Source: a virus. Taken from it: a stretch of 64,000 bases of DNA. Below, piece after piece: positions 1-64,000 of this stretch. The stretch lies in the IMG/VR virus record IMGVR_UViG_3300013104_000002, positions 32,001-96,000 of that record; one strand, given 5' to 3'. The notes below the pieces were generated by a model. The model had not been told where the DNA came from and ran no database searches. It worked only from the letters and a program-made list of their open reading frames with translations. Each line of letters opens with the position of its first letter. The first letter of the stretch is position 1. Both the position numbers and the translations under genes were made by a program.

Positions 1-1498
1 TAATATGTATATTTCTTCTCACTCCTTCTGTGGTTGTAGGATCTAAACTAGCTTCAATTAAGTGCATAGTTTCTTCAATAAGGTCTTGTCTGGTTATATT
101 ACCGTCCTTGAAAGCCATTATTTTATTTACAACATCCATTAAAGCAGATGATGTTGCAGGTACGCCTTCATTTTTTAACTTGTTGTTATTAATATATTCT
201 TCTATTGAAGTTATTTTTACTCCTAATTTGTTTAGAAGGCTTTTTATTGATCTTACTAACTCATCTTCTGTTTTTATTTCAGTTTCTTCGTCGATTCTTT
301 TTTTAAGATTGTTTGGTAATTTTCCTTTTTCAAATTCTCTTTCTACTTCTATTTCTATAGCTTGTTCTTCTCCGAATTTATTTTTTAACTGTTCGAAGCT
401 TAGTTCAGATATTTCATTCTGGTCTACTTTTTCAGACCCTATTATCCTGGTATTCAAATTATTTTCCAAAATAAAATCTCCTGTAGCTAATCTTACTACC
501 GAGCTTTGTCCTAGTTGTTTAACTAATATATCTTCTGCAATATTTGAAGATAATTGTCGTGCTGTATCTGTTTGTCCGTTTACGTTTGTTATAACATCTC
601 CATTTACATCTAAAGTTCTGGTTCCATCTAAGACACCATTTTTAATTAAATGATTCAATATTCCTGGATAGGTGTCAATACTAGTATCAGAGTTAACCTG
701 TCCCATTACTTTATCACCTACTTTTAGAGAGATCATTCCAGTGGTACTATTTTGTAGTGCTTGTTGATAGGTTGAGAAACTTTCTCCTGAAAGTGTTTCA
801 AATGTTAAATTATTTTCTTTTGAATAAGTTTTCTTCCAGTTTTTAAAACTTTCTATATCTTCTTCTGTTCCTAAAATATGGATTTGATTCACGTTTGGAA
901 CCACTACTTCATCATATGCCCTTGTTTTGTAAGATACTACTACCCCATCAAAACCTTCTTGGTTTAATTCTTCTTTTGATTTCTGAGAATTCATATCAGG
1001 ATTCTCAACATTTACAATAACTGGTATAACTCTGCCTACTTGGTTTCCTGTAGACATATCAATACTATATCCATACGCTCTGTCAAAAATTTCTGTAAAA
1101 TAAAATCCTTGCCCAAAATCTCCTATGGTCTTATTTTTATCAGATTCTGTTCCAATTTGTTGCTCGTCAAAATTATTGAAATCTCTTTTAGTACCGTGAT
1201 AAAGTACGCTATTTACTTTGGTATTCGGAAAAATAGATTTAAGATATTGAGCATATTCTACCTCTGTCCCTATTTGGGATAGGTTTGCATTTTCTTTAAA
1301 TATATAATCTATATTATTAATAGCAGAATCTTCAATATTTGATTTTATGGAAAAGGTGTTTTGATAAACTTGTATAGACTGTTCTAATGTTAATATAGGT
1401 ACATTAAAAATTTGTTGAAATAATCGAGATGTCTCTCCATTTTCGTCTTTTACTTTATTTATTTTTCCGTTTTGTGCTTTTTCTATTTTACAAGCCAT
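1..1498 (-). CDS. 5' part of a giant virion-associated (injected) polyvalent protein with an ADP-ribosyltransferase-like domain; runs off the window edge
   Basis: Not in the ORF track (no stop in window). Hand translation from ATG at 1498 gives MACKIEKAQNGK... and stays open to the edge. It contains LYHGT...GQGFYFT...GFDGV...DEVVV...QIHILG (H-Y-E ART pattern) and EETMH. A host-type promoter lies upstream. Confidence 0.85.
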   Translation of the reverse strand, partial: MACKIEKAQNGKINKVKDENGETSRLFQQIFNVPILTLEQSIQVYQNTFSIKSNIEDSAINNIDYIFKENANLSQIGTEVEYAQYLKSIFPNTKVNSVLYHGTKRDFNNFDEQQIGTESDKNKTIGDFGQGFYFTEIFDRAYGYSIDMSTGNQVGRVIPVIVNVENPDMNSQKSKEELNQEGFDGVVVSYKTRAYDEVVVPNVNQIHILGTEEDIESFKNWKKTYSKENNLTFETLSGESFSTYQQALQNSTTGMISLKVGDKVMGQVNSDTSIDTYPGILNHLIKNGVLDGTRTLDVNGDVITNVNGQTDTARQLSSNIAEDILVKQLGQSSVVRLATGDFILENNLNTRIIGSEKVDQNEISELSFEQLKNKFGEEQAIEIEVEREFEKGKLPNNLKKRIDEETEIKTEDELVRSIKSLLNKLGVKITSIEEYINNNKLKNEGVPATSSALMDVVNKIMAFKDGNITRQDLIEETMHLIEASLDPTTTEGVRRNIHI

Positions 1499-1522
1499 TG
1501 TGTATTTTTTGATTTTAAATTG

Positions 1523-1554
1523 AAAAAAGTCTGACTATATTTCAAATCAGACTT
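1523..1554 (-). terminator. Rho-independent terminator
   Basis: Minus strand AAGTCTGAT-loop-GTCAGACTT followed by a U-tract, downstream of the 734-aa gene. Confidence 0.7.
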
Positions 1555-1586
1555 CAAAAGTAATACTATTATTTTAATTTTGCAAA
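1555..1586 (-). promoter_or_regulatory. Bacteroidota sigma70-type promoter (-33/-7)
   Basis: TTTG-N20-TACTTTTG on the minus strand, in the intergenic gap. Confidence 0.8.
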
Positions 1587-1590
1587 TTTA

Positions 1591-3795
1591 TTATAAACAA
1601 TCAAAGCTATCTCCTATTTCAGATGATTTCCATTGTTTTTTAATATTTGTATATTCTTTTTGCTGTTGTAAATTTGTTTGTAAATTAATTATTTGTTCTA
1701 CGGGTTGTAATGGTAAGGTATTGTTATACAGTAAATTCAAGTTTTTCTGTATTTTTGTATAGATACTTGTACTGCCTTCTTTTCCTACTAATTCAAAAAG
1801 CTCGTCCTCATTATTAATAAATTCATTTATGCCATTTTTTACTACTGTAGTGTTTGAATTTAATTTAACTACATCACCTAATTCAACAGGAATTTTTGAG
1901 AAGTTATTTACCGCCCAGATTCTGTTATTAAATTTATTTGTCAGCATCTGAGGATTATCGTTCATAAGGTTTTCCATTTGTTTAGATATAACACTATATT
2001 CTTGCAAAGGTTGTGTTAATTTAGTTTCATCAATTATGTGAGCTTCTATTTCAGCCATAGATAAAGGATCGCTATAAATTTGTTCTATGCCCTTTTCTGT
2101 TATTTTGAATTTATTATATAAACCATTATTAGGATTTTTAATTTTTTCAATATTAAAATCGGCTATAAAGTCATTAGTTAAATAATCTAAGCTATATGTT
2201 AATGCTATCGGAGGAAATGTCTGTTCCTTAATTACAGGGTTTGTGTTGTAATTAAAATAATCTTTATATGCTTGTAACTCAGTTATATCGTTGGATAAAT
2301 TAAAAGATTCTTTCATTTCCTGAAAATCTACCTTCTCTATTCTGTGGTAAACATTTGCTACCTCCGTTTGTAGGAGATTCATTTCATCAAATAATTGTTG
2401 TTCACTCTTAGTTGTTTCCATGTACACTAAGTCCCTATCTTTGTTCTCTATTTTGGTAACTCTTTCTCTTTGTTTTACAGGAATATTAAATATTTCTCTA
2501 TACTTGTCAGAAAATATCTGAGTATTTATTTCTGAAGGGTTTTCTATGAATAGTTTTAAGCTTGGCAACAGGTCTTTTGTAAATCCTTGGATATTTATAC
2601 CATACCTTAATAACCAATTTGAAAGTTTTTGCTCTACTTTAGTAGTATCTACAATTTCAGGTGCATTAAGTAGTGTATCCACCGCTTCAAATATTCTAGA
2701 ATCATCTACTATTTTAATTGAGTTTGGGTATATAACTTCTTCAACTATAGGTGTACCATTGTCATAAATGGATGGAATCCTTTTAAACTGTGACAAATAC
2801 TCTTCTGTTATAGTTCTATCTTTTATTTCTGATAGGTCTGTTTTTTCTACGCCTCCATACCGCTCTACTATATCTTGTTTTATAATGTAAGGATTTTCAT
2901 TTTTTAGTTTTCCATATATATTTAAATCGTTTAATTTATATATTGCAGGTAAAACAGTTGTATTATATATTTTTGGTGTTCTTTTTAATTTTTCAATGCT
3001 TTCTTTCACTTTACCTAAGGCATTTATGTCAGATAATATTAAATCTGTTTCATATTTTGAATACAAAGATTTTAGCGTATCCTTTGTTGGAGAAAACAGT
3101 CCGTTCTTGTAGAATGCTTTAGTTAATTTATCTGCTAAATCATCTGAGTCTTCAATGTCTGGAAACTCTGCCATCATTATTCTTGTTTCTTGTTGATCTA
3201 CAAAGTTTAAGGGCTGTGTGTTCTCATTTATAGAAGTGGCATATTCCAAGACATTTTCCGCTAATATTTCTCCATTTTCATCAAAAGAGTTTAAAGGCTT
3301 GGCATAAATAATCTTTTTAGTTTTATCTGTAACGCCTAATTCAGAAAAATAGTTCCAAATATTATCTGCTGATTCTGTACGGATTTGATCACTATGAAGA
3401 TTTTTGTTTTCGGAAATCATTTGCCTGGCTACATAACTATAGATAGCTTTTCCATATTCTTCTTCGTTTACAAAAGCGGATTTTATTTTATATCCTTGTT
3501 TGTATGAAGTTAACTGTATTTTACCTTTTACAGATCCATTTTCTATAAGTTGAAAAGTTCTATTTTTAATAGAACCTGTCTCTTTAAAATTAAGATTTGC
3601 GGGTATTTCAGGAAATTTGTTTTTATAGTTATATATTAATTCAGACTGTACATCCCTAATAAAATTAGGAGTATAAGCAAGCACAAATAAATCCTGCGCT
3701 TGCGATTTACCTACTTTTTGTTCTAAATCATTATATAATTTACTTTTTTCGCCGTTAGGGGCAAAATATTCACCGTCATTTATTTGGCACGCCAT
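1591..3795 (-). CDS. Virion-associated/injected protein with a GNAT-like segment
   Basis: 734-aa ORF in the cargo-protein cluster. N-terminal APNGEKSKLY motif; segment IKSAFV...YGKAIY...LHSD...TESADNIW...LG resembles GNAT domains of phage polyvalent proteins. Confidence 0.6.
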   Translation of the reverse strand: MACQINDGEYFAPNGEKSKLYNDLEQKVGKSQAQDLFVLAYTPNFIRDVQSELIYNYKNKFPEIPANLNFKETGSIKNRTFQLIENGSVKGKIQLTSYKQGYKIKSAFVNEEEYGKAIYSYVARQMISENKNLHSDQIRTESADNIWNYFSELGVTDKTKKIIYAKPLNSFDENGEILAENVLEYATSINENTQPLNFVDQQETRIMMAEFPDIEDSDDLADKLTKAFYKNGLFSPTKDTLKSLYSKYETDLILSDINALGKVKESIEKLKRTPKIYNTTVLPAIYKLNDLNIYGKLKNENPYIIKQDIVERYGGVEKTDLSEIKDRTITEEYLSQFKRIPSIYDNGTPIVEEVIYPNSIKIVDDSRIFEAVDTLLNAPEIVDTTKVEQKLSNWLLRYGINIQGFTKDLLPSLKLFIENPSEINTQIFSDKYREIFNIPVKQRERVTKIENKDRDLVYMETTKSEQQLFDEMNLLQTEVANVYHRIEKVDFQEMKESFNLSNDITELQAYKDYFNYNTNPVIKEQTFPPIALTYSLDYLTNDFIADFNIEKIKNPNNGLYNKFKITEKGIEQIYSDPLSMAEIEAHIIDETKLTQPLQEYSVISKQMENLMNDNPQMLTNKFNNRIWAVNNFSKIPVELGDVVKLNSNTTVVKNGINEFINNEDELFELVGKEGSTSIYTKIQKNLNLLYNNTLPLQPVEQIINLQTNLQQQKEYTNIKKQWKSSEIGDSFDCL

Positions 3796-6700
3796 TAGTT
3801 ACAATTTAAGTTTCTTTCTGTTTCTTTATTCTTTTGTGTTTTAATCTGACTTTCGTAGAATTGAAGTTTCTTTAACTCGTCTCTAAGATTAGTCAACCTC
3901 TCTCTTCCTATTATATCAACTGCTCCTCCTCTTACGGATTTTAGCTTACCATCCTCTGTAAAAAATACTTTTTTAATGAAATTTACATCTTTTCTATTCA
4001 TTATATCAATACCTTTATTTTCCACCACATTTTCATCAAAAGCCTCTATTAGTTTATTTCTATCAGGTATTTCAATAGAAGTATTAACTGTTCTCTCAAT
4101 AGCTCTTAAATTATCAACTATTTTTTGACGTAGATTTATAGCATCTGCTTCTGTATCTTCTAGTTTTCCTAGTGTTAAGGTAGAGTAATCAACCGTAATC
4201 TTTGGAGATGAGATCACTTCATCTTCTAAATCTACTTTTATAGTAGCATCGGAAATTAAATTACTTTTATTATAATTAACATCTGCTATCTCATCTGCGG
4301 TTCTAAATGTTTTGTAGTTTTGTAATTCTCCTCTAATTTTATCCTGCTCTTCTTGTGATAGATTTGTAACTCTTGTATTCAGACCTAATGATATCATAAG
4401 GTTATTAGTCAACTTAACAGCTTCTATAGGAGTTTCGACTGAAGATAGTATATCATCAAATAATGCTTCTTTACTATCCTCGGTTTTTACCATTGTTATA
4501 GGGAAAGCAAATTGATGTTTTCCTTTTTGTAATACTACTACAGGTATTTTTAACTCAGGGCTTGATTTAACCAAGTTAGTTACATATAGTTTAGAAATAT
4601 TTTCCGTATTTAACTTTTTATCTGATAAAACAAAATCTTCACCTTTTATATATCCTTGAGTGATTACAGAATTTAATCCTCTTTCAGTTATAGGTAATTC
4701 TAATGGTTTTAAATTTTCATCTAATTGAAAGTTAGGAGTACCAAGAAAAATCTCTTTCACGGCTACATCTGCTTCTAAATCTATTTTATTAGGTAAAGTA
4801 GCTAAAGCTTGTTCTGTTTGTAACACCTCTATAAATTTATCAGCATATTTTTTTCTTAAATATATGAAATTGTCATCCATAACACTGTCATACAAGGCTT
4901 TTAAAGTAGAATTGTTTTTATTAAATTCTCTACTTGTAATTTCTAGAGTATTTTGTATTCTTTCTTTAAGTTCTTCTGATATTTCTCCATTTTTTTCAAT
5001 ATCTGATAAAGATTCGTAAATTAAATCCTGATTCCAATTAGTTTTTAAATCTACAAATAAATTAAGGTTATCTCTTGGTTCAACATCGTACAAATAATCC
5101 GAAATTGTATTGGTATCAAACTCTGAAACTTTTTTTCTTGTAGTCCCATCGTCTAATCTTTCGTATAAATCAGCATATGACCATTTTCCAGAATTTGAAT
5201 CAAAATAATAAAGATTTATAATGTCTTTTACATTGTTGTAATCTTCTAAAGACATAACTATGTTTCCCCTCTTACCTATAGTAATTTTTGTATTACCAAC
5301 AGTAAAAATAGTGCCTGGTATTTTAATATTTTTATCCAATAAGTTTCTGGTTAGATCCTGAGATTTGTTTAACTTACCATCTTTATTAACTGTTTGAACC
5401 GACGCTATAGATACATTAGGTAACAGCTTATCTATAATTGTTTTAGGATTGATATGGACAAAATGAATATCGTTATCTATTATTTTAACTACAGCATTTC
5501 CTGATATGTTTTGAAGAATATCTTGTCTTTCAGTGGAATGTGCATCTTTTTGTTCAGCTGTTTCCTGAGTTAATAGGTCATTATCAATTTCTGTTACTGT
5601 TTCATTTCTATCTAAAACTGTTTCTAATTGTGAAAGTAACTCCACCAAATCTGCAATAGTCATACCTCTCACGGGAAGTGACTGAGCCATGAACCATCTT
5701 TGCATTCTAGGCTGTAAAGTTTGAAATTCTTGTGTTTCTTTTTCAGTAAATGTATTTTGTTTATTATAAAGAGTTTGATATCTTTCCACTTCTTCTTTAG
5801 AAGGTTTCCCTTTAATCATTTCATCTACGTCTTGGGTAAGTAGTGGATAGTCTTTTTTAAAAGCTTGATTTATCTCTTCTCTTAATCTTTCTGCTTCGGA
5901 AATTGGTTTAACTTCCTCTACATCTCTTGTAAGATCAGGTTTATTAGGATTTTGTAAAAGTAAGTTATTAATTTCTTGGGTTTTATCTGAATATATCTCT
6001 TGCTCTCTAGTGGTTAGTAAATCCTTTATTTTAACTTTTTTAGCAATACTAGATATAATTTTTGGAGATACTGCACCTGTTTCTAAGAATGTAGTATAAT
6101 CTTCATTTGATATGATATCTTCTGTTAAAGATTGTTCTGCTGACCTGGCGGTGCTATTTACATAATTGTCGTAACTCTCTTTTAAAAACTTATTTGTAAA
6201 ATCATTTGTAGGCTCACCAAATTTATCAAAAATTTTGCCTAATAATCCTCCTGCATTTTTAAATTTAACAGCAAAATCTCCGTTAATAATAGAATCAATA
6301 GAATTTTGAAAACTAAAAAAACTTTCTTTAGCTTTTACATATTGTCTTTTTAAATCTAGGAGATCATAATAAATTTCGTGATTAACTCCTTGATAAGATT
6401 TAATTTCGTCTTCTATCCTTTGAAGTTTTTGATCGATATTTGATAAATCCTCTCCAGTAATAAATTCTGTATTTAAGTCGTAATTTAAATCTGATGACTG
6501 GATACCTCTTCTTCTTTTACTTTCTTGGCTGACTTGTTGAGCTAAAAGCTCTCTTTCATTTTTTAAATCTGTTAGGGTTTCATTTGCTTCAGTAAATTTC
6601 TCTTGAACAGATTGCAGTCTTGTCCCTTTATTCTCATCAGAGGATAGTTGAAGTTTTTGTAGCTCTTTTGATAATTGTTTTATCTGCTCTTCATTTGAAA

Positions 6701-8843
6701 CAATTTGTTCATTTAATCTTCTAACCTGTTGCTGTTTTGCTTTGCCCATTTTTTGTAGTTGGGTTTGCACTTGTAAAGCTTTTATACTATCTTGACCAAT
6801 TACTTCACCCATATCCACAAGTAAACTGTCCATCATCTTATTGGCTTTTTGACCACTGACAATAGAATACGTTAAAGCGTCTTTTAAGTGTTGGGTATCT
6901 ATATCCTGACCTAGTATTTTACTTTCACCTAGAACAGCATCTGCAAAATCAGAGGCTTTGTCATATGAAGTTAATAAGTTTTGATATCCTTTTAAAACCT
7001 CATTTTTATAAGTTTGGGGATCATTAATTCCTTGCTCGGAAAAGGCTTCTTGTGGTACAGCATCTAGAGCTGTCTTATACTTCGAGAGTAGGTCTTTAGT
7101 ATCTTCTCCTATAGATTTTCTAAACTGGATTTCAGCAATTAGTTGATCTTGTTGAGCCAATGCTGCACCTACATCATCACCTGTATCTATAGCTTGCTTT
7201 TGTCTTTCTACAGCGTTTTGAGTTCGTGCGTTAAACATTATTTTTTTAACTATCGAATCTGTAGCTAGCGCACTTTGGTCTCCAAATTGATTTAATCCTT
7301 TGGCTACGTAATCTTCTTGATACTGCTGTTCTTTATTAAATTCCTGCACTTCTTGGAATTTTCCTCCTCCAATAACCAGAGATGAACCTATTCCTATTAT
7401 AGCTCCAATACCAATTTCTTTCCAGCCTTCTTTACTTCCATATTGATCCGCAAAAGCCTTATAAGTAGCGTCAGATAAAGAAAGAGTTTGATTATTATAT
7501 TTTGGATTATAAGTTGAAGATATCCAATTTTCTGCTGTTTTTGTTGTAACTCCCTGTAATCCCTCTTCCCATAAACCTTCTGTTGCTAATGGTTTTAATG
7601 CAGCATATGTATATTGGGCTATTTTTTGTTTACCTGTAGCTTTTAAACCTTTATATGCTACCTCTCCTGCCTCACCAACAGTTTTTTCTACGCCTATTCC
7701 AAACAAAGACTTATTCATAGATTTAGCTAGTCCTTTTACAGGGCTTTCTATATTAAATAAACTTCCAAACATTGCGTAGTTTGATGGTATTAAAATAGCC
7801 ATATTAGTTGCAAATACAACATTCGCAGAATTCTCTAAGTTTTCATTGAATTGCTCTATTTCTTCCGCGTTAGGGGTTCTTCCATTTAATTTTTCAAAAT
7901 CTCTATAGAAGTTTTCAGTTTGTTCTCTTTTATAGTGAAGAGCTTCTATTCCCGCCTCGTTACCAGACGATGTAGCTAAGAATCTGGCTGTATTTAAACC
8001 TTTAGCTGTATTGGCGAAAAAATTGGCTGTAGTGGTCTTTAGGCTGGCTGTTGTGAAAAGCTTATCCATTCCACTAGCGAGAAACTTTTTAGAATTTGCC
8101 AATCCAACTGCTGCTTCTTCAGCTCCTAGAGCTACTTTACCCCAACGTAATTTATTTCCTAATTTTGCTCCTTGTAATCCCCATTTTGCAGAATTAGCTA
8201 TACCTCCTGTTGCATATCCCCAAATAGCTTCACTAACAATAGTGCCTAAAGTGAATGCTAATCCCCCTGCAACATCCTTAGCCCAGAAATTTGTTGTTAA
8301 TGCACTCTCAAAAAAATTGTCATCCATCTCATCCTGAGATACATAATTAGGAAGTTGATAATTTAACTTATCATTCCAATCTGCTAAGGTATTGCTGAAT
8401 TTATTATCAAAGACTGCATTCCAACTTCCCTGTGCTATCCCTTGAGTGGCTCCATACACAAACCCTACAGTATTACCTGCAATTGTTGTTAATAAATTTG
8501 CACCAGCTTTTGTAAGACCATTGGTTAGTTGATCAAAAGAAGATTGATTTTGTGCTGCATATTCAGCATTATCTCTTCCTACTTCATAGGTAGGGTATTT
8601 ACTTATATACTCATTTCCTACTAAATTATATCCTTCTTCTATTGGTACTTGATATTCTAAAGAAGGTTTTTGTACTTCTGATTGTATTCCTGTTCCTCCA
8701 AACGTAGGAGTTTTTAACGAGTCATATAAAGAAGTTGTTCCTTGTTCTTTAGCTATAGCTTTTTGTTGAAGATTTTGTTGCAACTGTTGTATAGGTTGCA
8801 TTTCGTTATTTACTATATTGGTGATATTTAATTCTTCCTCCAT
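3795..8843 (-). CDS. Giant virion/ejection protein with membrane-spanning segments
   Basis: 1682 aa; several Gly/Ala-rich hydrophobic helices in the N-terminal third and a central coiled coil; position matches crAss-like giant cargo genes. Confidence 0.7.
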   Translation of the reverse strand: MEEELNITNIVNNEMQPIQQLQQNLQQKAIAKEQGTTSLYDSLKTPTFGGTGIQSEVQKPSLEYQVPIEEGYNLVGNEYISKYPTYEVGRDNAEYAAQNQSSFDQLTNGLTKAGANLLTTIAGNTVGFVYGATQGIAQGSWNAVFDNKFSNTLADWNDKLNYQLPNYVSQDEMDDNFFESALTTNFWAKDVAGGLAFTLGTIVSEAIWGYATGGIANSAKWGLQGAKLGNKLRWGKVALGAEEAAVGLANSKKFLASGMDKLFTTASLKTTTANFFANTAKGLNTARFLATSSGNEAGIEALHYKREQTENFYRDFEKLNGRTPNAEEIEQFNENLENSANVVFATNMAILIPSNYAMFGSLFNIESPVKGLAKSMNKSLFGIGVEKTVGEAGEVAYKGLKATGKQKIAQYTYAALKPLATEGLWEEGLQGVTTKTAENWISSTYNPKYNNQTLSLSDATYKAFADQYGSKEGWKEIGIGAIIGIGSSLVIGGGKFQEVQEFNKEQQYQEDYVAKGLNQFGDQSALATDSIVKKIMFNARTQNAVERQKQAIDTGDDVGAALAQQDQLIAEIQFRKSIGEDTKDLLSKYKTALDAVPQEAFSEQGINDPQTYKNEVLKGYQNLLTSYDKASDFADAVLGESKILGQDIDTQHLKDALTYSIVSGQKANKMMDSLLVDMGEVIGQDSIKALQVQTQLQKMGKAKQQQVRRLNEQIVSNEEQIKQLSKELQKLQLSSDENKGTRLQSVQEKFTEANETLTDLKNERELLAQQVSQESKRRRGIQSSDLNYDLNTEFITGEDLSNIDQKLQRIEDEIKSYQGVNHEIYYDLLDLKRQYVKAKESFFSFQNSIDSIINGDFAVKFKNAGGLLGKIFDKFGEPTNDFTNKFLKESYDNYVNSTARSAEQSLTEDIISNEDYTTFLETGAVSPKIISSIAKKVKIKDLLTTREQEIYSDKTQEINNLLLQNPNKPDLTRDVEEVKPISEAERLREEINQAFKKDYPLLTQDVDEMIKGKPSKEEVERYQTLYNKQNTFTEKETQEFQTLQPRMQRWFMAQSLPVRGMTIADLVELLSQLETVLDRNETVTEIDNDLLTQETAEQKDAHSTERQDILQNISGNAVVKIIDNDIHFVHINPKTIIDKLLPNVSIASVQTVNKDGKLNKSQDLTRNLLDKNIKIPGTIFTVGNTKITIGKRGNIVMSLEDYNNVKDIINLYYFDSNSGKWSYADLYERLDDGTTRKKVSEFDTNTISDYLYDVEPRDNLNLFVDLKTNWNQDLIYESLSDIEKNGEISEELKERIQNTLEITSREFNKNNSTLKALYDSVMDDNFIYLRKKYADKFIEVLQTEQALATLPNKIDLEADVAVKEIFLGTPNFQLDENLKPLELPITERGLNSVITQGYIKGEDFVLSDKKLNTENISKLYVTNLVKSSPELKIPVVVLQKGKHQFAFPITMVKTEDSKEALFDDILSSVETPIEAVKLTNNLMISLGLNTRVTNLSQEEQDKIRGELQNYKTFRTADEIADVNYNKSNLISDATIKVDLEDEVISSPKITVDYSTLTLGKLEDTEADAINLRQKIVDNLRAIERTVNTSIEIPDRNKLIEAFDENVVENKGIDIMNRKDVNFIKKVFFTEDGKLKSVRGGAVDIIGRERLTNLRDELKKLQFYESQIKTQKNKETERNLNCN

Positions 8844-11537
8844 TTAAAGCTTATTTATTTCTTCGTCTATATTGTTTTTATTTACAAGGGCAGAGTATAG
8901 TAATTGATTAAGTACATATACTTGAGGGTACATTTCTATTGAATACTTCAAATCATATGAAAGCTTATCTGTACCTAAAAATGAATCTGATATTCTTTTA
9001 TTATTATTGTCTAGAACTTCTATTGCAAATTCATTTTTAAAACCAGAATTCGGATTAGGTTTTACAACTGTTTTTATTTGATATGCGTCTAAATTATTTA
9101 ACGCAGTATTTTTGTATATAGTTGCTTTTTCTTTTGATACTCCTGCTGCAACTAATCTATTTACAATCTCTTCAGACGCAAGCTCTTTTGTGGCTAATCT
9201 CCCTGGTTGAAAGTTGACAACCCCAAATGCTTTTTTAGCTGAAGCGGGGATGTAATTTTCTACTTTATAAGCCATAGTTTGTTGACCTGTTCTACTCGTA
9301 GAGTATGATGGAATTGAAACTTTTATTGGTGGTATTTTAGTATCTTTACTAGCTTGAATATAATTTTGATTTGATGTTGCGTCTAAATTAATGTAATTTG
9401 ATAGTTGATTATAAAGAGAACTAACTTTATTGACTTTATAGCTTAATGGATAGGATTTTGCATTTTTTCCTGTTCCTTCTGATTTTAATTGCTCTATAAA
9501 TACATCTTCACCTCTTTTTCGTATAGTTACATTTTGTTTAGGATCAAAATCAGACCCGCCTGTAACTTCATTACTTACAACGCTTTTTAAAACATTTTCC
9601 CTCACATCATCATCTATAATGTTAAATTGATTATATGCACTCATCATAACACCTTTAGAAGTCTTGCTTTGAATTGTTTTTTCTATCTCAGAACTAGCAT
9701 CTTTTTTTAAATCACTTACATTATATGCTCCTTTACTTATTTCTGATAAAATTTCTGAAAATTCTAATAGTTTTTCAGGGGAGCTTTGTAAAGTACTTTT
9801 TAGATTAGCCCAACCTCCATTACGTTTTACATACTCCTCTGCTTGAGCAGCTTCTTTCCAATCTTTGTCTGATGAAATTGGTCTTCCTACCATTGCATCG
9901 TAATAGTCAATTAGTTTTCCTGTCTTTTTACCTTCTATCATAGTTCTTAAAGAGTTGATATATGTATCAGGATTTTCATTAAACACTTTAGGTAGTGATT
10001 CTCTTCTTACAGTTAGTAACTCCTGTGATTTCTGTCTTTTTACTTCATTATTTTTATACATTTCAGGAGTTGTCTGTCCTGTTTTTTTAAATGATTCATA
10101 AACCGTGTTTGCTAGTGAATTATTTAAATTATTTGATGGATTTTTAAACCTGAATTGGTTTCCTACTACTTCAACACCTCTTAAATTTAATTCTGCCTTT
10201 ACAGTATTTACATCTTCATCTGTAGCTGTTTGCATGAAGTTACTAGCATCTTTTAGTATATTATTGTAAGCTCTATTATGCTCTTTAACTAATGTATCTT
10301 GTCCTGCATTTTCTGCCGAAATAGTTTCTGCTAATACGCTTTCCATTGGAGTGCTTGATATAACACTATTTCCTCCTACAGGATTTCCACTAGCATCTAC
10401 TCCTGCTTTTTTGAACTCCTTAAATTGATCTAATTCAAATTTCTTAGTATCTAAAGCTAATTTTTGTCTGTCAATGTCTAGTTTTTGATTTTCAAAATAA
10501 ACATCGTCCTTTTTATATTCTGTGCTCCATTCTGCTTGCGCTAATTGAGAAATACCGTTTAAGTAATTTTGTCTATCTAATGTAGAGGCTATTGTAGTGG
10601 TATCTAACTTAGATGAATCCATTGCTTTAAATGTATTAATAGATTCTGTTAATTCTGCTGACTTTCTTTTAGCCTCTTGCCTTTGATTATCAGAGTAAGA
10701 TGAATTATTTATTATAGCATCATTTACTTGCTTTTGGTTATTTAAATAATCTATTTTTTGAGCTTTATAGCTGTTATATTGAGCTTCTATTATAGGTCGA
10801 TTAGATTCTATGTTTATTCCTCCACTTTTTTGCCAAGCGTTTATCTTCATTTGCTGTACTTGTGGGGCAGTCATGGTAGACCCTAAGTACTGACTAATTT
10901 CCCAATCCTCTAACCCGTCTATTTCTTTACGTACTATCTGACCAGGGTTATTTGGATCGGGCATTTCCATAAACCTTTTACCTTTTATGTCTTTAATAGT
11001 TTTTAAAGCCTTTAAGTTTTCTTCTGTTACATCTACATACGGCTGATATTGCATAGCTCCTAATTTCTTAGTTTTTCCTTGCATATAATCGTAATAGCCT
11101 CCAGAATACATTCCATATTGATAATTAGCTGAGTTAGCTAATTCAGGATTCTTCTTTAGTATATTTTGATATTCTGTATCGTATGCTTGTTTGTTCTGGG
11201 TAGATGTTATAGCATCTTGGACAATCGGATCATCTACAATGCTAGTAATAGCTGTTAAAATACTATCCCGTGTACTGTTATAAGCAAGATTACCATTCTT
11301 CATTTTATAAGAATCAATAGCCGAAGTGACTTCCTTCATACGAGCCGAAATATACTCCTGATCTAATGGACGTAATGCTTGTAATTTAGAACTATAAGCT
11401 CCTAAAGTTTGTTGAATCAGAGCAGAATTTGCATCAAATTTATTTTGTAATGTACTAAGGGTTTTATCCACTACGTTAATGTCAACATTGCTTTGAGGCT
11501 GTTGTATTCTATATTCTTGACTTAAGTAATTACTCAT
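8844..11537 (-). CDS. Virion cargo/ejection protein (helical)
   Basis: 897 aa, mostly helical, follows the cargo-1-like gene and has its own promoter; assignment by crAss-like synteny. Confidence 0.6.
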   Translation of the reverse strand: MSNYLSQEYRIQQPQSNVDINVVDKTLSTLQNKFDANSALIQQTLGAYSSKLQALRPLDQEYISARMKEVTSAIDSYKMKNGNLAYNSTRDSILTAITSIVDDPIVQDAITSTQNKQAYDTEYQNILKKNPELANSANYQYGMYSGGYYDYMQGKTKKLGAMQYQPYVDVTEENLKALKTIKDIKGKRFMEMPDPNNPGQIVRKEIDGLEDWEISQYLGSTMTAPQVQQMKINAWQKSGGINIESNRPIIEAQYNSYKAQKIDYLNNQKQVNDAIINNSSYSDNQRQEAKRKSAELTESINTFKAMDSSKLDTTTIASTLDRQNYLNGISQLAQAEWSTEYKKDDVYFENQKLDIDRQKLALDTKKFELDQFKEFKKAGVDASGNPVGGNSVISSTPMESVLAETISAENAGQDTLVKEHNRAYNNILKDASNFMQTATDEDVNTVKAELNLRGVEVVGNQFRFKNPSNNLNNSLANTVYESFKKTGQTTPEMYKNNEVKRQKSQELLTVRRESLPKVFNENPDTYINSLRTMIEGKKTGKLIDYYDAMVGRPISSDKDWKEAAQAEEYVKRNGGWANLKSTLQSSPEKLLEFSEILSEISKGAYNVSDLKKDASSEIEKTIQSKTSKGVMMSAYNQFNIIDDDVRENVLKSVVSNEVTGGSDFDPKQNVTIRKRGEDVFIEQLKSEGTGKNAKSYPLSYKVNKVSSLYNQLSNYINLDATSNQNYIQASKDTKIPPIKVSIPSYSTSRTGQQTMAYKVENYIPASAKKAFGVVNFQPGRLATKELASEEIVNRLVAAGVSKEKATIYKNTALNNLDAYQIKTVVKPNPNSGFKNEFAIEVLDNNNKRISDSFLGTDKLSYDLKYSIEMYPQVYVLNQLLYSALVNKNNIDEEINKL

Positions 11538-11559
11538 TATTAATCTTTTTCTATTTATG

Positions 11560-11591
11560 CAAAAATAACACTTTATTTATTACTATGCAAA
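11560..11591 (-). promoter_or_regulatory. Bacteroidota-type promoter
   Basis: TTTG-N20-TATTTTTG. Confidence 0.8.
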
Positions 11592-11595
11592 TTTA

Positions 11596-14500
11596 TTATA
11601 TTATTTTTGTTCCTTGTAATCTACTTTTTGCAATTTGTGATTTCTTATAAGCGTCAATTTGCTCTGGAGTCATAGATAAATAAGCATTTTCGTTTAAACT
11701 TGGTAAAGCTAGATTTGTTTTCGGAGTGTTTATATACTGTAATCCTACTCCTGGTACGTATTGAAAGTTTTCATTTTGACTATTAATCATATTAATATTT
11801 TCAATATCTTTATAATTCTGCCTATTCTGCAAATTTTGTTCGTTATAGTACGAACGCCAATTATTCTCATAATTATTAAGACCTCCTAACACTTGCTGCT
11901 CATATTGCTGATTAAACTGAGAATTTGTTAAGTCTTCTTTTGAACGTTGCCCCAGATTATATTGATCAATTTGGGCTTGATTTTGTGCATTAAAACTTTC
12001 TATTTTGGATATTGCGTCATTAGAAGCCATTTGAGAAGAAGCTAATCCTTGTGAAAGTAGGGCTTCTTGTGCTTGAGGTGGTAATCCAGATGCTTGTACT
12101 CTTGCTACGTCAGTTCCTCTTTGTCTTTCCTGCTCGGCTAAATACGGCTCAACAGTCTGTTTGGTAGGATCTAACCTACCAAGAGTTATTTGCTCTTTAT
12201 ATAATGGATCAAGTGCTGACGGTGCTAAACGTAAATCATCAGGAAGAAGTGGTAAAACATTTTTTATAATGTTTCGTTGTTCTACAACAGGTTTACCATC
12301 AACTACTACTTTTTCTTCTACTTTAATTTCATCTCCATTTGCCTTTTTAAAATCATAAAGCGGTCTTGTTGAAGAGAATGCACCAAACTTCCCATCAAAT
12401 TGCTGAACTCCTCTTCCAGAGAAACCTACCTGATTTATAATGTTATTAGTTTCTGTCTTAGATATTCCTGCTTCTTCTGCTCTCTTTCTTAATTCTTTAT
12501 TATAAGCATTTTGAAATTTTAAAATCTCTGGTTGTTGCCCTTCTTTTTTAACTGCATCTCTGAAAGCTTGTTTTTTAGCTTCTGTGTCAAAATACCATTT
12601 ATGTAGGTTAATCGTATCTTCTACATTTCTCATTTGTGCACCATATCCTGTCCCTGTAAAAGGTTGGGTTTGCTCTACATTTTGAAGCATGTCTTGGTTT
12701 ACAATAGAATTTCCAGATACGTCGTATCCTGGAATTGTTGGAGTATATCTTGTAGAAAATGAGAATCCTGCTTGTGTTCCTTCCTGAGCCATAGGTACAT
12801 CCCCTTCTGCTGGTTGTTGTAATTGTTGCATTACTCCTTGCACCATTTGAGTGGCTGTATTTTGATCAATACCTTGAGAAACTAATTCTTTTAATACTTC
12901 TTCTGGTGATGATCCTTGTGATAATGCCTGAGCTATGAAATTCATTATTTGCTCTTGATCTGATGAGGTAGGTTGTTCAGGAGTGCCTCCCTCTTGCATA
13001 GCTAAAAGTTCTTGTGCACGTTCTTCTGAAATTCCATATTTTGCTGCAATATTTGATATCTCCCCCCCTTGTTGATAATTTTTTCCTTGTTGAGCGACTT
13101 CTTTACCGTTTTCGTCAAATATTTGAGTACCATCTCCTTTTTTTGGAATAGACTCTTGTATAGAAAATAAATCATCAAACACCATAGATTGAGGATTACT
13201 TAACATGTCAAGTTTTGCTTTACTTGTTTCTATTTCTTTAGATAGAGCTATTTCATTAAGTCTTCTCGTAGTTTCATCTTCTATGTTTGAATTTTTACCG
13301 AATTTTTCTATAAGCCCTGATAAAAAATCTGTCTCTTTTTGAATGCCTAGTTTTTTGTCATATTGTTTTTGAGCATCAGAAAAAGTAGCACCTTTTTTTA
13401 ATTTTAAGTCGTATCTTTCTTTAAGCTCTTTTATATTTTTAGCTGGTATTTTAGTATAATCCGATAGTACTTTATCTCCACCATCTAATCTTACATCTAC
13501 ACCCTCTCCAATCTTACCATTTTTAATGTGTTTTTCACCAACAACTTCCTGCACATTCCCAGTATCTGCTTTTTTAACAAACTCTCCTGATTCTACATTA
13601 TAATTAGGCATGACTTGATCAGTCAAGTATTTTCCTGTAAGAACGTCTGAATTTTTTATTTCACCACCTTGTTGCATAGCGGTAAAAGGATTATAATAAG
13701 AATTAATATAGTTATTATATTCTGGGTTACTTTTTAAAACATTCTCTATATCTAATACGTTTTTACCATATAACGGATTCTTTTTCATATCTATTCCTTC
13801 CTCTGGAATAGGAACTCCATATATTTTTTGCATATTAAAGCCGTGTTCGTTTTTTTCTGTGTTTGAAAAAACTTTACCCCGACCATTGTAAACTTGGATC
13901 TTATCTTCTTCTTTTTTTAGGTTAAGTCTATTAGCTGTATTCATTTTCTCTTGGTAAGCATCCACAAATCCCTGTGCATCCCCTGCATAGTTTAAAACTC
14001 TGCCTATATTACTGTCAGCCTTTCCCATACCTGTTTCTGCCATAGCAATTGCTGCCAACCTGTCTATATCTTCACGTGACATGCCTCTCCCTTTAGCTAT
14101 TTCTATTACTTCGTTAAAACGCTGTGTAGGATAATTACCTGTTATTAAATCTTTGTTTGGATTAATAGGTTTATTAGTTGTTGCTCTTTTTGTGCGGTTA
14201 TCTTTAATATGTATATTATCAGGCTTATTGAAAGTGTTGAAATCTTTTTTTTGCCCTGCTAAATCGAAATCTAACCAATAAGTACCTCCTTCTTGAGCGT
14301 ATTGATAGTTTATTTTAGGATTATAAATATCATTAAACTGTTCTTTTCTAACTCTGTCACTTTCTTTTCCTGAAGCGTATCCTGTTAGAAAACTTCTTGC
14401 TCCTTTTAATACGGATAACCCTGCTCCTAATCCTCCTTGGAAATTATTACCTGAACCAAATCCTTGACCAGCATAATTTAAACTGCTCTCTAAATCTACA

Positions 14501-14913
14501 CCACTATAAGGATTTACTATATTATAACGTGTAATATCATTATATTGAGGCTGATTTCCTGCGATTTGATTAGTTAATTGTTGCCTTTGTTGTTCTGTTA
14601 AGTTTAAATCTTGACCTGAGAATTGATATTGACTGTCTAAATAATTTGTAGCTGGTGTAGCAGATTGGGAAGTAAAAGGTGACCCATTGAAATCATATTG
14701 AGGTATTTCTGGCTTTCCTACATAAGGAGTTGATGTGAAATTATTTACTATTGACGGATAGGTCATAGCATAAGGACTTGGATATTGCCCCCCTTGTTGA
14801 GCTTTATTCCTGTCTTTTTCCATGCTATAAGCTATCGCCGCGGATTGAGCTGAACTATAGCCCTCTTCTTTTAATTTTTTTATCTTGTAACTTATGTATT
14901 CTTCTCTGTTCAT
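11596..14913 (-). CDS. Modular cargo protein (crAss cargo-1-like) with QxGG linkers and a lysozyme/transglycosylase-like module
   Basis: 1105 aa. Has NVESGE...GEKH...GVDV...KVLSD block seen in crAss cargo proteins, an AAIAMAETG lysozyme-fold helix, a Q/N-rich C-terminus and seven QxG(G) motifs. Confidence 0.7.
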   Translation of the reverse strand: MNREEYISYKIKKLKEEGYSSAQSAAIAYSMEKDRNKAQQGGQYPSPYAMTYPSIVNNFTSTPYVGKPEIPQYDFNGSPFTSQSATPATNYLDSQYQFSGQDLNLTEQQRQQLTNQIAGNQPQYNDITRYNIVNPYSGVDLESSLNYAGQGFGSGNNFQGGLGAGLSVLKGARSFLTGYASGKESDRVRKEQFNDIYNPKINYQYAQEGGTYWLDFDLAGQKKDFNTFNKPDNIHIKDNRTKRATTNKPINPNKDLITGNYPTQRFNEVIEIAKGRGMSREDIDRLAAIAMAETGMGKADSNIGRVLNYAGDAQGFVDAYQEKMNTANRLNLKKEEDKIQVYNGRGKVFSNTEKNEHGFNMQKIYGVPIPEEGIDMKKNPLYGKNVLDIENVLKSNPEYNNYINSYYNPFTAMQQGGEIKNSDVLTGKYLTDQVMPNYNVESGEFVKKADTGNVQEVVGEKHIKNGKIGEGVDVRLDGGDKVLSDYTKIPAKNIKELKERYDLKLKKGATFSDAQKQYDKKLGIQKETDFLSGLIEKFGKNSNIEDETTRRLNEIALSKEIETSKAKLDMLSNPQSMVFDDLFSIQESIPKKGDGTQIFDENGKEVAQQGKNYQQGGEISNIAAKYGISEERAQELLAMQEGGTPEQPTSSDQEQIMNFIAQALSQGSSPEEVLKELVSQGIDQNTATQMVQGVMQQLQQPAEGDVPMAQEGTQAGFSFSTRYTPTIPGYDVSGNSIVNQDMLQNVEQTQPFTGTGYGAQMRNVEDTINLHKWYFDTEAKKQAFRDAVKKEGQQPEILKFQNAYNKELRKRAEEAGISKTETNNIINQVGFSGRGVQQFDGKFGAFSSTRPLYDFKKANGDEIKVEEKVVVDGKPVVEQRNIIKNVLPLLPDDLRLAPSALDPLYKEQITLGRLDPTKQTVEPYLAEQERQRGTDVARVQASGLPPQAQEALLSQGLASSQMASNDAISKIESFNAQNQAQIDQYNLGQRSKEDLTNSQFNQQYEQQVLGGLNNYENNWRSYYNEQNLQNRQNYKDIENINMINSQNENFQYVPGVGLQYINTPKTNLALPSLNENAYLSMTPEQIDAYKKSQIAKSRLQGTKII

Positions 14914-14957
14914 TTTGATGATATTTCTTTTAAAAATGCTTTTTCGGCTTCTGTTAA
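14910..14957 (-). pseudogene. Orphaned C-terminal exon-like remnant (LTEAEKAFLKEISSK*) of the 16248-18683 gene
   Basis: In frame with the upstream gene once the 1299-nt insert is removed; resembles that gene's ITPSELAFLKEVKSS; ends in an ATGA overlap with the next gene. Confidence 0.75.
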
Positions 14958-16232
14958 TTATTTAAAAACACCGGTATATAAAAGTGTTGTTTTGTTTGTT
15001 CTCTTACCTGATAAGTAAGCTTTTATGGTATTGTAATTACTAAACCCTAGTTCTTTACATGCTATTTTTAGATTCTTATATGCAATACTCGTAGATGTGT
15101 CTATAACCTCTTTAAAAGTCCATTCAGTAACTTTTCCTTCTTGAGCTTTTCTCCTATTTTCTATCTGTTGTTTTGTTAGTGGTGCGCGTTTTTTACCCCT
15201 ATTACCATCCCCTATTGCTTTTTTATGCTCCTCTGTTAAAGGAACTCCTTTTCTTTTATTTTTTACATCTGATTTTTTATGTGGTAGTGGTTTCCATTCA
15301 TCATATTTTTTATCTATGTCTTTAAATATCCATTCCTTACTCACAAGTCTATAACCTTTATAATTTTCTACAGTATTTTTTTCTAGGAGATTTAATCCAT
15401 AACGTGTCAATGTACTATTTTTTGTAAAATTTGTTATTGAAGTAAATTTATATAATTGATTATTATAGGATACTGTGTACATGAAACCATTTTGAATTTT
15501 ACTTGCCTCTATTTCAATATAGTCTTTATATTCGTCTTCATAGCAACACCACCATCTATTATCATACAAGCACTTATATTTTTTAAGAACCGAGTATAAC
15601 ATATTATTTGTTGTTTTTTCATTTTTTATTATAGACTTAGGTAAATTATTTTTACACCATATATGTAAATCATAAGTCTTATATGATAAATTATTTATTA
15701 AATCAAAAATTAAAATACTTCTCGCCCTATCATTTTTTAAACGGTATCCTTGACTCGTTTGTTGATAACCGAGTAGTAATTTATATATACTTGAATCATC
15801 TAAATTCTTATTTCTACAAAATTCTTTAATATTTTCACCTGTATGTATATTACCTTCAAAATCTATTAATTCAAAAGACTTTATAGATGCTATATTAAAA
15901 CCTCCCACTCCACCTATCGCAGTGTTATAATTATTCTTTCTTTTTATGTATTCTAAATTAACTGTGTTTTTCTCTACTTCTAAAGCTTCTTCATATGTGT
16001 CAAAAAATTGTAATACTTCTTTTATAAAATTATCGTATCCATATTTTAAAACGGCTTTTACAAAAGCAGATTTACAAGTCTTATTTATATTTTTTGCACC
16101 ATTTTGACTATAAACTCCACATCCTATGTAACCATCATTTATCTTATTTGTTTTATGAACCCCTATGTATTCTTTACCATTAATTATATTTATTGTTTTA
16201 TAAATGTAATTATAGGTCTTACTCTCTGTCAT
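14958..16232 (-). mobile_element. Free-standing GIY-YIG (Seg-like) homing endonuclease with NUMOD-type DNA-binding repeats
   Basis: YIYKTINIINGKEYIGVH...EEALEVE...YNTAIGG; C-terminal LTEEHKKAIG (NUMOD3-like) and NUMOD1-like HTH; flanked by TTAA repeats. Confidence 0.9.
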
Positions 16233-16247
16233 ATTCTTATTAGTTTT

Positions 16248-18683
16248 CTAACTTAATGGATATTCTGTAAATTTTGTAGCATTAGGGAAAGTATATTGTC
16301 CTGTATTTGCCTTTATTATTTTTGGCTCTCCTTTATCAGGTACTACATATAAATCTATATTCCCATAACCCTCGGTTGACATTACATTACCTTGTATTTC
16401 CGTAATTTTATTTGGAAACAATCTCTGTCCTTGGTTATTTTTTATTGTTGAACTTTTTACCTCCTTTAAAAATGCTAATTCTGATGGAGTTATCTCTCCT
16501 AAATTTATCCATTGATCTCTATCTTTGTTTATCGTAATTTTTTTTCCTTCCTGCGCGTAAGTATTACTATCTGTAGAATTGTAAGCAGTTTTGTTTAATA
16601 AGTTTAATAACTGATCTTTAGAGAAATGTTTTAAATTATAATCCTCTAAATTATAAGTTTCTACGTCTTGTGGAGTTATTACTTGATCTGGTTTCAGTTG
16701 ATAATTATATCTTAATCTGTTTAATTCTGCCTGATTTTCATCTATATCTCCTCTATAATTATTCAAACCTTGTATATTTTGAAGTTCTTGCGAAAAAGGT
16801 TCTTTAATATATTTATTATAAGTTGATGGATCTACATATTTTTGAAATCTATGGCTAAACTCATGTACTGGTATTCCTTGTTTATTTTGAAAATTATTAT
16901 CTAATAAAAGTCTGTCTGATACTCTGTCGTATTCTCCTAAAGTTGTTTCTCCTTCATTTTTACCATAATTTAAATCATCTACATAGATATCTGATGAAAA
17001 TGGTATTTGTGTTCCAGTGTTTATTTTAACACCGTCTACAACTCTATTTTGATTCCAATTATTTAACCATTTCCTTTGATTTTCTACTTCTAAAGTCTGA
17101 TCTGGAGTTAGGTTTCCAATTGTACCTCCTTGCTGAGCATAATTATTATATGTTTTAGAACTATCTGCTATATTATTCATTAACCAAATTATATCATCAT
17201 CTGTATAATTTTTCTGAAGTCTTGATTTTATAAATTCAGAATTTTTTAATTTATTTAAATGACCTTGATTAAATTTACCATCAGTTCGTGTATCATAAAT
17301 TCCATTTTTATACATTAGATATCTTAAAGCATCTATATCTGCTTTATTTTCTATTGGTTGAAAATCATGATCCATTTTGTTGTAAACTTTATTTTTTACA
17401 ATACCCTCTAAATCTTGTTTTCTAAAATCATCGTCTAATTGAAACTGTCTTTGTCTACCGAAAAGTTCTAAATTATCTTTATAGTTTAAATTTACTCCTG
17501 ATTGTAAAGCGTGACTAAGTTCATGCGCTCTAACAGCTTCTGTACTAGGATTAGGTTTAATTCTTTGTTTATCTATAGTAGGGTTTAATGTTAATTTATT
17601 ATCTGAAGGTGAATATCTAGATCCTTTATTTGCATCTGGAAATCCTTGAAATTCTCTATATAACTCTTGAAAATAATTATCATTTGGATTTTGTATATAT
17701 TCCTTAACTGTTTTTAGTTTATTTAGTCTGTATTTTACGACTTCTTGTGGATTTTCATATCCTTGCTGTCTTAGTCTTTCTAAATAAACTGGAGAATTTA
17801 AATAAGATTCTAAATAAGCTTTTGGATCAATATTTTTATCCTTTATTATATCTGGCTCTAGATTAGGGATGTTATCTTTAATAACCCCTCCTTGTTGCGC
17901 TATTTGAGTATCTATAAAATTACTAACTTGATTATATATTCCTGTTAAATCTGGTACTTCTGTTTGTACAATGGGCTGTTCTTGAGGTATTGGTTGTTGT
18001 GAAATAGGTTGATTAATCAAATTTTGGTAATCTTTCAAAAAATTGTACTCATTAGTTTGCTTTTTTACTTCTTCAATATCCTCATCCTTTTTATCAGGCT
18101 GTTCTTCTTTAATTTCTTCTGCTAAATTAGTGTTATCTGCTGAAATATCAAAATCTTTGACAGTGGTTGTTGGTAAGTTATCAAAATAAGAATTAGTTTC
18201 AGCAATTACTCTATCTGATATGGGTGTTGAAGCCATTCCTGAAAATGAAGAGTATATCTTGTTGACTTTTTTCTGCCTTTCTGGATTATTTTTGTACTTT
18301 TTGGCAGGAATCTCATATAAATCTGAAAACACTTGTCCAGCTTGATAAGCAGTAGTAGCATTCTTCAATCCTAAATTAGCTTTTTGATGGGTTGTTTCTA
18401 GTTCATGTCTAACAAAATCTAATTGATTTCCAAAATCAGTCCACTTATCCCCATATCTTTTCTTAAGGTCTTGTAATCTTTTTCCTCTAAATTGAGCTAT
18501 ACCAAATGACGAGCCTCCTCGGTATCCAATATCTCCCTCGGCTGATGTATTTAATCCACTCTCGTACACTAGATTTCCTACTATACCTGCTGTAGCTTCT
18601 GGGGAATAACCTTGAGAAATAAAATAATCATAAGCTATTTTTTCCTTTTCTCTTTGTTTTTGATAAGATTTAACTGTTGGCAT
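16248..18683 (-). CDS. Modular virion protein: phage tail lysozyme (Phage_lysozyme2-like) plus two zincin-like HExxH modules
   Basis: N-terminal AGIVGNLVYESGLN...SFGIAQF...QLDFVRHEL; HELSH and HEFSH modules each with a downstream ExxA; AQQGG linkers. Confidence 0.8.
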   Translation of the reverse strand: MPTVKSYQKQREKEKIAYDYFISQGYSPEATAGIVGNLVYESGLNTSAEGDIGYRGGSSFGIAQFRGKRLQDLKKRYGDKWTDFGNQLDFVRHELETTHQKANLGLKNATTAYQAGQVFSDLYEIPAKKYKNNPERQKKVNKIYSSFSGMASTPISDRVIAETNSYFDNLPTTTVKDFDISADNTNLAEEIKEEQPDKKDEDIEEVKKQTNEYNFLKDYQNLINQPISQQPIPQEQPIVQTEVPDLTGIYNQVSNFIDTQIAQQGGVIKDNIPNLEPDIIKDKNIDPKAYLESYLNSPVYLERLRQQGYENPQEVVKYRLNKLKTVKEYIQNPNDNYFQELYREFQGFPDANKGSRYSPSDNKLTLNPTIDKQRIKPNPSTEAVRAHELSHALQSGVNLNYKDNLELFGRQRQFQLDDDFRKQDLEGIVKNKVYNKMDHDFQPIENKADIDALRYLMYKNGIYDTRTDGKFNQGHLNKLKNSEFIKSRLQKNYTDDDIIWLMNNIADSSKTYNNYAQQGGTIGNLTPDQTLEVENQRKWLNNWNQNRVVDGVKINTGTQIPFSSDIYVDDLNYGKNEGETTLGEYDRVSDRLLLDNNFQNKQGIPVHEFSHRFQKYVDPSTYNKYIKEPFSQELQNIQGLNNYRGDIDENQAELNRLRYNYQLKPDQVITPQDVETYNLEDYNLKHFSKDQLLNLLNKTAYNSTDSNTYAQEGKKITINKDRDQWINLGEITPSELAFLKEVKSSTIKNNQGQRLFPNKITEIQGNVMSTEGYGNIDLYVVPDKGEPKIIKANTGQYTFPNATKFTEYPLS

Positions 18684-18686
18684 AAT

Positions 18687-19610
18687 TTAGTCTGTAATTG
18701 TTTCGTTGTGTGTGGTATTTTTAAGTATTAGGTTATATCGGCTATCAACAGCTCCTGATAGATTTATTAAAAACCATTCTCCTTTCATTCTTTCTAACAC
18801 TTTTTTTCCCCTAAACTTAACAGCATTTGTATTTATAGTTTTAAAAATATTGTTCTCATCTGTGGTGAACATTGGAATGTTGTTTTGTGAATTTATTATC
18901 CTATTGAAAAAGTAGTTTATTGATTGCTTTCCACTATCACTTGTGAAAAGTATTTCTTGGACATTACCATTAGTTTGAGGGTATTTTCTATTATCAGATA
19001 ATGTAAGTTGTGGATTTAATCCTAATAAACCAGAATTATTGGTTTGATTAAATATGAATAAATTTTTAAAACTCTTATTCTTGTCTTGCGTCCAGTCCCA
19101 ATCATTTACATAATGTATAGCATCTATGTTTAAAGATATAGAATTTAATATTTTATCTACATTTTCATTTGCAATAGGTAGTTCTATTTGGGGTATGTGT
19201 TTATTTCCTTGAAATATGCAGAAACTACTTCTGTTTAATAAATGATTCCAGAGTGTTTCTTTATCTTCTCCAAAATTATAACCTATTTGAAAATATCCAT
19301 TATGAGATAAGCTATAATCAGGATAGAAAGTATAAAATGAATTCCACGTTCCTTCTACTACATTAAAAGATATAGTCCAACTCACTTCTTTAAAATAAGT
19401 ATCGTCATCGAAAAAAACCTGTTGTTTACTACTTTTTATAGTAGGAGCCACAGTTTCAGTACACGAGCATATTACGTTATTATCTTCAGTAATGATTGGT
19501 GTACAACCTGGAGGACAGGATACAGCTTCTATAATAGTAGTACAGGTGCAATATGTTACACCTGATACTATTTCTTGATTACACTCTATGCTGGGACAAG
19601 TACATGCCAT
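18687..19610 (-). CDS. C-terminal part of the split tail muzzle/stabilisation protein
   Basis: After a Cys-rich leader it contains SWTISF...WNSFYTFYP...LWNH and ERMKGEW, the blocks that normally follow the KKDY block in crAss-like muzzle proteins. Confidence 0.7.
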   Translation of the reverse strand: MACTCPSIECNQEIVSGVTYCTCTTIIEAVSCPPGCTPIITEDNNVICSCTETVAPTIKSSKQQVFFDDDTYFKEVSWTISFNVVEGTWNSFYTFYPDYSLSHNGYFQIGYNFGEDKETLWNHLLNRSSFCIFQGNKHIPQIELPIANENVDKILNSISLNIDAIHYVNDWDWTQDKNKSFKNLFIFNQTNNSGLLGLNPQLTLSDNRKYPQTNGNVQEILFTSDSGKQSINYFFNRIINSQNNIPMFTTDENNIFKTINTNAVKFRGKKVLERMKGEWFLINLSGAVDSRYNLILKNTTHNETITD

Positions 19611-19619
19611 AATTTTTTA

Positions 19620-19651
19620 CAAATATAAGTTATTTATTTTTATTGTGCAAA
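19620..19651 (-). promoter_or_regulatory. Bacteroidota-type promoter
   Basis: TTTG-N20-TATATTTG filling the 41-bp gap between the two muzzle parts. Confidence 0.85.
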
Positions 19652-22600
19652 TTAATTAGTTAAAACCGTTACACCTTTTGATATTAATGTGCTAACTGCT
19701 GAATTTGAAGCCGATGTTCTTGGAGAATTACCTCCTGTCAAGTCTACTTTTCCGCTAGATGCCCATGTAGGAACAGAAAGATTAATTAATAGGTTATCTA
19801 CTTCTGTTGAACTTAGTGCACTGGTTGCAGATTTTATAGTTACTTCTTTCATATTATTTACCCAAGTTCTACCTGATGTATAATCTGCAATTGTGTTTGT
19901 TCCTTGTATACTAAATATCCTTACATTTGGGGGTATTAAAGCTACATTTCCAGTTAGTGAATTTTCATCTAAGTCTATAACAGTCATTGTTGAAGGAAAT
20001 CCTGAAATATCCCCCGTAATATTATTTCTAGTAGCTATTAATATACCTAGACTAGTTAGTTTTGCTAACTCACTTACTTTTATCTCAACCTTTCCGTTAT
20101 TCAGAGTATCTTGTCCAATATTCATAGATCCTATAGAATTAGCATATACTGTAGTTATGATTTCTCCCGTATAAGACGTAGTGTAATTATGACTGAGCGT
20201 ATTTAATCCCGCTGGATAAGTGATTATAGTACCATCTCCCCAATTTACTTGAAACGTTGTTGAACTATTTACACTATACAAAGAGAAATTATCCAAATCT
20301 GTTGCATATAATTTAAATTCTATAGGTAGGGAAGGGTTAACTGTTACTATTACTTCTTCTGGCTCAGGAGTACAATCCTCAAAATGTGGGGTGATTGTAT
20401 ATATCACTGTTCCTACTATTGACCCGCTGTTTGTTAAAGTTTGAGCTATAGAACTTCCCGAACCACTTCCAGCACCACTAACTCCACTAGAAACTGCTGT
20501 CCAAGTAAATGTGGCTCCTAAAGTCGAACTTGTTAGAGAAATACTTGTGGTATCTCCACTAGCTATGTTTTGTACAGAAGGAGTAGGAATTACATCAACT
20601 GTGCATGAACAGTCTGCTGGTTCAGTAGTTATTAAAGTACAGGTTTGATTAACTTCATCGTAAACATAGTTTGGAGGACATAATGGTGCAGATGTAGTTT
20701 GTCGCTCACAAAGTTCAGTTAATGAATTATAAGTAAATCCTGGTGGACAAGTTGTTGTATCTTCTCCACAAGTATAATATATTCCTGTTTCTTCATCATA
20801 ATCCAGACATTCTTCGTCCTTCACAATATAATCTTTTTTGGTAATAAAAAGTCTTTCCCCTCTGTCATCATACCACATATTGTATCCAATACCTTTATAC
20901 TTATTATCAGTATTCAAATTTGGGAATTGTTTTAGTATTTTTAAAGGAAGTTGCTCTTTAAACCATTGTTTCATGTTAGTTGGTTGACCCCCTGACTGTT
21001 CTGAAATAATCTCTACTCCCTGACCATTTGATTCTAGTTTAAATATTCTTCCTCGTTTTGCATCCACCCAAAAATGTCCATATGGTGTACTTACAATATC
21101 TGTATGTTGAGTTCCCATGAATCCTAAATCAGTTGACTTAAATTCAATAGGTCTTTGGTAAAACATTCCTGAAATCCCTGTTTCTCTGTTTTGAGGTGTT
21201 AGTTTCTCAGAAAAAACATCTATAGCATTATGTAAAAGTAATCTGTTTTCAAATCTTGCTATAAACTGATTACTTTCAATGTTATGCATGTCAATAAGCT
21301 TACCATTATTTGTCTTGAATTCATACCAATTTAAAGGTTTATATACTAACCACGGATTAGTTAAATCATTTTCATTTACTTCTTTTTCAGACCAGGTTAC
21401 AGCGTTATTTTGTAAATTTCTTTTTCTCCATATCTCTTTACTGTAAGTTTTATCAAAAAATTTATATGGTGAATTTGAAACACCTAAACTATATGAATTA
21501 TTATAGTGAAAAGTATTTGGTTCTGACATAGGCAGGTTAGCTTCCTGTAACCATGTACTTAGATTTCTATGTTGTGGATAAAACCATTCCTTAGGTTCAT
21601 TTTTGGCATATCGGAAATTACAATTAATTTCTGACTCAACCAAAAAATCTACTATTCCGTGTACAAATAAATAAAATTTACTAGGCGGTTTATAATAAAA
21701 ATCCTTTCTGCCTGTCTCGCAATCAAAAGCTGTTTCTGATTTTATGTCTGGGAAAGGTATTCCTGTATTGGTATATATCCCTCCTACTTCATAATCACAA
21801 TAAAAACGTGGAAAAGCCATATTATCGTTTTCAGAGTACAAAAATGGTAATTTATCTGCTAATTTTACTGCATTACTTCTAAATATAGGGGCTTTCTTTC
21901 TCCAACTAAATCTTGATATTACCGAAGTTCCGCCTAATATAGGGCTACATTCTGTATTTTGATCTAAGTCAAATATATAATTAGTTGTAAGCCATTTTAT
22001 AGAGTCTATTTTACCCCATTGATCTGGAATATAATTTTTTAAAGTAAAATAAGGAGACGCTACGTTTCTGTCTGCTTCTACTCCTAATTTACAGTTTGTC
22101 TCGGATGAAATAAAATTACTGCCTTTATTAGACTTATTATTATTGTCGTATGCAGTGTATTGAGAATAAGAGGAATAGTCAAATGGAAAGCTTTCACCAG
22201 TAGATAAGAAAACCGAGTGCTCTCTTAACCAGTTATTAATTTTTACCATTTCTCCTGTATTTTCATCAGTAAATGTATAATCTCCTTCTCTTAAATGTTT
22301 TTTTATGGCAAGTTTTCTAAGATACTCTGAAGAATATTGGTCGGCTTTTAAGAATTTATTATATTTTGCAACTCCTGTTTGCATATTAGCATAGTTATCC
22401 ACTCTGCCTAAGTCTCTGAAAATAGTTAACCAGTCATATCTGTATTTACCGATTCTTACATAAGCTGCTGCAATCATTCCTGCTGCTGCAATTCCTGCTC
22501 CTACTGCTCCTAAACTAAATACAAAACCTCCTTGTTGTAGGGCTATTAGCTCTCCAGTTTTTATAAGTACTTCCATTACAGCCTCTGCTATAGCTAAAGT

Positions 22601-25600
22601 AGTGGCAGTGCTTCTTGATTTGTCTCCTAAAACTGTCCATTGTGAATGCTCGTCTACTTTCGAAAAGCTACTCGTGCTGTTACCAAAAACAAATCCTTGT
22701 AAACTTACTTCTGTTGGTAAAGAAGGTCTGGTTAAAAAAATATCAGGACTTAAGAAAGAATACATGTGGTTTCTTTCTGAATTATATGGATGATTTATAA
22801 TATTTCCTTTTGGTTTTTCAAGCAAATATTTATTCTTACCTAAATCATTAAAAGGAAAATTACTAAAATTTATAGTTTCTCCTTCTTTCTCATAATTATA
22901 AAAATCAAAACCAATTCCATTTGCTATTACAGATTTGGATACTGAATTATCACCTCTTAATATTTCATATCCCTGAATATTATCTCTTTGTTTAGCTGTG
23001 ATTAACCCATTTGAATATGCAATATTTATAACAGTTTTTATTACATTGCTGTCTATTTGAACTCCTAATGGAAATATGATACTATCTGCATTTTGTCTAA
23101 AACTTAGGGAATCTATTATATAAGGGGCAACAGTGTTATCAGGCATTTTAGGGTGTCTGATAGGCTGGCATCTAAAGTCTGCATTTTTTAGTATGTAGTT
23201 TCCATTACTGTCTAATCCAGAAGTGTAGTAATTTAAAAATTCTTCCCTGTCTTTTTCGGATAATAGGTTTAAATCAGAACCATTTATTTTTATTTCTGAA
23301 CTATCCCACAATTCTTTATTGTCGTCATAAATTTCTGTAGACTCCCAATAGGCAGTTACTCCCTTTCTATAAGGTAGTGGATCGCAATCATTTACTTTAG
23401 GTATTTTGTACCTACATTGTGTAGAGTAGTCTTGTATCTTGTCTATTACAATACTATCCCAACTTACCGTTGCTGCCTCATATTCTGTTTCTCTAATGTA
23501 AACAGAAAAACACCCACAAGGAGGTATAACTTTGTATACAATCTTTGGATCACCTGGAAAAATATCACTGCAATCTGTATATATAGTCTCACTCATTATA
23601 GGTGAGTCAATTGCAATGTAAAAAGTAGGAGGTAAAAGAGCTAGTTGAGTTTCATTAAAAAATCTTAGCTCTCCATTATCCAAATCTACTATTTCTCCTC
23701 CTAAAACTGTTTTATTAGTGCAGTTATCATAAATAGTGTACCTTACTGTAGAAACACTTGGTAGATCGTCTCTATCATTACTTGAAGGGCATTTCGATCT
23801 TCTGGTTATTTCAAAAACCAAGCTTGATCTCTCGTTCTTATTTATCTTGAAAAATTGAGCTTTTTTGTGAAGTTTAGATTTAAAAACACTATTAGTTACT
23901 GCTACATTATAAGATGGTTGTAATAAATCAGCTTCTAAATCAGCTCCAGCGTAATTTAGAAATACACCTATTCCCGACTGAGATGGGTCAGATTGTACTA
24001 ACAAACTTTCGGCATATCCGCAAATTTCGTTACTAAAATTACTGTCTCTTACATAGGCTTCTCTTAAATCTCCACCTACCTTACATCCCATAAAGTTTTC
24101 CTCAAACTCAGTATCCCTTTCATAACCTGATCCGTCTACGTCTCTTTTATAAGGGCTACAGAAAGATGGAGGAACAGATCTTAAATAATCTTCCTCTTCT
24201 TTAGGATCAAGTACTGTTACCTCATTTACTACGCTTGAAATAATATTTGTTTGATTATCTAGATTTGCAGGTAAATCACAATCTCCTATAAAAGCAGGTG
24301 AACAATTTCCTGGATAAGCGTTATTTAAAGCATCTGTAATTATAGATATATTAGGATCATCTGGATGAGTCTCCACATACGTTTTTAAATCTTCATAGTT
24401 TTGATCTATTTCTATAGTTACTGATCCAGTATTTATAGTATATACATTTTCTAAAGTGCATGAATTTGTTGCAGGTTCCTCTATTTCTGTAGCTCCTTCC
24501 TCTATGTCTATACATGTTTCATTATAAGCATACGCTGTATTATATACCTGCCATTTTTTATTTCTGTCTGTAGATACACACTGAGAGCTGTTGTTTAAAA
24601 TACTATTTAAATTATTATCCTCTTCCAGAATATCATTTTCGCCTGGTAGTGCAGGTCTAGCAATTAACGGAATTGCTGTGGAATACCCTCCATTTTTGTA
24701 TAAAAGTCGCGCACTGAATGGTTGAACTTCATCTCTTGTAAAGCCTTTATATTTAGAATTTGCAATTGCACTTTTATATAGATTCTCCGAAGCTGCCGAT
24801 GTAGTCCAATGCAATAATCCTCCAAACAAGTTCATAACAGGTTGGACATTCAATTCTTCTTCTTGTACTAATCCTCCATGCCAAAGTACATCTCCACTTA
24901 CCATAGTGAATTTTGCTTTCTCCCAGTTAGGTTTAATTGCATTCAATGTATTAAAATCCATTCTCTTTTTAAGAGATACGTTTCCTCTGGCAATATACAA
25001 ATCATCATTACTGCTTCCGCTATGTGTATATATAACTGTATCGTCTGTTGTAGGGTAAATTCCTGCTAAAAACACTGATTGGGTGTTAACTACATTATTT
25101 CTTTCTACAACGGCTATTTTATAATATTTAAAATGCTTTACATCTAAATTCTCTACTTTTATTTTTATAGCAAAATTTGTAAATTCGTCTGTTTCTGTTT
25201 GAGATTGGATATTGTTATTTTCATCGAATATAGCGATAGGGTTAGTTGGGGAAGAATATTGAGTCATCTCATTTCCCATTAAATCGCAATAAGCCGCCCA
25301 AAACTCATAAGTTCCTTTTTTCAAATTACCACCTAATTGTTGTTCGGCAGGATTTAAAATTATTCTATTATGTTTAGGAAACATTAAAAGCTTATCTACA
25401 TCTATGCAGTTACTATAGGTAGAATCTTCACACGGCAATTCTAGCTCAAATAAATAATTTTGTGCACCTTTTTCAAGTAAATTAGTTACATTTAAAAATC
25501 TAGGTGGATTTCTATAATCATTCCAGTATAAAGTTGTCCCTAATTTCTCTTGATTGATTTCTATCTTTTTTGCTGGAAAATTAATATCAAAATTAAGTCC

Positions 25601-26083
25601 TGCATAAATATCTAAACATCTGTCATTAACTAGTTCTATATATTGTAAAGAAGGAACTTGTGTTACTGTTTCTAAAGGAGTTACAATAGGATTAAAAGCT
25701 TTTATACCACAACTATCACAATCTTCATTAAAATTAGTAGTTTCCTCGTTTTTGTAATTTATATTATTTATATCATTATTATCTACATACCCAATACTTG
25801 AACGTTTGTAATGAACACTATTAGTATCTTCTATAATACTAGTTAGAAAGTAATACGTATAATTTGAAAGTAAGTCTGTTTTTTTTCCAATGACTTTATA
25901 ATTTTCTGGGAATTTAACTCCATAATAATTAGAAGGTTCCAATTGGCTAATCTGGGTATCGCCTCCTTCATTACTAGATGTCATATTTACAGAAACTGTA
26001 TATTGTATATTCTTTAAATCCGCTCCATTTTTATCGCGTGACATTCCTAGTCGAGGGGATGAAATACTTTTATTATGTTTCAT
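19652..26083 (-). CDS. Tail muzzle/stabilisation protein (N-terminal part) with C-terminal PKD/Ig-like and LRR-like domains
   Basis: 2143 aa. GMSRD N-terminus, LYWND...PRFLN, YKGFTRDEV, IRHPKMPD and GHFWVDAKRG...KKDY blocks typical of the crAss stabilisation protein; LRR-like ITGDISGFP/LTGNVALIP repeats at the end. Confidence 0.85.
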   Translation of the reverse strand: MKHNKSISSPRLGMSRDKNGADLKNIQYTVSVNMTSSNEGGDTQISQLEPSNYYGVKFPENYKVIGKKTDLLSNYTYYFLTSIIEDTNSVHYKRSSIGYVDNNDINNINYKNEETTNFNEDCDSCGIKAFNPIVTPLETVTQVPSLQYIELVNDRCLDIYAGLNFDINFPAKKIEINQEKLGTTLYWNDYRNPPRFLNVTNLLEKGAQNYLFELELPCEDSTYSNCIDVDKLLMFPKHNRIILNPAEQQLGGNLKKGTYEFWAAYCDLMGNEMTQYSSPTNPIAIFDENNNIQSQTETDEFTNFAIKIKVENLDVKHFKYYKIAVVERNNVVNTQSVFLAGIYPTTDDTVIYTHSGSSNDDLYIARGNVSLKKRMDFNTLNAIKPNWEKAKFTMVSGDVLWHGGLVQEEELNVQPVMNLFGGLLHWTTSAASENLYKSAIANSKYKGFTRDEVQPFSARLLYKNGGYSTAIPLIARPALPGENDILEEDNNLNSILNNSSQCVSTDRNKKWQVYNTAYAYNETCIDIEEGATEIEEPATNSCTLENVYTINTGSVTIEIDQNYEDLKTYVETHPDDPNISIITDALNNAYPGNCSPAFIGDCDLPANLDNQTNIISSVVNEVTVLDPKEEEDYLRSVPPSFCSPYKRDVDGSGYERDTEFEENFMGCKVGGDLREAYVRDSNFSNEICGYAESLLVQSDPSQSGIGVFLNYAGADLEADLLQPSYNVAVTNSVFKSKLHKKAQFFKINKNERSSLVFEITRRSKCPSSNDRDDLPSVSTVRYTIYDNCTNKTVLGGEIVDLDNGELRFFNETQLALLPPTFYIAIDSPIMSETIYTDCSDIFPGDPKIVYKVIPPCGCFSVYIRETEYEAATVSWDSIVIDKIQDYSTQCRYKIPKVNDCDPLPYRKGVTAYWESTEIYDDNKELWDSSEIKINGSDLNLLSEKDREEFLNYYTSGLDSNGNYILKNADFRCQPIRHPKMPDNTVAPYIIDSLSFRQNADSIIFPLGVQIDSNVIKTVINIAYSNGLITAKQRDNIQGYEILRGDNSVSKSVIANGIGFDFYNYEKEGETINFSNFPFNDLGKNKYLLEKPKGNIINHPYNSERNHMYSFLSPDIFLTRPSLPTEVSLQGFVFGNSTSSFSKVDEHSQWTVLGDKSRSTATTLAIAEAVMEVLIKTGELIALQQGGFVFSLGAVGAGIAAAGMIAAAYVRIGKYRYDWLTIFRDLGRVDNYANMQTGVAKYNKFLKADQYSSEYLRKLAIKKHLREGDYTFTDENTGEMVKINNWLREHSVFLSTGESFPFDYSSYSQYTAYDNNNKSNKGSNFISSETNCKLGVEADRNVASPYFTLKNYIPDQWGKIDSIKWLTTNYIFDLDQNTECSPILGGTSVISRFSWRKKAPIFRSNAVKLADKLPFLYSENDNMAFPRFYCDYEVGGIYTNTGIPFPDIKSETAFDCETGRKDFYYKPPSKFYLFVHGIVDFLVESEINCNFRYAKNEPKEWFYPQHRNLSTWLQEANLPMSEPNTFHYNNSYSLGVSNSPYKFFDKTYSKEIWRKRNLQNNAVTWSEKEVNENDLTNPWLVYKPLNWYEFKTNNGKLIDMHNIESNQFIARFENRLLLHNAIDVFSEKLTPQNRETGISGMFYQRPIEFKSTDLGFMGTQHTDIVSTPYGHFWVDAKRGRIFKLESNGQGVEIISEQSGGQPTNMKQWFKEQLPLKILKQFPNLNTDNKYKGIGYNMWYDDRGERLFITKKDYIVKDEECLDYDEETGIYYTCGEDTTTCPPGFTYNSLTELCERQTTSAPLCPPNYVYDEVNQTCTLITTEPADCSCTVDVIPTPSVQNIASGDTTSISLTSSTLGATFTWTAVSSGVSGAGSGSGSSIAQTLTNSGSIVGTVIYTITPHFEDCTPEPEEVIVTVNPSLPIEFKLYATDLDNFSLYSVNSSTTFQVNWGDGTIITYPAGLNTLSHNYTTSYTGEIITTVYANSIGSMNIGQDTLNNGKVEIKVSELAKLTSLGILIATRNNITGDISGFPSTMTVIDLDENSLTGNVALIPPNVRIFSIQGTNTIADYTSGRTWVNNMKEVTIKSATSALSSTEVDNLLINLSVPTWASSGKVDLTGGNSPRTSASNSAVSTLISKGVTVLTN

Positions 26084-26094
26084 TAATTTAGTTA

Positions 26095-26958
26095 TTATGA
26101 AGGTAAATTATAGCGATTCTGGTTTTGTCTGTTTTTTTTATAAATTTGCTTGGCAAACTTTTCTTGGTCTATACCTTTCCAGTTTGATTCGGACATGGCT
26201 TCCAGAAATAACCTTCTTTGATCTTGTTTCCAAATACCTACCCATCTCATTAGAGATTGTGCGTTCTTTTCATTTATATCCAAAGTTTCTGCCAATTCTA
26301 ATTTTACTGCATTTTTTATATGTTTTAGAATATCTCCCGTACTAAAAACAGGGATTGCTATCTCTTCCTCTACAGTAGGTAAACTGTTATATTGTAAATA
26401 TATTTTTCCATCCTTAAAATTGGCTGTTAATGTACGACCTGTGATGCTGATTTTATCTGGGTAATTATTTCTTATTGCGGGATTCATATTTAAACAGTCA
26501 ACTGCTATTGTATCTTTATTCATTCCCTCTACTAAAGACAACCATTGATAATTATACCATTTATCTTCGTATTCATAATTGGTATATATCTTTTCTGTAG
26601 TTATTTTTGATTGGCAGAAATCTACATAATAATCCATAGTAGCATTACTCCAATACGCTGGATTTTCTATTTTTTGTTTTTCTACTATCAATCTTTTCTC
26701 TGGTGTTTTTTTTATGCTTCCTTCATTAGTTAATTTTAATCCTAATATCATAGATCTAAATGTTTCTGGTAGTACTGCCTTTGAATTCTTTATTTCTACT
26801 ATTGTTTCATTTTTAGTACAAATGTTTTTACCAAACTTCCTCAATTCAGTTATGACCCAAGTTTTTATCGAATTTCTGTCTATATCTCCTGTAGCTGCAT
26901 AATTAGAGAAAGTAGTTTCAATCTCTGCAATAAATTCATCTAATGTAACTAACTCCAT
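26095..26958 (-). CDS. Tail ring/tubular (adaptor) protein
   Basis: 287 aa directly before the muzzle gene; TANFKDGKIYLQY motif; crAss synteny. Confidence 0.7.
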   Translation of the reverse strand: MELVTLDEFIAEIETTFSNYAATGDIDRNSIKTWVITELRKFGKNICTKNETIVEIKNSKAVLPETFRSMILGLKLTNEGSIKKTPEKRLIVEKQKIENPAYWSNATMDYYVDFCQSKITTEKIYTNYEYEDKWYNYQWLSLVEGMNKDTIAVDCLNMNPAIRNNYPDKISITGRTLTANFKDGKIYLQYNSLPTVEEEIAIPVFSTGDILKHIKNAVKLELAETLDINEKNAQSLMRWVGIWKQDQRRLFLEAMSESNWKGIDQEKFAKQIYKKNRQNQNRYNLPS

Positions 26959-27371
26959 TATTTTTTAAGTTTTAATTTTCTGTGTAATAGTATAGCCTCT
27001 GCTTTATCTTCAGGTTTTTCTGTTTCTGCCTTTGAATTTGGTGTGTTGGTGATTATATATTGGTTTCTTAAATAATCATCCTCAAGATAGAAATGAGTCT
27101 CTTTTCTATGCATTCTCTTATGAGTAAATAAGCTCATTTTTTTCATATATTGACCAAAAGGTCTTTTATACATAACTCCTAAGCCTTTTAAATGAACACC
27201 GTACTTGGTTTCTGAAAGCATTTTTCTAAATTCCTCTATCATGCCTCCAATAGCTTTTTCAAAATAGTTATATTGATCTATTTTTTTAGAGGGCTTACGT
27301 CTTATTTTCTTGTAGAAATTATAAAATTCTCTTCCCATTAAAGGATCGAGGTATTCAAGTTTCTTTGCCAT
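26958..27371 (-). CDS. HU/IHF-like DNA-binding protein
   Basis: Probable start at MAKKL (27371); basic; GVHLKGLG beta-arm motif; IHF-like gene between ring genes as in crAss-like phages. Confidence 0.65.
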   Translation of the reverse strand: MAKKLEYLDPLMGREFYNFYKKIRRKPSKKIDQYNYFEKAIGGMIEEFRKMLSETKYGVHLKGLGVMYKRPFGQYMKKMSLFTHKRMHRKETHFYLEDDYLRNQYIITNTPNSKAETEKPEDKAEAILLHRKLKLKK

Positions 27372-27373
27372 TT

Positions 27374-28471
27374 TTATATACCTATTGTGTAATTTGTAAA
27401 ACATTCTGTCTTTGATCCGTTAAAAGGTATTTCAGGTTGGTAATTTAGGTCTTTCAATTTTATTTTTTCTACCACTTCTAAATCCCATATAAATCCTGCA
27501 CTGCCTTTTACTTCGCTAATTACTTCATACTCATAGGGCATTTTATCAACATTATTATATCTGGTTTCAATAGTATTAACTGTTATTCCGATTTTATAAA
27601 ACTCTTCATTTTCATTGAAACACCTCAAGGTATAAAAAGTGCATGTCCTACCTTTGGCTTTTTCTATGTATTTTTCACGAGTCCAACATGATTCTTTTGT
27701 ACATTTTGAACATCCCTGTCCTTTAATGTGATTGTTTGGAGTTTGTCTAAATATCCCGTGGTGTTCACATAAAATATCTATTTTTTCTGTACCTTTGGTA
27801 TACTCTGATTGGTAGTATGAATATCTACCATTATGTACTAAATTGGCTTCGTGAATAAACTCTTCTTTTGTTTTTGTCTGTTTATCTGACATAGCTTCTT
27901 TTCCACATTTAGTACACCCATGTCCATTCAAATGCCCATTGGATTTTTGTAAAAACTCTCCATGATTATGGCAAAATATTTTAACTTTACTGTTACTACC
28001 TTTATATTCTACTTTTGAGTAATCGTATTTGTCGCCATGAATTTCTTTCGCTTTTTCTATGAATTGTTCTGTGGTTTTTATAAGTTTACTAGATCTAGAT
28101 TCATTGGCACATTTGGGACAAATTGAACCGTTTAAATGACTTTTGGGTATTTGTTTAAAATCTCCATGTTTTTGACAAGTTATTACTACTTTTTCTTTTG
28201 AGCTTTTATAAATAGTGTTTAAATAACTATATGTCTCATTATGTATCTCATTTGATCTTGCTATAAATTCTTCGGTTGTTAAACTATGTGCACATTTGCG
28301 ACACTTACTTCCACTTAAATGTTTATTAGGAGATTGCGTAAATGACCCATGTTTTTCGCAGAATATTACTACTTTAGTATGATTATTTGTGTAATTTACT
28401 TTATCGTAGTTATACCTATCACCGTGTGCTTTTTTAGCTTTCTCTATAAATTCCTTTGTCTTTTTATCCAT
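27374..28471 (-). mobile_element. Putative homing endonuclease: tandem Zn-ribbon (DUF723-like) repeats plus a C-terminal T5orf172/GIY-YIG-like nuclease
   Basis: Four repeats EFIxKAxxxHGxxYxY...KVxIxCxxHGxFxQxPxxHLxGxxCxKC; FYTLRC...FYKIGIT...TECF nuclease motif. Confidence 0.85.
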
Positions 28472-28472
28472 T

Positions 28473-29147
28473 TTAATTTCCCTCGATAGAATTTGGATTA
28501 TTATCCTCTCTAATTTGTCTAGTTATCCCTAATTTCTCTAGTGTCATAGTTTTTACTACTTCTAATAATTTGTCAGGACATACGAACTCTTTACTCCAAT
28601 TTGATCGACAAACATCTTTTTCTGAACAACTTGAACAATCCTCTGCATTAATATTATCTATTGTAAGAACTGTTAAGTCTACACTATATATTTCTTCATC
28701 TGGGATATACAGATGATTATCCGATCCTAAATATAAGTAAACTTCTCCTTTTAATCTATATTTTCTATTTTTATTTCGACGATATTGTGTTTCATCTATA
28801 AATGCAAATCTATAATTACCATCTAATGATACAATATCTTTTATACTACTACCTAGCCTAGAGAATAGTAATTTAGGAAGAGGTTTTTTAGACTTCATTA
28901 AAGTATTGCAAAGTCTGAATTCTATTGAAGGACAGTTTTTGGTGTTGATTTTTTCAAATTCAAAGCAAGGTATATTAGTATAAATATTAGTGTCAGACAA
29001 TAAACTCCTTTCTCCCCATTTTTGAGATATTAAAAAAGTTGCCGAATCTTCCAGTAGTTTTAGTATAAATCTTCTAGGAATCCTGCTATCCTTATTATTG
29101 GTTCGAAATAAGTTGGTAACCTCAGATACTATTGTGTTTTTATCCAT
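28473..29147 (-). CDS. Tail ring protein
   Basis: 224 aa with Cys-containing crAss ring-protein pattern (C...LMKSKKPLP...HLYI...C...EF.CP); synteny. Confidence 0.7.
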   Translation of the reverse strand: MDKNTIVSEVTNLFRTNNKDSRIPRRFILKLLEDSATFLISQKWGERSLLSDTNIYTNIPCFEFEKINTKNCPSIEFRLCNTLMKSKKPLPKLLFSRLGSSIKDIVSLDGNYRFAFIDETQYRRNKNRKYRLKGEVYLYLGSDNHLYIPDEEIYSVDLTVLTIDNINAEDCSSCSEKDVCRSNWSKEFVCPDKLLEVVKTMTLEKLGITRQIREDNNPNSIEGN

Positions 29148-29163
29148 TTTGTAGTAATTTAGG

Positions 29164-29195
29164 CAAAATTAATTATATAAAGTGTATTACACAAA
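29164..29195 (-). promoter_or_regulatory. Bacteroidota-type promoter
   Basis: TTTG-N20-TAATTTTG. Confidence 0.8.
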
Positions 29196-29215
29196 TCTTT
29201 GAAACTTGTTGTAAT

Positions 29216-29246
29216 AAAAAATGCGGACATCTATTACATCCGCATT
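29216..29246 (-). terminator. Rho-independent terminator
   Basis: AATGCGGA-loop-TCCGCATT followed by a T-tract on the minus strand. Confidence 0.8.
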
Positions 29247-29270
29247 AAAACAAAAGTTATTTATTATCTA

Positions 29271-29606
29271 TTAACAAGGGTCTCCTTCGGGTTGTATTAG
29301 AGTAACATTACCATCAATAGGATAATTTACTGTTAAAAAATATCTAGGAGTGCCATCTATCCTTATATAATTATGAGGAATGGGTGTGGTTAGGGTAATA
29401 TCAGAATATACTGCCGTAACATCATATGGAAACGGAACACTTAAATCTCCCACATAGTATACACTTCCTCCTAAAGTAGGTGAATTTATTCCTACTACTC
29501 CGCCTGTACAAGCATATGTTCCATAATAGTATAGAGCTGTATTTATAGGTGGGGCGGGTTCTTGATTATTATTAGTCTTAAATATTAATTTTTTTATATT
29601 ATTCAT
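29271..29606 (-). CDS. Hypothetical small tail-associated protein
   Basis: 111 aa, beta-rich, VYSDITLTTP motif; last gene of the fibre cluster. Confidence 0.5.
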   Translation of the reverse strand: MNNIKKLIFKTNNNQEPAPPINTALYYYGTYACTGGVVGINSPTLGGSVYYVGDLSVPFPYDVTAVYSDITLTTPIPHNYIRIDGTPRYFLTVNYPIDGNVTLIQPEGDPC

Positions 29607-29608
29607 AA

Positions 29609-31054
29609 TTAAGCTTTTGTATTACCAAGTAAATCAAAGGCGTTAGTTGAACCAATTTGTTCAATTCCAACATGGAATCCTTGACCTTCTATTTTAAAAC
29701 CTACAGGATTAGAGATAGTAGTGGATGAACCCACTATTGTAACATCCGCTGTTCCTTTTTGGGTAATTCCTACAAAGAAGTTTTGAGGTAATCCTGCTGG
29801 GACAGTTATTGTTACTGGAGTTGACCCATTATTTACTTTAATACTATAATTGTTGTCTGCACTAGTTAGAGCATAACTAGTGGTTATAGCTTTTTGTAAA
29901 TTTACTGTTTCTATTACATAAGGTGAAGCAGTAGTTCCTGATCCTGTGACTGATGTAGTTGTTCCTGAATTAATTTTAGTCTCTGAGCCATCAGGGGCTG
30001 ACATTGTGTTATTAATAATATAAGGACTTCCAGCAGTACCAGATCCACTTATTGATATATTAGTTCCCGCATTAACTTTTGTCTCTGATCCATCAATTGT
30101 AGAAGATATAATATATGGAGATGCAATTGTTCCCAACCCAGACACACCAATATTAGTTCCTGGATTTATTTTTGTTTCAGAACCATCTGAACCTGTGGCG
30201 GTTATTATGTAAGGAGAGCCTGTTGTTCCGCTTCCTGATATACTTATATTTGTGCCAGCATTAATCTTTGTTTCGGAACCATCTATAACAGGTAAAACAT
30301 CTAATACCCATTTTTTGTTTACTAAAGACAAATCAGTAAAATTAGCAGAATAGTCTGCAAAATACTGAATACCTGTATTGTTTTTACTATCTCTAAATTT
30401 AGTAGTTTCATCAAAAAACATAAGTCCTACATACGGTTGGGCAGATCCGTCACCTATCCCTATATAAAGCCTTCCAAAGGTAGCTTCTGTTGCATCAACG
30501 CTAGATAGTGAGAGAAGAACTCCGTTAGGTTTATAAAAAATAAGATTTGAGTCATTTTCTAAGCTTACTAATGCATTTCCTGAAACAGAACCATCGTTAT
30601 TTATACTATCTTGAAATCCTACAACTGCTGCCAATCCCTCTACAAATTCAGTCAGGTTTCCTTCATCTATTGTTATATTTATTTCATTTGTTGATTGACT
30701 TAATAGTATAAGATTCCCTGATTTAGTCAAGGTTCTTAATTGTTTTTTACCTAAAAGACTTTCTCCTGAATAAATTTGAATTCCATTACCTATATTCTCC
30801 AATTGAAAATATCCTTGTATCTCTGAAAATTTGTTACAATTATAATCTACTATATTTTTTAAATTATCTGCAAGATTTATATTTTTTAGTACTACCGCTA
30901 CTCCGTTACATTGTATGTCATCTCCCTTATAGAGCACACATTCAGCACCAAGATCCGTAATAGGGCAGTCACAGTCAGTTTGTGGAGAACACTGACTACA
31001 TTGTGTATATGTTATAGTGGTATCTTGACATCCACAATTTCTATCATCTGACAT
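29609..31054 (-). CDS. Tail fibre protein with a Cys-rich N-terminus and internal repeats
   Basis: 481 aa; C-x-C-rich start, four DGSETKIN.GT...SGSGT..SPY.I repeats, C-terminal fibre-tip domain (YALTSAD...ITVP). Confidence 0.75.
   Translation of the reverse strand: MSDDRNCGCQDTTITYTQCSQCSPQTDCDCPITDLGAECVLYKGDDIQCNGVAVVLKNINLADNLKNIVDYNCNKFSEIQGYFQLENIGNGIQIYSGESLLGKKQLRTLTKSGNLILLSQSTNEINITIDEGNLTEFVEGLAAVVGFQDSINNDGSVSGNALVSLENDSNLIFYKPNGVLLSLSSVDATEATFGRLYIGIGDGSAQPYVGLMFFDETTKFRDSKNNTGIQYFADYSANFTDLSLVNKKWVLDVLPVIDGSETKINAGTNISISGSGTTGSPYIITATGSDGSETKINPGTNIGVSGLGTIASPYIISSTIDGSETKVNAGTNISISGSGTAGSPYIINNTMSAPDGSETKINSGTTTSVTGSGTTASPYVIETVNLQKAITTSYALTSADNNYSIKVNNGSTPVTITVPAGLPQNFFVGITQKGTADVTIVGSSTTISNPVGFKIEGQGFHVGIEQIGSTNAFDLLGNTKA
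29905..30285 (-). repeat. Four ~31-33-codon coding tandem repeats
   Basis: DGSETK(I/V)N(A/P/S)GT...GSGT.(G/A)SPY(I/V)I x4, with synonymous divergence at DNA level. Confidence 0.9.
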
Positions 31055-31058
31055 AATT

Positions 31059-31283
31059 TTATAAATTATCTATTATTTCTTGTAAATTATCCACTTTATT
31101 TCTTAAAACTATCAATGCGGTATATATTGCTTGATTAAACTGTTCTTGTGTTGAGTTAGCTCCTAATCCTAGTTGAGAGTAGGTGTTTTCATCTATTACA
31201 CATTTAGTACTTTTACGATCCCCATTGCAATTGTCCTCTGATTGCACTACGTTTGTATAAGTCGGACATCCTGTTGTTGCCAT
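31059..31283 (-). CDS. Small Cys-containing fibre-associated protein
   Basis: 74 aa; STKCVI motif and C-terminal coiled coil. Confidence 0.6.
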   Translation of the reverse strand: MATTGCPTYTNVVQSEDNCNGDRKSTKCVIDENTYSQLGLGANSTQEQFNQAIYTALIVLRNKVDNLQEIIDNL

Positions 31284-31294
31284 AATTTTTATTT

Positions 31295-31726
31295 TTAGGG
31301 TTGAGGTAGATTATCTAAAATTAATTGTAAAGTTTCTGCTAAGGTAGATGGAGAATCCCCGCAGTCATCCACTAGTCCATTAAAGTCAAGATTACAACTT
31401 TCTATGTTTTTACTACAAATATCTGTAGTTTCTAGTTCTGTTACTCTATCTTTTAATGCTATTATTTCTGCATCTATTTTTATAAAAGCATTTTTTACAA
31501 TAACCCTCCCTTCTGTGGTTTTTACATAGTTTAGTATACTATCTTCTAATGATTCTAAGTTAATTTCCTCCAGCTGATTGTAAATATCCTGAGTCGTTTC
31601 TTCTATAGATAGGGAACAATGATCAGATAATTCCGAAAATTTATTAACCTCTCCCTCGTATTCTACGCATGCACTAGGTTTTATCTCACCACATGTATGC
31701 TGTATTTTATTGCACTTATTTTCCAT
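31295..31726 (-). CDS. Cys-rich fibre-associated protein
   Basis: 143 aa; SACVEYEG motif and coiled coil. Confidence 0.6.
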   Translation of the reverse strand: MENKCNKIQHTCGEIKPSACVEYEGEVNKFSELSDHCSLSIEETTQDIYNQLEEINLESLEDSILNYVKTTEGRVIVKNAFIKIDAEIIALKDRVTELETTDICSKNIESCNLDFNGLVDDCGDSPSTLAETLQLILDNLPQP

Positions 31727-31747
31727 TTTAATTATTATAATTTATAC

Positions 31748-33223
31748 TTATGTAAAAAACGCTTCCGTAATAGTTATTGCAATTTTAAACATTCCTATGT
31801 CATTAGGATGTGATGCAACGCCTGAATTATTTACAGTATGCCAAACTAAGTCGTCTCCATAAACTTGTGCTCCAATAACACTTTTATTTATTGAAAGGTC
31901 TAACGAAGATAATGGTACATAAGGGCAATCTCTAGATAAAGAAGCGGCTTGCATTATTGAATCTTTAGTAGCACTAACCCAAAAATTACCTGTTGTAAAT
32001 ATTTTCACAGAAGGGATTTTAGTTCTAATATAATCTATTAAACTTTCAATACTTGCCTGATATCCTGTGGTATTAGAAACATTTTCTCCTAATCTAATAA
32101 TAACACAGTCTCTTCCTACTAAATCAGCGTCTAATTGCGTTTTATCCCAAGTAGTGTGATTTGCTTCCCAATCTGCTATATTTCTTCCGTAAACTACAGC
32201 GGAAGGGTTGCTTTTCTTCAATCTTGTTTCTAATACATGAACAAAATCTTTCTCTCTCAAACTTGCTGCCATTCCCCATTCTCCCCACCAATACGATAAA
32301 ATTGGATGTTTTGTTATGGAATTTCCTAAAACTAATGTGTTGGTTGGGATATATTCGGACATTTGACGACTTAACTGAGTCTGATATAATTCAACTATTT
32401 TATAAAAATTGTAGTTATCACATTTAGTATTAAAAGAACTTCCAATAGAAGCAAAAGCACACTCTTTAGAAGAAAAAAAATCAGGAAAGGCTACACCAGT
32501 AGCAAAATTTTGAACAGCACCTATATATATCGATCTTGTAGGTAAAACAGGACTTGTAACATTAGTAGTTGCGGTAGCTCTATTTACTCCATTTACATAC
32601 AATCTTAAATCAGTAGGTGCGGAGCTATTCCTGTTGTTTACAAAAAGACCTTTAGTATTTATAATACCAATAGCAAGGGCAAGTCTTGAATTTAAATTCT
32701 GACCAGTATGTGTGGCAGCGGCAGAATTTGTACTATTTGGTAGTGTCAATCCTATAATACTAACAGAAGGAGTATCTCCCACTACACCCATTTCAATATT
32801 AGCAGATTGTTGTATTTGTGTTCTAGAATAATAGCTAACATGTGCATCATATAAAGTTAGATTTACAGAAGGAATTAACTTAGTATCTGCATACGCATCT
32901 ATACCATTTGGTTTAGCTCCTGTTGCTGAATGAACCCAAGTTCCGTTAAAAACTAATCTAAACGCTGCATCTAAATCTCTAGGATCTTTTAAATTGTATT
33001 TATGTGTTGTGGCTGTACCTCCTACAAAGGGGTATAAAGCTTTCATCTTTGTCCATAAACCATACCCTTTTAAATTATTTACTAACTCCCTAATAGCATT
33101 TACTTGTGTAGGATTTGTTATTCCTGTGGCTGTTAAAAAATCACTGGCTTCTGTGCTTGAGGCGTTACCAAATGATGTAAATATAGGACAAAATTCTTGA
33201 TATAATATTTTTTTACTACTCAT
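31748..33223 (-). CDS. Tail spike/fibre protein with a lectin-like domain and a C-terminal SGNH/GDSL hydrolase
   Basis: LVLGNSIT (block I), IRLGEN (block III) and SHPN (block V); N-terminal GLWTKMKALYPFVGGT domain. Confidence 0.8.
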   Translation of the reverse strand: MSSKKILYQEFCPIFTSFGNASSTEASDFLTATGITNPTQVNAIRELVNNLKGYGLWTKMKALYPFVGGTATTHKYNLKDPRDLDAAFRLVFNGTWVHSATGAKPNGIDAYADTKLIPSVNLTLYDAHVSYYSRTQIQQSANIEMGVVGDTPSVSIIGLTLPNSTNSAAATHTGQNLNSRLALAIGIINTKGLFVNNRNSSAPTDLRLYVNGVNRATATTNVTSPVLPTRSIYIGAVQNFATGVAFPDFFSSKECAFASIGSSFNTKCDNYNFYKIVELYQTQLSRQMSEYIPTNTLVLGNSITKHPILSYWWGEWGMAASLREKDFVHVLETRLKKSNPSAVVYGRNIADWEANHTTWDKTQLDADLVGRDCVIIRLGENVSNTTGYQASIESLIDYIRTKIPSVKIFTTGNFWVSATKDSIMQAASLSRDCPYVPLSSLDLSINKSVIGAQVYGDDLVWHTVNNSGVASHPNDIGMFKIAITITEAFFT

Positions 33224-35244
33224 TATGATGGTTGCGTTATAGTTATCCAGTAAATTCCTGTACTTAAATACTCAACTACAATTTGATTTTTCAAAGTCCC
33301 TACATATGCACCTTTTATATTCCCAGACCATCCAGCAGGAAATGTTAATATGAAATTACCTGTTACATAAATCGATATAACTTTTGTTTTACCAGCAGCA
33401 GGTAAATTGCTTTCTGTAAATGTTGTGTTTCCTGTTAATATTAAATTCCAAGTGTCAAAACTGTAATCTAAATTGTAGACTCCAGTGGTTGCACTATTTG
33501 TAACAAGTGTTGGGATTGTTTGAAAATATAAAGCCAATCTAGTTCCTAAAGTTGTGATTAACTGCAAGAATGTTCTAGTCTTGGTTTTATTTGAATCAGC
33601 ACTATCTCCTATAACAATATAATCAGCATCTACCAAGGTAGTAGCTTTAGCAGGTAAAGCAGAAATTAGATTCTCTTTAATCCACGTTATAATTATTGCC
33701 CATACTGGAAATTTAGTTGTACTTGCAACATCGGATACAGAGTTAGATTTATTAGTTGTATTCTCATAACTATTTGAATCTAAACTACCATCTCCTTTTT
33801 GAAACTGACTGGAAGTACCTCCTGTAACTTTATTTCCTGTAGTTTCAATACTACCACTTCTTTTTATTGCAGAAGTTTTATTATTTCCCGCAGGTATTGA
33901 AGTACCAGAAAAAAAGAAATTACTTATATCAGTTCCCACAGCCGTATATGTAGTGTAAAGAGAGGTGCTTGAATTATATGTCCAAGTAGAACTATTTAAT
34001 CCTATATACAAATTGTTAACATTTACCTTAAGACTGTCACTGTTAACTGTTGGTGGGTTATTTAAGTCAAATATTGTGGCTGTGTTGGGATCATTCGAAT
34101 TGACATACACTACATTAGAAAATACAGGAGGTACATCATCATTATAATATGAAATGATTTCCCAATCATATGAACTCCAATTATAACCGTATTCTAAACA
34201 GTATTTTGCTTTTACTGAAGTTGGATACCAATCTATAGTGTTGGGAGTAACTAAATCAGGTCTTAATCCTGGATTCACTACAAGGTTGGTCACACCTGCT
34301 CTAAACTTGATCACAAATCTTTTATACTTACTATAACCACTAGGTAAGTTTATTGTATAGCTTGCTACAGTAGAACCACTTAATATTACTCCGTCATCTG
34401 TAGAAGAAGGTGTAAAAACTCCTCCATTTGATAAAGTTACTTGGGCAATCCTGTCATTTCTTAAAGATTGCACATAATTTCTATTTATTAAATCGTTGCT
34501 CGTAGCATTTACATCACTATCTAATAAAGTTAAAGATTGTACTTGTCCTTCAGGAGTCCTCTGAACTATCGTTCCATTTAAAGATGAACCAGAACTATAT
34601 TGTATAGTTGTCTGATTATTAGAGTTGTCTGTAGCATACACTATTTTAGGTGCTGAAACCTTATCTAATTTACCAGATAAATCCTGATCACCTGTATTGA
34701 CTCCAGAAGTATTATTTAACTTAGTTTTATCTGTTGGTGATAATAGTCCTGCATTTGTTGTGTTTGCTAAATTAATAATTGCGTCAGTTCCTGTATCCGA
34801 AGTTACTGTTCCATTTATAGGAGAAGCAATGTAATCTAAATTAGTAGAACCCGTTATTGTTGGTAAATTAGAAAGATCATTATAATCTCCTGAAAAAGCT
34901 ACTACTGCTAACTCATCCGTTTCTACATATGTGGAATTACCATCTGATCCATTATTAATTAAATTTGAAGTATTATCTCCTGGTTGCAATGCATTGTTTA
35001 TAAGTAGCTGAAGACCATCCGAAACTTTAATATTTTTAGTAGAAAATCCTGTAATAGTTATACTTCCATCTGTATTTTCTATAGATTGTACTCCTGCTGA
35101 AACTTGTTTTAAAGCATAAGGAACACCTTCCTTATCAGTAACATATATTTCAAATTTATTTTCTCCTGGAACTTTTAAGTAAGCGAAGGAGTTTGGTTTT
35201 AGTCCAATTAAACTATTTACTTTATATGCAAATACTTGTTCCAT
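33223..35244 (-). CDS. Tail fibre protein (mosaic)
   Basis: 673 aa, S/T/G-rich; LAVVAFSGDYNDL, AGLLSPTDKTKL, NTGDQDLS and FQKGDGSLD motifs common in Bacteroidota-phage fibres. Confidence 0.75.
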   Translation of the reverse strand: MEQVFAYKVNSLIGLKPNSFAYLKVPGENKFEIYVTDKEGVPYALKQVSAGVQSIENTDGSITITGFSTKNIKVSDGLQLLINNALQPGDNTSNLINNGSDGNSTYVETDELAVVAFSGDYNDLSNLPTITGSTNLDYIASPINGTVTSDTGTDAIINLANTTNAGLLSPTDKTKLNNTSGVNTGDQDLSGKLDKVSAPKIVYATDNSNNQTTIQYSSGSSLNGTIVQRTPEGQVQSLTLLDSDVNATSNDLINRNYVQSLRNDRIAQVTLSNGGVFTPSSTDDGVILSGSTVASYTINLPSGYSKYKRFVIKFRAGVTNLVVNPGLRPDLVTPNTIDWYPTSVKAKYCLEYGYNWSSYDWEIISYYNDDVPPVFSNVVYVNSNDPNTATIFDLNNPPTVNSDSLKVNVNNLYIGLNSSTWTYNSSTSLYTTYTAVGTDISNFFFSGTSIPAGNNKTSAIKRSGSIETTGNKVTGGTSSQFQKGDGSLDSNSYENTTNKSNSVSDVASTTKFPVWAIIITWIKENLISALPAKATTLVDADYIVIGDSADSNKTKTRTFLQLITTLGTRLALYFQTIPTLVTNSATTGVYNLDYSFDTWNLILTGNTTFTESNLPAAGKTKVISIYVTGNFILTFPAGWSGNIKGAYVGTLKNQIVVEYLSTGIYWITITQPS

Positions 35245-35258
35245 TTATTTTTTATGTT

Positions 35259-35600
35259 TTACCATTCATTTTGAGTCCATGAAAATGGCTCATTAGTAGT
35301 GTAATAATTATTGGTAATATCTCTGTACTTTGTTTGAACTGTTTTTAAGTCAACGATTTCTATATTATCATCGTCTAAAGCTCCTCTGAGTTTTTTATCA
35401 AAAAATTCCTGTACTTCACAGTTGTCATTTCTGAGCGTTTCTATTAAAAGATTAATACCTTTTATCTTACTTTTACTTACTTTTCCACCCATTCTGAAGT
35501 GATTATAGTTAAACATTTTATCTGCTTGTTTTAAAGACTTTTTTTCTAAGTCATAAAGTAAAGACTGCTGTGTTATTTTATTTACTTGTAGCGTTCCCAT
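35259..35600 (-). CDS. Putative tail hub protein B
   Basis: 113 aa; size and position after a hub-A-like gene. Confidence 0.4.
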   Translation of the reverse strand: MGTLQVNKITQQSLLYDLEKKSLKQADKMFNYNHFRMGGKVSKSKIKGINLLIETLRNDNCEVQEFFDKKLRGALDDDNIEIVDLKTVQTKYRDITNNYYTTNEPFSWTQNEW

Positions 35601-35602
35601 AA

Positions 35603-36139
35603 TTAAATTTTACAATCTAGATATCTGTTTAGCATTTTTTTACTTTCTTCAAAGAATCTCTGTGCCTTTACAAAATCTCCTAGTAAGGTATGGGCTTTAG
35701 CTTTATCTTCCCAGAATTTGACTTCGGTCATATAATCTATAAAACCTTCATCAAATATTTCGAGACCATAAGTAATCATTACCTTAGCATATTCAATATC
35801 AAAAGTATCTGTTTTTAGATGATATTTAGTTTCTTCAATGTTTTCATACCCAGATTTTAACGTAATTGTATAAATACCATCAGGTAATTTTACATATTCT
35901 TCTTCCGTACAATCTCCTTTTAAACAGCTAATACCTAAGTTATGAGAATTAAGTGTATTAATAGCTTCTTTTTTAAAGGAGTACGTTTTTTCTTTTGTTG
36001 ATCCTGGCATTTGTATGACCAGATAAGAAGGCAGGTTTTGAGAATAAATCCAGTCAGAATTATCAAATATAGATAATTTGTAAGGACTACCTGTCTCTAG
36101 TATATAAAAATCTATATTTATCTTTCCTACTGTATTCAT
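35603..36139 (-). CDS. Putative tail hub protein A
   Basis: 178 aa; LPDGIYTI motif followed by a helical C-terminus, as in crAss tail-hub proteins. Confidence 0.55.
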   Translation of the reverse strand: MNTVGKINIDFYILETGSPYKLSIFDNSDWIYSQNLPSYLVIQMPGSTKEKTYSFKKEAINTLNSHNLGISCLKGDCTEEEYVKLPDGIYTITLKSGYENIEETKYHLKTDTFDIEYAKVMITYGLEIFDEGFIDYMTEVKFWEDKAKAHTLLGDFVKAQRFFEESKKMLNRYLDCKI

Positions 36140-36141
36140 TA

Positions 36142-36336
36142 TTATGCTGTTACTACTTTAACGTCTCCTGAAGTTGTACTGTAAATTTCCCCTACTTTTA
36201 ATCCTCCTGCAACAGCTGTTGAATTGTTAGTATAAATTGGATATACTTTCGGAGTATTTATTTGTGTTAGTATTGTTTTAATCTTTCTTAAAAAATCAAA
36301 AAGGTTTAATTTGTCGATAAGTTCTTGTGTTGTCAT
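36142..36336 (-). CDS. Small structural (fibre-like) protein
   Basis: 64 aa; YTNNSTAVAGGLKVGEIY motif typical of phage fibre tips. Confidence 0.55.
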   Translation of the reverse strand: MTTQELIDKLNLFDFLRKIKTILTQINTPKVYPIYTNNSTAVAGGLKVGEIYSTTSGDVKVVTA

Positions 36337-36971
36337 TATTTTTTAATTAAGGTATAATATTTTTTAGTATTTTCGATTCTTTCTTTTAAATGATTCGGTA
36401 CTTTTTTACTATTTTCATTTCCTAGATTTATAGCTTTACTTAATTTAGTAATACTTTGTTCATCTACTTTTTTAGCCAAATCCCATAATTTATTCTTTTC
36501 AAAGTAATAAAGACCTGTTTCCCAAAAGTATTTTGAAGCTATTTCTTCTGTTGTTAACTTTATTTTTGATCCAACCCATTTTGAGAAATCTCTGTAATTA
36601 TCTGAACCAGTTAATTGTAGGCTTCCAGCTCCCCTATGCGTATAACCGTCTCCACTTGCTTCATTACCATTACCCATTCTATTAGCATAAGCTCTGTTGG
36701 CTATTTTTTTAGGTTGGCGGGCGTAGTTTAATCTGTCTTGGGGTGTAGGAAAGTATTTTAAAAAAAAGTCCTTTAAACCTTCCTCTGAATAGTTTGTATT
36801 TTCTTTATCTTTAGTGAAATTAGCAGATTCGATTGAAGTCTGTCCTAGAAAATTAGCTAATTGCTCATCATTAATTTTCCACAACTCTTTCATTTTATTA
36901 AAGGTATTTTTACCTAATATCCCATCTGCCACCAATCCATTTTGTTTTTGAAAATCTGCTATTTTGCTCAT
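36336..36971 (-). CDS. Endolysin: peptidoglycan-binding domain plus GH19 lysozyme/chitinase fold
   Basis: FQKQNGLVADGILGKNT (PG_binding_1); FLGQTSIES...ENTNYS...YANRMGNG...GDGYTHRGAGSLQLTG. Confidence 0.92.
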   Translation of the reverse strand: MSKIADFQKQNGLVADGILGKNTFNKMKELWKINDEQLANFLGQTSIESANFTKDKENTNYSEEGLKDFFLKYFPTPQDRLNYARQPKKIANRAYANRMGNGNEASGDGYTHRGAGSLQLTGSDNYRDFSKWVGSKIKLTTEEIASKYFWETGLYYFEKNKLWDLAKKVDEQSITKLSKAINLGNENSKKVPNHLKERIENTKKYYTLIKK

Positions 36972-37222
36972 TCTTTATTTTTTAATTTAAACCATTTATA
37001 TAGTTTTACTTTTACTTTTTGGTCATATATAGGATCTATTAATTTTTTAACTATAAAAACTATTATGAAAATAACAACAGCATTAAAAATTGCAAAACCT
37101 GATTTTATAAGTTCTTCAACTACTAGTCCTGACATCGGAGCAGATAAATTAAAATAAGTAAACATTCCTGTAAATAGAGAAGTAGAATATTGTACGGGAT
37201 TTTGCCACACATCCTCAAACAT
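36968..37222 (-). CDS. Membrane protein, holin/antiholin candidate
   Basis: Probable start MFEDV (37222), which avoids the overlap of the longer ORF call; TM helix FAIFNAVVIFIIVFIV and basic tail; directly before the endolysin. Confidence 0.55.
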   Translation of the reverse strand: MFEDVWQNPVQYSTSLFTGMFTYFNLSAPMSGLVVEELIKSGFAIFNAVVIFIIVFIVKKLIDPIYDQKVKVKLYKWFKLKNKE

Positions 37223-37238
37223 CTCCTGACCGAAGTGT

Positions 37239-37619
37239 TTAACGCCTAATACTCCTAAAATAGCCAAAAATATAATTTTTAAAGTTGATAACATCTTTGT
37301 ATGCGATATATAATGCGGAAACAATTACTAAATCTATTATAAAATAGTCTGAATACTCAAAGTAAGTTATACCTTGTAGTCTATCTGAAATATCTTCGAA
37401 AAGTAGTCCTATGAACACTAAACTTAAAAATTTGCTAAATCTTGTTTTATAATCACAGCTTAATAAAGCCAGGATAATGCATGTAGAGTAAATTATTTTT
37501 CTAAGTTCCCAATAATTGTCTATGTCTTGAGGAGAAGTCGTAGGGAAGCAGTAATTTGAAATTAAGTTACTGCCCCACCACAACATCAAAGAAAGAAATA
37601 GAAAGAAATTTTTGACCAT
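37239..37619 (-). CDS. Multi-pass membrane protein in the lysis cassette
   Basis: 126 aa with 3-4 hydrophobic helices. Confidence 0.6.
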   Translation of the reverse strand: MVKNFFLFLSLMLWWGSNLISNYCFPTTSPQDIDNYWELRKIIYSTCIILALLSCDYKTRFSKFLSLVFIGLLFEDISDRLQGITYFEYSDYFIIDLVIVSALYIAYKDVINFKNYIFGYFRSIRR

Positions 37620-37906
37620 TAGTCCTCTTTTTTTGGAGGATTTGGTTTTGTATCTGGGTTAACAGTAAAAGGTTGTACAACCTCTCCGTCCTTAACTCCG
37701 TATTTAGTAGTCATTGTTGAAATGAATATACTTGTTATACTTGCTACTATAGCTATTTGTGAAATCATGCCTGCTACTGATTCGGGAATAACTAATCCTG
37801 ATGTGAGTAACAAACTAGATAGAGTGGTTATAGCAAATGATATTTTAATTATATTTTTAAAAAATGTTGGTGTTGCTGCTTTTAGCCTGTTTATAATTTC
37901 CTTCAT
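37619..37906 (-). CDS. Putative holin
   Basis: 95 aa; RLKAATPTFFK..I motif and two TM helices, as in Bacteroidota-phage holins. Confidence 0.65.
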   Translation of the reverse strand: MKEIINRLKAATPTFFKNIIKISFAITTLSSLLLTSGLVIPESVAGMISQIAIVASITSIFISTMTTKYGVKDGEVVQPFTVNPDTKPNPPKKED

Positions 37907-38844
37907 TGTTTTATTAAGTGTTTGTGTTTTTCTTCGTCGTAGTATTCGAAAGGTGTGTTATTTGTTCTATTATTATTGGGATTTAATTTAGCTTTAAAAT
38001 TAGCATATGTAAAACCACTTGCTTCTGCTGCATCTTTTACACAATCGTATAAAATACCCGTTAGTATATTTATTACTTTTTTAGCTTTCGGACTTTTACC
38101 TCCTACCCATTTACCTTTAAATCGTTCCGATACTATATCTCTTTCTTCCTGAGTTTTACTATACCAATTATAAGGTTTTATTTCAGGAATTATAGGGTAT
38201 ATATCATTACCTTCATCCGCGTAAATAAGATCGGTTTTATTTCTAACTAGTCCTAATAACATTGAACTTAAATGATTACTTTTTATATTATAGGCTTTTG
38301 ACGCACTTTTTATAGTGTCATAGAATATGCCAGTTTGTGTACTTAATAATAGTCTCGATCCTGGATGATTTTCTCCTTTTAGCATACATGCTCTTTGGAT
38401 ATCTCTACGTTCTTCTGAGTATTTTATGCCTTTTCTAGCTATACTTTGTTTTAATTTAGTTTCTTTTGACGCTAATCTACCTGTATTTGCTTTTCTTAGT
38501 CTCTCTACTGTCTCTTTTGTTGGAATGTAACCTAAATTACCATCACCTCCGTCAGTCAAATTTACCAGAGTCCCTAATCCTAAATCTTTTCTTCCATATA
38601 ACTTTATAAATTCCTTTTCTTTGGTTTTAATAAATTCATAGTCATTTGATTCTAGTAGGATTTCTACTTCGTATTCTGTTTTATTCACAATATTCTTCCA
38701 GAATTCGCTTCTTTTAATTGTTACAAATGCTCGTGAATATTCTCTTTCGTGCTGAGTGTAATTTTTAGGTTTAGTACCGACTCCTACATAAAAGACTTGG
38801 TTAAGATCTTTTCTTATATGTCTATATAAATAATGTTCCTTCAT
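37903..38844 (-). mobile_element. Free-standing GIY-YIG homing endonuclease with NUMOD3/NUMOD1 repeats
   Basis: YLYRH...VFYVGVG...KEKEFIKLYGR...LVNLTDGGDG; SKETKLKQS repeats; 9-nt ATGAAGGAA direct repeat at both junctions. Confidence 0.9.
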
Positions 38845-38855
38845 CAAGATATTTT

Positions 38856-38882
38856 AAAAAGGGGACTTTTAACATCCCCTTA
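38856..38882 (-). terminator. Rho-independent terminator
   Basis: AAGGGGA-loop-TCCCCTT followed by Ts. Confidence 0.8.
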
Positions 38883-38894
38883 TATAGTTCTTTA

Positions 38895-41126
38895 TTAAAT
38901 ACTTGAAGGATCAACCCCTGGAATACCAACTTTTGCTGCCAAACCATTTAATAAAGTCTGTAATTGTAGATGTTTACCCTCTTCAATAATTATCATAAAA
39001 TCATGTGTTATGTTTGAACGAGAGCCAGGTGATTGAGATAACAATTGATCTCTGTATTGAACATGGAATCTGATTAATCTTTTATGATATTTTAATATCT
39101 TTTCCTGACTAAGATTTGCACGTACAAATAGATTCTTTTTATAAGTTGTTTTGTTCGTGTAGTGGGCGCGCCCCATGGCTTCGGCTCCAAAAAATGACTC
39201 ACTTAAGTTGTCCACATCTTGAGCATATTCTAATTTTTCGACTCTTGCAAATTCAACATCTGCGTCATAATTACTGCCAGTATAGTTTAAGATATCATCT
39301 TCCCTCCAACCAAATGACGCAGAACGAACTTTTAACGAAGTTTGAATAAACGGAATCCAGTCCTCTTCTACGCTTTCTGGATAAATATAAAAAGGCTTAC
39401 CTTTAATATAGAATCCCATCAAGGCTGAGTCTGAGCTTTCGTCTGCTTGCTCTTTCCAGTATATTTCTTCAAAAGGAAGTGGTGCTTCTGCTGTGAAAGG
39501 CTGTAAGAAAATGGCTGAGCATTCATCACATACTAAGTTAGATAAAACTGTAGTAGAATAAACTCTTTTACATCCTCCAACTTGTGCTGCTGATACTTGT
39601 GTTACTGCGCTTAAAGTTTCTGTCAATCCTCCTGCTGTTGCTGTAACTGTTGGAAAAGATTCTGTTGGTGCTACTATTGTTAATACTGCTCCTGATGCTG
39701 TAACTGTTGCTCCTTTTGCAGATAGAATATTTGCGCCGTGTGCTGCAACGAATGCTGCTACTGTAGCTGTTGGGCTTGTGATATAAGTTGTAGCGTAAGT
39801 AGTTCCACCAATAACTAAGGACATGTCTCCTGTGCTTCCTGTGATAGTAGCTGTTCTTGAAGAGTTTCCTGTAAAACCTCCTTCAATGATTGTCAATTCT
39901 GGATAAGCAGCTTGTAATTCTGTTAAACGAGATTGACCGCACTCATTATCTTTTAAAATAATAGAGTAATTTTTAACAACAGCTGTACAAGTTTCGCCAT
40001 CTGTCCAAGTATAAGTAGTTGAAGTAGAATCAGAACATACATTTTCTGTTTGTCCTATTACTTTTACTTCTGCTGTTGGGTTTGCTGTTACAAAAGTTGT
40101 ATGTTCTGCCTGAGTTAAAACGTTATCTAAAACTACTGAATAAGTTCCTTTACCATCTTTATTTCCGAATTTTACCGCTGTTCCTGAAACTGCTCCTGGA
40201 ATTGCTTGTACAGTTGATGTACTGTTTGATCCATCGTCCTCTAAAGATACATGGTAAACAATACCTCCTGTTAGTGAGTCATAACCTGCTTGGCAAGCTT
40301 CACATCCTTTTGCATATACATTATAAATTGTTTTTGTATAATCTGCTAAAGTTGCAGAAGCCAAATGTAAAATTGTATAAGTAGAAGTTCCATCTAATCT
40401 TGCTGTTCTTTCAACTTTATAAGCTGGATACTGTGCTTGAATATCTGCTAAATCGTTAGAATCTCCATTATCAATTACATTGATTGTAGAGAATACAGAG
40501 TCAACTCCTGTTTGTGCTACTGTTTCGCTATTGATAACACCTACTTCTAAGAATTTAGACAAGCTATCTTCTGTTGAAGTATATCCATTAGCAACTGGAA
40601 TTTTATCCTCGTTGATTTCTTTTACTAATCTTTCGATTACCGTTTGCATTGATTCTCCTTTTTCTCTGTAAGCACGTTTTTGAATAACATACTCACTTCT
40701 TCCAAAAAATAAAGAGGCTACATCGCCATAAACTACGATGTCTACTGGTGCAGATTTTCCTTCTGGAATATTTAATGCTGTGTCTGCGTCAATACCATCG
40801 TATCCTACTTCTAAGTAGTCTACTTTTAATTCTACGTTTGTAGGAGCATATCCTTTAATATCAACAATACTTCCGATTGGGAAAAATCCTGTTGATTGTG
40901 ATGCTACTTCGTTGATACGTAGATTTCCTGGGGTAGTTGTTTCCCCTACTCTGAATGAAATAAGATCTTTTGAGGTCATGCCTGCAAAACTAGAAACTAC
41001 TTCAGCTCCTTGTCCTTTTACCGCCTTATTTTTGACAATAGCTAATTGTCCTTTTGCTAAATTACCTGCATACCCTGTTGTTAAGACATTGGATACTACG
41101 ACAGGTTTCGAGATTGCTCCGTGCAT
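38895..41126 (-). CDS. Abundant structural protein (auxiliary capsid/decoration-like)
   Basis: 743 aa, strongly biased codon usage like the MCP, Ala/Thr-rich inserted domain; position matches the crAss auxiliary capsid gene. Confidence 0.6.
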   Translation of the reverse strand: MHGAISKPVVVSNVLTTGYAGNLAKGQLAIVKNKAVKGQGAEVVSSFAGMTSKDLISFRVGETTTPGNLRINEVASQSTGFFPIGSIVDIKGYAPTNVELKVDYLEVGYDGIDADTALNIPEGKSAPVDIVVYGDVASLFFGRSEYVIQKRAYREKGESMQTVIERLVKEINEDKIPVANGYTSTEDSLSKFLEVGVINSETVAQTGVDSVFSTINVIDNGDSNDLADIQAQYPAYKVERTARLDGTSTYTILHLASATLADYTKTIYNVYAKGCEACQAGYDSLTGGIVYHVSLEDDGSNSTSTVQAIPGAVSGTAVKFGNKDGKGTYSVVLDNVLTQAEHTTFVTANPTAEVKVIGQTENVCSDSTSTTYTWTDGETCTAVVKNYSIILKDNECGQSRLTELQAAYPELTIIEGGFTGNSSRTATITGSTGDMSLVIGGTTYATTYITSPTATVAAFVAAHGANILSAKGATVTASGAVLTIVAPTESFPTVTATAGGLTETLSAVTQVSAAQVGGCKRVYSTTVLSNLVCDECSAIFLQPFTAEAPLPFEEIYWKEQADESSDSALMGFYIKGKPFYIYPESVEEDWIPFIQTSLKVRSASFGWREDDILNYTGSNYDADVEFARVEKLEYAQDVDNLSESFFGAEAMGRAHYTNKTTYKKNLFVRANLSQEKILKYHKRLIRFHVQYRDQLLSQSPGSRSNITHDFMIIIEEGKHLQLQTLLNGLAAKVGIPGVDPSSI

Positions 41127-41154
41127 AATTGTGTTTAGTTAATTTTTGTTGTTT

Positions 41155-41817
41155 TTATTTTTGAATTCTTAAAGTCTGCAATTGATACCTTGGGTTGTTC
41201 TCGTTTATATCTAAATTAAATACCATCAAACTGATAATATCATCTAGAGATTTGTCGTCCCACTCAATTGGATAATTTTCATCGAAACCTGATTCAGGAT
41301 TCTCGTCATTTAATAGTCGGATTTGATTAGGATAACGGTAGTAGTTTAGTAGAATTTCGTTAACCTTAAAAGTCTTATCTGTGTAGATTGATAAGTTATT
41401 TGAGTTCACTGTGAAAGGTGCTTCTCTCCATTCGAATGAGGGTTTAGTAAACTCGTCTTGTAATACTTCATTTAAATTTTCTGTTCTCATTTCATATAGA
41501 GAGATGATATCTTGACAGTTATTTTTTTCTGCTTTAGCTTGGACATCCGCCAAGTCGAAATAATTGTCAGGTAATTTAAAATCGTATTTTTTTTCAGATT
41601 TGGATGAGTAAGGTATCTTATTATCTAGAACTAAAAAATTCTGTATATACCTTACATCATCTACTCCTCTGTTTTGTAAATGTAATGTTTGAAATTTGTT
41701 TTGACTTTCATTAAATAACAAGCAGAATCTGTAATTGTCAGTTGTGATATTATCATTTGTGCCATTTTTTTCAGCTTTAACTAAATACCTCTCTCTTACT
41801 TGTTCTATTGTAGCCAT
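41155..41817 (-). CDS. Tail ring/head-tail adaptor protein
   Basis: 220 aa; LFNESQ...FKLPDNY...DEFTKPS...YYRYP pattern. Confidence 0.7.
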   Translation of the reverse strand: MATIEQVRERYLVKAEKNGTNDNITTDNYRFCLLFNESQNKFQTLHLQNRGVDDVRYIQNFLVLDNKIPYSSKSEKKYDFKLPDNYFDLADVQAKAEKNNCQDIISLYEMRTENLNEVLQDEFTKPSFEWREAPFTVNSNNLSIYTDKTFKVNEILLNYYRYPNQIRLLNDENPESGFDENYPIEWDDKSLDDIISLMVFNLDINENNPRYQLQTLRIQK

Positions 41818-41819
41818 TA

Positions 41820-42800
41820 TTAAACTTCTCTTCTTACTTCTGGGTTCTGTTCAATTAATTCTTCGATAGCCTTGTATTGTGCTGAATTAGTATTCAAACA
41901 GAATTCTGCTATTGCTTGCATTGTAAGTCCTAGAAAAACTCCTCCGTTTTCTGTTACATATCCGCGTCTGTCTTTTTTAATTTTTCTTAGTTTGAAAAGT
42001 TGATTGACAGCATGGAAAAATTCCATTTTGGTTTGTCCTTCTTTTGTTTCATAATCTTCGCAGGCTGCTATAAATCTTTCTGCGAAATCTATACCTTCTT
42101 TAGGTGCATTGATATAGTCAAAATAGATAATCTTCAGATCTTCAGAGTCAACTTTACTTGTAACTTCTCTGTTCAAATACTGTAAGATTAAATCCAATTT
42201 ATCTCTATCTCCATCCGCTAAAATATTAAACTTACTAATTGCTTGTAAACGAGTCTTAGTTTGTTCTTTTTTCTTGTTTTTAGTCGCCTGTGGATTAGAT
42301 ATTGTAAACTGAGCGTCTTTTCTGTAAAATGGATTTTTCTCGTTTTTATCGCACGCAACTCCTTGAATGATAATTTGAAATAATTCAAAAAGTTGATCAG
42401 GTAGATTTGTATCAAACTCTTTATTTACGTAAGCTTCGTATCTGTATGAGTTTAAAAACTCATTTTTTTCAGATGGGTTTAAGTCTACGTTTCTAAACTT
42501 TTCAAACGGTTCTTTAATCTGTTTATTATAGATGGGGATTAATTCTTTTCTATCTTCTGCCGAATAATCGCTTAGACAATAAGATCCATCGTAAAATCCA
42601 GTATCGTATATATTTTTTTTATAGTCGAAATTTATACAATCCATAACTCCACTGCCTGTGAAAGGAAATTTTGTAGCCCCTATAGATTGTAATGCAGGGT
42701 TTGCATTTCCATCTGGTTTGTGATCTAAAACGTATTTTTGTCCTATTTCAATAAGGACATTACCAATATTAAATTTATTTGATTTTTTTGTAAATGCCAT
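41820..42800 (-). CDS. Conserved head-module protein downstream of the MCP
   Basis: 326 aa; YDTGF and FLG motifs; crAss synteny. Confidence 0.55.
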   Translation of the reverse strand: MAFTKKSNKFNIGNVLIEIGQKYVLDHKPDGNANPALQSIGATKFPFTGSGVMDCINFDYKKNIYDTGFYDGSYCLSDYSAEDRKELIPIYNKQIKEPFEKFRNVDLNPSEKNEFLNSYRYEAYVNKEFDTNLPDQLFELFQIIIQGVACDKNEKNPFYRKDAQFTISNPQATKNKKKEQTKTRLQAISKFNILADGDRDKLDLILQYLNREVTSKVDSEDLKIIYFDYINAPKEGIDFAERFIAACEDYETKEGQTKMEFFHAVNQLFKLRKIKKDRRGYVTENGGVFLGLTMQAIAEFCLNTNSAQYKAIEELIEQNPEVRREV

Positions 42801-42839
42801 TTCTTTTTTCTTTTGTTTTTCTTTCTTCTTTTTGAATTA

Positions 42840-42863
42840 CAGCCCCTAAATTAATAGGGACTG
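42840..42863 (-). terminator. Hairpin after the MCP (terminator or mRNA-stabilising stem)
   Basis: CAGTCCCTA-loop-TAGGGGCTG; weak U-tract. Confidence 0.55.
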
Positions 42864-42879
42864 ATCTTCTTTTTTATTC

Positions 42880-44604
42880 TTATCTGATTCCAGACATTCT
42901 ATTTTTAAGTTCGATTGTTACGAATTTACTTGGGTCTGGCATCCACATTGCACCAAATCCATAAATCCAGAAACCTTCTCCCATTAATTTTCCTGCTGCT
43001 GCAATATCTGAGGCTTTTCTTGAACTATAACGTCCGTTATCTCTACCCCATACAATTGGATTTTTCTCTGGTTTAACCATGTAGACATTGTGTCTTGCTT
43101 GTGTTTCCCCACCTACTGCTCTTGTTCCTTCTGGAAGAGTTGCATTAGAAGAGAATCTTTGGTCTGTTACATCCCAGATATATCCTGAATAAGTTGTGAA
43201 ATCTTTTCCACCTGGATTGATTCCTCTTACGCGTGGATCAGGTGAACCTCCTAAGTAATCTAGTGTCCTGTCTTCTGTAGCTGATAATTTACCTACTCCT
43301 GGAATTACTGCTGATGTGAATTTTACTTTACCTAGAGACATATTATCCCAAGTTCCTGTAACAGGGCTTGAATCCATAATTCTGTCTGCTCCCATTAAAG
43401 CTCCTAAGTTATTTAATTGAGATAAAGCTTGAGCTGAAATAATTGCTTCAATATTTTGGTATAATTCACTACCTGCATCAATATTCAAATATGTATCTTC
43501 GATTTGAGAATCATTGTACATATAAACGTAGTTTCTGATTTGAGTTAAATCTGCAATAGTTAAACCTCCTTTTTTATTATAAGTAAAGATTTTACCACGT
43601 CTCATTTGTTGCCAAAGTCCCTCATTAAATTCGATTACACCTTTAGATGTAGAAATTTTAGCTGCTGGCATGAACATCAAAGCACTATTAAATCTTTCTG
43701 TAAAAGAACGCATTGTAAGTAACTCTAAAATATCTGCTGCGGAAACTAATTGCTGTCCTGTAGAAGTTGTAGCTTTAATCATTGCAAGCGGTGTGTCTTC
43801 TACTCCTGCTGCTGACAATTCTTGTAAATATTTTTGAGTGTCGGCTGTTGTATAACCTGAGTTTAGTTTATATGAGTCAGCTTTTCCTGTAAACCAGTGT
43901 TCTGCTCCTTGCCCGCTTCCTAGTTTGAATTCACATTCAATATAATTAGTAGCATCTGGTAAGTGAGGGATACCTAATTTTTCAGAGTATTCTGCAATAT
44001 AAGAGTTGGAAGTTACTTGGTAAACTACATCGGCTTGTAAGTAAGATGCCTGATAAACTTTGTTTTTGTCGTTTTCTGAACCAATTAAACTCACATAATG
44101 CTCATATCCATTTCCTACATACTGAGGTTCTGGAGTTTCAGCGACCATAAGGAAGTCACCATATGCTTTATCAATACTTAGAGTTTGAAAAGGAGCTAGT
44201 TTTTTATTAAGTACAATTCTGAAAGTTGTACCATCTGCTCCTACATATCCGTCAGGTGATTGATCAGAAGTATCTTCTACAGTTCTGAAACAGTTGTCTG
44301 TCTCTACTGCCATTTTATACTTAAATCCTCCATCCTGTCCGTTTACAGTAAGAACTGCATTTGAACTAGTTACTTTCTTATAGATTGAGCTTGAAAATGA
44401 AGTTCTTTTCATTACCTGCTCATCCCATTTGTTTTGTAACATTAACATGTTACGGTTAGGATCTAATTCAATAAAAGACGTAAGCATGATACTAGAATCT
44501 AGGTATCCTTGTTGCGCTGGTATTAAATTAGCCTTACTAACAGGAGCGATAGACATATCGGTAATGGCTGCTCCATTAATTGCTAAACCTTGGTTTGAAT
44601 ACAT
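42880..44604 (-). CDS. Major capsid protein (crAss-like HK97 fold)
   Basis: 574 aa; GADGTTFRIVLNK, GLWQQMRRG and MWMPDPSK motifs; portal-scaffold-MCP order; highly biased codons. Confidence 0.85.
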   Translation of the reverse strand: MYSNQGLAINGAAITDMSIAPVSKANLIPAQQGYLDSSIMLTSFIELDPNRNMLMLQNKWDEQVMKRTSFSSSIYKKVTSSNAVLTVNGQDGGFKYKMAVETDNCFRTVEDTSDQSPDGYVGADGTTFRIVLNKKLAPFQTLSIDKAYGDFLMVAETPEPQYVGNGYEHYVSLIGSENDKNKVYQASYLQADVVYQVTSNSYIAEYSEKLGIPHLPDATNYIECEFKLGSGQGAEHWFTGKADSYKLNSGYTTADTQKYLQELSAAGVEDTPLAMIKATTSTGQQLVSAADILELLTMRSFTERFNSALMFMPAAKISTSKGVIEFNEGLWQQMRRGKIFTYNKKGGLTIADLTQIRNYVYMYNDSQIEDTYLNIDAGSELYQNIEAIISAQALSQLNNLGALMGADRIMDSSPVTGTWDNMSLGKVKFTSAVIPGVGKLSATEDRTLDYLGGSPDPRVRGINPGGKDFTTYSGYIWDVTDQRFSSNATLPEGTRAVGGETQARHNVYMVKPEKNPIVWGRDNGRYSSRKASDIAAAGKLMGEGFWIYGFGAMWMPDPSKFVTIELKNRMSGIR

Positions 44605-44615
44605 TCGTTTTTATT

Positions 44616-45716
44616 TTATTTTTGTTTGAAATCATTAATAACTTTATCTGCGTAATCTTCTAAAGATTCTTTAGCTAAAGTTGGTTTTTTTGTATTATTT
44701 AAATTTACTGTGAAAAGTCCTTTTGCGTTCTCTACTTTTGTTTCTAATACTTTCTTAGATGCTACCCATTTTTTAAATTCTGCTGGATTACTTAAAAAAT
44801 AAGTTAATTCTGCGTACATTTCTGGGTTTTTAACAGCTTCAAAATAAAGTTTATCTGTGTTTGATATTTTATCGTTATCTAATTTTGTAGCGTTTTCTAC
44901 TAAAACTTTTTGAATATTATCTGGAATTCCCCATTCCTTATATTTACTTGAAATATTCTTTCTAAGATTCTTTAACTCTTCTTTTTCTTTTTCTATACGG
45001 GCAAACTCGTCTCTTCTCTTTTCTTCTATTTTATCTGCTTGGATTGCTAAATGTGAATCTATAATAGTATTTGCTTCTTCTTCTAATACGCCGTTTTCAA
45101 TATATTCTTGAAGTTGAGCATCAATTAACTTCTTACTAAGTCCTTTTTGTTGTAGATTATAAGCTACAATATTGATTTGAGTGTTTTCTCTTAAATTAGA
45201 ATTATCACTATTTAAATTAGCTTTTAAACCTTCAAGTTGTTCAATAGCTGTAATATTTTCTTTAATGATTTCTGAAATATTTCCTCCAGCCTGTTTTACT
45301 TCTATAAGCTTTCTGGTCTGTTCATCTAGGTTTTCTACTGGAATATATTTCTCTTTTCGCTCTTTTTCCTTCTCAGCTCTATACCCTGCTAATATTTGTT
45401 GATAACCTTCCTCTGTTAAATCTTCTATGTCTTCTAAGTAAACCTCTTTGTCATTATATGTAATTGCGAAGTTTTCTAAAAAACCGTATTTAATATCTGA
45501 CTTTAATCTATTACTATAGTCAGAACTAATTATTGTTTGACTTACTGGGGGTTCAACTACTGGCTCGGTTTCTAACTTGGGTTCTACGGCATTCTCTTTT
45601 GTAGTTGGCTCAACTTGGTTTACTATAGGTTCAGTTACTGGAGCTTGTGTTGTCTCTCCGAATATGCTGGCTAATAATTCTTGTGAGTTTACTACTTGTG
45701 CATTTTGGTTTTCCAT
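44616..45716 (-). CDS. Scaffold-like acidic protein between portal and MCP
   Basis: Probable start MENQ at 45716 (the upstream ATG lies inside the promoter); P/E-rich disordered N-terminus and coiled coil. Confidence 0.65.
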   Translation of the reverse strand: MENQNAQVVNSQELLASIFGETTQAPVTEPIVNQVEPTTKENAVEPKLETEPVVEPPVSQTIISSDYSNRLKSDIKYGFLENFAITYNDKEVYLEDIEDLTEEGYQQILAGYRAEKEKERKEKYIPVENLDEQTRKLIEVKQAGGNISEIIKENITAIEQLEGLKANLNSDNSNLRENTQINIVAYNLQQKGLSKKLIDAQLQEYIENGVLEEEANTIIDSHLAIQADKIEEKRRDEFARIEKEKEELKNLRKNISSKYKEWGIPDNIQKVLVENATKLDNDKISNTDKLYFEAVKNPEMYAELTYFLSNPAEFKKWVASKKVLETKVENAKGLFTVNLNNTKKPTLAKESLEDYADKVINDFKQK

Positions 45717-45727
45717 CTTTCTTTGTG

Positions 45728-45759
45728 CAAATTTATTATTTAATGTTTTATTATACAAA
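45728..45759 (-). promoter_or_regulatory. Bacteroidota-type promoter
   Basis: TTTG-N20-TAAATTTG. Confidence 0.85.
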
Positions 45760-45826
45760 TGTGTTAAAGCTGTTGTAATTTGTTATAAAAATTTTTGTCA
45801 ATTACAAATTTTGTCAAATCTTATTT

Positions 45827-48613
45827 TTAGTTCTTGTTTTGAATTGCAATTTGATAATCTATATTTTTTAACTGTGCTCTTTGAGCTATTTCAGCTTCTT
45901 TTTGTTTTATTTTCTGAAGTTCTATAAATTTAGTAGATTCATCCATATCCATTTTGCGTTGTAGTTCTTGAGTTCTTAGAGCTATATCGGTTTGATAGGA
46001 TTCTCTTTTTAGATTTAATTCAAAAGCTTTTTCAATATCAGCAGTGTTATCTTCTTTAGTGGATGCTGCGTCTCTACCCAATGCTGTAAGATAAGCTTCT
46101 TTATATTGCCATTCTCCTTTTATATTAGCTAGATTTACTTCATGCGCTTGAAGATCTTCTCGTGCTGCGGTTTGAGCTTCTATATTTTTTGTTAATTGAC
46201 TGTCTTCAAATTGTCTTTGCTGTTCTTGATTTTGATTAGTACGTGCTCTCATTTCCTTACTCAATTGTCGTAATTTAAGCGTATAAGGATTAGTGAAAAT
46301 ATCTACTAAATCTCCAAAATCTTTTTGAATTGTGTTATCTGACAACAACATTTGTTGCAATGCTTTTACTAATGCTCTATCTTTAGAGGTAGCTACAGGA
46401 AGTATAGAAATTCTTCTTAAAGGGAAATATTCTGGGTCTTCTGCTAGTATATCTATAAAGTGATTTGAACCATCGGTATTCTTAATCAATCTTGTAGAAG
46501 ATTTTCCATTTACTTCACATTGTTGGGCTATTGCTATATGAAGTTCATTAGCTTTAGATTTAGAAGTATTGAATTCATCTATGTAATTTGAGATAAGAGC
46601 ATAGCTTGCAGTAGCTTGTTGAGTTACGCCTTCTGCTGTTTCATAAGTTGTTGGTGCACCTAACATTTGAGGTGTAATTCCTACTTGCTGGAATCCTTGT
46701 TGTCTGAATGTCTCAGCTATTTGCATTCTGTATTGAACTTGTGCGGCGAAAACAACTTCATTTCTTTGAAATACGTTCGGATAAACAGAACTTCCTTGGG
46801 TGTTAGTTCGTGATAAATCCATTGGCATCATCTTAGTGAGTTTAATAGTATTTGAGAGAGAGTATAATGCTTCTTCTGTAGTTTGATCTTTATATTCCTG
46901 TCCTAAAGCGTTTATATCAAAAGAATAGAAAACACCTAGTTCATCAGCAAGTAATTCACTTACCTGGTTAAGGCAAATATTGTGTAATTGTTGATAAGGA
47001 AAAGCTTTTTTAATAACGCCATTAGTAATAATTCCTCCAACAGGATGTCTTACCTGATAAATATTACTATCTCCTTTTATTTGTTGTTCTATAGGTTTTC
47101 CCCATAAAATTAAATCTTCTTTTATGTTTAAAGAGTTATTAGATTTAATAACTACCATATAACATGATTGTGGTCTATAATGCCAAGTTATTGTGTTAGC
47201 ATAATCGGATATAGTTCCTTTTTTAAGTGCATCTTGCAATCCTTGAATACTTACATTTCTACGTAATTTTAATTCATTGTCAGTTATGAATTCTTTTACA
47301 ATATCCTCGGTTACTATCTCTATATCTAGACTTCCTACTTCATTTTCATAAACTACTATTCCAAACCTTTCCATTGAAGTCCAGTATACTTCCATTATTT
47401 CAACAGAAGAGTTACTTACAATAATATCTGATCTTAATTGTTGAGCCAATCCTTTAGAAGTAGAATTAAAATCTGAACCTGCTCTTGGCATCCATTCATT
47501 TACTACAGTACCGTCTTCTTTTTTAGTGTAAGCTATTGGAGCACCTAAAGCACTCTCCATTTGGAGATTTATGTTATGATCATGATAATTATGAAAAGGT
47601 AATATTTCATTATCAGCAAATGGGGCTTTTCCTTCTCCGCTTAAAGGCATTATACCTTTTTCGTAGTCTGTTCCTTGCCCCCAAAAATCTCCTATTTGTT
47701 CTTGTTGTTTTCCCGTCATTAAATGACCGTACTTTGATATAGTATCTGTTAATGACATTTCTGTCAATCTTCCTATAAAAGAGCAATCCTGTGGATATTT
47801 AGTATTAGCATATTCAGAAAAAAATACTTCCTCTACTTGCCAGTCTTCTATATCATAGTAATCGAATCCTACTCTGTAGTGTCTGAACCATCTTCCTGTT
47901 AAGATATAATCTACTAATCTGTTTTTATCGGCTTCTTCTAAATGGAATTTCTTTTTATCTGCTGTTAAAACATTTGAAGCCCATTCAGATGCAATTACTT
48001 TGAAATTTTTGGATAAATCTCTTTCTATTTCATCAGGAGTCAGTTTTTTAACTTCTGCATCTAATTGTGCTAAATATTGTTGCTTCTCTTCTTCTGATGA
48101 AAACTCTTGTTGATTAGGATTAATTCCACGCGCAATAAGCATTCTGTCAATTTCTCTCTTGAATAAAGCTTGTGCATATTGATTTAATTTTTCTGTCCTG
48201 GCGCGAATATATTCGTTGGTATAGCAATCCGAAACATCTTCTATGTTATATTGACTGTCAGTTTCTGCAAATACTCCTTTGATGGCATTAGCAATAATTC
48301 CAAGAAAGTCAAAATGTTTTAGACTTGTTGGAATAGGTACATCAGAAGCTAAAGCTTGAAATTCTTGTAATTCGGTATTATTTAAAGTTTTTTCTATATC
48401 TACAGAACGGTATACAAACTCTCCTTCTGTCATTTTTCTTATTTCAGAAAATACAGAGTTTCTTCTTCTTTGTTGTGTTGCTTGCCAATATAGGGCATCA
48501 GCATTTGCTTTCAACCAAGCATCTGTCTTCTTAGACTTTGGAAGTGTCTGTACAGGAAGGTCTCTAAATGTGGAACCTCCGTTAATTTTACTTAATACAT
48601 CGTATTCTTGCAC
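45827..48613 (-). CDS. Portal protein
   Basis: 928 aa (GTG start) after the terminase; LPVQTLP.SKK...W, PYQQLHN and VGITPQMLG motifs; C-terminal coiled-coil barrel. Confidence 0.9.
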   Translation of the reverse strand: MQEYDVLSKINGGSTFRDLPVQTLPKSKKTDAWLKANADALYWQATQQRRRNSVFSEIRKMTEGEFVYRSVDIEKTLNNTELQEFQALASDVPIPTSLKHFDFLGIIANAIKGVFAETDSQYNIEDVSDCYTNEYIRARTEKLNQYAQALFKREIDRMLIARGINPNQQEFSSEEEKQQYLAQLDAEVKKLTPDEIERDLSKNFKVIASEWASNVLTADKKKFHLEEADKNRLVDYILTGRWFRHYRVGFDYYDIEDWQVEEVFFSEYANTKYPQDCSFIGRLTEMSLTDTISKYGHLMTGKQQEQIGDFWGQGTDYEKGIMPLSGEGKAPFADNEILPFHNYHDHNINLQMESALGAPIAYTKKEDGTVVNEWMPRAGSDFNSTSKGLAQQLRSDIIVSNSSVEIMEVYWTSMERFGIVVYENEVGSLDIEIVTEDIVKEFITDNELKLRRNVSIQGLQDALKKGTISDYANTITWHYRPQSCYMVVIKSNNSLNIKEDLILWGKPIEQQIKGDSNIYQVRHPVGGIITNGVIKKAFPYQQLHNICLNQVSELLADELGVFYSFDINALGQEYKDQTTEEALYSLSNTIKLTKMMPMDLSRTNTQGSSVYPNVFQRNEVVFAAQVQYRMQIAETFRQQGFQQVGITPQMLGAPTTYETAEGVTQQATASYALISNYIDEFNTSKSKANELHIAIAQQCEVNGKSSTRLIKNTDGSNHFIDILAEDPEYFPLRRISILPVATSKDRALVKALQQMLLSDNTIQKDFGDLVDIFTNPYTLKLRQLSKEMRARTNQNQEQQRQFEDSQLTKNIEAQTAAREDLQAHEVNLANIKGEWQYKEAYLTALGRDAASTKEDNTADIEKAFELNLKRESYQTDIALRTQELQRKMDMDESTKFIELQKIKQKEAEIAQRAQLKNIDYQIAIQNKN

Positions 48614-48632
48614 GCGGATTTATTTTAATCTA

Positions 48633-48664
48633 CAAAATTAATTATAATAGTTTATATCTACAAA
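48633..48664 (-). promoter_or_regulatory. Bacteroidota-type promoter
   Basis: TTTG-N20-TAATTTTG. Confidence 0.85.
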
Positions 48665-48687
48665 TTTGTTAGATTCATTGTCAAAGG

Positions 48688-51336
48688 TTAACGTCTATTG
48701 AAATGACTTCTTTTTGGGTTTTGTTTGAAAAATTGTAATTTTTTGGGTTGTTGTGGTTGAGGTGTTTCTTGTTGTGGTTTTTCCTTTTTGTACTCTTTAG
48801 GAATCCAAAATAATGCGCTTCTTAGATAATGGGCATATGCGTAGGCGGCCATAGCGGATGTAATCCTGTCCACGTTCAAATTCTCTGACCAGTTGATGAT
48901 CTCTTCTATTAAACCAATGTCATCTATAAGTTGTACTCCTTTTAATAATTTTGTTGTTCCATCTTCTTGCTCTACTTCATAAGTTTCATTACAAAAATCT
49001 ACAAAAAGGTCAAATAAGAATTTCTTACTTGTGGTTGGATTCCAACCTGTTTTTCTTTTATTATTATTGGGTATATTAAAACTTGTTGAAAAATCTAAAC
49101 TTGGTGCGAGATACTTTTCTGATAATTGTCTCTTATCTAAGAAATCTTTTATTCCATAATTGAAATTTTCTCCGAAAGCTGTTCTATCTAAGTTATAAGC
49201 TTCCATTAATAATTGCCATTTTTCCCAAACTTCTGTATGTTTTTCAGGACGGAAAGAAATAGAAGCCACAATTTTTTCAGAAAAAGGATCTCCTAAAACC
49301 TTATTCTTAACTACATAGAAACTAGACACAGAAGAAGTTTCAGAGTCATCGGAAGCATAGTCATCAAATCCAGCAGTGTACATTCCATAAGGAGGTTTGG
49401 TTGCTGGTATATCTTCGAAAATTAAAAATGGTGCGTCTACAATTCCTCCTTTGTGTGGAAAATCAGCTAAAGGTTTTTTAGATATTGTAGAATGTATTTT
49501 ACCTTGCGAATCTCTGTATAAATCTCTTCTTACATCCCACAATCCTGTTTCTAATAAGTAAGCTTTATGTGCTTTTGCTTCATTGACTGGGAATCTATTT
49601 CTTGTTCCTGATTGTGTAATTTCAGAAGGTTTTATAGGAGCATATATAGTGGTTTTATGTAATTTTACTTTATCTTTTGAAGCGGCTTCTCTTTCTTTTT
49701 CTATTTTTTCTTTGGCAGCTTTCCAATCAGTAATTTTTATTTTTATTTTTCTTAATTCTTCACTCTCTGGTTTACCTAAATAATCTGCTAAAGTGCTTTC
49801 TATTTTAGGCATATCTACCCTGCACTGTCCAGGAATAAAAGAACCAAAAGGTTTTAATTTATCTTCTTCCCAAGTAATATGCTCAGGATCAACTCCTCTT
49901 TCTAAAATATCCCATTGCATTGGCATAATACTGTAAGTTTCAGGATCTCCTAATGCTTTTACACCATCTGCTGAAAGCTCTTCTGTTCCTGCTGTACCAC
50001 TTAAAATAACTCTTGCTCTTAAGCTTCCATCTGTACCTACTAATGCAGGTACTAATGATTCAATAGCTTCTAAAAAAATAGATTTCATTGCCTCATCCAA
50101 GACTACGACCCCTGTCGGTGTAAATCCTGCAAAGATTTCTTTATTATTTCCAGAGTCAGTGTTTATAATATGTAAAGTGGATAGTAATATCGTTTTATTT
50201 CCTTTAGTCTTAATACCTAACTCTACTTTTTTACTCCAATCATTTGTAACATTGAAAACTCTAAAGGCTGGATTTTTATTAAGGTTATCTATTTTGAAAT
50301 TTTTAGATAATTGTTCTAGGTCTTTTGCTGAAGCCCCTGCACATAATAAAGTTTCTTCTCCTAAAGTTGCAGAATGTGATAACATACTTGCTTCTGTTGT
50401 TGTTTTAGCAACACGCCTGGAACAAGCTAAAAAAAGCATTCTATAATCTGTATCCTCTAATCGATCTTTGTTTTCGAAAATCATCCAATCACTATCTCTA
50501 AGTGGAGGATTCATTTTTACATCTTGAGAAAAAAACTTTTGCTTGGTTTCATTCCATAAATTTACAGGTATAGGTGCTATAAAAATATTTATATGGTAAT
50601 ATGCCCATCCAGATATATAAACATCATCTATCTTTATTCCACTTTTTATTTTTTTAAATTCATCCACATAAAATTGAAGAGTTTCAGGAATTTGTTCCCA
50701 ATAATGCAAATTAGTGTCCCATTTAGGCACATTTTCCATATAAATTAGCATCTCATTTTTAGGTGGAGTTGTAAAATCTATATTTCTATAATCTAATTCT
50801 TTTTGTATTATTTCTGCATATTCAGGTATAGCTATAAGAACCTTATGCATAGATAGTGGAGCTTTTGCATCAGATAAAAATTCAATTACATTTACATTTT
50901 CTTCACCAAATTTAATATCTAAAGATTCAACAGCATCATCGATAGCATTATATTTTTTTTGCAATAGGTTATGAAAATCCATTTCTTCTAACTTCAAATC
51001 ATTAGTTGCAATTTCATCTAATGAAAATCCATTAATATACATATCAATTCTGTCCATATGTTGGTTAATAACTTTATTAACACGTTTTACATATTTTTTA
51101 AATTGGGGAAGTCTATGATGTTGATTTGCTTTTTTGGCAAAAAACTTAAGCCTATCGATTAAAATAAGTACAGACTGATCCTGCACCATAAATTCATCTT
51201 TTTTAGGATTATAGGCTTTTCCATTTTCTATTTTTATGTCACCCAGTTCTGTCCAATCATTATCCTTTATATATTTTTCAGTTTTAAGCAGAGATGGGGT
51301 GTACTTCTTTATATATTCATCTACGTATTCGCTCAT
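48688..51336 (-). CDS. terL: Terminase large subunit
   Basis: Walker A-like SRRVAKT, Walker B VVLDE, coupling motif GTAG, RNase H nuclease AGFDDY...NVDRI. Confidence 0.92.
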   Translation of the reverse strand: MSEYVDEYIKKYTPSLLKTEKYIKDNDWTELGDIKIENGKAYNPKKDEFMVQDQSVLILIDRLKFFAKKANQHHRLPQFKKYVKRVNKVINQHMDRIDMYINGFSLDEIATNDLKLEEMDFHNLLQKKYNAIDDAVESLDIKFGEENVNVIEFLSDAKAPLSMHKVLIAIPEYAEIIQKELDYRNIDFTTPPKNEMLIYMENVPKWDTNLHYWEQIPETLQFYVDEFKKIKSGIKIDDVYISGWAYYHINIFIAPIPVNLWNETKQKFFSQDVKMNPPLRDSDWMIFENKDRLEDTDYRMLFLACSRRVAKTTTEASMLSHSATLGEETLLCAGASAKDLEQLSKNFKIDNLNKNPAFRVFNVTNDWSKKVELGIKTKGNKTILLSTLHIINTDSGNNKEIFAGFTPTGVVVLDEAMKSIFLEAIESLVPALVGTDGSLRARVILSGTAGTEELSADGVKALGDPETYSIMPMQWDILERGVDPEHITWEEDKLKPFGSFIPGQCRVDMPKIESTLADYLGKPESEELRKIKIKITDWKAAKEKIEKEREAASKDKVKLHKTTIYAPIKPSEITQSGTRNRFPVNEAKAHKAYLLETGLWDVRRDLYRDSQGKIHSTISKKPLADFPHKGGIVDAPFLIFEDIPATKPPYGMYTAGFDDYASDDSETSSVSSFYVVKNKVLGDPFSEKIVASISFRPEKHTEVWEKWQLLMEAYNLDRTAFGENFNYGIKDFLDKRQLSEKYLAPSLDFSTSFNIPNNNKRKTGWNPTTSKKFLFDLFVDFCNETYEVEQEDGTTKLLKGVQLIDDIGLIEEIINWSENLNVDRITSAMAAYAYAHYLRSALFWIPKEYKKEKPQQETPQPQQPKKLQFFKQNPKRSHFNRR

Positions 51337-51356
51337 TTAATATCTTTATATTTACA

Positions 51357-51380
51357 CTAAAAGGGACACGAAGTCCCTAG
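51357..51380 (-). terminator. Terminator-like hairpin upstream of terL
   Basis: AGGGAC-TTCGT-GTCCCT followed by TTT. Confidence 0.65.
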
Positions 51381-51387
51381 TTAATTT

Positions 51388-51825
51388 TTATTTTTCTCCT
51401 ACAATACTTTGATATTCCATAAATCTAGCTGATTGAATTGTTATATCTCTGTATTGTTGTTTATAGAATTCGTAAAGTTCTTTATCAACTGTTTCTCTTT
51501 TTCCATTTTTTATGGCGAAAACTGACTTTAATTTAAAATCCTTTATTTCTTCTGAAATTTCTTCAGGAATTTCTATCAGATCTTTATAAAATAAGTAAGC
51601 ATAGTAGAGTTTCTTTTGGAGTTCTAATAAATCTATTTTTAGTATATTAAGTACTCCTATTGTTTCGAATACTAAATCTATTTGTTCTTCTTCTGTTAGT
51701 CCTAAAGATTTTTCTGCTAGTTTTTTTCTCTCTTCGATTATATTTTTTTCACTTTCTTGGACATGATTTTTTAATTCTACATAGTCCTTAAAAGTTTGCT
51801 GAAGATTATTCTGTATTATATTCAT
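51388..51825 (-). CDS. Hypothetical protein (coiled coil)
   Basis: 145-aa ORF tightly packed in the operon. Confidence 0.6.
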   Translation of the reverse strand: MNIIQNNLQQTFKDYVELKNHVQESEKNIIEERKKLAEKSLGLTEEEQIDLVFETIGVLNILKIDLLELQKKLYYAYLFYKDLIEIPEEISEEIKDFKLKSVFAIKNGKRETVDKELYEFYKQQYRDITIQSARFMEYQSIVGEK

Positions 51826-51826
51826 A

Positions 51827-52030
51827 TTATTCGAAGCTGTCTGTATAGTAATCAGTTTTTATTGTTTCTTTTAAAGCATTATAAATTTCTTCATCAGACA
51901 TATTATAATACTTTTTCTTAGCTGTTTTTTCTATTTGAGTTAATTTTTCTCCTGCCGAAAATCCATCATTAATAATAAATAATTCTGTAAATAATTCTAC
52001 GATTGCTCCTTGTAAATTTACGCTGTGCAT
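51827..52030 (-). CDS. Hypothetical protein
   Basis: 67 aa, overlapping neighbour in the operon. Confidence 0.55.
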   Translation of the reverse strand: MHSVNLQGAIVELFTELFIINDGFSAGEKLTQIEKTAKKKYYNMSDEEIYNALKETIKTDYYTDSFE

Positions 52031-52332
52031 TGTCCTGTGATTTTAATGATTCCTATTTTTTGATTTTTGTAACGGATTTCCATAACTTTTGAAACTTTTG
52101 TAGAGCATTCGTTGTAGGAAATATTAACTTTTTGAGTGTTTTTGTCTATTATTTTCTTTTCGCTAACTGAGCATTGGCAAGTTGGAACTACGTCTAATAA
52201 ACTTGAATCTTCTATTCCTGTTATTAGCAAATCTATAGAGGATTGACCTTTTTTAAATGTTCCAAAGTCTATTGTATAATTTCCATTCTCCTCGTAGAAA
52301 TTAAATTTTTCTGTTGTGTTTTTTATTTTCAT
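52018..52332 (-). CDS. Ig-like DUF1573-type protein
   Basis: IDFGT...DVVPTCQCS...ISYN...KV motif. Confidence 0.6.
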   Translation of the reverse strand: MKIKNTTEKFNFYEENGNYTIDFGTFKKGQSSIDLLITGIEDSSLLDVVPTCQCSVSEKKIIDKNTQKVNISYNECSTKVSKVMEIRYKNQKIGIIKITGQCTA

Positions 52333-52344
52333 TTTTTACTTATT

Positions 52345-52632
52345 TTAATCCCAATACCCTTTTTCACAATTATCTTCCATCAAAATTTTATAATAAATAC
52401 TACAAGACGAGCAAAAAGTACAGTTACCTAAAACATCATCTTCAGATTTCCCTGTAATCCAAGAATAAAAATCAGAAAGTTTCTTTAATATTCTTTTTTT
52501 AATTGGAATTTTTTCTACATTTAAAGAGTTAAACTCGCAACCTTTACAAATTTTTCTTTTTCGTAATGTTTCCTCATCCTCTTTAGACTTTTTGAATCTG
52601 CTTAGAATGATGATTTTTATAGTTTTAAACAT
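52345..52632 (-). CDS. Cys-rich Zn-binding protein
   Basis: RKICKGCEFN...CTFCSSC...K...CEKGYW. Confidence 0.65.
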   Translation of the reverse strand: MFKTIKIIILSRFKKSKEDEETLRKRKICKGCEFNSLNVEKIPIKKRILKKLSDFYSWITGKSEDDVLGNCTFCSSCSIYYKILMEDNCEKGYWD

Positions 52633-52653
52633 AATTCTTAATTTTGATTATCG

Positions 52654-52736
52654 GCGAGAGGTACTGAGAAAAAAGTAGTGACATAACTAAGATGTCGAAA
52701 TTATTGCCTGAGCAACCTAAACATGCACTCTCTCGC
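52654..52736 (-). other. Intergenic three-way-junction RNA structure
   Basis: Closing stem GCGAGAG/CTCTCGC (extendable), with hairpins GTTGC-TCAG-GCAAT and GACAT-CTTAGTT-ATGTC. Confidence 0.55.
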
Positions 52737-52742
52737 TTCAAA

Positions 52743-53051
52743 TCAGTTTTCTATTTTCAATCTTTGATGCCCGCTCAACCAATGATGAAGCTGTTCTTCT
52801 GCTCTTTTATATTGTGGCGAGTTGTGGCTTTTTCTTAAGTTATCTATTTTTAACCTTTTATGGAGAAATGAACAGAATGCTCTTATGTGTATCCCCATCT
52901 TTTCTGCTTTAGGGTCTTCCAGCTTTAAAAGAATAAACTTATAAAATGCCTTGTACAAATCCTCTACTTCTTCTCTAGGCATTTTTCTTCGTTCTGCATA
53001 ACGATCTATTAAATCCTGCTCTGTATAGTATTCTATGAATCTACTTTCCAT
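52743..53051 (-). CDS. Divergent HU/IHF-like protein
   Basis: LIDRYAERRKMPREEVEDLY...IHIRAFCSF fits the HU helix-helix-strand pattern. Confidence 0.5.
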   Translation of the reverse strand: MESRFIEYYTEQDLIDRYAERRKMPREEVEDLYKAFYKFILLKLEDPKAEKMGIHIRAFCSFLHKRLKIDNLRKSHNSPQYKRAEEQLHHWLSGHQRLKIEN

Positions 53052-53401
53052 AATACGGCTAATAATGCTGTCTTATTGTTATGTATGTACAGTTTTATTA
53101 ACTGTTCGAAAATGTTGTGTAACTCTTTTCCGTTTCTGTGGTCTTTATTTATTAGAATTCCTTTGTCAGATAATCTTTTTATCAATTGACCATAATTTTC
53201 TTTGGAAGTTTTGTAATTTATAAGGAATCTTTTTTTAGACTGTTCATTTACTCCTCCGCTTGCTAATAGTTCACATAATAAATCCAGTTCCCTGGCTGTA
53301 ACATCAGCAAAATTAAATATACAGACTGTTTGTACAATCTGCCTTATTGCAACTTCTTTATTTTCAGAACTAATTAACGAGATACAGTCTTTATTATTCA
53401 T
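53033..53401 (-). CDS. Winged-helix DNA-binding protein
   Basis: TARELDLL...TSKENYGQLIKRLSDKGILI. Confidence 0.55.
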   Translation of the reverse strand: MNNKDCISLISSENKEVAIRQIVQTVCIFNFADVTARELDLLCELLASGGVNEQSKKRFLINYKTSKENYGQLIKRLSDKGILINKDHRNGKELHNIFEQLIKLYIHNNKTALLAVLWKVDS

Positions 53402-53690
53402 TGATCTTACAGAATATTCTTTTTGCAGTAGGTAGTGAATATGTGTCTTTTACTATACCAAAACCTTCTATTTTTATTTCTGGGTCTAATCCATTTTGAT
53501 TTACTAAAATAAAATCTCCTTCTTTTATTTCCAATTGCTGTCTTCCTACTTTTATAACTTCAAATCTACGTAGACCTTGTTTTTCATGGGGCATGTTACT
53601 ATTACTCCATATATCATTTTCTATTTTTGATTCTAACTTACTTAACTTAAAGACAATTTCTTCACCTAAAAAATCTAATTTATCTATCAT
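53394..53690 (-). CDS. GroES-like co-chaperonin
   Basis: 98 aa; FEVIKVG...IKEGDFILV...IFCKI pattern. Confidence 0.6.
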   Translation of the reverse strand: MIDKLDFLGEEIVFKLSKLESKIENDIWSNSNMPHEKQGLRRFEVIKVGRQQLEIKEGDFILVNQNGLDPEIKIEGFGIVKDTYSLPTAKRIFCKINE

Positions 53691-54052
53691 CTCTTTTTAA
53701 ATTGCTGTGTTTTAATATATTTAAATGCGCGTTCTTGCTTGTAATTATATGATCTGCGTTTAGTTAATTTATCTTCCCAGTAATTAGGATCTTCTTGTAT
53801 TTTAGTAACCATGTTAACTATTTTTTTTCGTATAGGTCTAACATAATATCCGTGAAAACTTGTTCGATAAATCTGTTTTATGTCTGTTTTGTAGAAAAAT
53901 ACTAGTAACCTTCTATTTTCGTAATCATTTAAAAGGCAAACTATAACTCCTTCAAATCTTAAAATAATCATTCCTTTTTTCTTTGATCGGCGTATCATTC
54001 TGTGAGTATAACCAAGAAGAAAGTAAAGATATTTATAATATTTTTCTAACAT
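53687..54052 (-). CDS. Hypothetical basic protein
   Basis: 121 aa, first gene after the leftward promoter. Confidence 0.55.
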   Translation of the reverse strand: MLEKYYKYLYFLLGYTHRMIRRSKKKGMIILRFEGVIVCLLNDYENRRLLVFFYKTDIKQIYRTSFHGYYVRPIRKKIVNMVTKIQEDPNYWEDKLTKRRSYNYKQERAFKYIKTQQFKKR

Positions 54053-54069
54053 TTTTATTCTTTATATTG

Positions 54070-54103
54070 CAAATATAAGGTACTTATTTGATATCTCTAC
54101 AAT
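54070..54103 (-). promoter_or_regulatory. Leftward promoter at the strand-switch region
   Basis: Perfect -7 box TATATTTG; weaker -33 (ATTG). Confidence 0.65.
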
Positions 54104-54189
54104 TTTTTATGTTATATTTTTGTTAAACTTTTATTTTTCATTTAAAATTCATTTTTTGGGTCGAAAGTTTTGACAAATAATCTAATAGA

Positions 54190-54221
54190 TTTGGAGGTTA
54201 AAAAAATATTTTGTAATTTAG
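54190..54221 (+). promoter_or_regulatory. Rightward Bacteroidota-type promoter
   Basis: TTTG-N20-TAATTTAG. Confidence 0.6.
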
Positions 54222-54239
54222 CGGACTAAAGAAAGAAAA

Positions 54240-54527
54240 ATGTATTATCAGGAAGAACAAAATTTAAGGAGCAGATTAGGATATTCAGAATTTAACGAGA
54301 TATTTTATGAGCTCTTAGATACTTATATAACAACATCATTGGTGCATGTAGAAGCAAATAAAGAGTTTTATGATGATGTAATTTTTAAGATGTTTGATGT
54401 TTATCAAAGAGATAACAAAGAATATTCAGTTAAAGAATTAGTTTTATTTTTCCATATATTTCTTCACTCAATGTTTAAAAATAAACCAAGTACAGATAGA
54501 AATGAAGATGAAATAACTTTAATTTAA
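54240..54527 (+). CDS. Hypothetical protein
   Basis: 95-aa ORF after the promoter. Confidence 0.6.
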   Translation: MYYQEEQNLRSRLGYSEFNEIFYELLDTYITTSLVHVEANKEFYDDVIFKMFDVYQRDNKEYSVKELVLFFHIFLHSMFKNKPSTDRNEDEITLI

Positions 54528-54534
54528 AAATAAA

Positions 54535-54566
54535 TTTGGAAGTTACAATTTAATTTCGTATCTTCG
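54535..54566 (+). promoter_or_regulatory. Bacteroidota-type promoter
   Basis: TTTG-N20-TATCTTCG. Confidence 0.65.
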
Positions 54567-54588
54567 CGCATGTAAAGATGAAAGTTAG

Positions 54589-54706
54589 TATTTATATTAG
54601 TTGTGACGATTTAATATAAGTAGAAAAAATATAAAAAGAAAAGTCCTTTAGAGAATCAAAAAGCAATTATCGTCACCCTGAATTGCTGGTTCTTTAGAGG
54701 CTTTCT
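54589..54706 (+). promoter_or_regulatory. Structured 5' leader: two hairpins with complementary loops
   Basis: Loop GTGACGAT (54603-54610) is complementary to loop ATCGTCAC (54669-54676); G-U pairs favour the plus-strand RNA. Confidence 0.7.
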
Positions 54707-54717
54707 CATTTTATACT

Positions 54718-55656
54718 ATGAACAAAATATTTAGATTACCATCAAGGCTTTTTTATGACCTATGGGACAAGGGAAATAACTTCTCTGGTCTTACTGGCGA
54801 AAAGCTTATTGCGGTATACTCTATTTTAAAAAGTTCGAGAGAAAAAGAAGTAAAATATTATTCATATAAATCAAAAAACAATAAAATAATTAGTGGTTAC
54901 TCTTTATTAAGAGCAAAGACTAATTTAAGTCTACATGTAATTCAAAAATATGTTCCTGTTTTAATTGAAATGGGACTATGTTTTATTGATAAAAATGGAG
55001 ATTTTGTTTTACTGGGTAATGAAAAGGTAAAAGAATTATATAACTGTACTAAATTAGTTCCTATTCGTATAGGAAGAAATTTAATTGATACGGCGGATAA
55101 TATTTTATCTGTTAAACTTTTTGCAGCCGAAAAACAACAAAAATTACAATACAAAAAAAGACTAACTCGAAGTGAAATTATAAAGCAAGGGGTTGATCCA
55201 AAAAATTCACAACAATTGAAGAAAGCTCAATCTGTTTTGAAAAGATTTGGTGATATTACTAATTTAAACGAGAAAACTGTTTTATCTGTAGAGGGATTTG
55301 CTGTTCTTAAACATGGCGCGGAAAATAATTTAAAAAATATTAAATCAAGCGGTAATTACATTAAAAGAAAACTTAAAATTAAGGGGCTTGTTAAAACTAA
55401 AAGACAATTTGAAAAAATACAAAAAATGTCTTATGAAGATTATCTTAATTTTAAAAAATTAGGAATGCTAACTTATAGACATACCTATTCAAATGGTTTC
55501 TTAGTAGAAGAAAAAATTTCATCGTTTTCACCTGTTGATTTAATTACTACAAAAGAAGAAAAAATAGTTGAACCTGTTATTATTAAATCTGAATACAATA
55601 ATAAGCCTTATTTAGAGTTTGATATGATTGGGTTCTGGATTAACGGAAAAGGATAA
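54718..55656 (+). CDS. Basic wHTH DNA-binding protein, possible replication initiator
   Basis: GYSLLRAKTNLSLHVIQKYVPVLIEMGL HTH; Lys-rich; near the strand switch. Confidence 0.5.
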   Translation: MNKIFRLPSRLFYDLWDKGNNFSGLTGEKLIAVYSILKSSREKEVKYYSYKSKNNKIISGYSLLRAKTNLSLHVIQKYVPVLIEMGLCFIDKNGDFVLLGNEKVKELYNCTKLVPIRIGRNLIDTADNILSVKLFAAEKQQKLQYKKRLTRSEIIKQGVDPKNSQQLKKAQSVLKRFGDITNLNEKTVLSVEGFAVLKHGAENNLKNIKSSGNYIKRKLKIKGLVKTKRQFEKIQKMSYEDYLNFKKLGMLTYRHTYSNGFLVEEKISSFSPVDLITTKEEKIVEPVIIKSEYNNKPYLEFDMIGFWINGKG

Positions 55657-55718
55657 AGCGTACCCTTGCTTTAAGTAGGTATAAAGTTTTTCCACGGACT
55701 ATAAAAAACTTAAATAAA

Positions 55719-55750
55719 TTTGCATATTAAAAATAAATATATTATATTTG
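55719..55750 (+). promoter_or_regulatory. Bacteroidota-type promoter
   Basis: TTTG-N20-TATATTTG. Confidence 0.85.
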
Positions 55751-55765
55751 CTTAAAATAAATAAT

Positions 55766-56239
55766 ATGAAAATAGAATATAAAAAAGACGGAATACAAAT
55801 AGGAAAAGAATTTTTTAGTTTAGAGAATATTACTAAGAAATGTAATGAAGTAAAAGTAAATGAACAGGAATTAGTCATTTTAACTATGGGATGGGAAGGA
55901 AGAGGAGGAAACGCTTACGAACAAAGAGTGTTACCTTTAAAAAATGCTTTAGAATTACAATCTATTTTACTAGACAGAGAAGTTTATTTTGGAGAAATTT
56001 GGGGAAAACACTCCGAAGTTTATGGAGATATGTGTAAAGACACTTTTGAAATAGAGAGAAATGAAAATGAAGTAAAAAAGTTTTTGAAAAGTCATCCTAG
56101 TGGAGTTGATTATAATCATAGCTTTATCGATACTTATACTAATAGAATAATGGAATATTTAGACGAAGATCCCGATAGTTTGCAAGAAGATGAGAATGAA
56201 GAATTAGTAGATAAAATTTACTCATTATTAAATTACTAA
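55766..56239 (+). CDS. Hypothetical protein
   Basis: Start moved to the ATG at 55766 because the track's TTG lies in the promoter; YFGEIWGKHSEV motif. Confidence 0.65.
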   Translation: MKIEYKKDGIQIGKEFFSLENITKKCNEVKVNEQELVILTMGWEGRGGNAYEQRVLPLKNALELQSILLDREVYFGEIWGKHSEVYGDMCKDTFEIERNENEVKKFLKSHPSGVDYNHSFIDTYTNRIMEYLDEDPDSLQEDENEELVDKIYSLLNY

Positions 56240-56240
56240 A

Positions 56241-56540
56241 ATGTTATATAAGAGAGAAGAGTGGAAACAATATAGTGAAAGACTAAAATCCTGGAATTAT
56301 ACAGAAGAAGAAATAGAAGATATAAGAGAGGTTAGAGAAAATTTAGATAATTGTCCAGACGATCAATTTAAAGAACTTGTAGCGCAAGGAGTAGTAGTTA
56401 GAACGCGTAAATTAAAAAAGAAAAGAAATTACTACGTAAACGAGGAGGGTCAGTTCTTGTATTTAGACAGTTATAAACGTAAATATTTAATAGCAGGGTA
56501 TTTTAAAACAGAAGATGATAACGGTAGTAAACAAGTATAA
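56241..56540 (+). CDS. Hypothetical protein
   Basis: 99-aa ORF in the operon. Confidence 0.6.
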   Translation: MLYKREEWKQYSERLKSWNYTEEEIEDIREVRENLDNCPDDQFKELVAQGVVVRTRKLKKKRNYYVNEEGQFLYLDSYKRKYLIAGYFKTEDDNGSKQV

Positions 56541-56847
56541 GCACAGTCCTACTGAAAATGATGTTTATATAGGTAGAGGCAGTATTTTGGGAAATATCTT
56601 TACTTCAATACAAGACAGGAAAACTAAAGCAGAGTTTGTTTGTAAATCGGTAGAAGAAAGTATAGAAAAGCATAAACAAAAATTGTTAAAAGATATTGAA
56701 AACAAAAATTCTGATATATGTACAGAACTAAATAGGATATACAAATTATCTTTAAAACAAGATGTAAATTTAGTATGTTTCTGTAAACCTAAAAAATGTC
56801 ATGGAGACACAATTAAAGAAATCATAGAATCAAAAATATATGGATAA
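56515..56847 (+). CDS. DUF4326 family protein
   Basis: VVN...DVYIGRGS..GN.F...LVCFCKPKKCHGD. Confidence 0.85.
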   Translation: MITVVNKYKHSPTENDVYIGRGSILGNIFTSIQDRKTKAEFVCKSVEESIEKHKQKLLKDIENKNSDICTELNRIYKLSLKQDVNLVCFCKPKKCHGDTIKEIIESKIYG

Positions 56848-57046
56848 TAGGTTACAAAAATTAATTTCAACGCATAGATTAATCTGCGGGGAAGTATTTC
56901 ACGAATTAAACGAACTGAGTAAAATAGATATATCTAAGTTCAATAAAATAGATAAAGAAGATATTGAAAAATCTATTGAAAATTTATCTGAAGAGTTATC
57001 GCTTAGAAAAGCGTTTTTGTCTGATTTGGAAACTTTAATAGACTAA
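56840..57046 (+). CDS. Hypothetical protein
   Basis: 68 aa, overlapping operon gene. Confidence 0.55.
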   Translation: MDNRLQKLISTHRLICGEVFHELNELSKIDISKFNKIDKEDIEKSIENLSEELSLRKAFLSDLETLID

Positions 57047-57048
57047 CT

Positions 57049-57306
57049 ATGGATAATTTATTTATTGATGCCGCAGAAGATGCAATAGTAAAACACACAA
57101 GAATTATAGAAGAACTCGAAAATTTGATATCTATTAAAAGAGAAGATTTTAGAATAGTTGATAACCAAACGGAAAAAGAAGTCACTGGTTTAGATTTAAA
57201 AAGTTTTATAGAATTGAACATAATTAAGAAAGCCCGCACAATAAAAGAGAATATGGTAGATATTGAAACTTGTTATAAACAAATGGAACTTTTTAGTAAA
57301 ATTTAA
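57049..57306 (+). CDS. Hypothetical protein
   Basis: 85-aa ORF. Confidence 0.55.
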   Translation: MDNLFIDAAEDAIVKHTRIIEELENLISIKREDFRIVDNQTEKEVTGLDLKSFIELNIIKKARTIKENMVDIETCYKQMELFSKI

Positions 57307-57311
57307 AAATC

Positions 57312-57500
57312 ATGATGCACGTAAACGAATTAACATTTGAAGGAGAAACCCCTTGGATAAAAGCTATGAATGAGTCTAATTATTATTGGACAAAATATTG
57401 CGACGAAAGTCTAAGTAAAGAAGAGCAACATAAAAACTTTACTTTATGGCAAGATATTAGAATGGATATTGAGATGGGACTTTATGGTAATAATTCATAA
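57312..57500 (+). CDS. Hypothetical protein
   Basis: 62-aa ORF. Confidence 0.55.
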   Translation: MMHVNELTFEGETPWIKAMNESNYYWTKYCDESLSKEEQHKNFTLWQDIRMDIEMGLYGNNS

Positions 57501-57504
57501 CTTA

Positions 57505-57741
57505 ATGGGATATTGGAATTACAGAATATTAGTAGATATTTATTATAATGAAGAGTTTTTTCAAATCCATGAAGTTTATTATGATGATGAAGGTAAGGTA
57601 AATGGATATGGAGAAAATTCTGTTTCAATTTATACAGAGGAAGGATTAGATGGAGTTAAGTGGCAATTAGATATGATGAATAAAGCATTGGATAAACCAA
57701 TTTTATGGGGAGGTGAAAGATTTCCAGAAGAATATAATTAA
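57505..57741 (+). CDS. Hypothetical phage protein
   Basis: Probable start MGYWNYRI; IHEVYYD motif. Confidence 0.6.
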   Translation: MGYWNYRILVDIYYNEEFFQIHEVYYDDEGKVNGYGENSVSIYTEEGLDGVKWQLDMMNKALDKPILWGGERFPEEYN

Positions 57742-57747
57742 TTTACT

Positions 57748-57984
57748 ATGCCAGCCAAAAATAAAGAAACAGGAGAAAAACTACTTATACGTAATTTTAA
57801 AGATGGCAGTAGCCACTTCTGGTGTGGATTTGCACATTTTTATCTAGATGAAAACAATAATCTTTTATGGGCATCTGGAGAACAAGATAATCCACAGTAC
57901 AGAACTGCTATGGAAGCATATATAAAACGCAATAAGAAGAGTTTTAAGCCACGTTTACAAGTTATTGAGGTTGATTATAGGTAA
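57748..57984 (+). CDS. Hypothetical protein
   Basis: 78-aa ORF. Confidence 0.55.
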   Translation: MPAKNKETGEKLLIRNFKDGSSHFWCGFAHFYLDENNNLLWASGEQDNPQYRTAMEAYIKRNKKSFKPRLQVIEVDYR

Positions 57985-58046
57985 GTTATTCCTTTTGGAG
58001 CTGATAAAGGTAAACGAGTTGATGAGGTAGAGAAAAAGCTGTTAAA

Positions 58047-58310
58047 ATGGATGTTACAAAAATATACATTCAAACCTGGCGAAGAAAAACTAAAAGAAGA
58101 GATAATAAGATATTTAAAATGATAGCAACAAAATGTAAAAAGTGCCAACAAATAGGATATTGTGTTTGTAGATTTTCGGCAAAAATAGTTAAAACAGAAG
58201 ATATTAAAGAACTAAAACAAATACTTTACGAATATTCAGGATATTCTTTTGACAGAATACTAAAAGAATGGAGTGATAATTTAAGTGTATATTCTCAAAT
58301 AAATGATTAA
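58047..58310 (+). CDS. Hypothetical protein with a small Cys cluster
   Basis: CKKC...CVC. Confidence 0.5.
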   Translation: MDVTKIYIQTWRRKTKRRDNKIFKMIATKCKKCQQIGYCVCRFSAKIVKTEDIKELKQILYEYSGYSFDRILKEWSDNLSVYSQIND

Positions 58311-58312
58311 AA

Positions 58313-58498
58313 ATGAAAATAGAAATTACAGAAGATAAAAGTAATAAAATGATTTCAATATATGTATTAGACAAGTGTTTATTTGAAGGAAATTACTGGG
58401 ATTTTGATAGAAGTGGAAAAGGATTTAAAAAACTTTTTGAAAGTGCGGGAATAAAAGTTGAAATAGAAGAAAAACCATATGAAGAGTGGTATGATTAG
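58313..58498 (+). CDS. Hypothetical protein
   Basis: 61-aa ORF. Confidence 0.55.
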   Translation: MKIEITEDKSNKMISIYVLDKCLFEGNYWDFDRSGKGFKKLFESAGIKVEIEEKPYEEWYD

Positions 58499-58874
58499 AA
58501 AATATAGTAAAAAAGGATTAGAAAAACGTAAAGAAGAGCGAAAAGACTTTCCAGAATTTTTTCAGAAGCATATTGAAATAGCAAAAAATAAATTTTGCGA
58601 AGAATGTGGAGAAAAATTAAAAGGAAATTCCAGCGAAATAGCCCACATACTTCCAAAATCTTATTATAAGTCTATAAGTACTAACGATAATAATATAATT
58701 TATTTATGCGGAATTTATTCAGAAAACCAATGCCATACAAATTTCGATAATTACGATGAAAAAAAATTCAAAAAAATGCATTGTTATTCAAAAATAAGTA
58801 GTATCTTTACAGAATTAGAAAAAGAAATTACAGAAAAAATAACTTATAAAACCTACGATAGGTATACAGATTAA
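58479..58874 (+). CDS. HNH endonuclease (Zn-binding)
   Basis: CEECG...EIAHILPK...NIIYLC...CHTNFD. Confidence 0.85.
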   Translation: MKSGMIRKYSKKGLEKRKEERKDFPEFFQKHIEIAKNKFCEECGEKLKGNSSEIAHILPKSYYKSISTNDNNIIYLCGIYSENQCHTNFDNYDEKKFKKMHCYSKISSIFTELEKEITEKITYKTYDRYTD

Positions 58875-58876
58875 AT

Positions 58877-59854
58877 ATGGCTACATTAGAGGAAACACTT
58901 AAAAAACTGAATAAAAATAAAAAAGAAGAAGATAAAATCGACAGACTTGGAGATAAAATTATTATAAGCACTAAAACTTCTACTGGAAGCCCTTATTTAG
59001 ATTACCTAACTGGTGGTGGTTTTGCGAATGGTGGATATAACCATATTATTGCTTCTGGTGGTGTAGGTAAAAGTTCAATATCCTTATTAGCATGTAAAGA
59101 TACAATTGAGAGGCGAAAAAAAGTTGCTGTATATTTCGATGCTGAGGGAACATTAAATGAGTCGTATTTTCAAAGAATGAATGTAAATAAAGAAAATTTC
59201 ATTCATATTAAAGGCAGAAATCTTGAAGATATGTTAGATCAAGCAGAAGCATTTGCACAAACAGATGAAGTAGGGATAATTGTATTTGATTCAATCCCTA
59301 TTTTTGTACCTACAGCAGTCCAAGAAAAATCTGCATCAGAAAACAGTATAGGAAATGCTGCTAAAAGATACACGGAACGCATGCCTATTGTTGAAGGATT
59401 TGCAATGAACAGAGATATATGTCTTTTAGGATTAACTAGTTATAAGCTTAACCCAGGCGCAATGGGTTCTGACCCGCGCACACTACCAAGGGGTGAATGG
59501 CAAAAAACTATGGCAAACGTTACTTTAGATTTAACTAAAAAAGAAATGCTAAAAGACGATAAAAAGAATATCGTTGGGCATATTGTAGATGTAAGGGTTA
59601 AAAAAAGTAAAAATAGTGCTTATGATCCAAAAGCAGTTTTTAATATAAATTTTTATAATGATGGAGGATTTAATGAAATCGATGAATATGCTCAAATATT
59701 TACTGAATTAGAAATTGCTAAATCAGGAGGAGCTTGGATTAGTTTTCCAGATAGATTTAGTGAAGAAAAGAAAGTAAACGGCTTAGCAAAATTTATAGAG
59801 TATTTAAAGGCAAATCCAGAAGATTTTGAATTTCTAAAACAACAAGTAGTATGA
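58877..59854 (+). CDS. recA: RecA/UvsX-family recombinase
   Basis: STGSPYLD...GGG, Walker A GGVGKS, YFDAEG, Walker B IVFDS, KKSK. Confidence 0.92.
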   Translation: MATLEETLKKLNKNKKEEDKIDRLGDKIIISTKTSTGSPYLDYLTGGGFANGGYNHIIASGGVGKSSISLLACKDTIERRKKVAVYFDAEGTLNESYFQRMNVNKENFIHIKGRNLEDMLDQAEAFAQTDEVGIIVFDSIPIFVPTAVQEKSASENSIGNAAKRYTERMPIVEGFAMNRDICLLGLTSYKLNPGAMGSDPRTLPRGEWQKTMANVTLDLTKKEMLKDDKKNIVGHIVDVRVKKSKNSAYDPKAVFNINFYNDGGFNEIDEYAQIFTELEIAKSGGAWISFPDRFSEEKKVNGLAKFIEYLKANPEDFEFLKQQVV

Positions 59855-60279
59855 GACCTTTAGAAGATATATTAAACGATTACGAAGAATTAAGAGAATC
59901 TTATAGAAATTTTACCAGAACAGGAGATAGTAACAAAAATAGTCTTATAGAATTTCAGGGAAGATTTATAGATATTAAAGCTGATCTAAAATATTGGAGA
60001 GTTAAATATACTCATGAATGGACTAGAAGGGACGACAAAGCTGCCACAGCGATCAAATTTAGAATAGCAGTTGCTATGACCAGAGGAGAGTACCCAACAG
60101 GAGACGAAGAAACTAAATTACCTACGATTACTAATGCTGAAAAATTAGCCAGTGGCTCTAAAGAATACAGAGAATTTGTGGAACAAAGAGGTTTTTATAA
60201 AGAATCTTTGACAAATTTAAGTGACACTAGAGAAGATATTAATTCGTATATTAACGAGATAAAAGACAGATTAAAATAA
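59851..60279 (+). CDS. Helical protein, possible UvsY-like recombination mediator
   Basis: 142 aa, helical, translationally coupled to recA; inferred from size, fold pattern and context. Confidence 0.4.
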   Translation: MRPLEDILNDYEELRESYRNFTRTGDSNKNSLIEFQGRFIDIKADLKYWRVKYTHEWTRRDDKAATAIKFRIAVAMTRGEYPTGDEETKLPTITNAEKLASGSKEYREFVEQRGFYKESLTNLSDTREDINSYINEIKDRLK

Positions 60280-60281
60280 AT

Positions 60282-60647
60282 ATGTTACACATAATCTACA
60301 TATATGTAATAATTAATAGTTTTATAACTTCTAATTACTTATTTGACAGTTTCAATGATGATGGATTCTTAAAGAAGATACTTATTTTTCTGTTTTTATT
60401 CTTTTTTGGAGCGATTTTTATACTGTTATACTTAATTTTTCAAATCCCTATTTTTGAGTGGTTAAAAAATGAAATTAAATTTATATATCATTTTTATTTA
60501 AGTGACTATTGGAAAAATGCGATAGAAAATAATGAAGAAAGAAGTAAAGAATCAGTACTAGAAATATTAAGTACTTTTGCAAAAAATAGTAATAAACAAA
60601 GCAAAAGACATAACAGATTAATACAGAATAGGTATGAGCAGATTTAA
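60282..60647 (+). CDS. Membrane protein
   Basis: Two hydrophobic helices. Confidence 0.6.
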   Translation: MLHIIYIYVIINSFITSNYLFDSFNDDGFLKKILIFLFLFFFGAIFILLYLIFQIPIFEWLKNEIKFIYHFYLSDYWKNAIENNEERSKESVLEILSTFAKNSNKQSKRHNRLIQNRYEQI

Positions 60648-60792
60648 ATGGTATAGAAAATTATTAGGAGGAACTTGGTACAAACATGAAAATACCTTTC
60701 AGTTACCAGGTTTAATATTTGATTATTTTTGGGCTAGATACAATGAATTAAATAGATATACAAAAGTAATAGATATAGAAGAATGGCAATAA
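60634..60792 (+). CDS. Small hypothetical protein (52 aa)
   Basis: Below the ORF-track cutoff: MSRFKWYRKLLGGTWY...EEWQ; fills the gap and overlaps both neighbours. Confidence 0.65.
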   Translation: MSRFKWYRKLLGGTWYKHENTFQLPGLIFDYFWARYNELNRYTKVIDIEEWQ

Positions 60793-61205
60793 AAAAGAAT
60801 AAGATTATACATTGGAAATACGGAAATGAAATTATAGATGATATTTGTAAAACTCCAGAAGGAAGTATCTCTTTTATTTATAGAATTACTTTAGAAGATG
60901 GTAGATACTATTTAGGCAGAAAGACAATGAAAAAGCCTAATTATACTAGCGGTAAGATGAAAGGACAATGTAAAGGCGAGTATAGCTGGCGTAGTTATAC
61001 AGGGTCTTCAAAAGAACTAACTGCACTAATTAAATCTGGAATAAAGTATGAAAAAGAAATTCTAAAATTTTGCTATTCAAAAGCTGAAACTACTTATGAA
61101 GAAACAAAAACCATACTTTGTTCAGGAGCTTTAACAGATCCTAACTGTTTTAATTTTTGGATAAAAGCTACAGTATACTCGAAACACTTAAAAGAAAACA
61201 GTTAA
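60783..61205 (+). CDS. Small GIY-YIG family nuclease
   Basis: FIYRITL..GRYYLGRK...WRSYTGSSKEL...KEIL...YEE...FN. Confidence 0.8.
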   Translation: MAIKKNKIIHWKYGNEIIDDICKTPEGSISFIYRITLEDGRYYLGRKTMKKPNYTSGKMKGQCKGEYSWRSYTGSSKELTALIKSGIKYEKEILKFCYSKAETTYEETKTILCSGALTDPNCFNFWIKATVYSKHLKENS

Positions 61206-61206
61206 T

Positions 61207-61674
61207 ATGAACTACGATAGTAAAGCAGATACATTAGAGCATATTAAAAGAGTAAGTGAATTACTAGGAGAATGTGCAATAAAATTAATAAAAAGAGCAT
61301 CATTACATGATAATTCAAAATTAGAAAGCCCAGAAAAAGAAGGTTTTGATAAAATGACCCCTATTTTAAAGAATTTAGTTTTTGGCACACCTGAATATAC
61401 AGGATCTCTAAAAGAGCTTGAAGTAACCCTAGAGCATCATTATGCAAATAACAGCCATCATCCACAGCATTATAAAAACGGAGTAAATGGAATGGATTTG
61501 TTTGATGTCATAGAAATGTTTATGGACTGGAAAGCAGCAGGAGAAAGGAATAAGAATGGAGATATTTATAAGTCAATTTTAATTAATAAAGATAGATTTA
61601 ATATTTCTGAACAGTTATGTGATATTTTTAAAAATACAGCCGATAATTTAGATTGGTATTTTGTAGAAAAATAA
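61207..61674 (+). CDS. DUF5662 HD-like phosphohydrolase
   Basis: HIKRV...LHDNSKL...HHYANNSHHPQH...EMFMDW. Confidence 0.8.
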   Translation: MNYDSKADTLEHIKRVSELLGECAIKLIKRASLHDNSKLESPEKEGFDKMTPILKNLVFGTPEYTGSLKELEVTLEHHYANNSHHPQHYKNGVNGMDLFDVIEMFMDWKAAGERNKNGDIYKSILINKDRFNISEQLCDIFKNTADNLDWYFVEK

Positions 61675-61685
61675 ATTAAAAAAGT

Positions 61686-61717
61686 CTTGCGTATATCAAA
61701 TAAATTCCCTAAGTTTA
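61686..61717 (+). promoter_or_regulatory. Probable weaker promoter
   Basis: CTTG-N20-TAAGTTTA. Confidence 0.45.
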
Positions 61718-61739
61718 CAGTAATAAATAAAATATCAAA

Positions 61740-62444
61740 ATGAGAGAGTTAAAAAATGACATTCATTACAAAATCACTTTAGACGAAGATCAAAAATTAG
61801 TTAAATCTGATATTTATGATAAAGAAATTGTTGTGATTTCAGGAAGAGCAGGATCAGGTAAAAGTTTAGTAGTTGCACAAACGGTACTTGATTTAATTTT
61901 TAAAGGATACGTAGATAAGGTGTATGTAACCCGTGCAGCAGTTGAGGTTGGTAAAAGTTTAGGATTTCTTCCTGGTGAGCTTTCTTCAAAATTCGATCCC
62001 TATATTGAGGCATTTAGAGATAATTTATATGCGTGTTATGATAAGAATAAAGTTGATAAGCATCTTACTCATCTAAGTGGAGGTGAAGAAAATAAAGACA
62101 AAAATGCTAATAAAACTACAGTTGCAAAAATTGAAGGTATACCAACACAATATATCCGAGGAAAAACAATAGGGAACAGAGAGGTATTAGTAATAGAAGA
62201 AGGTCAAAATTTAACTGAGTTTGAAATGGAGGCTTTATTAACTCGCCTAGGAAAAGGAGGTAGAATTGTAATTAATGGAGATAATGCACAAAAAGATATC
62301 AGAGAAACTTATACTGGATTAGATTTTGCTATAGAATTAGCTAAAAATATTGAAGGCATTGCTTATCATAAATTGAAATCAAATCACAGGTCAGATTTAG
62401 TTGGTAAAATACTAGATTATAAATATAATAAAGTTTCTAAATAA
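61740..62444 (+). CDS. phoH: PhoH-family ATPase
   Basis: GRAGSGKS, LGFLPG, YIRGKT, EEGQN, LTRLG, GDNAQ. Confidence 0.95.
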   Translation: MRELKNDIHYKITLDEDQKLVKSDIYDKEIVVISGRAGSGKSLVVAQTVLDLIFKGYVDKVYVTRAAVEVGKSLGFLPGELSSKFDPYIEAFRDNLYACYDKNKVDKHLTHLSGGEENKDKNANKTTVAKIEGIPTQYIRGKTIGNREVLVIEEGQNLTEFEMEALLTRLGKGGRIVINGDNAQKDIRETYTGLDFAIELAKNIEGIAYHKLKSNHRSDLVGKILDYKYNKVSK

Positions 62445-62447
62445 ATA

Positions 62448-62479
62448 TTTGCATAATTAAAATAAAAGTATTATATTTG
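62448..62479 (+). promoter_or_regulatory. Bacteroidota-type promoter
   Basis: TTTG-N20-TATATTTG. Confidence 0.85.
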
Positions 62480-62485
62480 CAGTAT

Positions 62486-62980
62486 AAAGATTGAGAAAAT
62501 AAAGTGTGGCTCTTATAGATTAGTTGCGGGTTGATCAGTGTTCCGCGTAAAAAATTAACGAGTCGGCGCAAGTTTAGCTTAGAAATAAGTTCCAAGTATC
62601 ACGAAGGCTGGATTAAATAAACTAAAAAACTCTAACCATAATCAATTTTTAACAGAAACAGAAGTTGCCCCAAAATAAATATTCGTAACGTTAAATCGTA
62701 ATAGGCGCACGAAGGAGTTATTCCGCGATATTTATCTTCTGTTTTTATTATTTTGCGCGAAATCTAAAAAATATAAAGATCAAGCAGTTGTATATATTTC
62801 AGAATTAGGATCGTAATTACGCAACTTAAAATAAGTAATTCAAAGAAGACTATGAGTTTTTGACGGTTGAGCCTTTAAAACTGTTCCCTTCCTGCCGATG
62901 AGAATGGCTTATTTGGGTTAAAATAATAAAATAACGTATAGAAAGTAAGGGAGTGAAAAGCTTGAAAGTAGCTCCCTTTT
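62486..62980 (+). ncRNA. Candidate large structured non-coding RNA of unknown class
   Basis: Long ORF-free stretch, GC-richer than other intergenic DNA, bounded by a promoter and a terminator, with many nested helices. Confidence 0.6.
62947..62980 (+). terminator. Terminator-like hairpin
   Basis: AAGGGAG...CTCCCTT followed by TT. Confidence 0.6.
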
Positions 62981-62992
62981 AAATTAAAAATT

Positions 62993-63136
62993 ATGACAAA
63001 ATTCACTAAAGGCTTCACTTATTTTTATAATGGTCGGAAATTAAAAGATTTCGATGAGTGGGAAAAATATTTTAAGAAAGCTCCAACAACAGTAACTACA
63101 ATAATTAAAAACCTAGAAGTGCATTTATATGATTAA
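62993..63136 (+). CDS. Small hypothetical protein (47 aa)
   Basis: AAAAATTATG start context; MTKFTKGFTYFYNG...; overlaps the next gene. Confidence 0.55.
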   Translation: MTKFTKGFTYFYNGRKLKDFDEWEKYFKKAPTTVTTIIKNLEVHLYD

Positions 63137-63623
63137 TTTTACAGAAAGTAATACAGGAGGAATAATTTTTATTTCAAATTTAGGTTTTTCCACAGAACAA
63201 AGTAAAAAAGAACAAGAAATGGGACACCGATTATATGATGAAGCCAGAGAGCAACAAAATAAAATACAATATAAAAACTACTTAACTTCTAAAGAATTAA
63301 GTGACATGGAAGAAGTAAAAGAAACAGGAGTAAAACTAAACCAAGGAAAACCAGAACTATCTTTGTTATTTAAACAGTTCCCAAAAGCTTTAGAGGCAAT
63401 TGCTAAATGTTCCGAATATGGTCATACTAAATATAAAGAAACAGATACAGATTATTTGAATTTTAAGCGTGTTCCAGGAGGAAGTAAAGCCTATGCAGAT
63501 GCTGGATTAAGGCACAGACTTTTTAAGGAAGGAACAACAGATTTAGATAGTCAATTACCACATTCTTTCCATACTGCATGGAATGCTTTGGCGGAGTTAG
63601 AACTTATACTAGAAAATAAATAA
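63129..63623 (+). CDS. dATP/dGTP diphosphohydrolase-domain protein (DUF5664)
   Basis: GVKLNQGKP...ALEAIAKCSEYG..KY...DAGLRH...DSQLPH..H.AWNAL. Confidence 0.85.
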   Translation: MINFTESNTGGIIFISNLGFSTEQSKKEQEMGHRLYDEAREQQNKIQYKNYLTSKELSDMEEVKETGVKLNQGKPELSLLFKQFPKALEAIAKCSEYGHTKYKETDTDYLNFKRVPGGSKAYADAGLRHRLFKEGTTDLDSQLPHSFHTAWNALAELELILENK

Positions 63624-63631
63624 AATTAATT

Positions 63632-63790
63632 ATGAGACTAAAAGTCCATCTAATATCACAATCTAAGCCTGTAGAGCATATAGAAGTTATAAATACATAT
63701 ATAAAATCAGGTATGTATTGTATTTTATTACCTAATGAAGAGGTATATAAATATCCAATGATAAATATATTTAGAGTAATTGAAAATTAA
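63632..63790 (+). CDS. Small hypothetical protein (52 aa)
   Basis: MRLKVHL...KYPMINIFRVIEN; good start context. Confidence 0.6.
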   Translation: MRLKVHLISQSKPVEHIEVINTYIKSGMYCILLPNEEVYKYPMINIFRVIEN

Positions 63791-63799
63791 TAAAAAAGA

Positions 63800-64000
63800 A
63801 TGACAAAAATTAAACTATTATATCTAACTAAAGTAGGTATACGACCAAACGAAATCGGCGAAAAAAGAATTCAAAATGCTTTAGAAAAAGAAAAATCAGC
63901 AGGTAAAACAGATGGTATGCCTCTAAGTTTCTATATAGAAAATAATTTAAGACCGCCAGATGATGTTGAAGACGATCAATCAGAGATAGATGAAGACGGA
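63800..64000 (+). CDS. Hypothetical protein, partial
   Basis: Open from the ATG at 63800 to the window edge. Confidence 0.55.
   Translation, partial: MTKIKLLYLTKVGIRPNEIGEKRIQNALEKEKSAGKTDGMPLSFYIENNLRPPDDVEDDQSEIDEDG

Follow-up and report, generated by a model that had tools for sequence, protein, structure and literature searches.

Short sequence-specific peptides that lie in disordered linkers or after leaders have the look of protease sites, as in the capsid-targeting sequences of phage T4 and the inner-body proteins of phiKZ. In crAss001, residues 425–552 of gp45 were found by cryo-EM to be ordered as one portal-bound piece, and two parts of this protein lie on opposite sides of the portal, ~420 Å from each other; cleavage is never mentioned in the virion paper (PMC10172136). 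An arrangement of zincins interspersed with other modules was described by Iyer et al. 2017 for predicted self-processing polyvalent proteins with MPTase domains (PMC5512222). The window analysed here, a stretch of 64,000 nucleotides from a viral genome of 146.5 kb with 175 ORFs, encodes two large proteins, P0001 and P0002, which are homologous to gp040 and gp041, respectively, of Cellulophaga phage phi4:1. Mass spectrometry underlies the annotation of both phi4:1 proteins as virion proteins, so the designation of P0001 and P0002 as cargo in an earlier sequence-only reading is reasonable; the two are probably packed and injected by a crAss-related marine phage. Both carry a short junction peptide, for which no description was found in the literature.

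Ten copies of a junction peptide

The ten minus-strand motif copies reported in the sequence-only reading were all found at the positions given there, seven in P0001 and three in P0002. The features of the locus are as follows.

11,596–14,913, minus strand: P0001, modular cargo protein of 1105 aa that resembles crAss001 C1 (gp45), defined by its ORF, translation and AlphaFold model md1c9cf13ec06
14,803–14,913, minus strand: N-terminal helical hairpin of P0001 ('leader'), residues 1–37, pLDDT ~91, helices 3–16 and 21–37
14,788–14,802, minus strand: motif 1, AQQGG, residues 38–42
14,323–14,553, minus strand: Gly-rich helical module, residues 121–197, pLDDT 57–77, a strand (124–132) and then helices
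14,284–14,298, minus strand: motif 2, AQEGG, residues 206–210, left border of the unique cassette
13,678–14,283, minus strand: unique cassette, residues 211–412
13,663–13,677, minus strand: motif 3, MQQGG, residues 413–417, ends the cassette on the right and adjoins the N-terminal side of the core that resembles crassvirus cargo protein 1 (CARG1)
13,096–13,662, minus strand: conserved core, residues 418–606, a small CARG1-like beta domain and then long helices, pLDDT ~90
13,063–13,095, minus strand: motifs 4 and 5 together, AQQG-KNY-QQGG, residues 607–617, an 'empty' cassette site
13,084–13,095, minus strand: motif 4, AQQG, residues 607–610
13,063–13,077, minus strand: motif 5, YQQGG, residues 613–617
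12,985–12,999, minus strand: motif 6, MQEGG, residues 639–643, separating a helix pair from a helical bundle
12,778–12,789, minus strand: motif 7, AQEG, residues 709–712, single-G subtype ahead of the C-terminal domains
14,958–16,232, minus strand: GIY-YIG homing endonuclease gene separating P0001 from P0002 (PHROG 314 homing endonuclease, E 2e-26)
16,248–18,683, minus strand: P0002, 'polyvalent'-type cargo protein of 811 aa, in which a lysozyme is followed by zincin 1, zincin 2 and an end module of 80 aa
18,234–18,683, minus strand: lysozyme module of P0002, residues 1–150 (Pfam PF18013 Phage_lysozyme2, E 1.9e-31)
17,886–17,900, minus strand: motif AQQGG, residues 262–266, lysozyme/zincin 1 junction
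17,163–17,855, minus strand: zincin module 1, residues 277–507, HELSH at 387 with ENKAD downstream, pLDDT ~92
17,124–17,138, minus strand: motif AQQGG, residues 516–520, zincin 1/zincin 2 junction
16,581–17,117, minus strand: zincin module 2, residues 523–701, HEFSH at 607, a paralogue of module 1
16,545–16,556, minus strand: motif AQEG, residues 710–713, zincin 2/end module junction
16,251–16,490, minus strand: C-terminal beta module of ~80 aa, residues 732–811, pLDDT ~90

P0001, which matches PHROG 36695 ('virion structural protein'), comprises the leader hairpin, a variable region, the Gly-rich helical module, the unique cassette, the CARG1-like core, helical modules and C-terminal domains. 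The leader is kept in most homologues, with the consensus MxKxxFIxxKxKxLxxEGYxxxQAxAIAxS...AQQG and motif 1 directly after it, and column identity in the Gly-rich module is 50–66%. In P0002, the lysozyme module has a Foldseek match to phi29 gp13 (3csq, E 1.6e-4). Zincin module 1 belongs to a family of 502 representatives; H, E, H and E are invariant in alignment A5. The fold of the module has weak matches among gluzincins (M13, M9, M34 and M56). Domain comparison ruled out the C-terminal beta module as a CARG1 relative.

All ten motifs represent a single conserved junction peptide. Its core reads hydrophobic-[A/M/Y/F]-Q-x-G-[G], in most cases with x-I/V/L next, and it is located in the flexible linker that precedes almost every exchangeable module of both proteins. 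Seven copies end in GG and three in a single G (AQQGK, AQEGT and AQEGK). In 10,000 composition-preserving shuffles, [AMY]Q[QE]G occurred on average 0.17 times in P0001 (7 observed) and 0.05 times in P0002 (3 observed), and neither observed count was matched by any shuffle. Across all ORFs of the genome, seven of the eight occurrences of Q[QE]GG are within these two proteins, and the other presumed cargo proteins (897, 1682 and 734 aa) contain zero Q.GG motifs. An AQEGK in the homing endonuclease is probably due to chance, and the endonuclease is outside the motif system; the cargo genes abut or overlap in phi4:1, L004 and L005. The previously noted codon differences between copies (GGG GGG, GGA GGT and GGT GGT; GCT/GCG; CAA/CAG) were also seen, which places the conservation at the protein level.

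The proposed position of the motifs at domain borders holds in the AlphaFold models of both proteins. Each stretch with pLDDT below 50 (residues 38–105, 198–262, 402–416, 642–651 and 699–714 of P0001; 258–276, 508–522 and 702–731 of P0002) holds or abuts a motif, and the neighbouring domains have pLDDT of 85–95. The exception is the AQQG/YQQGG pair of P0001 (607–617), located in a dip of ~58–66. The motif is also kept in relatives, on which the sequence-only reading had made its proposal depend: its residues rank with the most strongly conserved columns across 60 homologues of P0001 and 45 of P0002. Within the P0001 family (61 sequences, mean column identity 18%), G416, Q614 and G616 are invariant, and conservation reaches at least 90% at Q39, G41, Q414, G617, Q640, G642, Q710 and G712, as it does at Q263, G265 and G713 in the P0002 family (46 sequences). 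The lysozyme/zincin 1 junction reads [AMFY]Q-x-G-[G/T/A/K] in 45 of 46 aligned P0002 homologues, and the zincin 2/end module junction reads YAQxGG in most. Of the 474 GG dipeptides in 64 P0001-family proteins, 273 show a Q at position -2. These data show that the junction peptide is under strong purifying selection.

Gain, loss and movement of modules

The architecture of exchangeable modules claimed for both proteins is supported, with the motif marking the borders, and a comparison that the earlier reading had proposed revealed that breakpoints of module gain and loss in relatives coincide with the motif. P0001 residues 206–412 represent a reference-only segment absent from all 60 homologues (gap fraction 1.00 over 221–400). 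The cassette has a motif on either side, and the ancestral flanks are divided between the two copies, motif 2 retaining the left flank NYxY. P0065 and P0066 have modules homologous to the cassette elsewhere in the protein, P0150 has one ahead of a zincin, and P0189 also contains one. The cassette may be a wall-cutting module of SLT or lysozyme type; among named Atlas clusters it comes closest to SLT and Phage_lysozyme2 (0.86–0.88), values that serve as a lead only. At the empty AQQG-KNY-QQGG site, ten homologues carry inserts of 72–291 aa, most of which are bounded by ..AQQG at the left end and ..QQGG at the right. The biggest insertion hot spot is 2–3 residues past motif 1 (mean 36–37 aa), and others are at residues 703 and 714, near motif 7.

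Split at the motif, the 49 proteins of the P0002 family resolve into 29 module strings that follow one plan: lysozyme, then 0–3 middle modules, then the 80-aa beta module, which is final in about 39 of them. Losses in P0072, P0086 and P0088 begin at P0002 residue 521, right after the motif at 516–520. Together, these comparisons show that a module plus its junction peptide is the unit gained, lost and moved, also between P0001 and P0002.

Candidate functions of the junction peptide

We tentatively favour a reading in which the junction peptide is an uncut recognition and joint element with a putative common partner. A single partner, either the portal/tail lumen or a packaging scaffold, would read the peptide while the chain of modules is loaded, and the flexibility of G(G) would let modules unfold and go through the channel singly at ejection. 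Separately encoded modules bear the same peptide after a short N-terminal leader, and fusion of such tagged genes would leave a tag at each joint. Motif flavour co-varies among five P0001-family sites (the +1 value was reached in 6 of 2000 shuffles, with no signal at -1), and since this co-variation is weak, its support for a single shared reader is modest. A general packaging tag should mark all cargo, so the three Q.GG-free proteins speak against this reading. It is possible, if rather doubtful, that the peptides are instead protease sites at which the precursors are cut into single modules in the procapsid or after injection, by their own zincins, a host protease or a phage protease that has escaped recognition, and that short motif-ended leaders are removed like the T4 capsid-targeting sequences. 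Such sites would explain why each module border has a short, specific peptide in its disordered linker and why stand-alone modules begin with a leader and GG, as do 27 of 58 N-terminal zincins. They would also fit the presence of the peptide after 95 of 116 internal zincin borders (82%) versus 15 of 70 terminal ones (21%; 186 zincin domains), a junction-specific distribution that suits the uncut joint element too, and the 45 zincins interspersed with other modules among the 49 P0002-family proteins, most of which have one to three; fragments would further explain the distant parts of crAss001 gp45. Nevertheless, the evidence leans against a Gly-Gly-specific protease, and the analogy with ubiquitin-like and adenovirus-protease sites drawn in the sequence-only reading is weakened. 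At junctions that are conserved in other respects, the second G is frequently replaced by T, A, K, V or a further residue, leaving Q-x-G as the invariant core. Searches of the 97 other ORFs, and of all six frames for C48, S77 and S78, detected no protease family beyond the zincins. Nor are zincins universal partners: their profile is absent from a 136.5-kb relative, whose two cargo proteins both have MQQGG-type motifs, and from the cargo clusters of two partial relatives. Motif variants also occur 0–4 residues from the C termini and 1–8 residues from the N termini of related proteins, some of which start with MGWLDKYxxGG or end with GGWLDKY before the stop, and a 1204-aa protein of L086 has motifs at residues 5, 336 and 1197. 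AlphaFold did not place the flanking motifs confidently in the P0002 zincin clefts (pLDDT 33–47), and the equivalent peptide is uncut in crAss001 virions, as described below.

A flexible joint without any partner, consisting of a Gly hinge and a helix or strand cap and doubling as a seam that tolerates in-frame recombination, is unlikely. Conservation would then reflect folding and translocation constraints and the common ancestry of the linkers. The GG is indeed located in linkers, motif flavour largely follows the site rather than the genome, cassette insertions with divided ancestral flanks resemble exchange between two motif copies, and the recurring coding core CAA CAA GG could supply microhomology. 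However, codons vary (GGG GGG, GGT GGT), so that DNA homology is short; an invariant Q and hydrophobic residues at fixed spacing, against the low mean identity of the family, exceed the needs of a hinge; the motif is kept at N-terminal leaders and C-terminal ends, where a joint is unnecessary; and it is nearly limited to two proteins, despite other large multidomain proteins in the genome. Least probable by far is a role for Gln-specific chemistry, through deamidation or Q-K cross-linking of the transglutaminase type, or for the nucleotide sequence, as an internal AGGAGG of Shine-Dalgarno type from which translation of downstream modules would start. The Q is invariant in this clade, K occupies some phi4:1 junctions where this phage has Q, and CAA GGA GG, similar to a ribosome-binding site, is present in five of the ten copies. 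Yet other flavours have K, A, F or Y in place of Q (AKNG, AFGG, AYGG), searches for a transglutaminase or papain-like domain found none, the variable Gly codons are not followed by a start codon at a fixed distance, and the pattern conserved is that of amino acids.

Comparison with phi4:1 and crAss001

In phi4:1 gp040, LKSGG aligns with motif 3 (MQQGG) of P0001 and FQSGG with motif 6 (MQEGG). The Gly-rich module of P0001 resembles, when compared by eye, a Gly-rich putative membrane segment of crAss001 gp45. When the P0001 core was aligned with the CARG1 region of gp45 plus four relatives by domain-restricted hhalign, the probability was 84% (E 7.6e-6, 67 columns; E 0.017 and 0.0019 in whole-profile runs). 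The Pfam CARG1 match on gp45 begins at residue 424, at an NAFGG peptide, and the distance to the CARG1 core is similar in the two proteins: MQQGG is 24 residues upstream in P0001, versus ~20 for the gp45 peptide. This AFGG (425–428), the positional equivalent of the junction peptide, is ordered, uncut and continuous with the portal-bound domain in a structure that is silent on cuts N-terminal of residue 425 and after ejection (PMC10172136).

Source genome and cargo gene neighbourhood

The source record is 146,490 bp long with direct terminal repeats and a GC content of about 30%, and the window represents its bases 32001-96000. Among cultured phages the closest are phi4:1 and phi17:2 of Cellulophaga (genus Lightbulbvirus, 145 kb), with protein identities of about 32-34%. 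Both cargo genes, encoding P0001 and P0002, lie within a long minus-strand block of virion genes, where the order is 2143-aa protein, 307-aa ORF, P0002, endonuclease, P0001, and then an 897-aa and a 1682-aa protein.

Cargo gene region of the window
19652-26083, minus strand: 2143-aa protein, matching PHROG 37948 (length 2289) at positions 2-1744
18687-19610, minus strand: 307-aa ORF, matching the final 240 positions of PHROG 37948
16248-18683, minus strand: P0002, 811-aa lysozyme-zincin cargo protein
14958-16232, minus strand: GIY-YIG homing endonuclease, 424 aa (PHROG 314, E 2e-26), between P0002 and P0001
11596-14913, minus strand: P0001, 1105-aa modular cargo protein

The 2143-aa protein is read here, from its PHROG match, as the putative muzzle, and the gene for P0001 lies where a crAss-type tail has its cargo block, downstream of the muzzle gene. 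Since the 307-aa ORF and the 2143-aa protein match one and the same PHROG, the giant gene read as the muzzle seems to be split in two; a PKD-like domain (PF19406) ends its first part. The architecture is crAss-related: a muzzle-like protein precedes the two cargo genes, and the window ORFs encode a CrAss_Ring_2 tail-ring domain (E 9e-28) as well as an ADP-ribosyltransferase domain, ART-PolyVal (E 1.3e-9). The ART-PolyVal domain would add another injected-effector candidate to the cargo block. In phi4:1, the homologues of P0001 and P0002 (gp040 and gp041) carry a virion-protein annotation based on MS/MS. In phi4:1 and two related loci (L004 and L005) the two cargo genes abut or overlap by a few bases, and the endonuclease gene appears to have inserted recently between two translationally coupled cargo genes.

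Pfam families encoded beyond the window (G000:C1 1-32000 and 96001-146490) include a Cpn60-type chaperonin, the CBASS inhibitor Acb3, a T7 gp5.9-like RecBCD inhibitor, RlaP, NADAR and SLOG domains, and ribonucleotide reductase. A relative of near-genome length (L118, CAYGMB010000002.1, 136,560 bp) is binned in a metagenome-assembled genome (MAG) labelled uncultured Flavobacteriaceae, which may hint at the host group or be a binning artefact.

The junction peptide and the module borders

Both ORFs and all ten copies of (A/M/Y)-Q-x-G-(G), seven in P0001 and three in P0002, were confirmed at the positions assigned to them by the sequence-only reading. GG is present in seven of the ten copies and a single G in three. 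In 10,000 shuffles per protein, [AMY]Q[QE]G occurred on average 0.17 times in P0001 (7 observed) and 0.05 times in P0002 (3 observed), and none of the shuffles gave as many copies as the real sequences. Genome-wide, Q[QE]GG occurs eight times in 175 ORFs, seven of them within P0001 and P0002. Codon usage varies from copy to copy, as had been noted before, and an internal Shine-Dalgarno function was rejected because the Gly codons vary and conservation is at the amino-acid level.

The P0001 family set (64 proteins: P0001 and 63 homologues with 35-63% identity in the best local match) contains 271 usable Q-x-G-G sites with the logo [A/M/L/Y]-Q-[Q/E]-G-G-[E/Q/K]-[I...], and Q stands at -2 in 273 of its 474 GG dipeptides. 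Across the 61 aligned sequences of the P0001 family, whose columns average 18% identity, G416, Q614 and G616 never vary, and Q39, G41, Q414, G617, Q640, G642, Q710 and G712 are at least 90% conserved; the same level is reached by Q263, G265 and G713 in the P0002 family (46 sequences), 45 members of which carry [AMFY]-Q-x-G-[G/T/A/K] at the first junction. The aligned sites of phi4:1 hold degenerate forms (YQNGG, LKSGG, FQIGG, FQSGG, LKEGG and AQAGG). A test for concerted evolution of the motif flavour within proteins gave no more than a weak signal at +1, where 6 of 2000 shuffles reached the observed value, and nothing at -1.

Pfam, AlphaFold models made from the homologue alignments and Foldseek bore out the module lists proposed for both proteins from sequence. 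P0002 starts with a lysozyme (PF18013, E 1.9e-31) whose fold resembles that of phi29 gp13 (Foldseek E 1.6e-4), continues with a pair of paralogous HExxH gluzincin-like modules and ends in a beta module of 80 aa. It thereby combines at least two unrelated effector or enzymatic domains in one phage polypeptide, as in polyvalent proteins. In the zincins, HExxH and the downstream Glu are invariant and the fold is weakly gluzincin-like, with no Pfam MPTase-PolyVal match at E <= 0.01. P0001 begins with a confidently modelled N-terminal helical hairpin, followed by a variable region, a Gly-rich helical module, the cassette (residues 211-412), a conserved core (418-606) and helical modules. The mean pLDDT was 66.7 for P0001 and 77.6 for P0002. 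Every segment with pLDDT below 50 (P0001 38-105, 198-262, 402-416, 642-651 and 699-714; P0002 258-276, 508-522 and 702-731) has or adjoins a motif, while the neighbouring domains reach 85-95; at the motif pair of P0001 607-617 the dip is milder (about 58-66). A complex prediction of zincin 1 (P0002 277-507) with Zn and a 60-residue linker of P0001 holding three motifs (596-655) scored 0.02 against a mark of 0.32, a result that bears on binding in neither direction.

Profile comparison makes the P0001 core a probable homologue of the portal-binding CARG1 domain (PF25725, crAss_CARG1) of gp45, cargo protein C1 of Bacteroides phage crAss001 (PDB 7QOG, 7QOI, 7QOJ, 7QOL and 8CKB; Bayfield et al. 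2023, PMC10172136). An hhalign run restricted to the CARG1 domain gave a probability of 84% (E 7.6e-6, 67 columns), whole-length profile runs were weaker in the same region (E 0.017 and 0.0019), and hmmscan of P0001 with Pfam's own CARG1 model gave no match at E <= 0.01. Fold searches with the full 1105-residue model as query, which do not bear on the CARG1 fold either way, returned nothing at E <= 0.001 with Foldseek and generic helical matches alone with VIA-align (Z <=8.4). The P0002 end module as a second CARG1 was ruled out, as it gave no signal.

Like P0001, the virion-internal gp45 is encoded shortly past the muzzle gene and has a Gly-rich segment (in gp45 a putative membrane segment) and a small beta domain, which in gp45 binds the portal. 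Like both cargo proteins, it has hydrophobic-x-x-GG peptides, which in gp45 are SAYGG (206-210), AFAEGGG, KAFGG, NAFGGWLNTQGG and FAYGG (559-563), with NAFGGWL at 424-430. The pieces of gp45 seen by cryo-EM, 214-245 in the tail barrel and 425-552 at the portal, are each flanked by such peptides. The flavour differs, being A-[FY]-GG in gp45 and A/M-Q-Q/E-GG in P0001 and P0002. The crAss001 paper mentions neither the motif nor module exchange and handles gp45 as one uncut chain (PMC10172136).

Gain, loss and exchange of modules

In the homologue alignments, breakpoints of module gain and loss coincide with the motifs, as the proposed module code had predicted. P0001 206-412, which spans AQEGG to just before MQQGG, is missing from all 60 of the 60 homologues. 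The ancestral junction NYxY-x-QQGG-xIxNSExLTG was split by the cassette between two motif copies, so that the left copy retains the old left flank and the right copy the old right flank. Homologues of the cassette lie elsewhere in P0065 and P0066 and before a zincin in P0150 and P0189, so a single module is exchanged between both cargo proteins. The nearest named Atlas clusters of the cassette, SLT and lysozyme, serve as a lead only, and it had no match among PDB sequences. In P0001 homologues, insertions are most marked directly past AQQGG (after 44-45), between AQQG and QQGG (613 and 616) and around AQEG (703 and 714). At 607-617, where just KNY separates the two motif copies of P0001, ten homologues carry cassettes of 72-291 aa, mostly bounded by ..AQQG and ..QQGG.

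When 49 members of the P0002 family were divided at the motif, the fragments fell into clean clusters, namely B (lysozyme), A (zincin), D, E, F, G, H and C (end module), in 29 distinct module strings, among them B-A-A-C (11), B-A-C (6), B-D-A-C, B-E-C, B-D-C and B-A-A-A-C. Deletions in P0002 homologues begin at residue 521 or 267, immediately past a motif, and relatives exchange in SET, LysM/YkuD and further modules. A SET-domain module (PF00856), which may be an injected protein methyltransferase, stands in place of the 80-aa end module in P0089 (E 7.7e-7 here) and, from precomputed matches, in P0096 and P0115. A 2335-aa relative (L084:9716-16723, plus strand) is a much larger form of the same modular wall-attacking cargo protein, with three LysM domains, one zincin, six [QK]-x-GG peptides and a weak YkuD-like L,D-transpeptidase match (E 0.0068, under the Pfam cut-off). 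In other crass-type phages a CARG1 portal-binding domain and a zincin are joined in one protein (L085:9032-10639, plus strand, and P0098), so P0001 and P0002 draw on a common module pool.

At E <= 0.001 the zincin module family has 502 representatives, many of which stand alone as proteins of 230-350 aa. Counted over the borders of 186 zincin domains, a GG peptide comes after 95 of the 116 internal but just 15 of the 70 terminal ones, and before 80 of the 128 internal and 27 of the 58 N-terminal ones (consensus Y-A-Q-[N/Q]-G-G-x-I); the peptide thus belongs to junctions and N-terminal leaders. A second flavour, GGWL(D/N)KY, caps both protein ends (start MGWLDKYxxGG, end ...NFTNYNKxxxGGWLDKY*). 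It occurs, after ..LTNFTNYNK.., at the start, joints and end of cargo-type proteins of other phages, and is also found in P0140, P0153, P0156, P0159, P0199, P0249 and P0263; a related-locus search with P0156 as sole query found nothing.

Carriers of GGWL(D/N)KY
L086:7166-10780, plus strand: residues 5, 336 and 1197 of 1204
L089:9041-11083, plus strand: residues 43, 571 and 675 of 680

Function of the junction peptide and comparison with known systems

The evidence on cutting, taken together, leads us to rank highest, tentatively, an uncut peptide for recognition and jointing. A cleavage site comes second as a less probable reading, and a passive hinge or recombination seam third as an unlikely one. 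The motif layout resembles that of protease sites, most P0002-family members contain zincins and the crAss001 work includes no cleavage test, all of which would suit cutting. Nevertheless, no dedicated maturation protease (S77, S78 or related) was detectable in the genome, which counts against a cleavage site, though a very divergent protease may have escaped the searches. Searches with Pfam (30 window and 67 other ORFs) and PHROGs (30 window ORFs) detected no protease family besides zincins; six-frame searches of the whole genome with the S77/S78 prohead protease models PF04586 and PF03420 gave no match at E <= 1, nor did a six-frame search with PF02902 (C48), and C5, C39 and C57 were absent from the Pfam family tallies. 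The di-glycine processing put forward by the sequence-only reading (clan CE Ulp/adenain) is weakened, as is processing of the C39 double-glycine-leader type, since no such cysteine protease was detected. P4 of the junction peptide is Q, not hydrophobic as expected for such processing, and strict Gly-Gly at P2-P1 also fell, the second Gly often being replaced at conserved junctions by T, A, K, V and others, which again argues against cleavage.

Moreover, the motifs persist in a relative that lacks the zincin. The zincin profile found nothing in the cargo clusters of two partial relatives or in the 136,560-bp phage contig of the Flavobacteriaceae MAG (one marginal match lies on another contig of the MAG), and the two cargo proteins of this zincin-less relative carry IMQQGG, AYQQGG, MGQQGG, RMQQGG and MMQEGG. 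Terminal motif caps are hard to reconcile with cut sites, and the MQQGG-equivalent peptide of crAss001 is ordered and continuous with the portal-bound domain to which it is joined (PMC10172136). The fuller proposal is a processing and loading code in which [A/M/Y]-Q-x-G-G would mark each module behind it for recognition, packing and release by cleavage, either in the capsid or in the host; it appears somewhat improbable. If true, any enzyme gene placed between two motif copies would yield an individually delivered effector, a natural plug-in system for injected payloads common to crAss-related phages of Bacteroidota.

Other candidates were set aside. Transglutaminase, deamidation or Pup-like chemistry fails as a general explanation, as Q is replaced in other flavours and such an enzyme was not found. 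The signal-peptidase 'Q-rule' (A↓Q) was rejected, as Q frequently follows M, L or Y, and peptidoglycan stem-peptide mimicry was dropped as chemically unrealistic.

Literature searches on the motif strings and on crassvirus cargo processing found no description. This genome adds a cassette insertion with duplicated junction peptides and the corresponding empty site, a module common to both cargo proteins, junction statistics and a zincin-free relative. How megadaltons of cargo protein are loaded and ejected has been a standing question since the crAss001 structure. A seam peptide bounding exchangeable modules offers a rule for reading large unannotated proteins, exact spots in available maps and mass-spectrometry data at which to seek protein ends or docking contacts, and a handle on whether cargo is delivered as one thread or in pieces. 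If the peptide alone suffices for loading, foreign proteins could be placed in phage particles.

The polyvalent proteins of phages and conjugative elements with zincin-like MPTase domains (Iyer, Burroughs, Anand, de Souza and Aravind 2017, PMC5512222) are likewise large, multidomain and co-delivered with DNA, combine lysozyme, ART and other effector domains, have one to five HExxH zincins interspersed between domains and show extensive domain shuffling. Zincin-mediated processing was proposed there as a prediction for most members, and no junction or cleavage motif or site was defined (PMC5512222). In contrast, the constant feature here is the seam peptide, kept in a relative without a zincin, rather than the zincin itself.

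Internal head proteins are processed by prohead proteases in T4 (gp21, capsid-targeting sequences) and phiKZ (gp175, inner-body proteins), where a dedicated S77- or S80-type protease cuts after Glu (LxE, or S/A/G-x-E). These systems also have short consensus peptides after N-terminal leaders, sometimes inside packaged internal proteins, and one motif recurs in several cargo proteins. However, the motif described here ends in Gly, proteolysis at it is putative, and such a protease is not detectable. The tail-associated wall-degrading enzyme gp13 of phi29 (PDB 3CSQ) has an N-terminal lysozyme of the same fold as that of P0002. As in P0002, a linker connects the lysozyme with a metallopeptidase of the same virion protein. 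In gp13 this peptidase belongs to the M23 type instead of the HExxH gluzincins, and gp13, unlike P0002, has neither a repeated junction peptide nor cassette variation.

Follow-up and report, generated by a model that had tools for sequence, protein, structure and literature searches.

The locus described here lies in a window of 64,000 nt, which covers bases 32001-96000 of a phage genome of 146,490 bp; this genome carries direct terminal repeats and has a GC content of 30%. Coordinates are those of the window unless they are marked as genome coordinates. Between a gene for a PhoH-like ATPase and a small ORF on the same strand, there is a stretch of 548 bases (62445-62992) in which the plus strand carries no ORF of at least 30 aa (Table 1). 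Among gaps of this kind it ranks first in the window and second in the whole genome, which bears out, for the window, a first-pass annotation of the same DNA that had named 62448-62980 as the largest ORF-free gap. The largest in the genome, of 785 nt, lies outside the window (genome 108425-109209) and is unrelated to it in sequence.

The gap is non-coding. A tblastx comparison with relatives of the locus and with the phage's own genome found no protein-level similarity in it, and a pseudogene or decayed gene was rejected on this ground and because GC and AT skew in the gap are unremarkable. A replication origin was rejected as well: iterons are absent, and the turning point of the cumulative GC skew falls not at the gap but at about genome 86 kb, at the divergence of the gene strands. 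We refer to the space between the two flanking genes as the slot. The gene that closes it starts alike in relatives (MPKFT in L280, MAKY in L287 and L295, MKTQGNFKYF in L008; L numbers designate the loci compared), the clusters of the downstream proteins are all singletons, and a pattern search with the neighbouring 164-aa gene gave no relatives. A SegE-like gene of the GIY-YIG homing-endonuclease type (60783-61205) is found two genes ahead of the slot, and in L006 a further endonuclease-like gene is located within the slot itself; genes of this type may be a cause of the cassette shuffling described below. Judged by PhoH, the closest cultured phage is the myovirus Flavobacterium phage immuto, whose protein is only 37% identical and with which there is no synteny. 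Because the promoter pattern is that of Bacteroidota and the closest cultured PhoH comes from this Flavobacterium myovirus, the host is probably a member of Flavobacteriia.

The gap opens with a predicted promoter of the Bacteroidota -33/-7 form (TTTG and, about 17-21 nt further on, TAnnTTTG; consensus cited in PMC10309648), and the earlier claim that it starts at a consensus promoter is confirmed as far as sequence form goes. Across the genome the pattern TTTG-N17-21-TAnnTTTG finds about 20 such intergenic sites, this one among them. The distance from here to the next start codon is 513 nt; for most other intergenic promoters of the same type it is 4-63 nt, with a few at 112, 197, 199 and about 281 nt. 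Copies that are 79-89% identical occur at genome 127080, 96262 and 87718, and the promoter is conserved in L280, L294, L287, L293, L295 and L010.

Table 1. Features of the slot and its boundaries (window coordinates; "with" joins the two strands of a predicted helix)
Feature	Position	Strand	Remarks
PhoH-like ATPase gene	61740..62444	+	234-aa ORF; Pfam PhoH recorded on an identical contig; upstream boundary of the slot
Predicted Bacteroidota sigma-A-type promoter	62448..62479	+	-33 TTTG 62448-62451; -7 TATATTTG 62472-62479; 20-nt spacer
U1, conserved module, predicted structured RNA	62486..62650	+	homologues in L280/L294, L287 and L295; covariation
U1 P1	62486-62494 with 62642-62650	+	consensus and MFE folds
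U1 P2	62508-62512 with 62560-62564	+	extendable by 62504-62507 with 62566-69
U1 P3	62526-62529 with 62543-62546	+	consensus
U2	62653..62745	+	stem AAACAGAAG (62656-62664)/CTTCTGTTT (62736-62744), continued by ATAAATAT/ATATTTAT; from fold
T-rich/TTTTGCGCGAAA junction motif	62729..62766, core 62751-62762	+	5' box is the 3' strand of the U2 stem
U3, conserved non-coding module	62781..62983	+	about 92% identity to L280 and L294
U3 helix AATTAC/GTAATT	62815-62820 with 62835-62840	+	consensus fold
U3 long-range helix	62850-62861 with 62930-62941	+	consensus fold
U3 helix ACGGTT/AACTGT		+	consensus fold
U3 hairpin	62894-62897 with 62905-62908	+	two compensatory pairs
Terminal hairpin AAGGGAGT...GCTCCCTT, then TTAAATT	62947..62978	+	14 nt before the next start codon
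47-aa ORF (MTKFTKGF...)	62993..63136	+	downstream boundary of the slot

Relatives of the locus and the content of the slot

Relatives of the locus were found through PhoH, by a protein search and from the members of its 90% cluster, which led to Logan contigs; a metagenome scan with PhoH returned only duplicates of loci already known. In the closest relatives, L280 and L294, PhoH is 93% identical in protein and 83% in nucleotides, and the gaps align to that of the window with about 70% identity over about 540 columns (E ~1e-70), the ends being conserved and the middle unalignable. The promoter and the first ~55 bases of the predicted transcript are about 90% identical to those of L280/L294, and homology continues with more divergence to about 62650. 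The stretch that cannot be aligned, 62653-62780, is the place at which both relatives have a canonical tRNA-Met(CAT). More widely, ARAGORN calls tRNA-Met(CAT) in the slot of L280, L294, L293 and L296, and Rfam finds a tRNA in the slot of L280, L293 and L007; Rfam scans of L280, L287, L293 and L288 matched tRNA only. In the window, no sequence reaches the 29 bits of the RF00005 tRNA model, and ARAGORN calls no tRNA either there or in the whole genome.

The remaining relatives differ in what they carry. L287 has U1 followed by other modules and lacks U3, and L295, which was found with a 26-nt U1 probe, has U1, two other modules and the junction motif, and lacks U3 as well. The PhoH protein of L288-L292 is the same as that of L287, but their first module is a different one, and L293 holds yet another module together with tRNA-Met. 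In L296-L300, ORF-free gaps of 354-815 nt are found at the same site. With five IMG/VR loci whose PhoH is 85-87% identical (L006-L010), the gap of the window has only the promoter and the junction motif in common: L006 and L008 have no gap after phoH, and in L010, L007 and L009 the gap measures 440 to ~590 nt and is filled with different sequences. Lineages with U1 or U3 are few in number. No exact 20-30-mer of U2 or U3 occurs in IMG/VR, and the pattern CACGAAGG-N-CACGAAGG, built on a motif that does occur twice in the gap as previously noted, gave only chance matches in that database. By sequence comparison, then, the slot is a site that holds a changing set of stem-closed, apparently RNA-sized modules (U1, U2, U3, two further types, tRNA-Met and a tRNA-like sequence) behind a conserved promoter.

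Some further sequences of the relatives can be described individually. A stem-closed module of about 88 nt (CACATCG...CATGTG) recurs in the same slot of L287 (2942-3030), L293 (2744-2832) and L295 (2920-3010, minus strand), and a further module is common to L288-L292 and L295; neither has an Rfam match in the scans of L287, L293 and L288. In L297 and L298 (2200-3014), the slot is filled by an ORF-free stretch of 815 nt that has a promoter of the same type and contains neither a tRNA nor U1. At 5068-5146 of L009 there is an aberrant tRNA-Met-like sequence with an acceptor stem, a T arm and a CTCATAA anticodon loop, together with an odd D region and a long variable arm, which was missed by both ARAGORN and Rfam (E up to 0.1). 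L007 (2440-2620) and L010 (4956-5149) have a conserved non-coding segment in common (local alignment z = 13.7), including a hairpin with compensatory changes (CAAC...GTTG against CCTC...GAGG). A resemblance of U3 to L010 and L007 that had been noticed by eye was discarded, being not significant against shuffles.

Structure and conservation of the modules

The alignment of U1 comprises four lineages (the window, L280/L294, L287 and L295), in which 22 pairs of P1-P3 were tested and 95.5% of the cells are paired. Its covariation score is 0.417, compared with 0.176 +/- 0.052 in shuffles, none of 500 of which reached the observed value, and sliding the partners by 1-3 columns reduces it to 0.00-0.07. 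Changes on both sides were counted by the tool for eight pairs, five of which are in P1, four of these arising from a 1-nt register shift in the window row; a conservative count by hand gives four covarying pairs (G62489/U62647, G62508/C62564, C62527/G62545 and G62528/C62544). The first of them is G-U in the window, G-C in L287 and L295 and A-U in L280. At the second, the window and L287 have G-C where L280 and L295 have A-U, a distribution that cuts across other shared features; the last two are reversed, to G-C and C-G, in the remaining three lineages. The P3 loop and the interval between P2 and P1 vary freely in both sequence and length. Single-sequence MFE folds recover P1 in all four sequences and P2 in three, and a model of U1 (R1) scores all four lineages at 170-202 bits and finds no further copy of U1 in the 31 sources searched, the window included. 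Judged from this alignment, U1 is a conserved structured RNA with three predicted helices; the evidence is real but thin, since the structure was derived from the same alignment as the one tested and since only four lineages are available.

U3 is about 92% identical to L280/L294 at the nucleotide level, compared with 83% for the adjacent phoH gene, and this high identity could result from recent recombination instead of selection. A 1-nt indel relative to L280 occurs in a sequence that has stops in all frames, and coding in U3 is therefore excluded. The consensus fold comprises seven helices. In one hairpin (62894-97/62905-08), GCCG...TGGC is replaced by AGCG...TGCT, which amounts to two compensatory pairs; two further paired changes are from G-C to G-U, and three variable paired columns break the pair in one sequence. 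The covariation score observed for U3 is reached by 58 of 500 shuffles and is not significant, and the two compensatory pairs in a single hairpin are only suggestive of structure. Covariation among homologues, which the first-pass annotation had named as a check, accordingly gives a divided answer: U1 exceeds both shuffled and slid controls across its four lineages, U3 does not reach significance, and compensatory base pairs beyond the controls are found in U1 only. The window, L280 and L294 do not differ in the last 43 nt of U3, which contain the terminal hairpin. This hairpin had been taken for the terminator of the unit. An intrinsic terminator is defined here as a short GC-rich hairpin with a loop of 3-8 nt and a U run directly after it; the hairpin at 62947-62978 has an 8-bp stem, a 16-nt loop and ~4 U, and a standard terminator scan of 61500-64000 returned 0 sites, so that the claim was not upheld.

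Between the two conserved modules, the U2 stem encloses 71 nt without a homologue, and U2 could be a filler. The same frame, of the form ACAGAAG...CTTCTGTTT plus T-tract plus GCG, surrounds unrelated sequence in L281, L282 and L010. The junction motif that overlaps its 3' end, which may also be written T-rich/(C)GCGCGAAA, has about 25 copies in the genome at E < 1 (nhmmer profile), some eight of which fall in gene junctions, at 9-36 nt ahead of a start codon, and it is present in L010, L281, L282, L287 and L295 as well. Since most copies lack an upstream partner strand, the motif is not a classical terminator, and its interpretation as a general terminator composed of a stem and a U tract was rejected because, at the copies elsewhere in the genome, an upstream partner is no more frequent than chance. 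By its placement it is a general gene-junction signal, which may be a phage-specific promoter, an operator or a processing site. Copies of the motif are often palindromic (TTTTTCGCGCGAAAA), and a weaker copy is found in the window at 55096-55134.

Folding energies and database scans were examined for the gap as a whole. The z-score of the folding energy is +2.13 for the entire gap, +1.12 for 62486-62760 (U1 and U2) and between -0.31 and +0.96 for sub-pieces, so that in comparison with shuffles there is no signal on either strand or in any sub-piece of the gap. The individual helices listed earlier fared well: MFE or consensus folds contain GCGG/CCGC, AAACAGAAG/CTTCTGTTT, ATAAATAT/ATATTTAT, AATTAC/GTAATT and ACGGTT/AACTGT. 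The cmscan against Rfam that had been recommended was run on the whole window and gave 0 matches at the gathering thresholds; a permissive scan of 62300-63100 (E up to 10) returned only chance-level matches to Lnt and snR91, and none to GOLLD, ROOL, OLE, HEARO or tRNA.

Interpretation of the gap

We consider it probable that the gap encodes small structured non-coding RNAs in an accessory, shuffled array, which occupies a tRNA slot between phoH and the next gene. The non-coding status of the gap, the form of its promoter, the modular homology with relatives, the covariation in U1 and the use of the slot for tRNA are the observations on which this reading builds, and to these we add transcription, processing and an action in trans of the modules, all of which we infer. 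The same reading is further favoured by a second cassette in this genome (described below), by the long distance of the promoter from the next start codon and by U3 being more conserved than phoH. Under such a scheme, host RNA polymerase would start at the strong sigma-A-type promoter, at about 62486 if the consensus is a guide, and the transcript would fold module by module, each closed by its own terminal stem. U1 (~165 nt) would form the conserved RNA of three helices. U2 would be an insert closed by a stem, the 3' strand of which continues into a U-rich tract, probably a partial stop or a processing point, and it would have replaced in this phage the tRNA-Met of the closest relatives. U3 (~200 nt) would follow as the other conserved module, its final hairpin lying immediately ahead of the next gene. 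By analogy with RNAs C and D of phage T4, the modules would probably be cut from a common precursor and act in trans; a role tied to tRNA, to translation or to host defence is our guess.

One alternative, which we regard as unlikely, is that the gap serves as a long 5' leader or attenuator, as the first-pass annotation had suggested, and that alternative pairings at the terminal hairpin control the small ORF downstream together with a gene of the dGTP/dATP pyrophosphohydrolase type. The hairpin of U3 is well placed for this, as it lies 14 nt before the start codon and is followed by U residues, and the invariance of the terminal 43 nt in three sequences points in the same direction. The competition proposed for it, in which TTCCCTT at 62884 takes up AAGGGAG, is possible as a pairing in the window, but the competing arm is weakened to TCCCCTT in L280 and L294. 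A riboswitch or attenuator should be constantly associated with its gene, whereas the same downstream gene family is found without U3 in L287, L293 and L295, where the junction motif precedes it, and without any gap in L006 and L008. Moreover, Rfam scans of the window revealed no riboswitch or leader family, and the null result of the terminator scan also speaks against a leader.

It seems doubtful, too, that the gap encodes one multi-domain RNA of ~490 nt in the manner of GOLLD or ROOL, with U1 as its 5' domain, U3 as its 3' domain and a swappable linker (tRNA-Met or U2) in between, which might self-assemble. The order U1-middle-U3 with conserved ends is indeed common to the window, L280 and L294, and both GOLLD and ROOL are often located near tRNA islands, the linker of GOLLD being able to hold tRNAs (bioRxiv 10.1101/2024.12.08.627333). 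However, U1 occurs without U3 in L287 and L295 and is followed there by other modules, no match to GOLLD, ROOL, OLE or HEARO emerged even from the permissive Rfam scan, and the folding energy is no better than that of shuffles. Nor are the proposed long-range contacts conserved: the pseudoknot AGTTGCG/CGCAACT between U1 and U3 loses two of its seven pairs in L280, where 5 bp are left, and its U1 strand is equally conserved in phages without U3, while AAGGCT/AGCCTT has its 5' partner in a stretch that aligns poorly or not at all with relatives and its 3' partner changed to AGTCTT in L280. The single ornate RNA of ~490 nt that had been claimed is consequently not the reading we prefer, as U1, the middle and U3 are differently distributed, have no Rfam match and fold no better than shuffles. 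What survives of the broader claim of a large structured phage RNA is the non-coding gap with its promoter, the covariation in U1 and the tRNA slot, although not as one unit of that length. We keep as a long shot the idea that U1 and U3 are the two arms of a compact scaffold of ~490 nt, GOLLD/ROOL-like in kind, whose middle linker presents exchangeable cargo (tRNA-Met or U2), and that this group of phages maintains a recombining library of RNA modules (U1-U5, tRNA and tRNA-like), because the order U1-tRNA-U3 in L280/L294 recalls GOLLD.

We also give little credence to non-functional debris, that is, a recombination scar with decayed tRNA or other RNA genes at a hot spot near the homing-endonuclease-type gene, retained for the sake of its promoter. 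The absence of the tRNA-Met from this phage, the lack of a homologue of U2, the differences in the slot even among contigs encoding the same PhoH protein, the SegE-like GIY-YIG gene two genes upstream and the null folding z-scores would all suit such a scar. On the other hand, debris would hardly keep three helices by compensatory changes in four lineages, as U1 does, or be more conserved than the adjacent coding gene, as U3 is, and no residual tRNA signal is left in the gap (E up to 10). Finally, it is very improbable that the 39-nt unit 62787-62825 (GTTG...CAAC) is a solitary CRISPR repeat serving as an RNA anti-CRISPR: it has GTTG/CAAC termini, lies within a non-coding unit behind the promoter and differs by two or three substitutions from its counterparts in L280 and L294, but 185,579 species genomes contain no exact match to the first 23 nt, and 401 Flavobacteriaceae genomes no array-like or convincing match to a 60-nt stretch spanning the unit (both searches being of limited sensitivity). 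Around the best Flavobacteriaceae match, a single site, TRF detected no repeat array, and the unit folds no better than shuffles.

Known phage RNAs and similar sequences elsewhere in the genome

Phage T4 makes the stable RNAs C and D (species 1 and 2) together with its tRNAs. The shuffled array proposed here resembles them in that small structured RNAs other than tRNA are placed by phage tRNA genes, with a shared promoter and near free-standing homing-endonuclease genes; it is not expected to be related to them in sequence and differs in the phylum of the host and in the shuffling of modules among relatives, and co-transcription and processing, demonstrated in T4, would here follow by inference. 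Non-coding RNAs that phages encode near tRNA genes, such as RNAs C and D of T4, ROOL and GOLLD, are long-standing puzzles, with no function known to us.

GOLLD consists of a less conserved 5' region, a linker that can hold tRNA and a conserved 3' region, it is found in phage tRNA islands, and its representative env-38 lies downstream of a Met-tRNA (bioRxiv 10.1101/2024.12.08.627333). With GOLLD and ROOL the gap shares an ORF-free stretch encoded by a phage and a location among tRNA genes, given that the slot holds tRNA-Met in L280, L294, L293, L296 and L007, and the layout of GOLLD resembles the succession U1, tRNA-Met and U3 in L280 and L294. In contrast to them, it gives no covariance-model match, measures ~490 nt compared with ~580 to >800 nt, and is made of modules that occur independently of each other; there is no evidence in the gap of extensive pseudoknots or multimerisation. 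Phage tRNAs and tRNA-like RNAs (RF00005) have in common with the modules the same slot, the promoter type and closure by an acceptor-like terminal stem, but nothing in the gap scores as a tRNA (E up to 10), and U1, at ~165 nt, has a different helix layout.

Phage morons are independent insertions of promoter, gene and terminator between conserved genes. The array is likewise an accessory unit with its own predicted promoter between two conserved genes, and is absent in L006 and L008; unlike a moron, it carries RNA modules as its cargo instead of a protein gene, and has a weak or atypical terminator. In Bacteroidota phages, the shuffling of cassettes apparently extends from protein morons to RNA genes. 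The locus offers a small and tractable case, with at least two new candidate RNA families without an Rfam counterpart behind a host-type promoter. Moreover, its natural variants, in which the tRNA, U2 and other modules are swapped or the array is absent, make the function of tRNA-island RNAs testable by comparison of similar phages.

The promoter and the first bases of the predicted transcript recur at genome 127080 with 88% identity over 48 nt. They belong there to a second non-coding cassette (L002:1497-1811, equivalent to genome 127076-127391), which lies outside the window and includes a tRNA-like RNA (genome 127120-127244) scoring 27.9 bits (E 7e-5) against the RF00005 cut-off of 29. Its acceptor, D and T arms are present, and the region of the anticodon arm contains an insert of 65 nt. 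Downstream of it the cassette continues with the same T-rich/TTTTGCGCGAAA junction motif as in the window, a non-coding stretch of ~120 nt, itself closed by a stem of 10 bp (AACAAAGAGT/ACTCTTTGTT), and an ORF of 50 aa. A second sub-threshold tRNA-like sequence, of 23.4 bits, is found at G000:C1:6577-6635 (L145).
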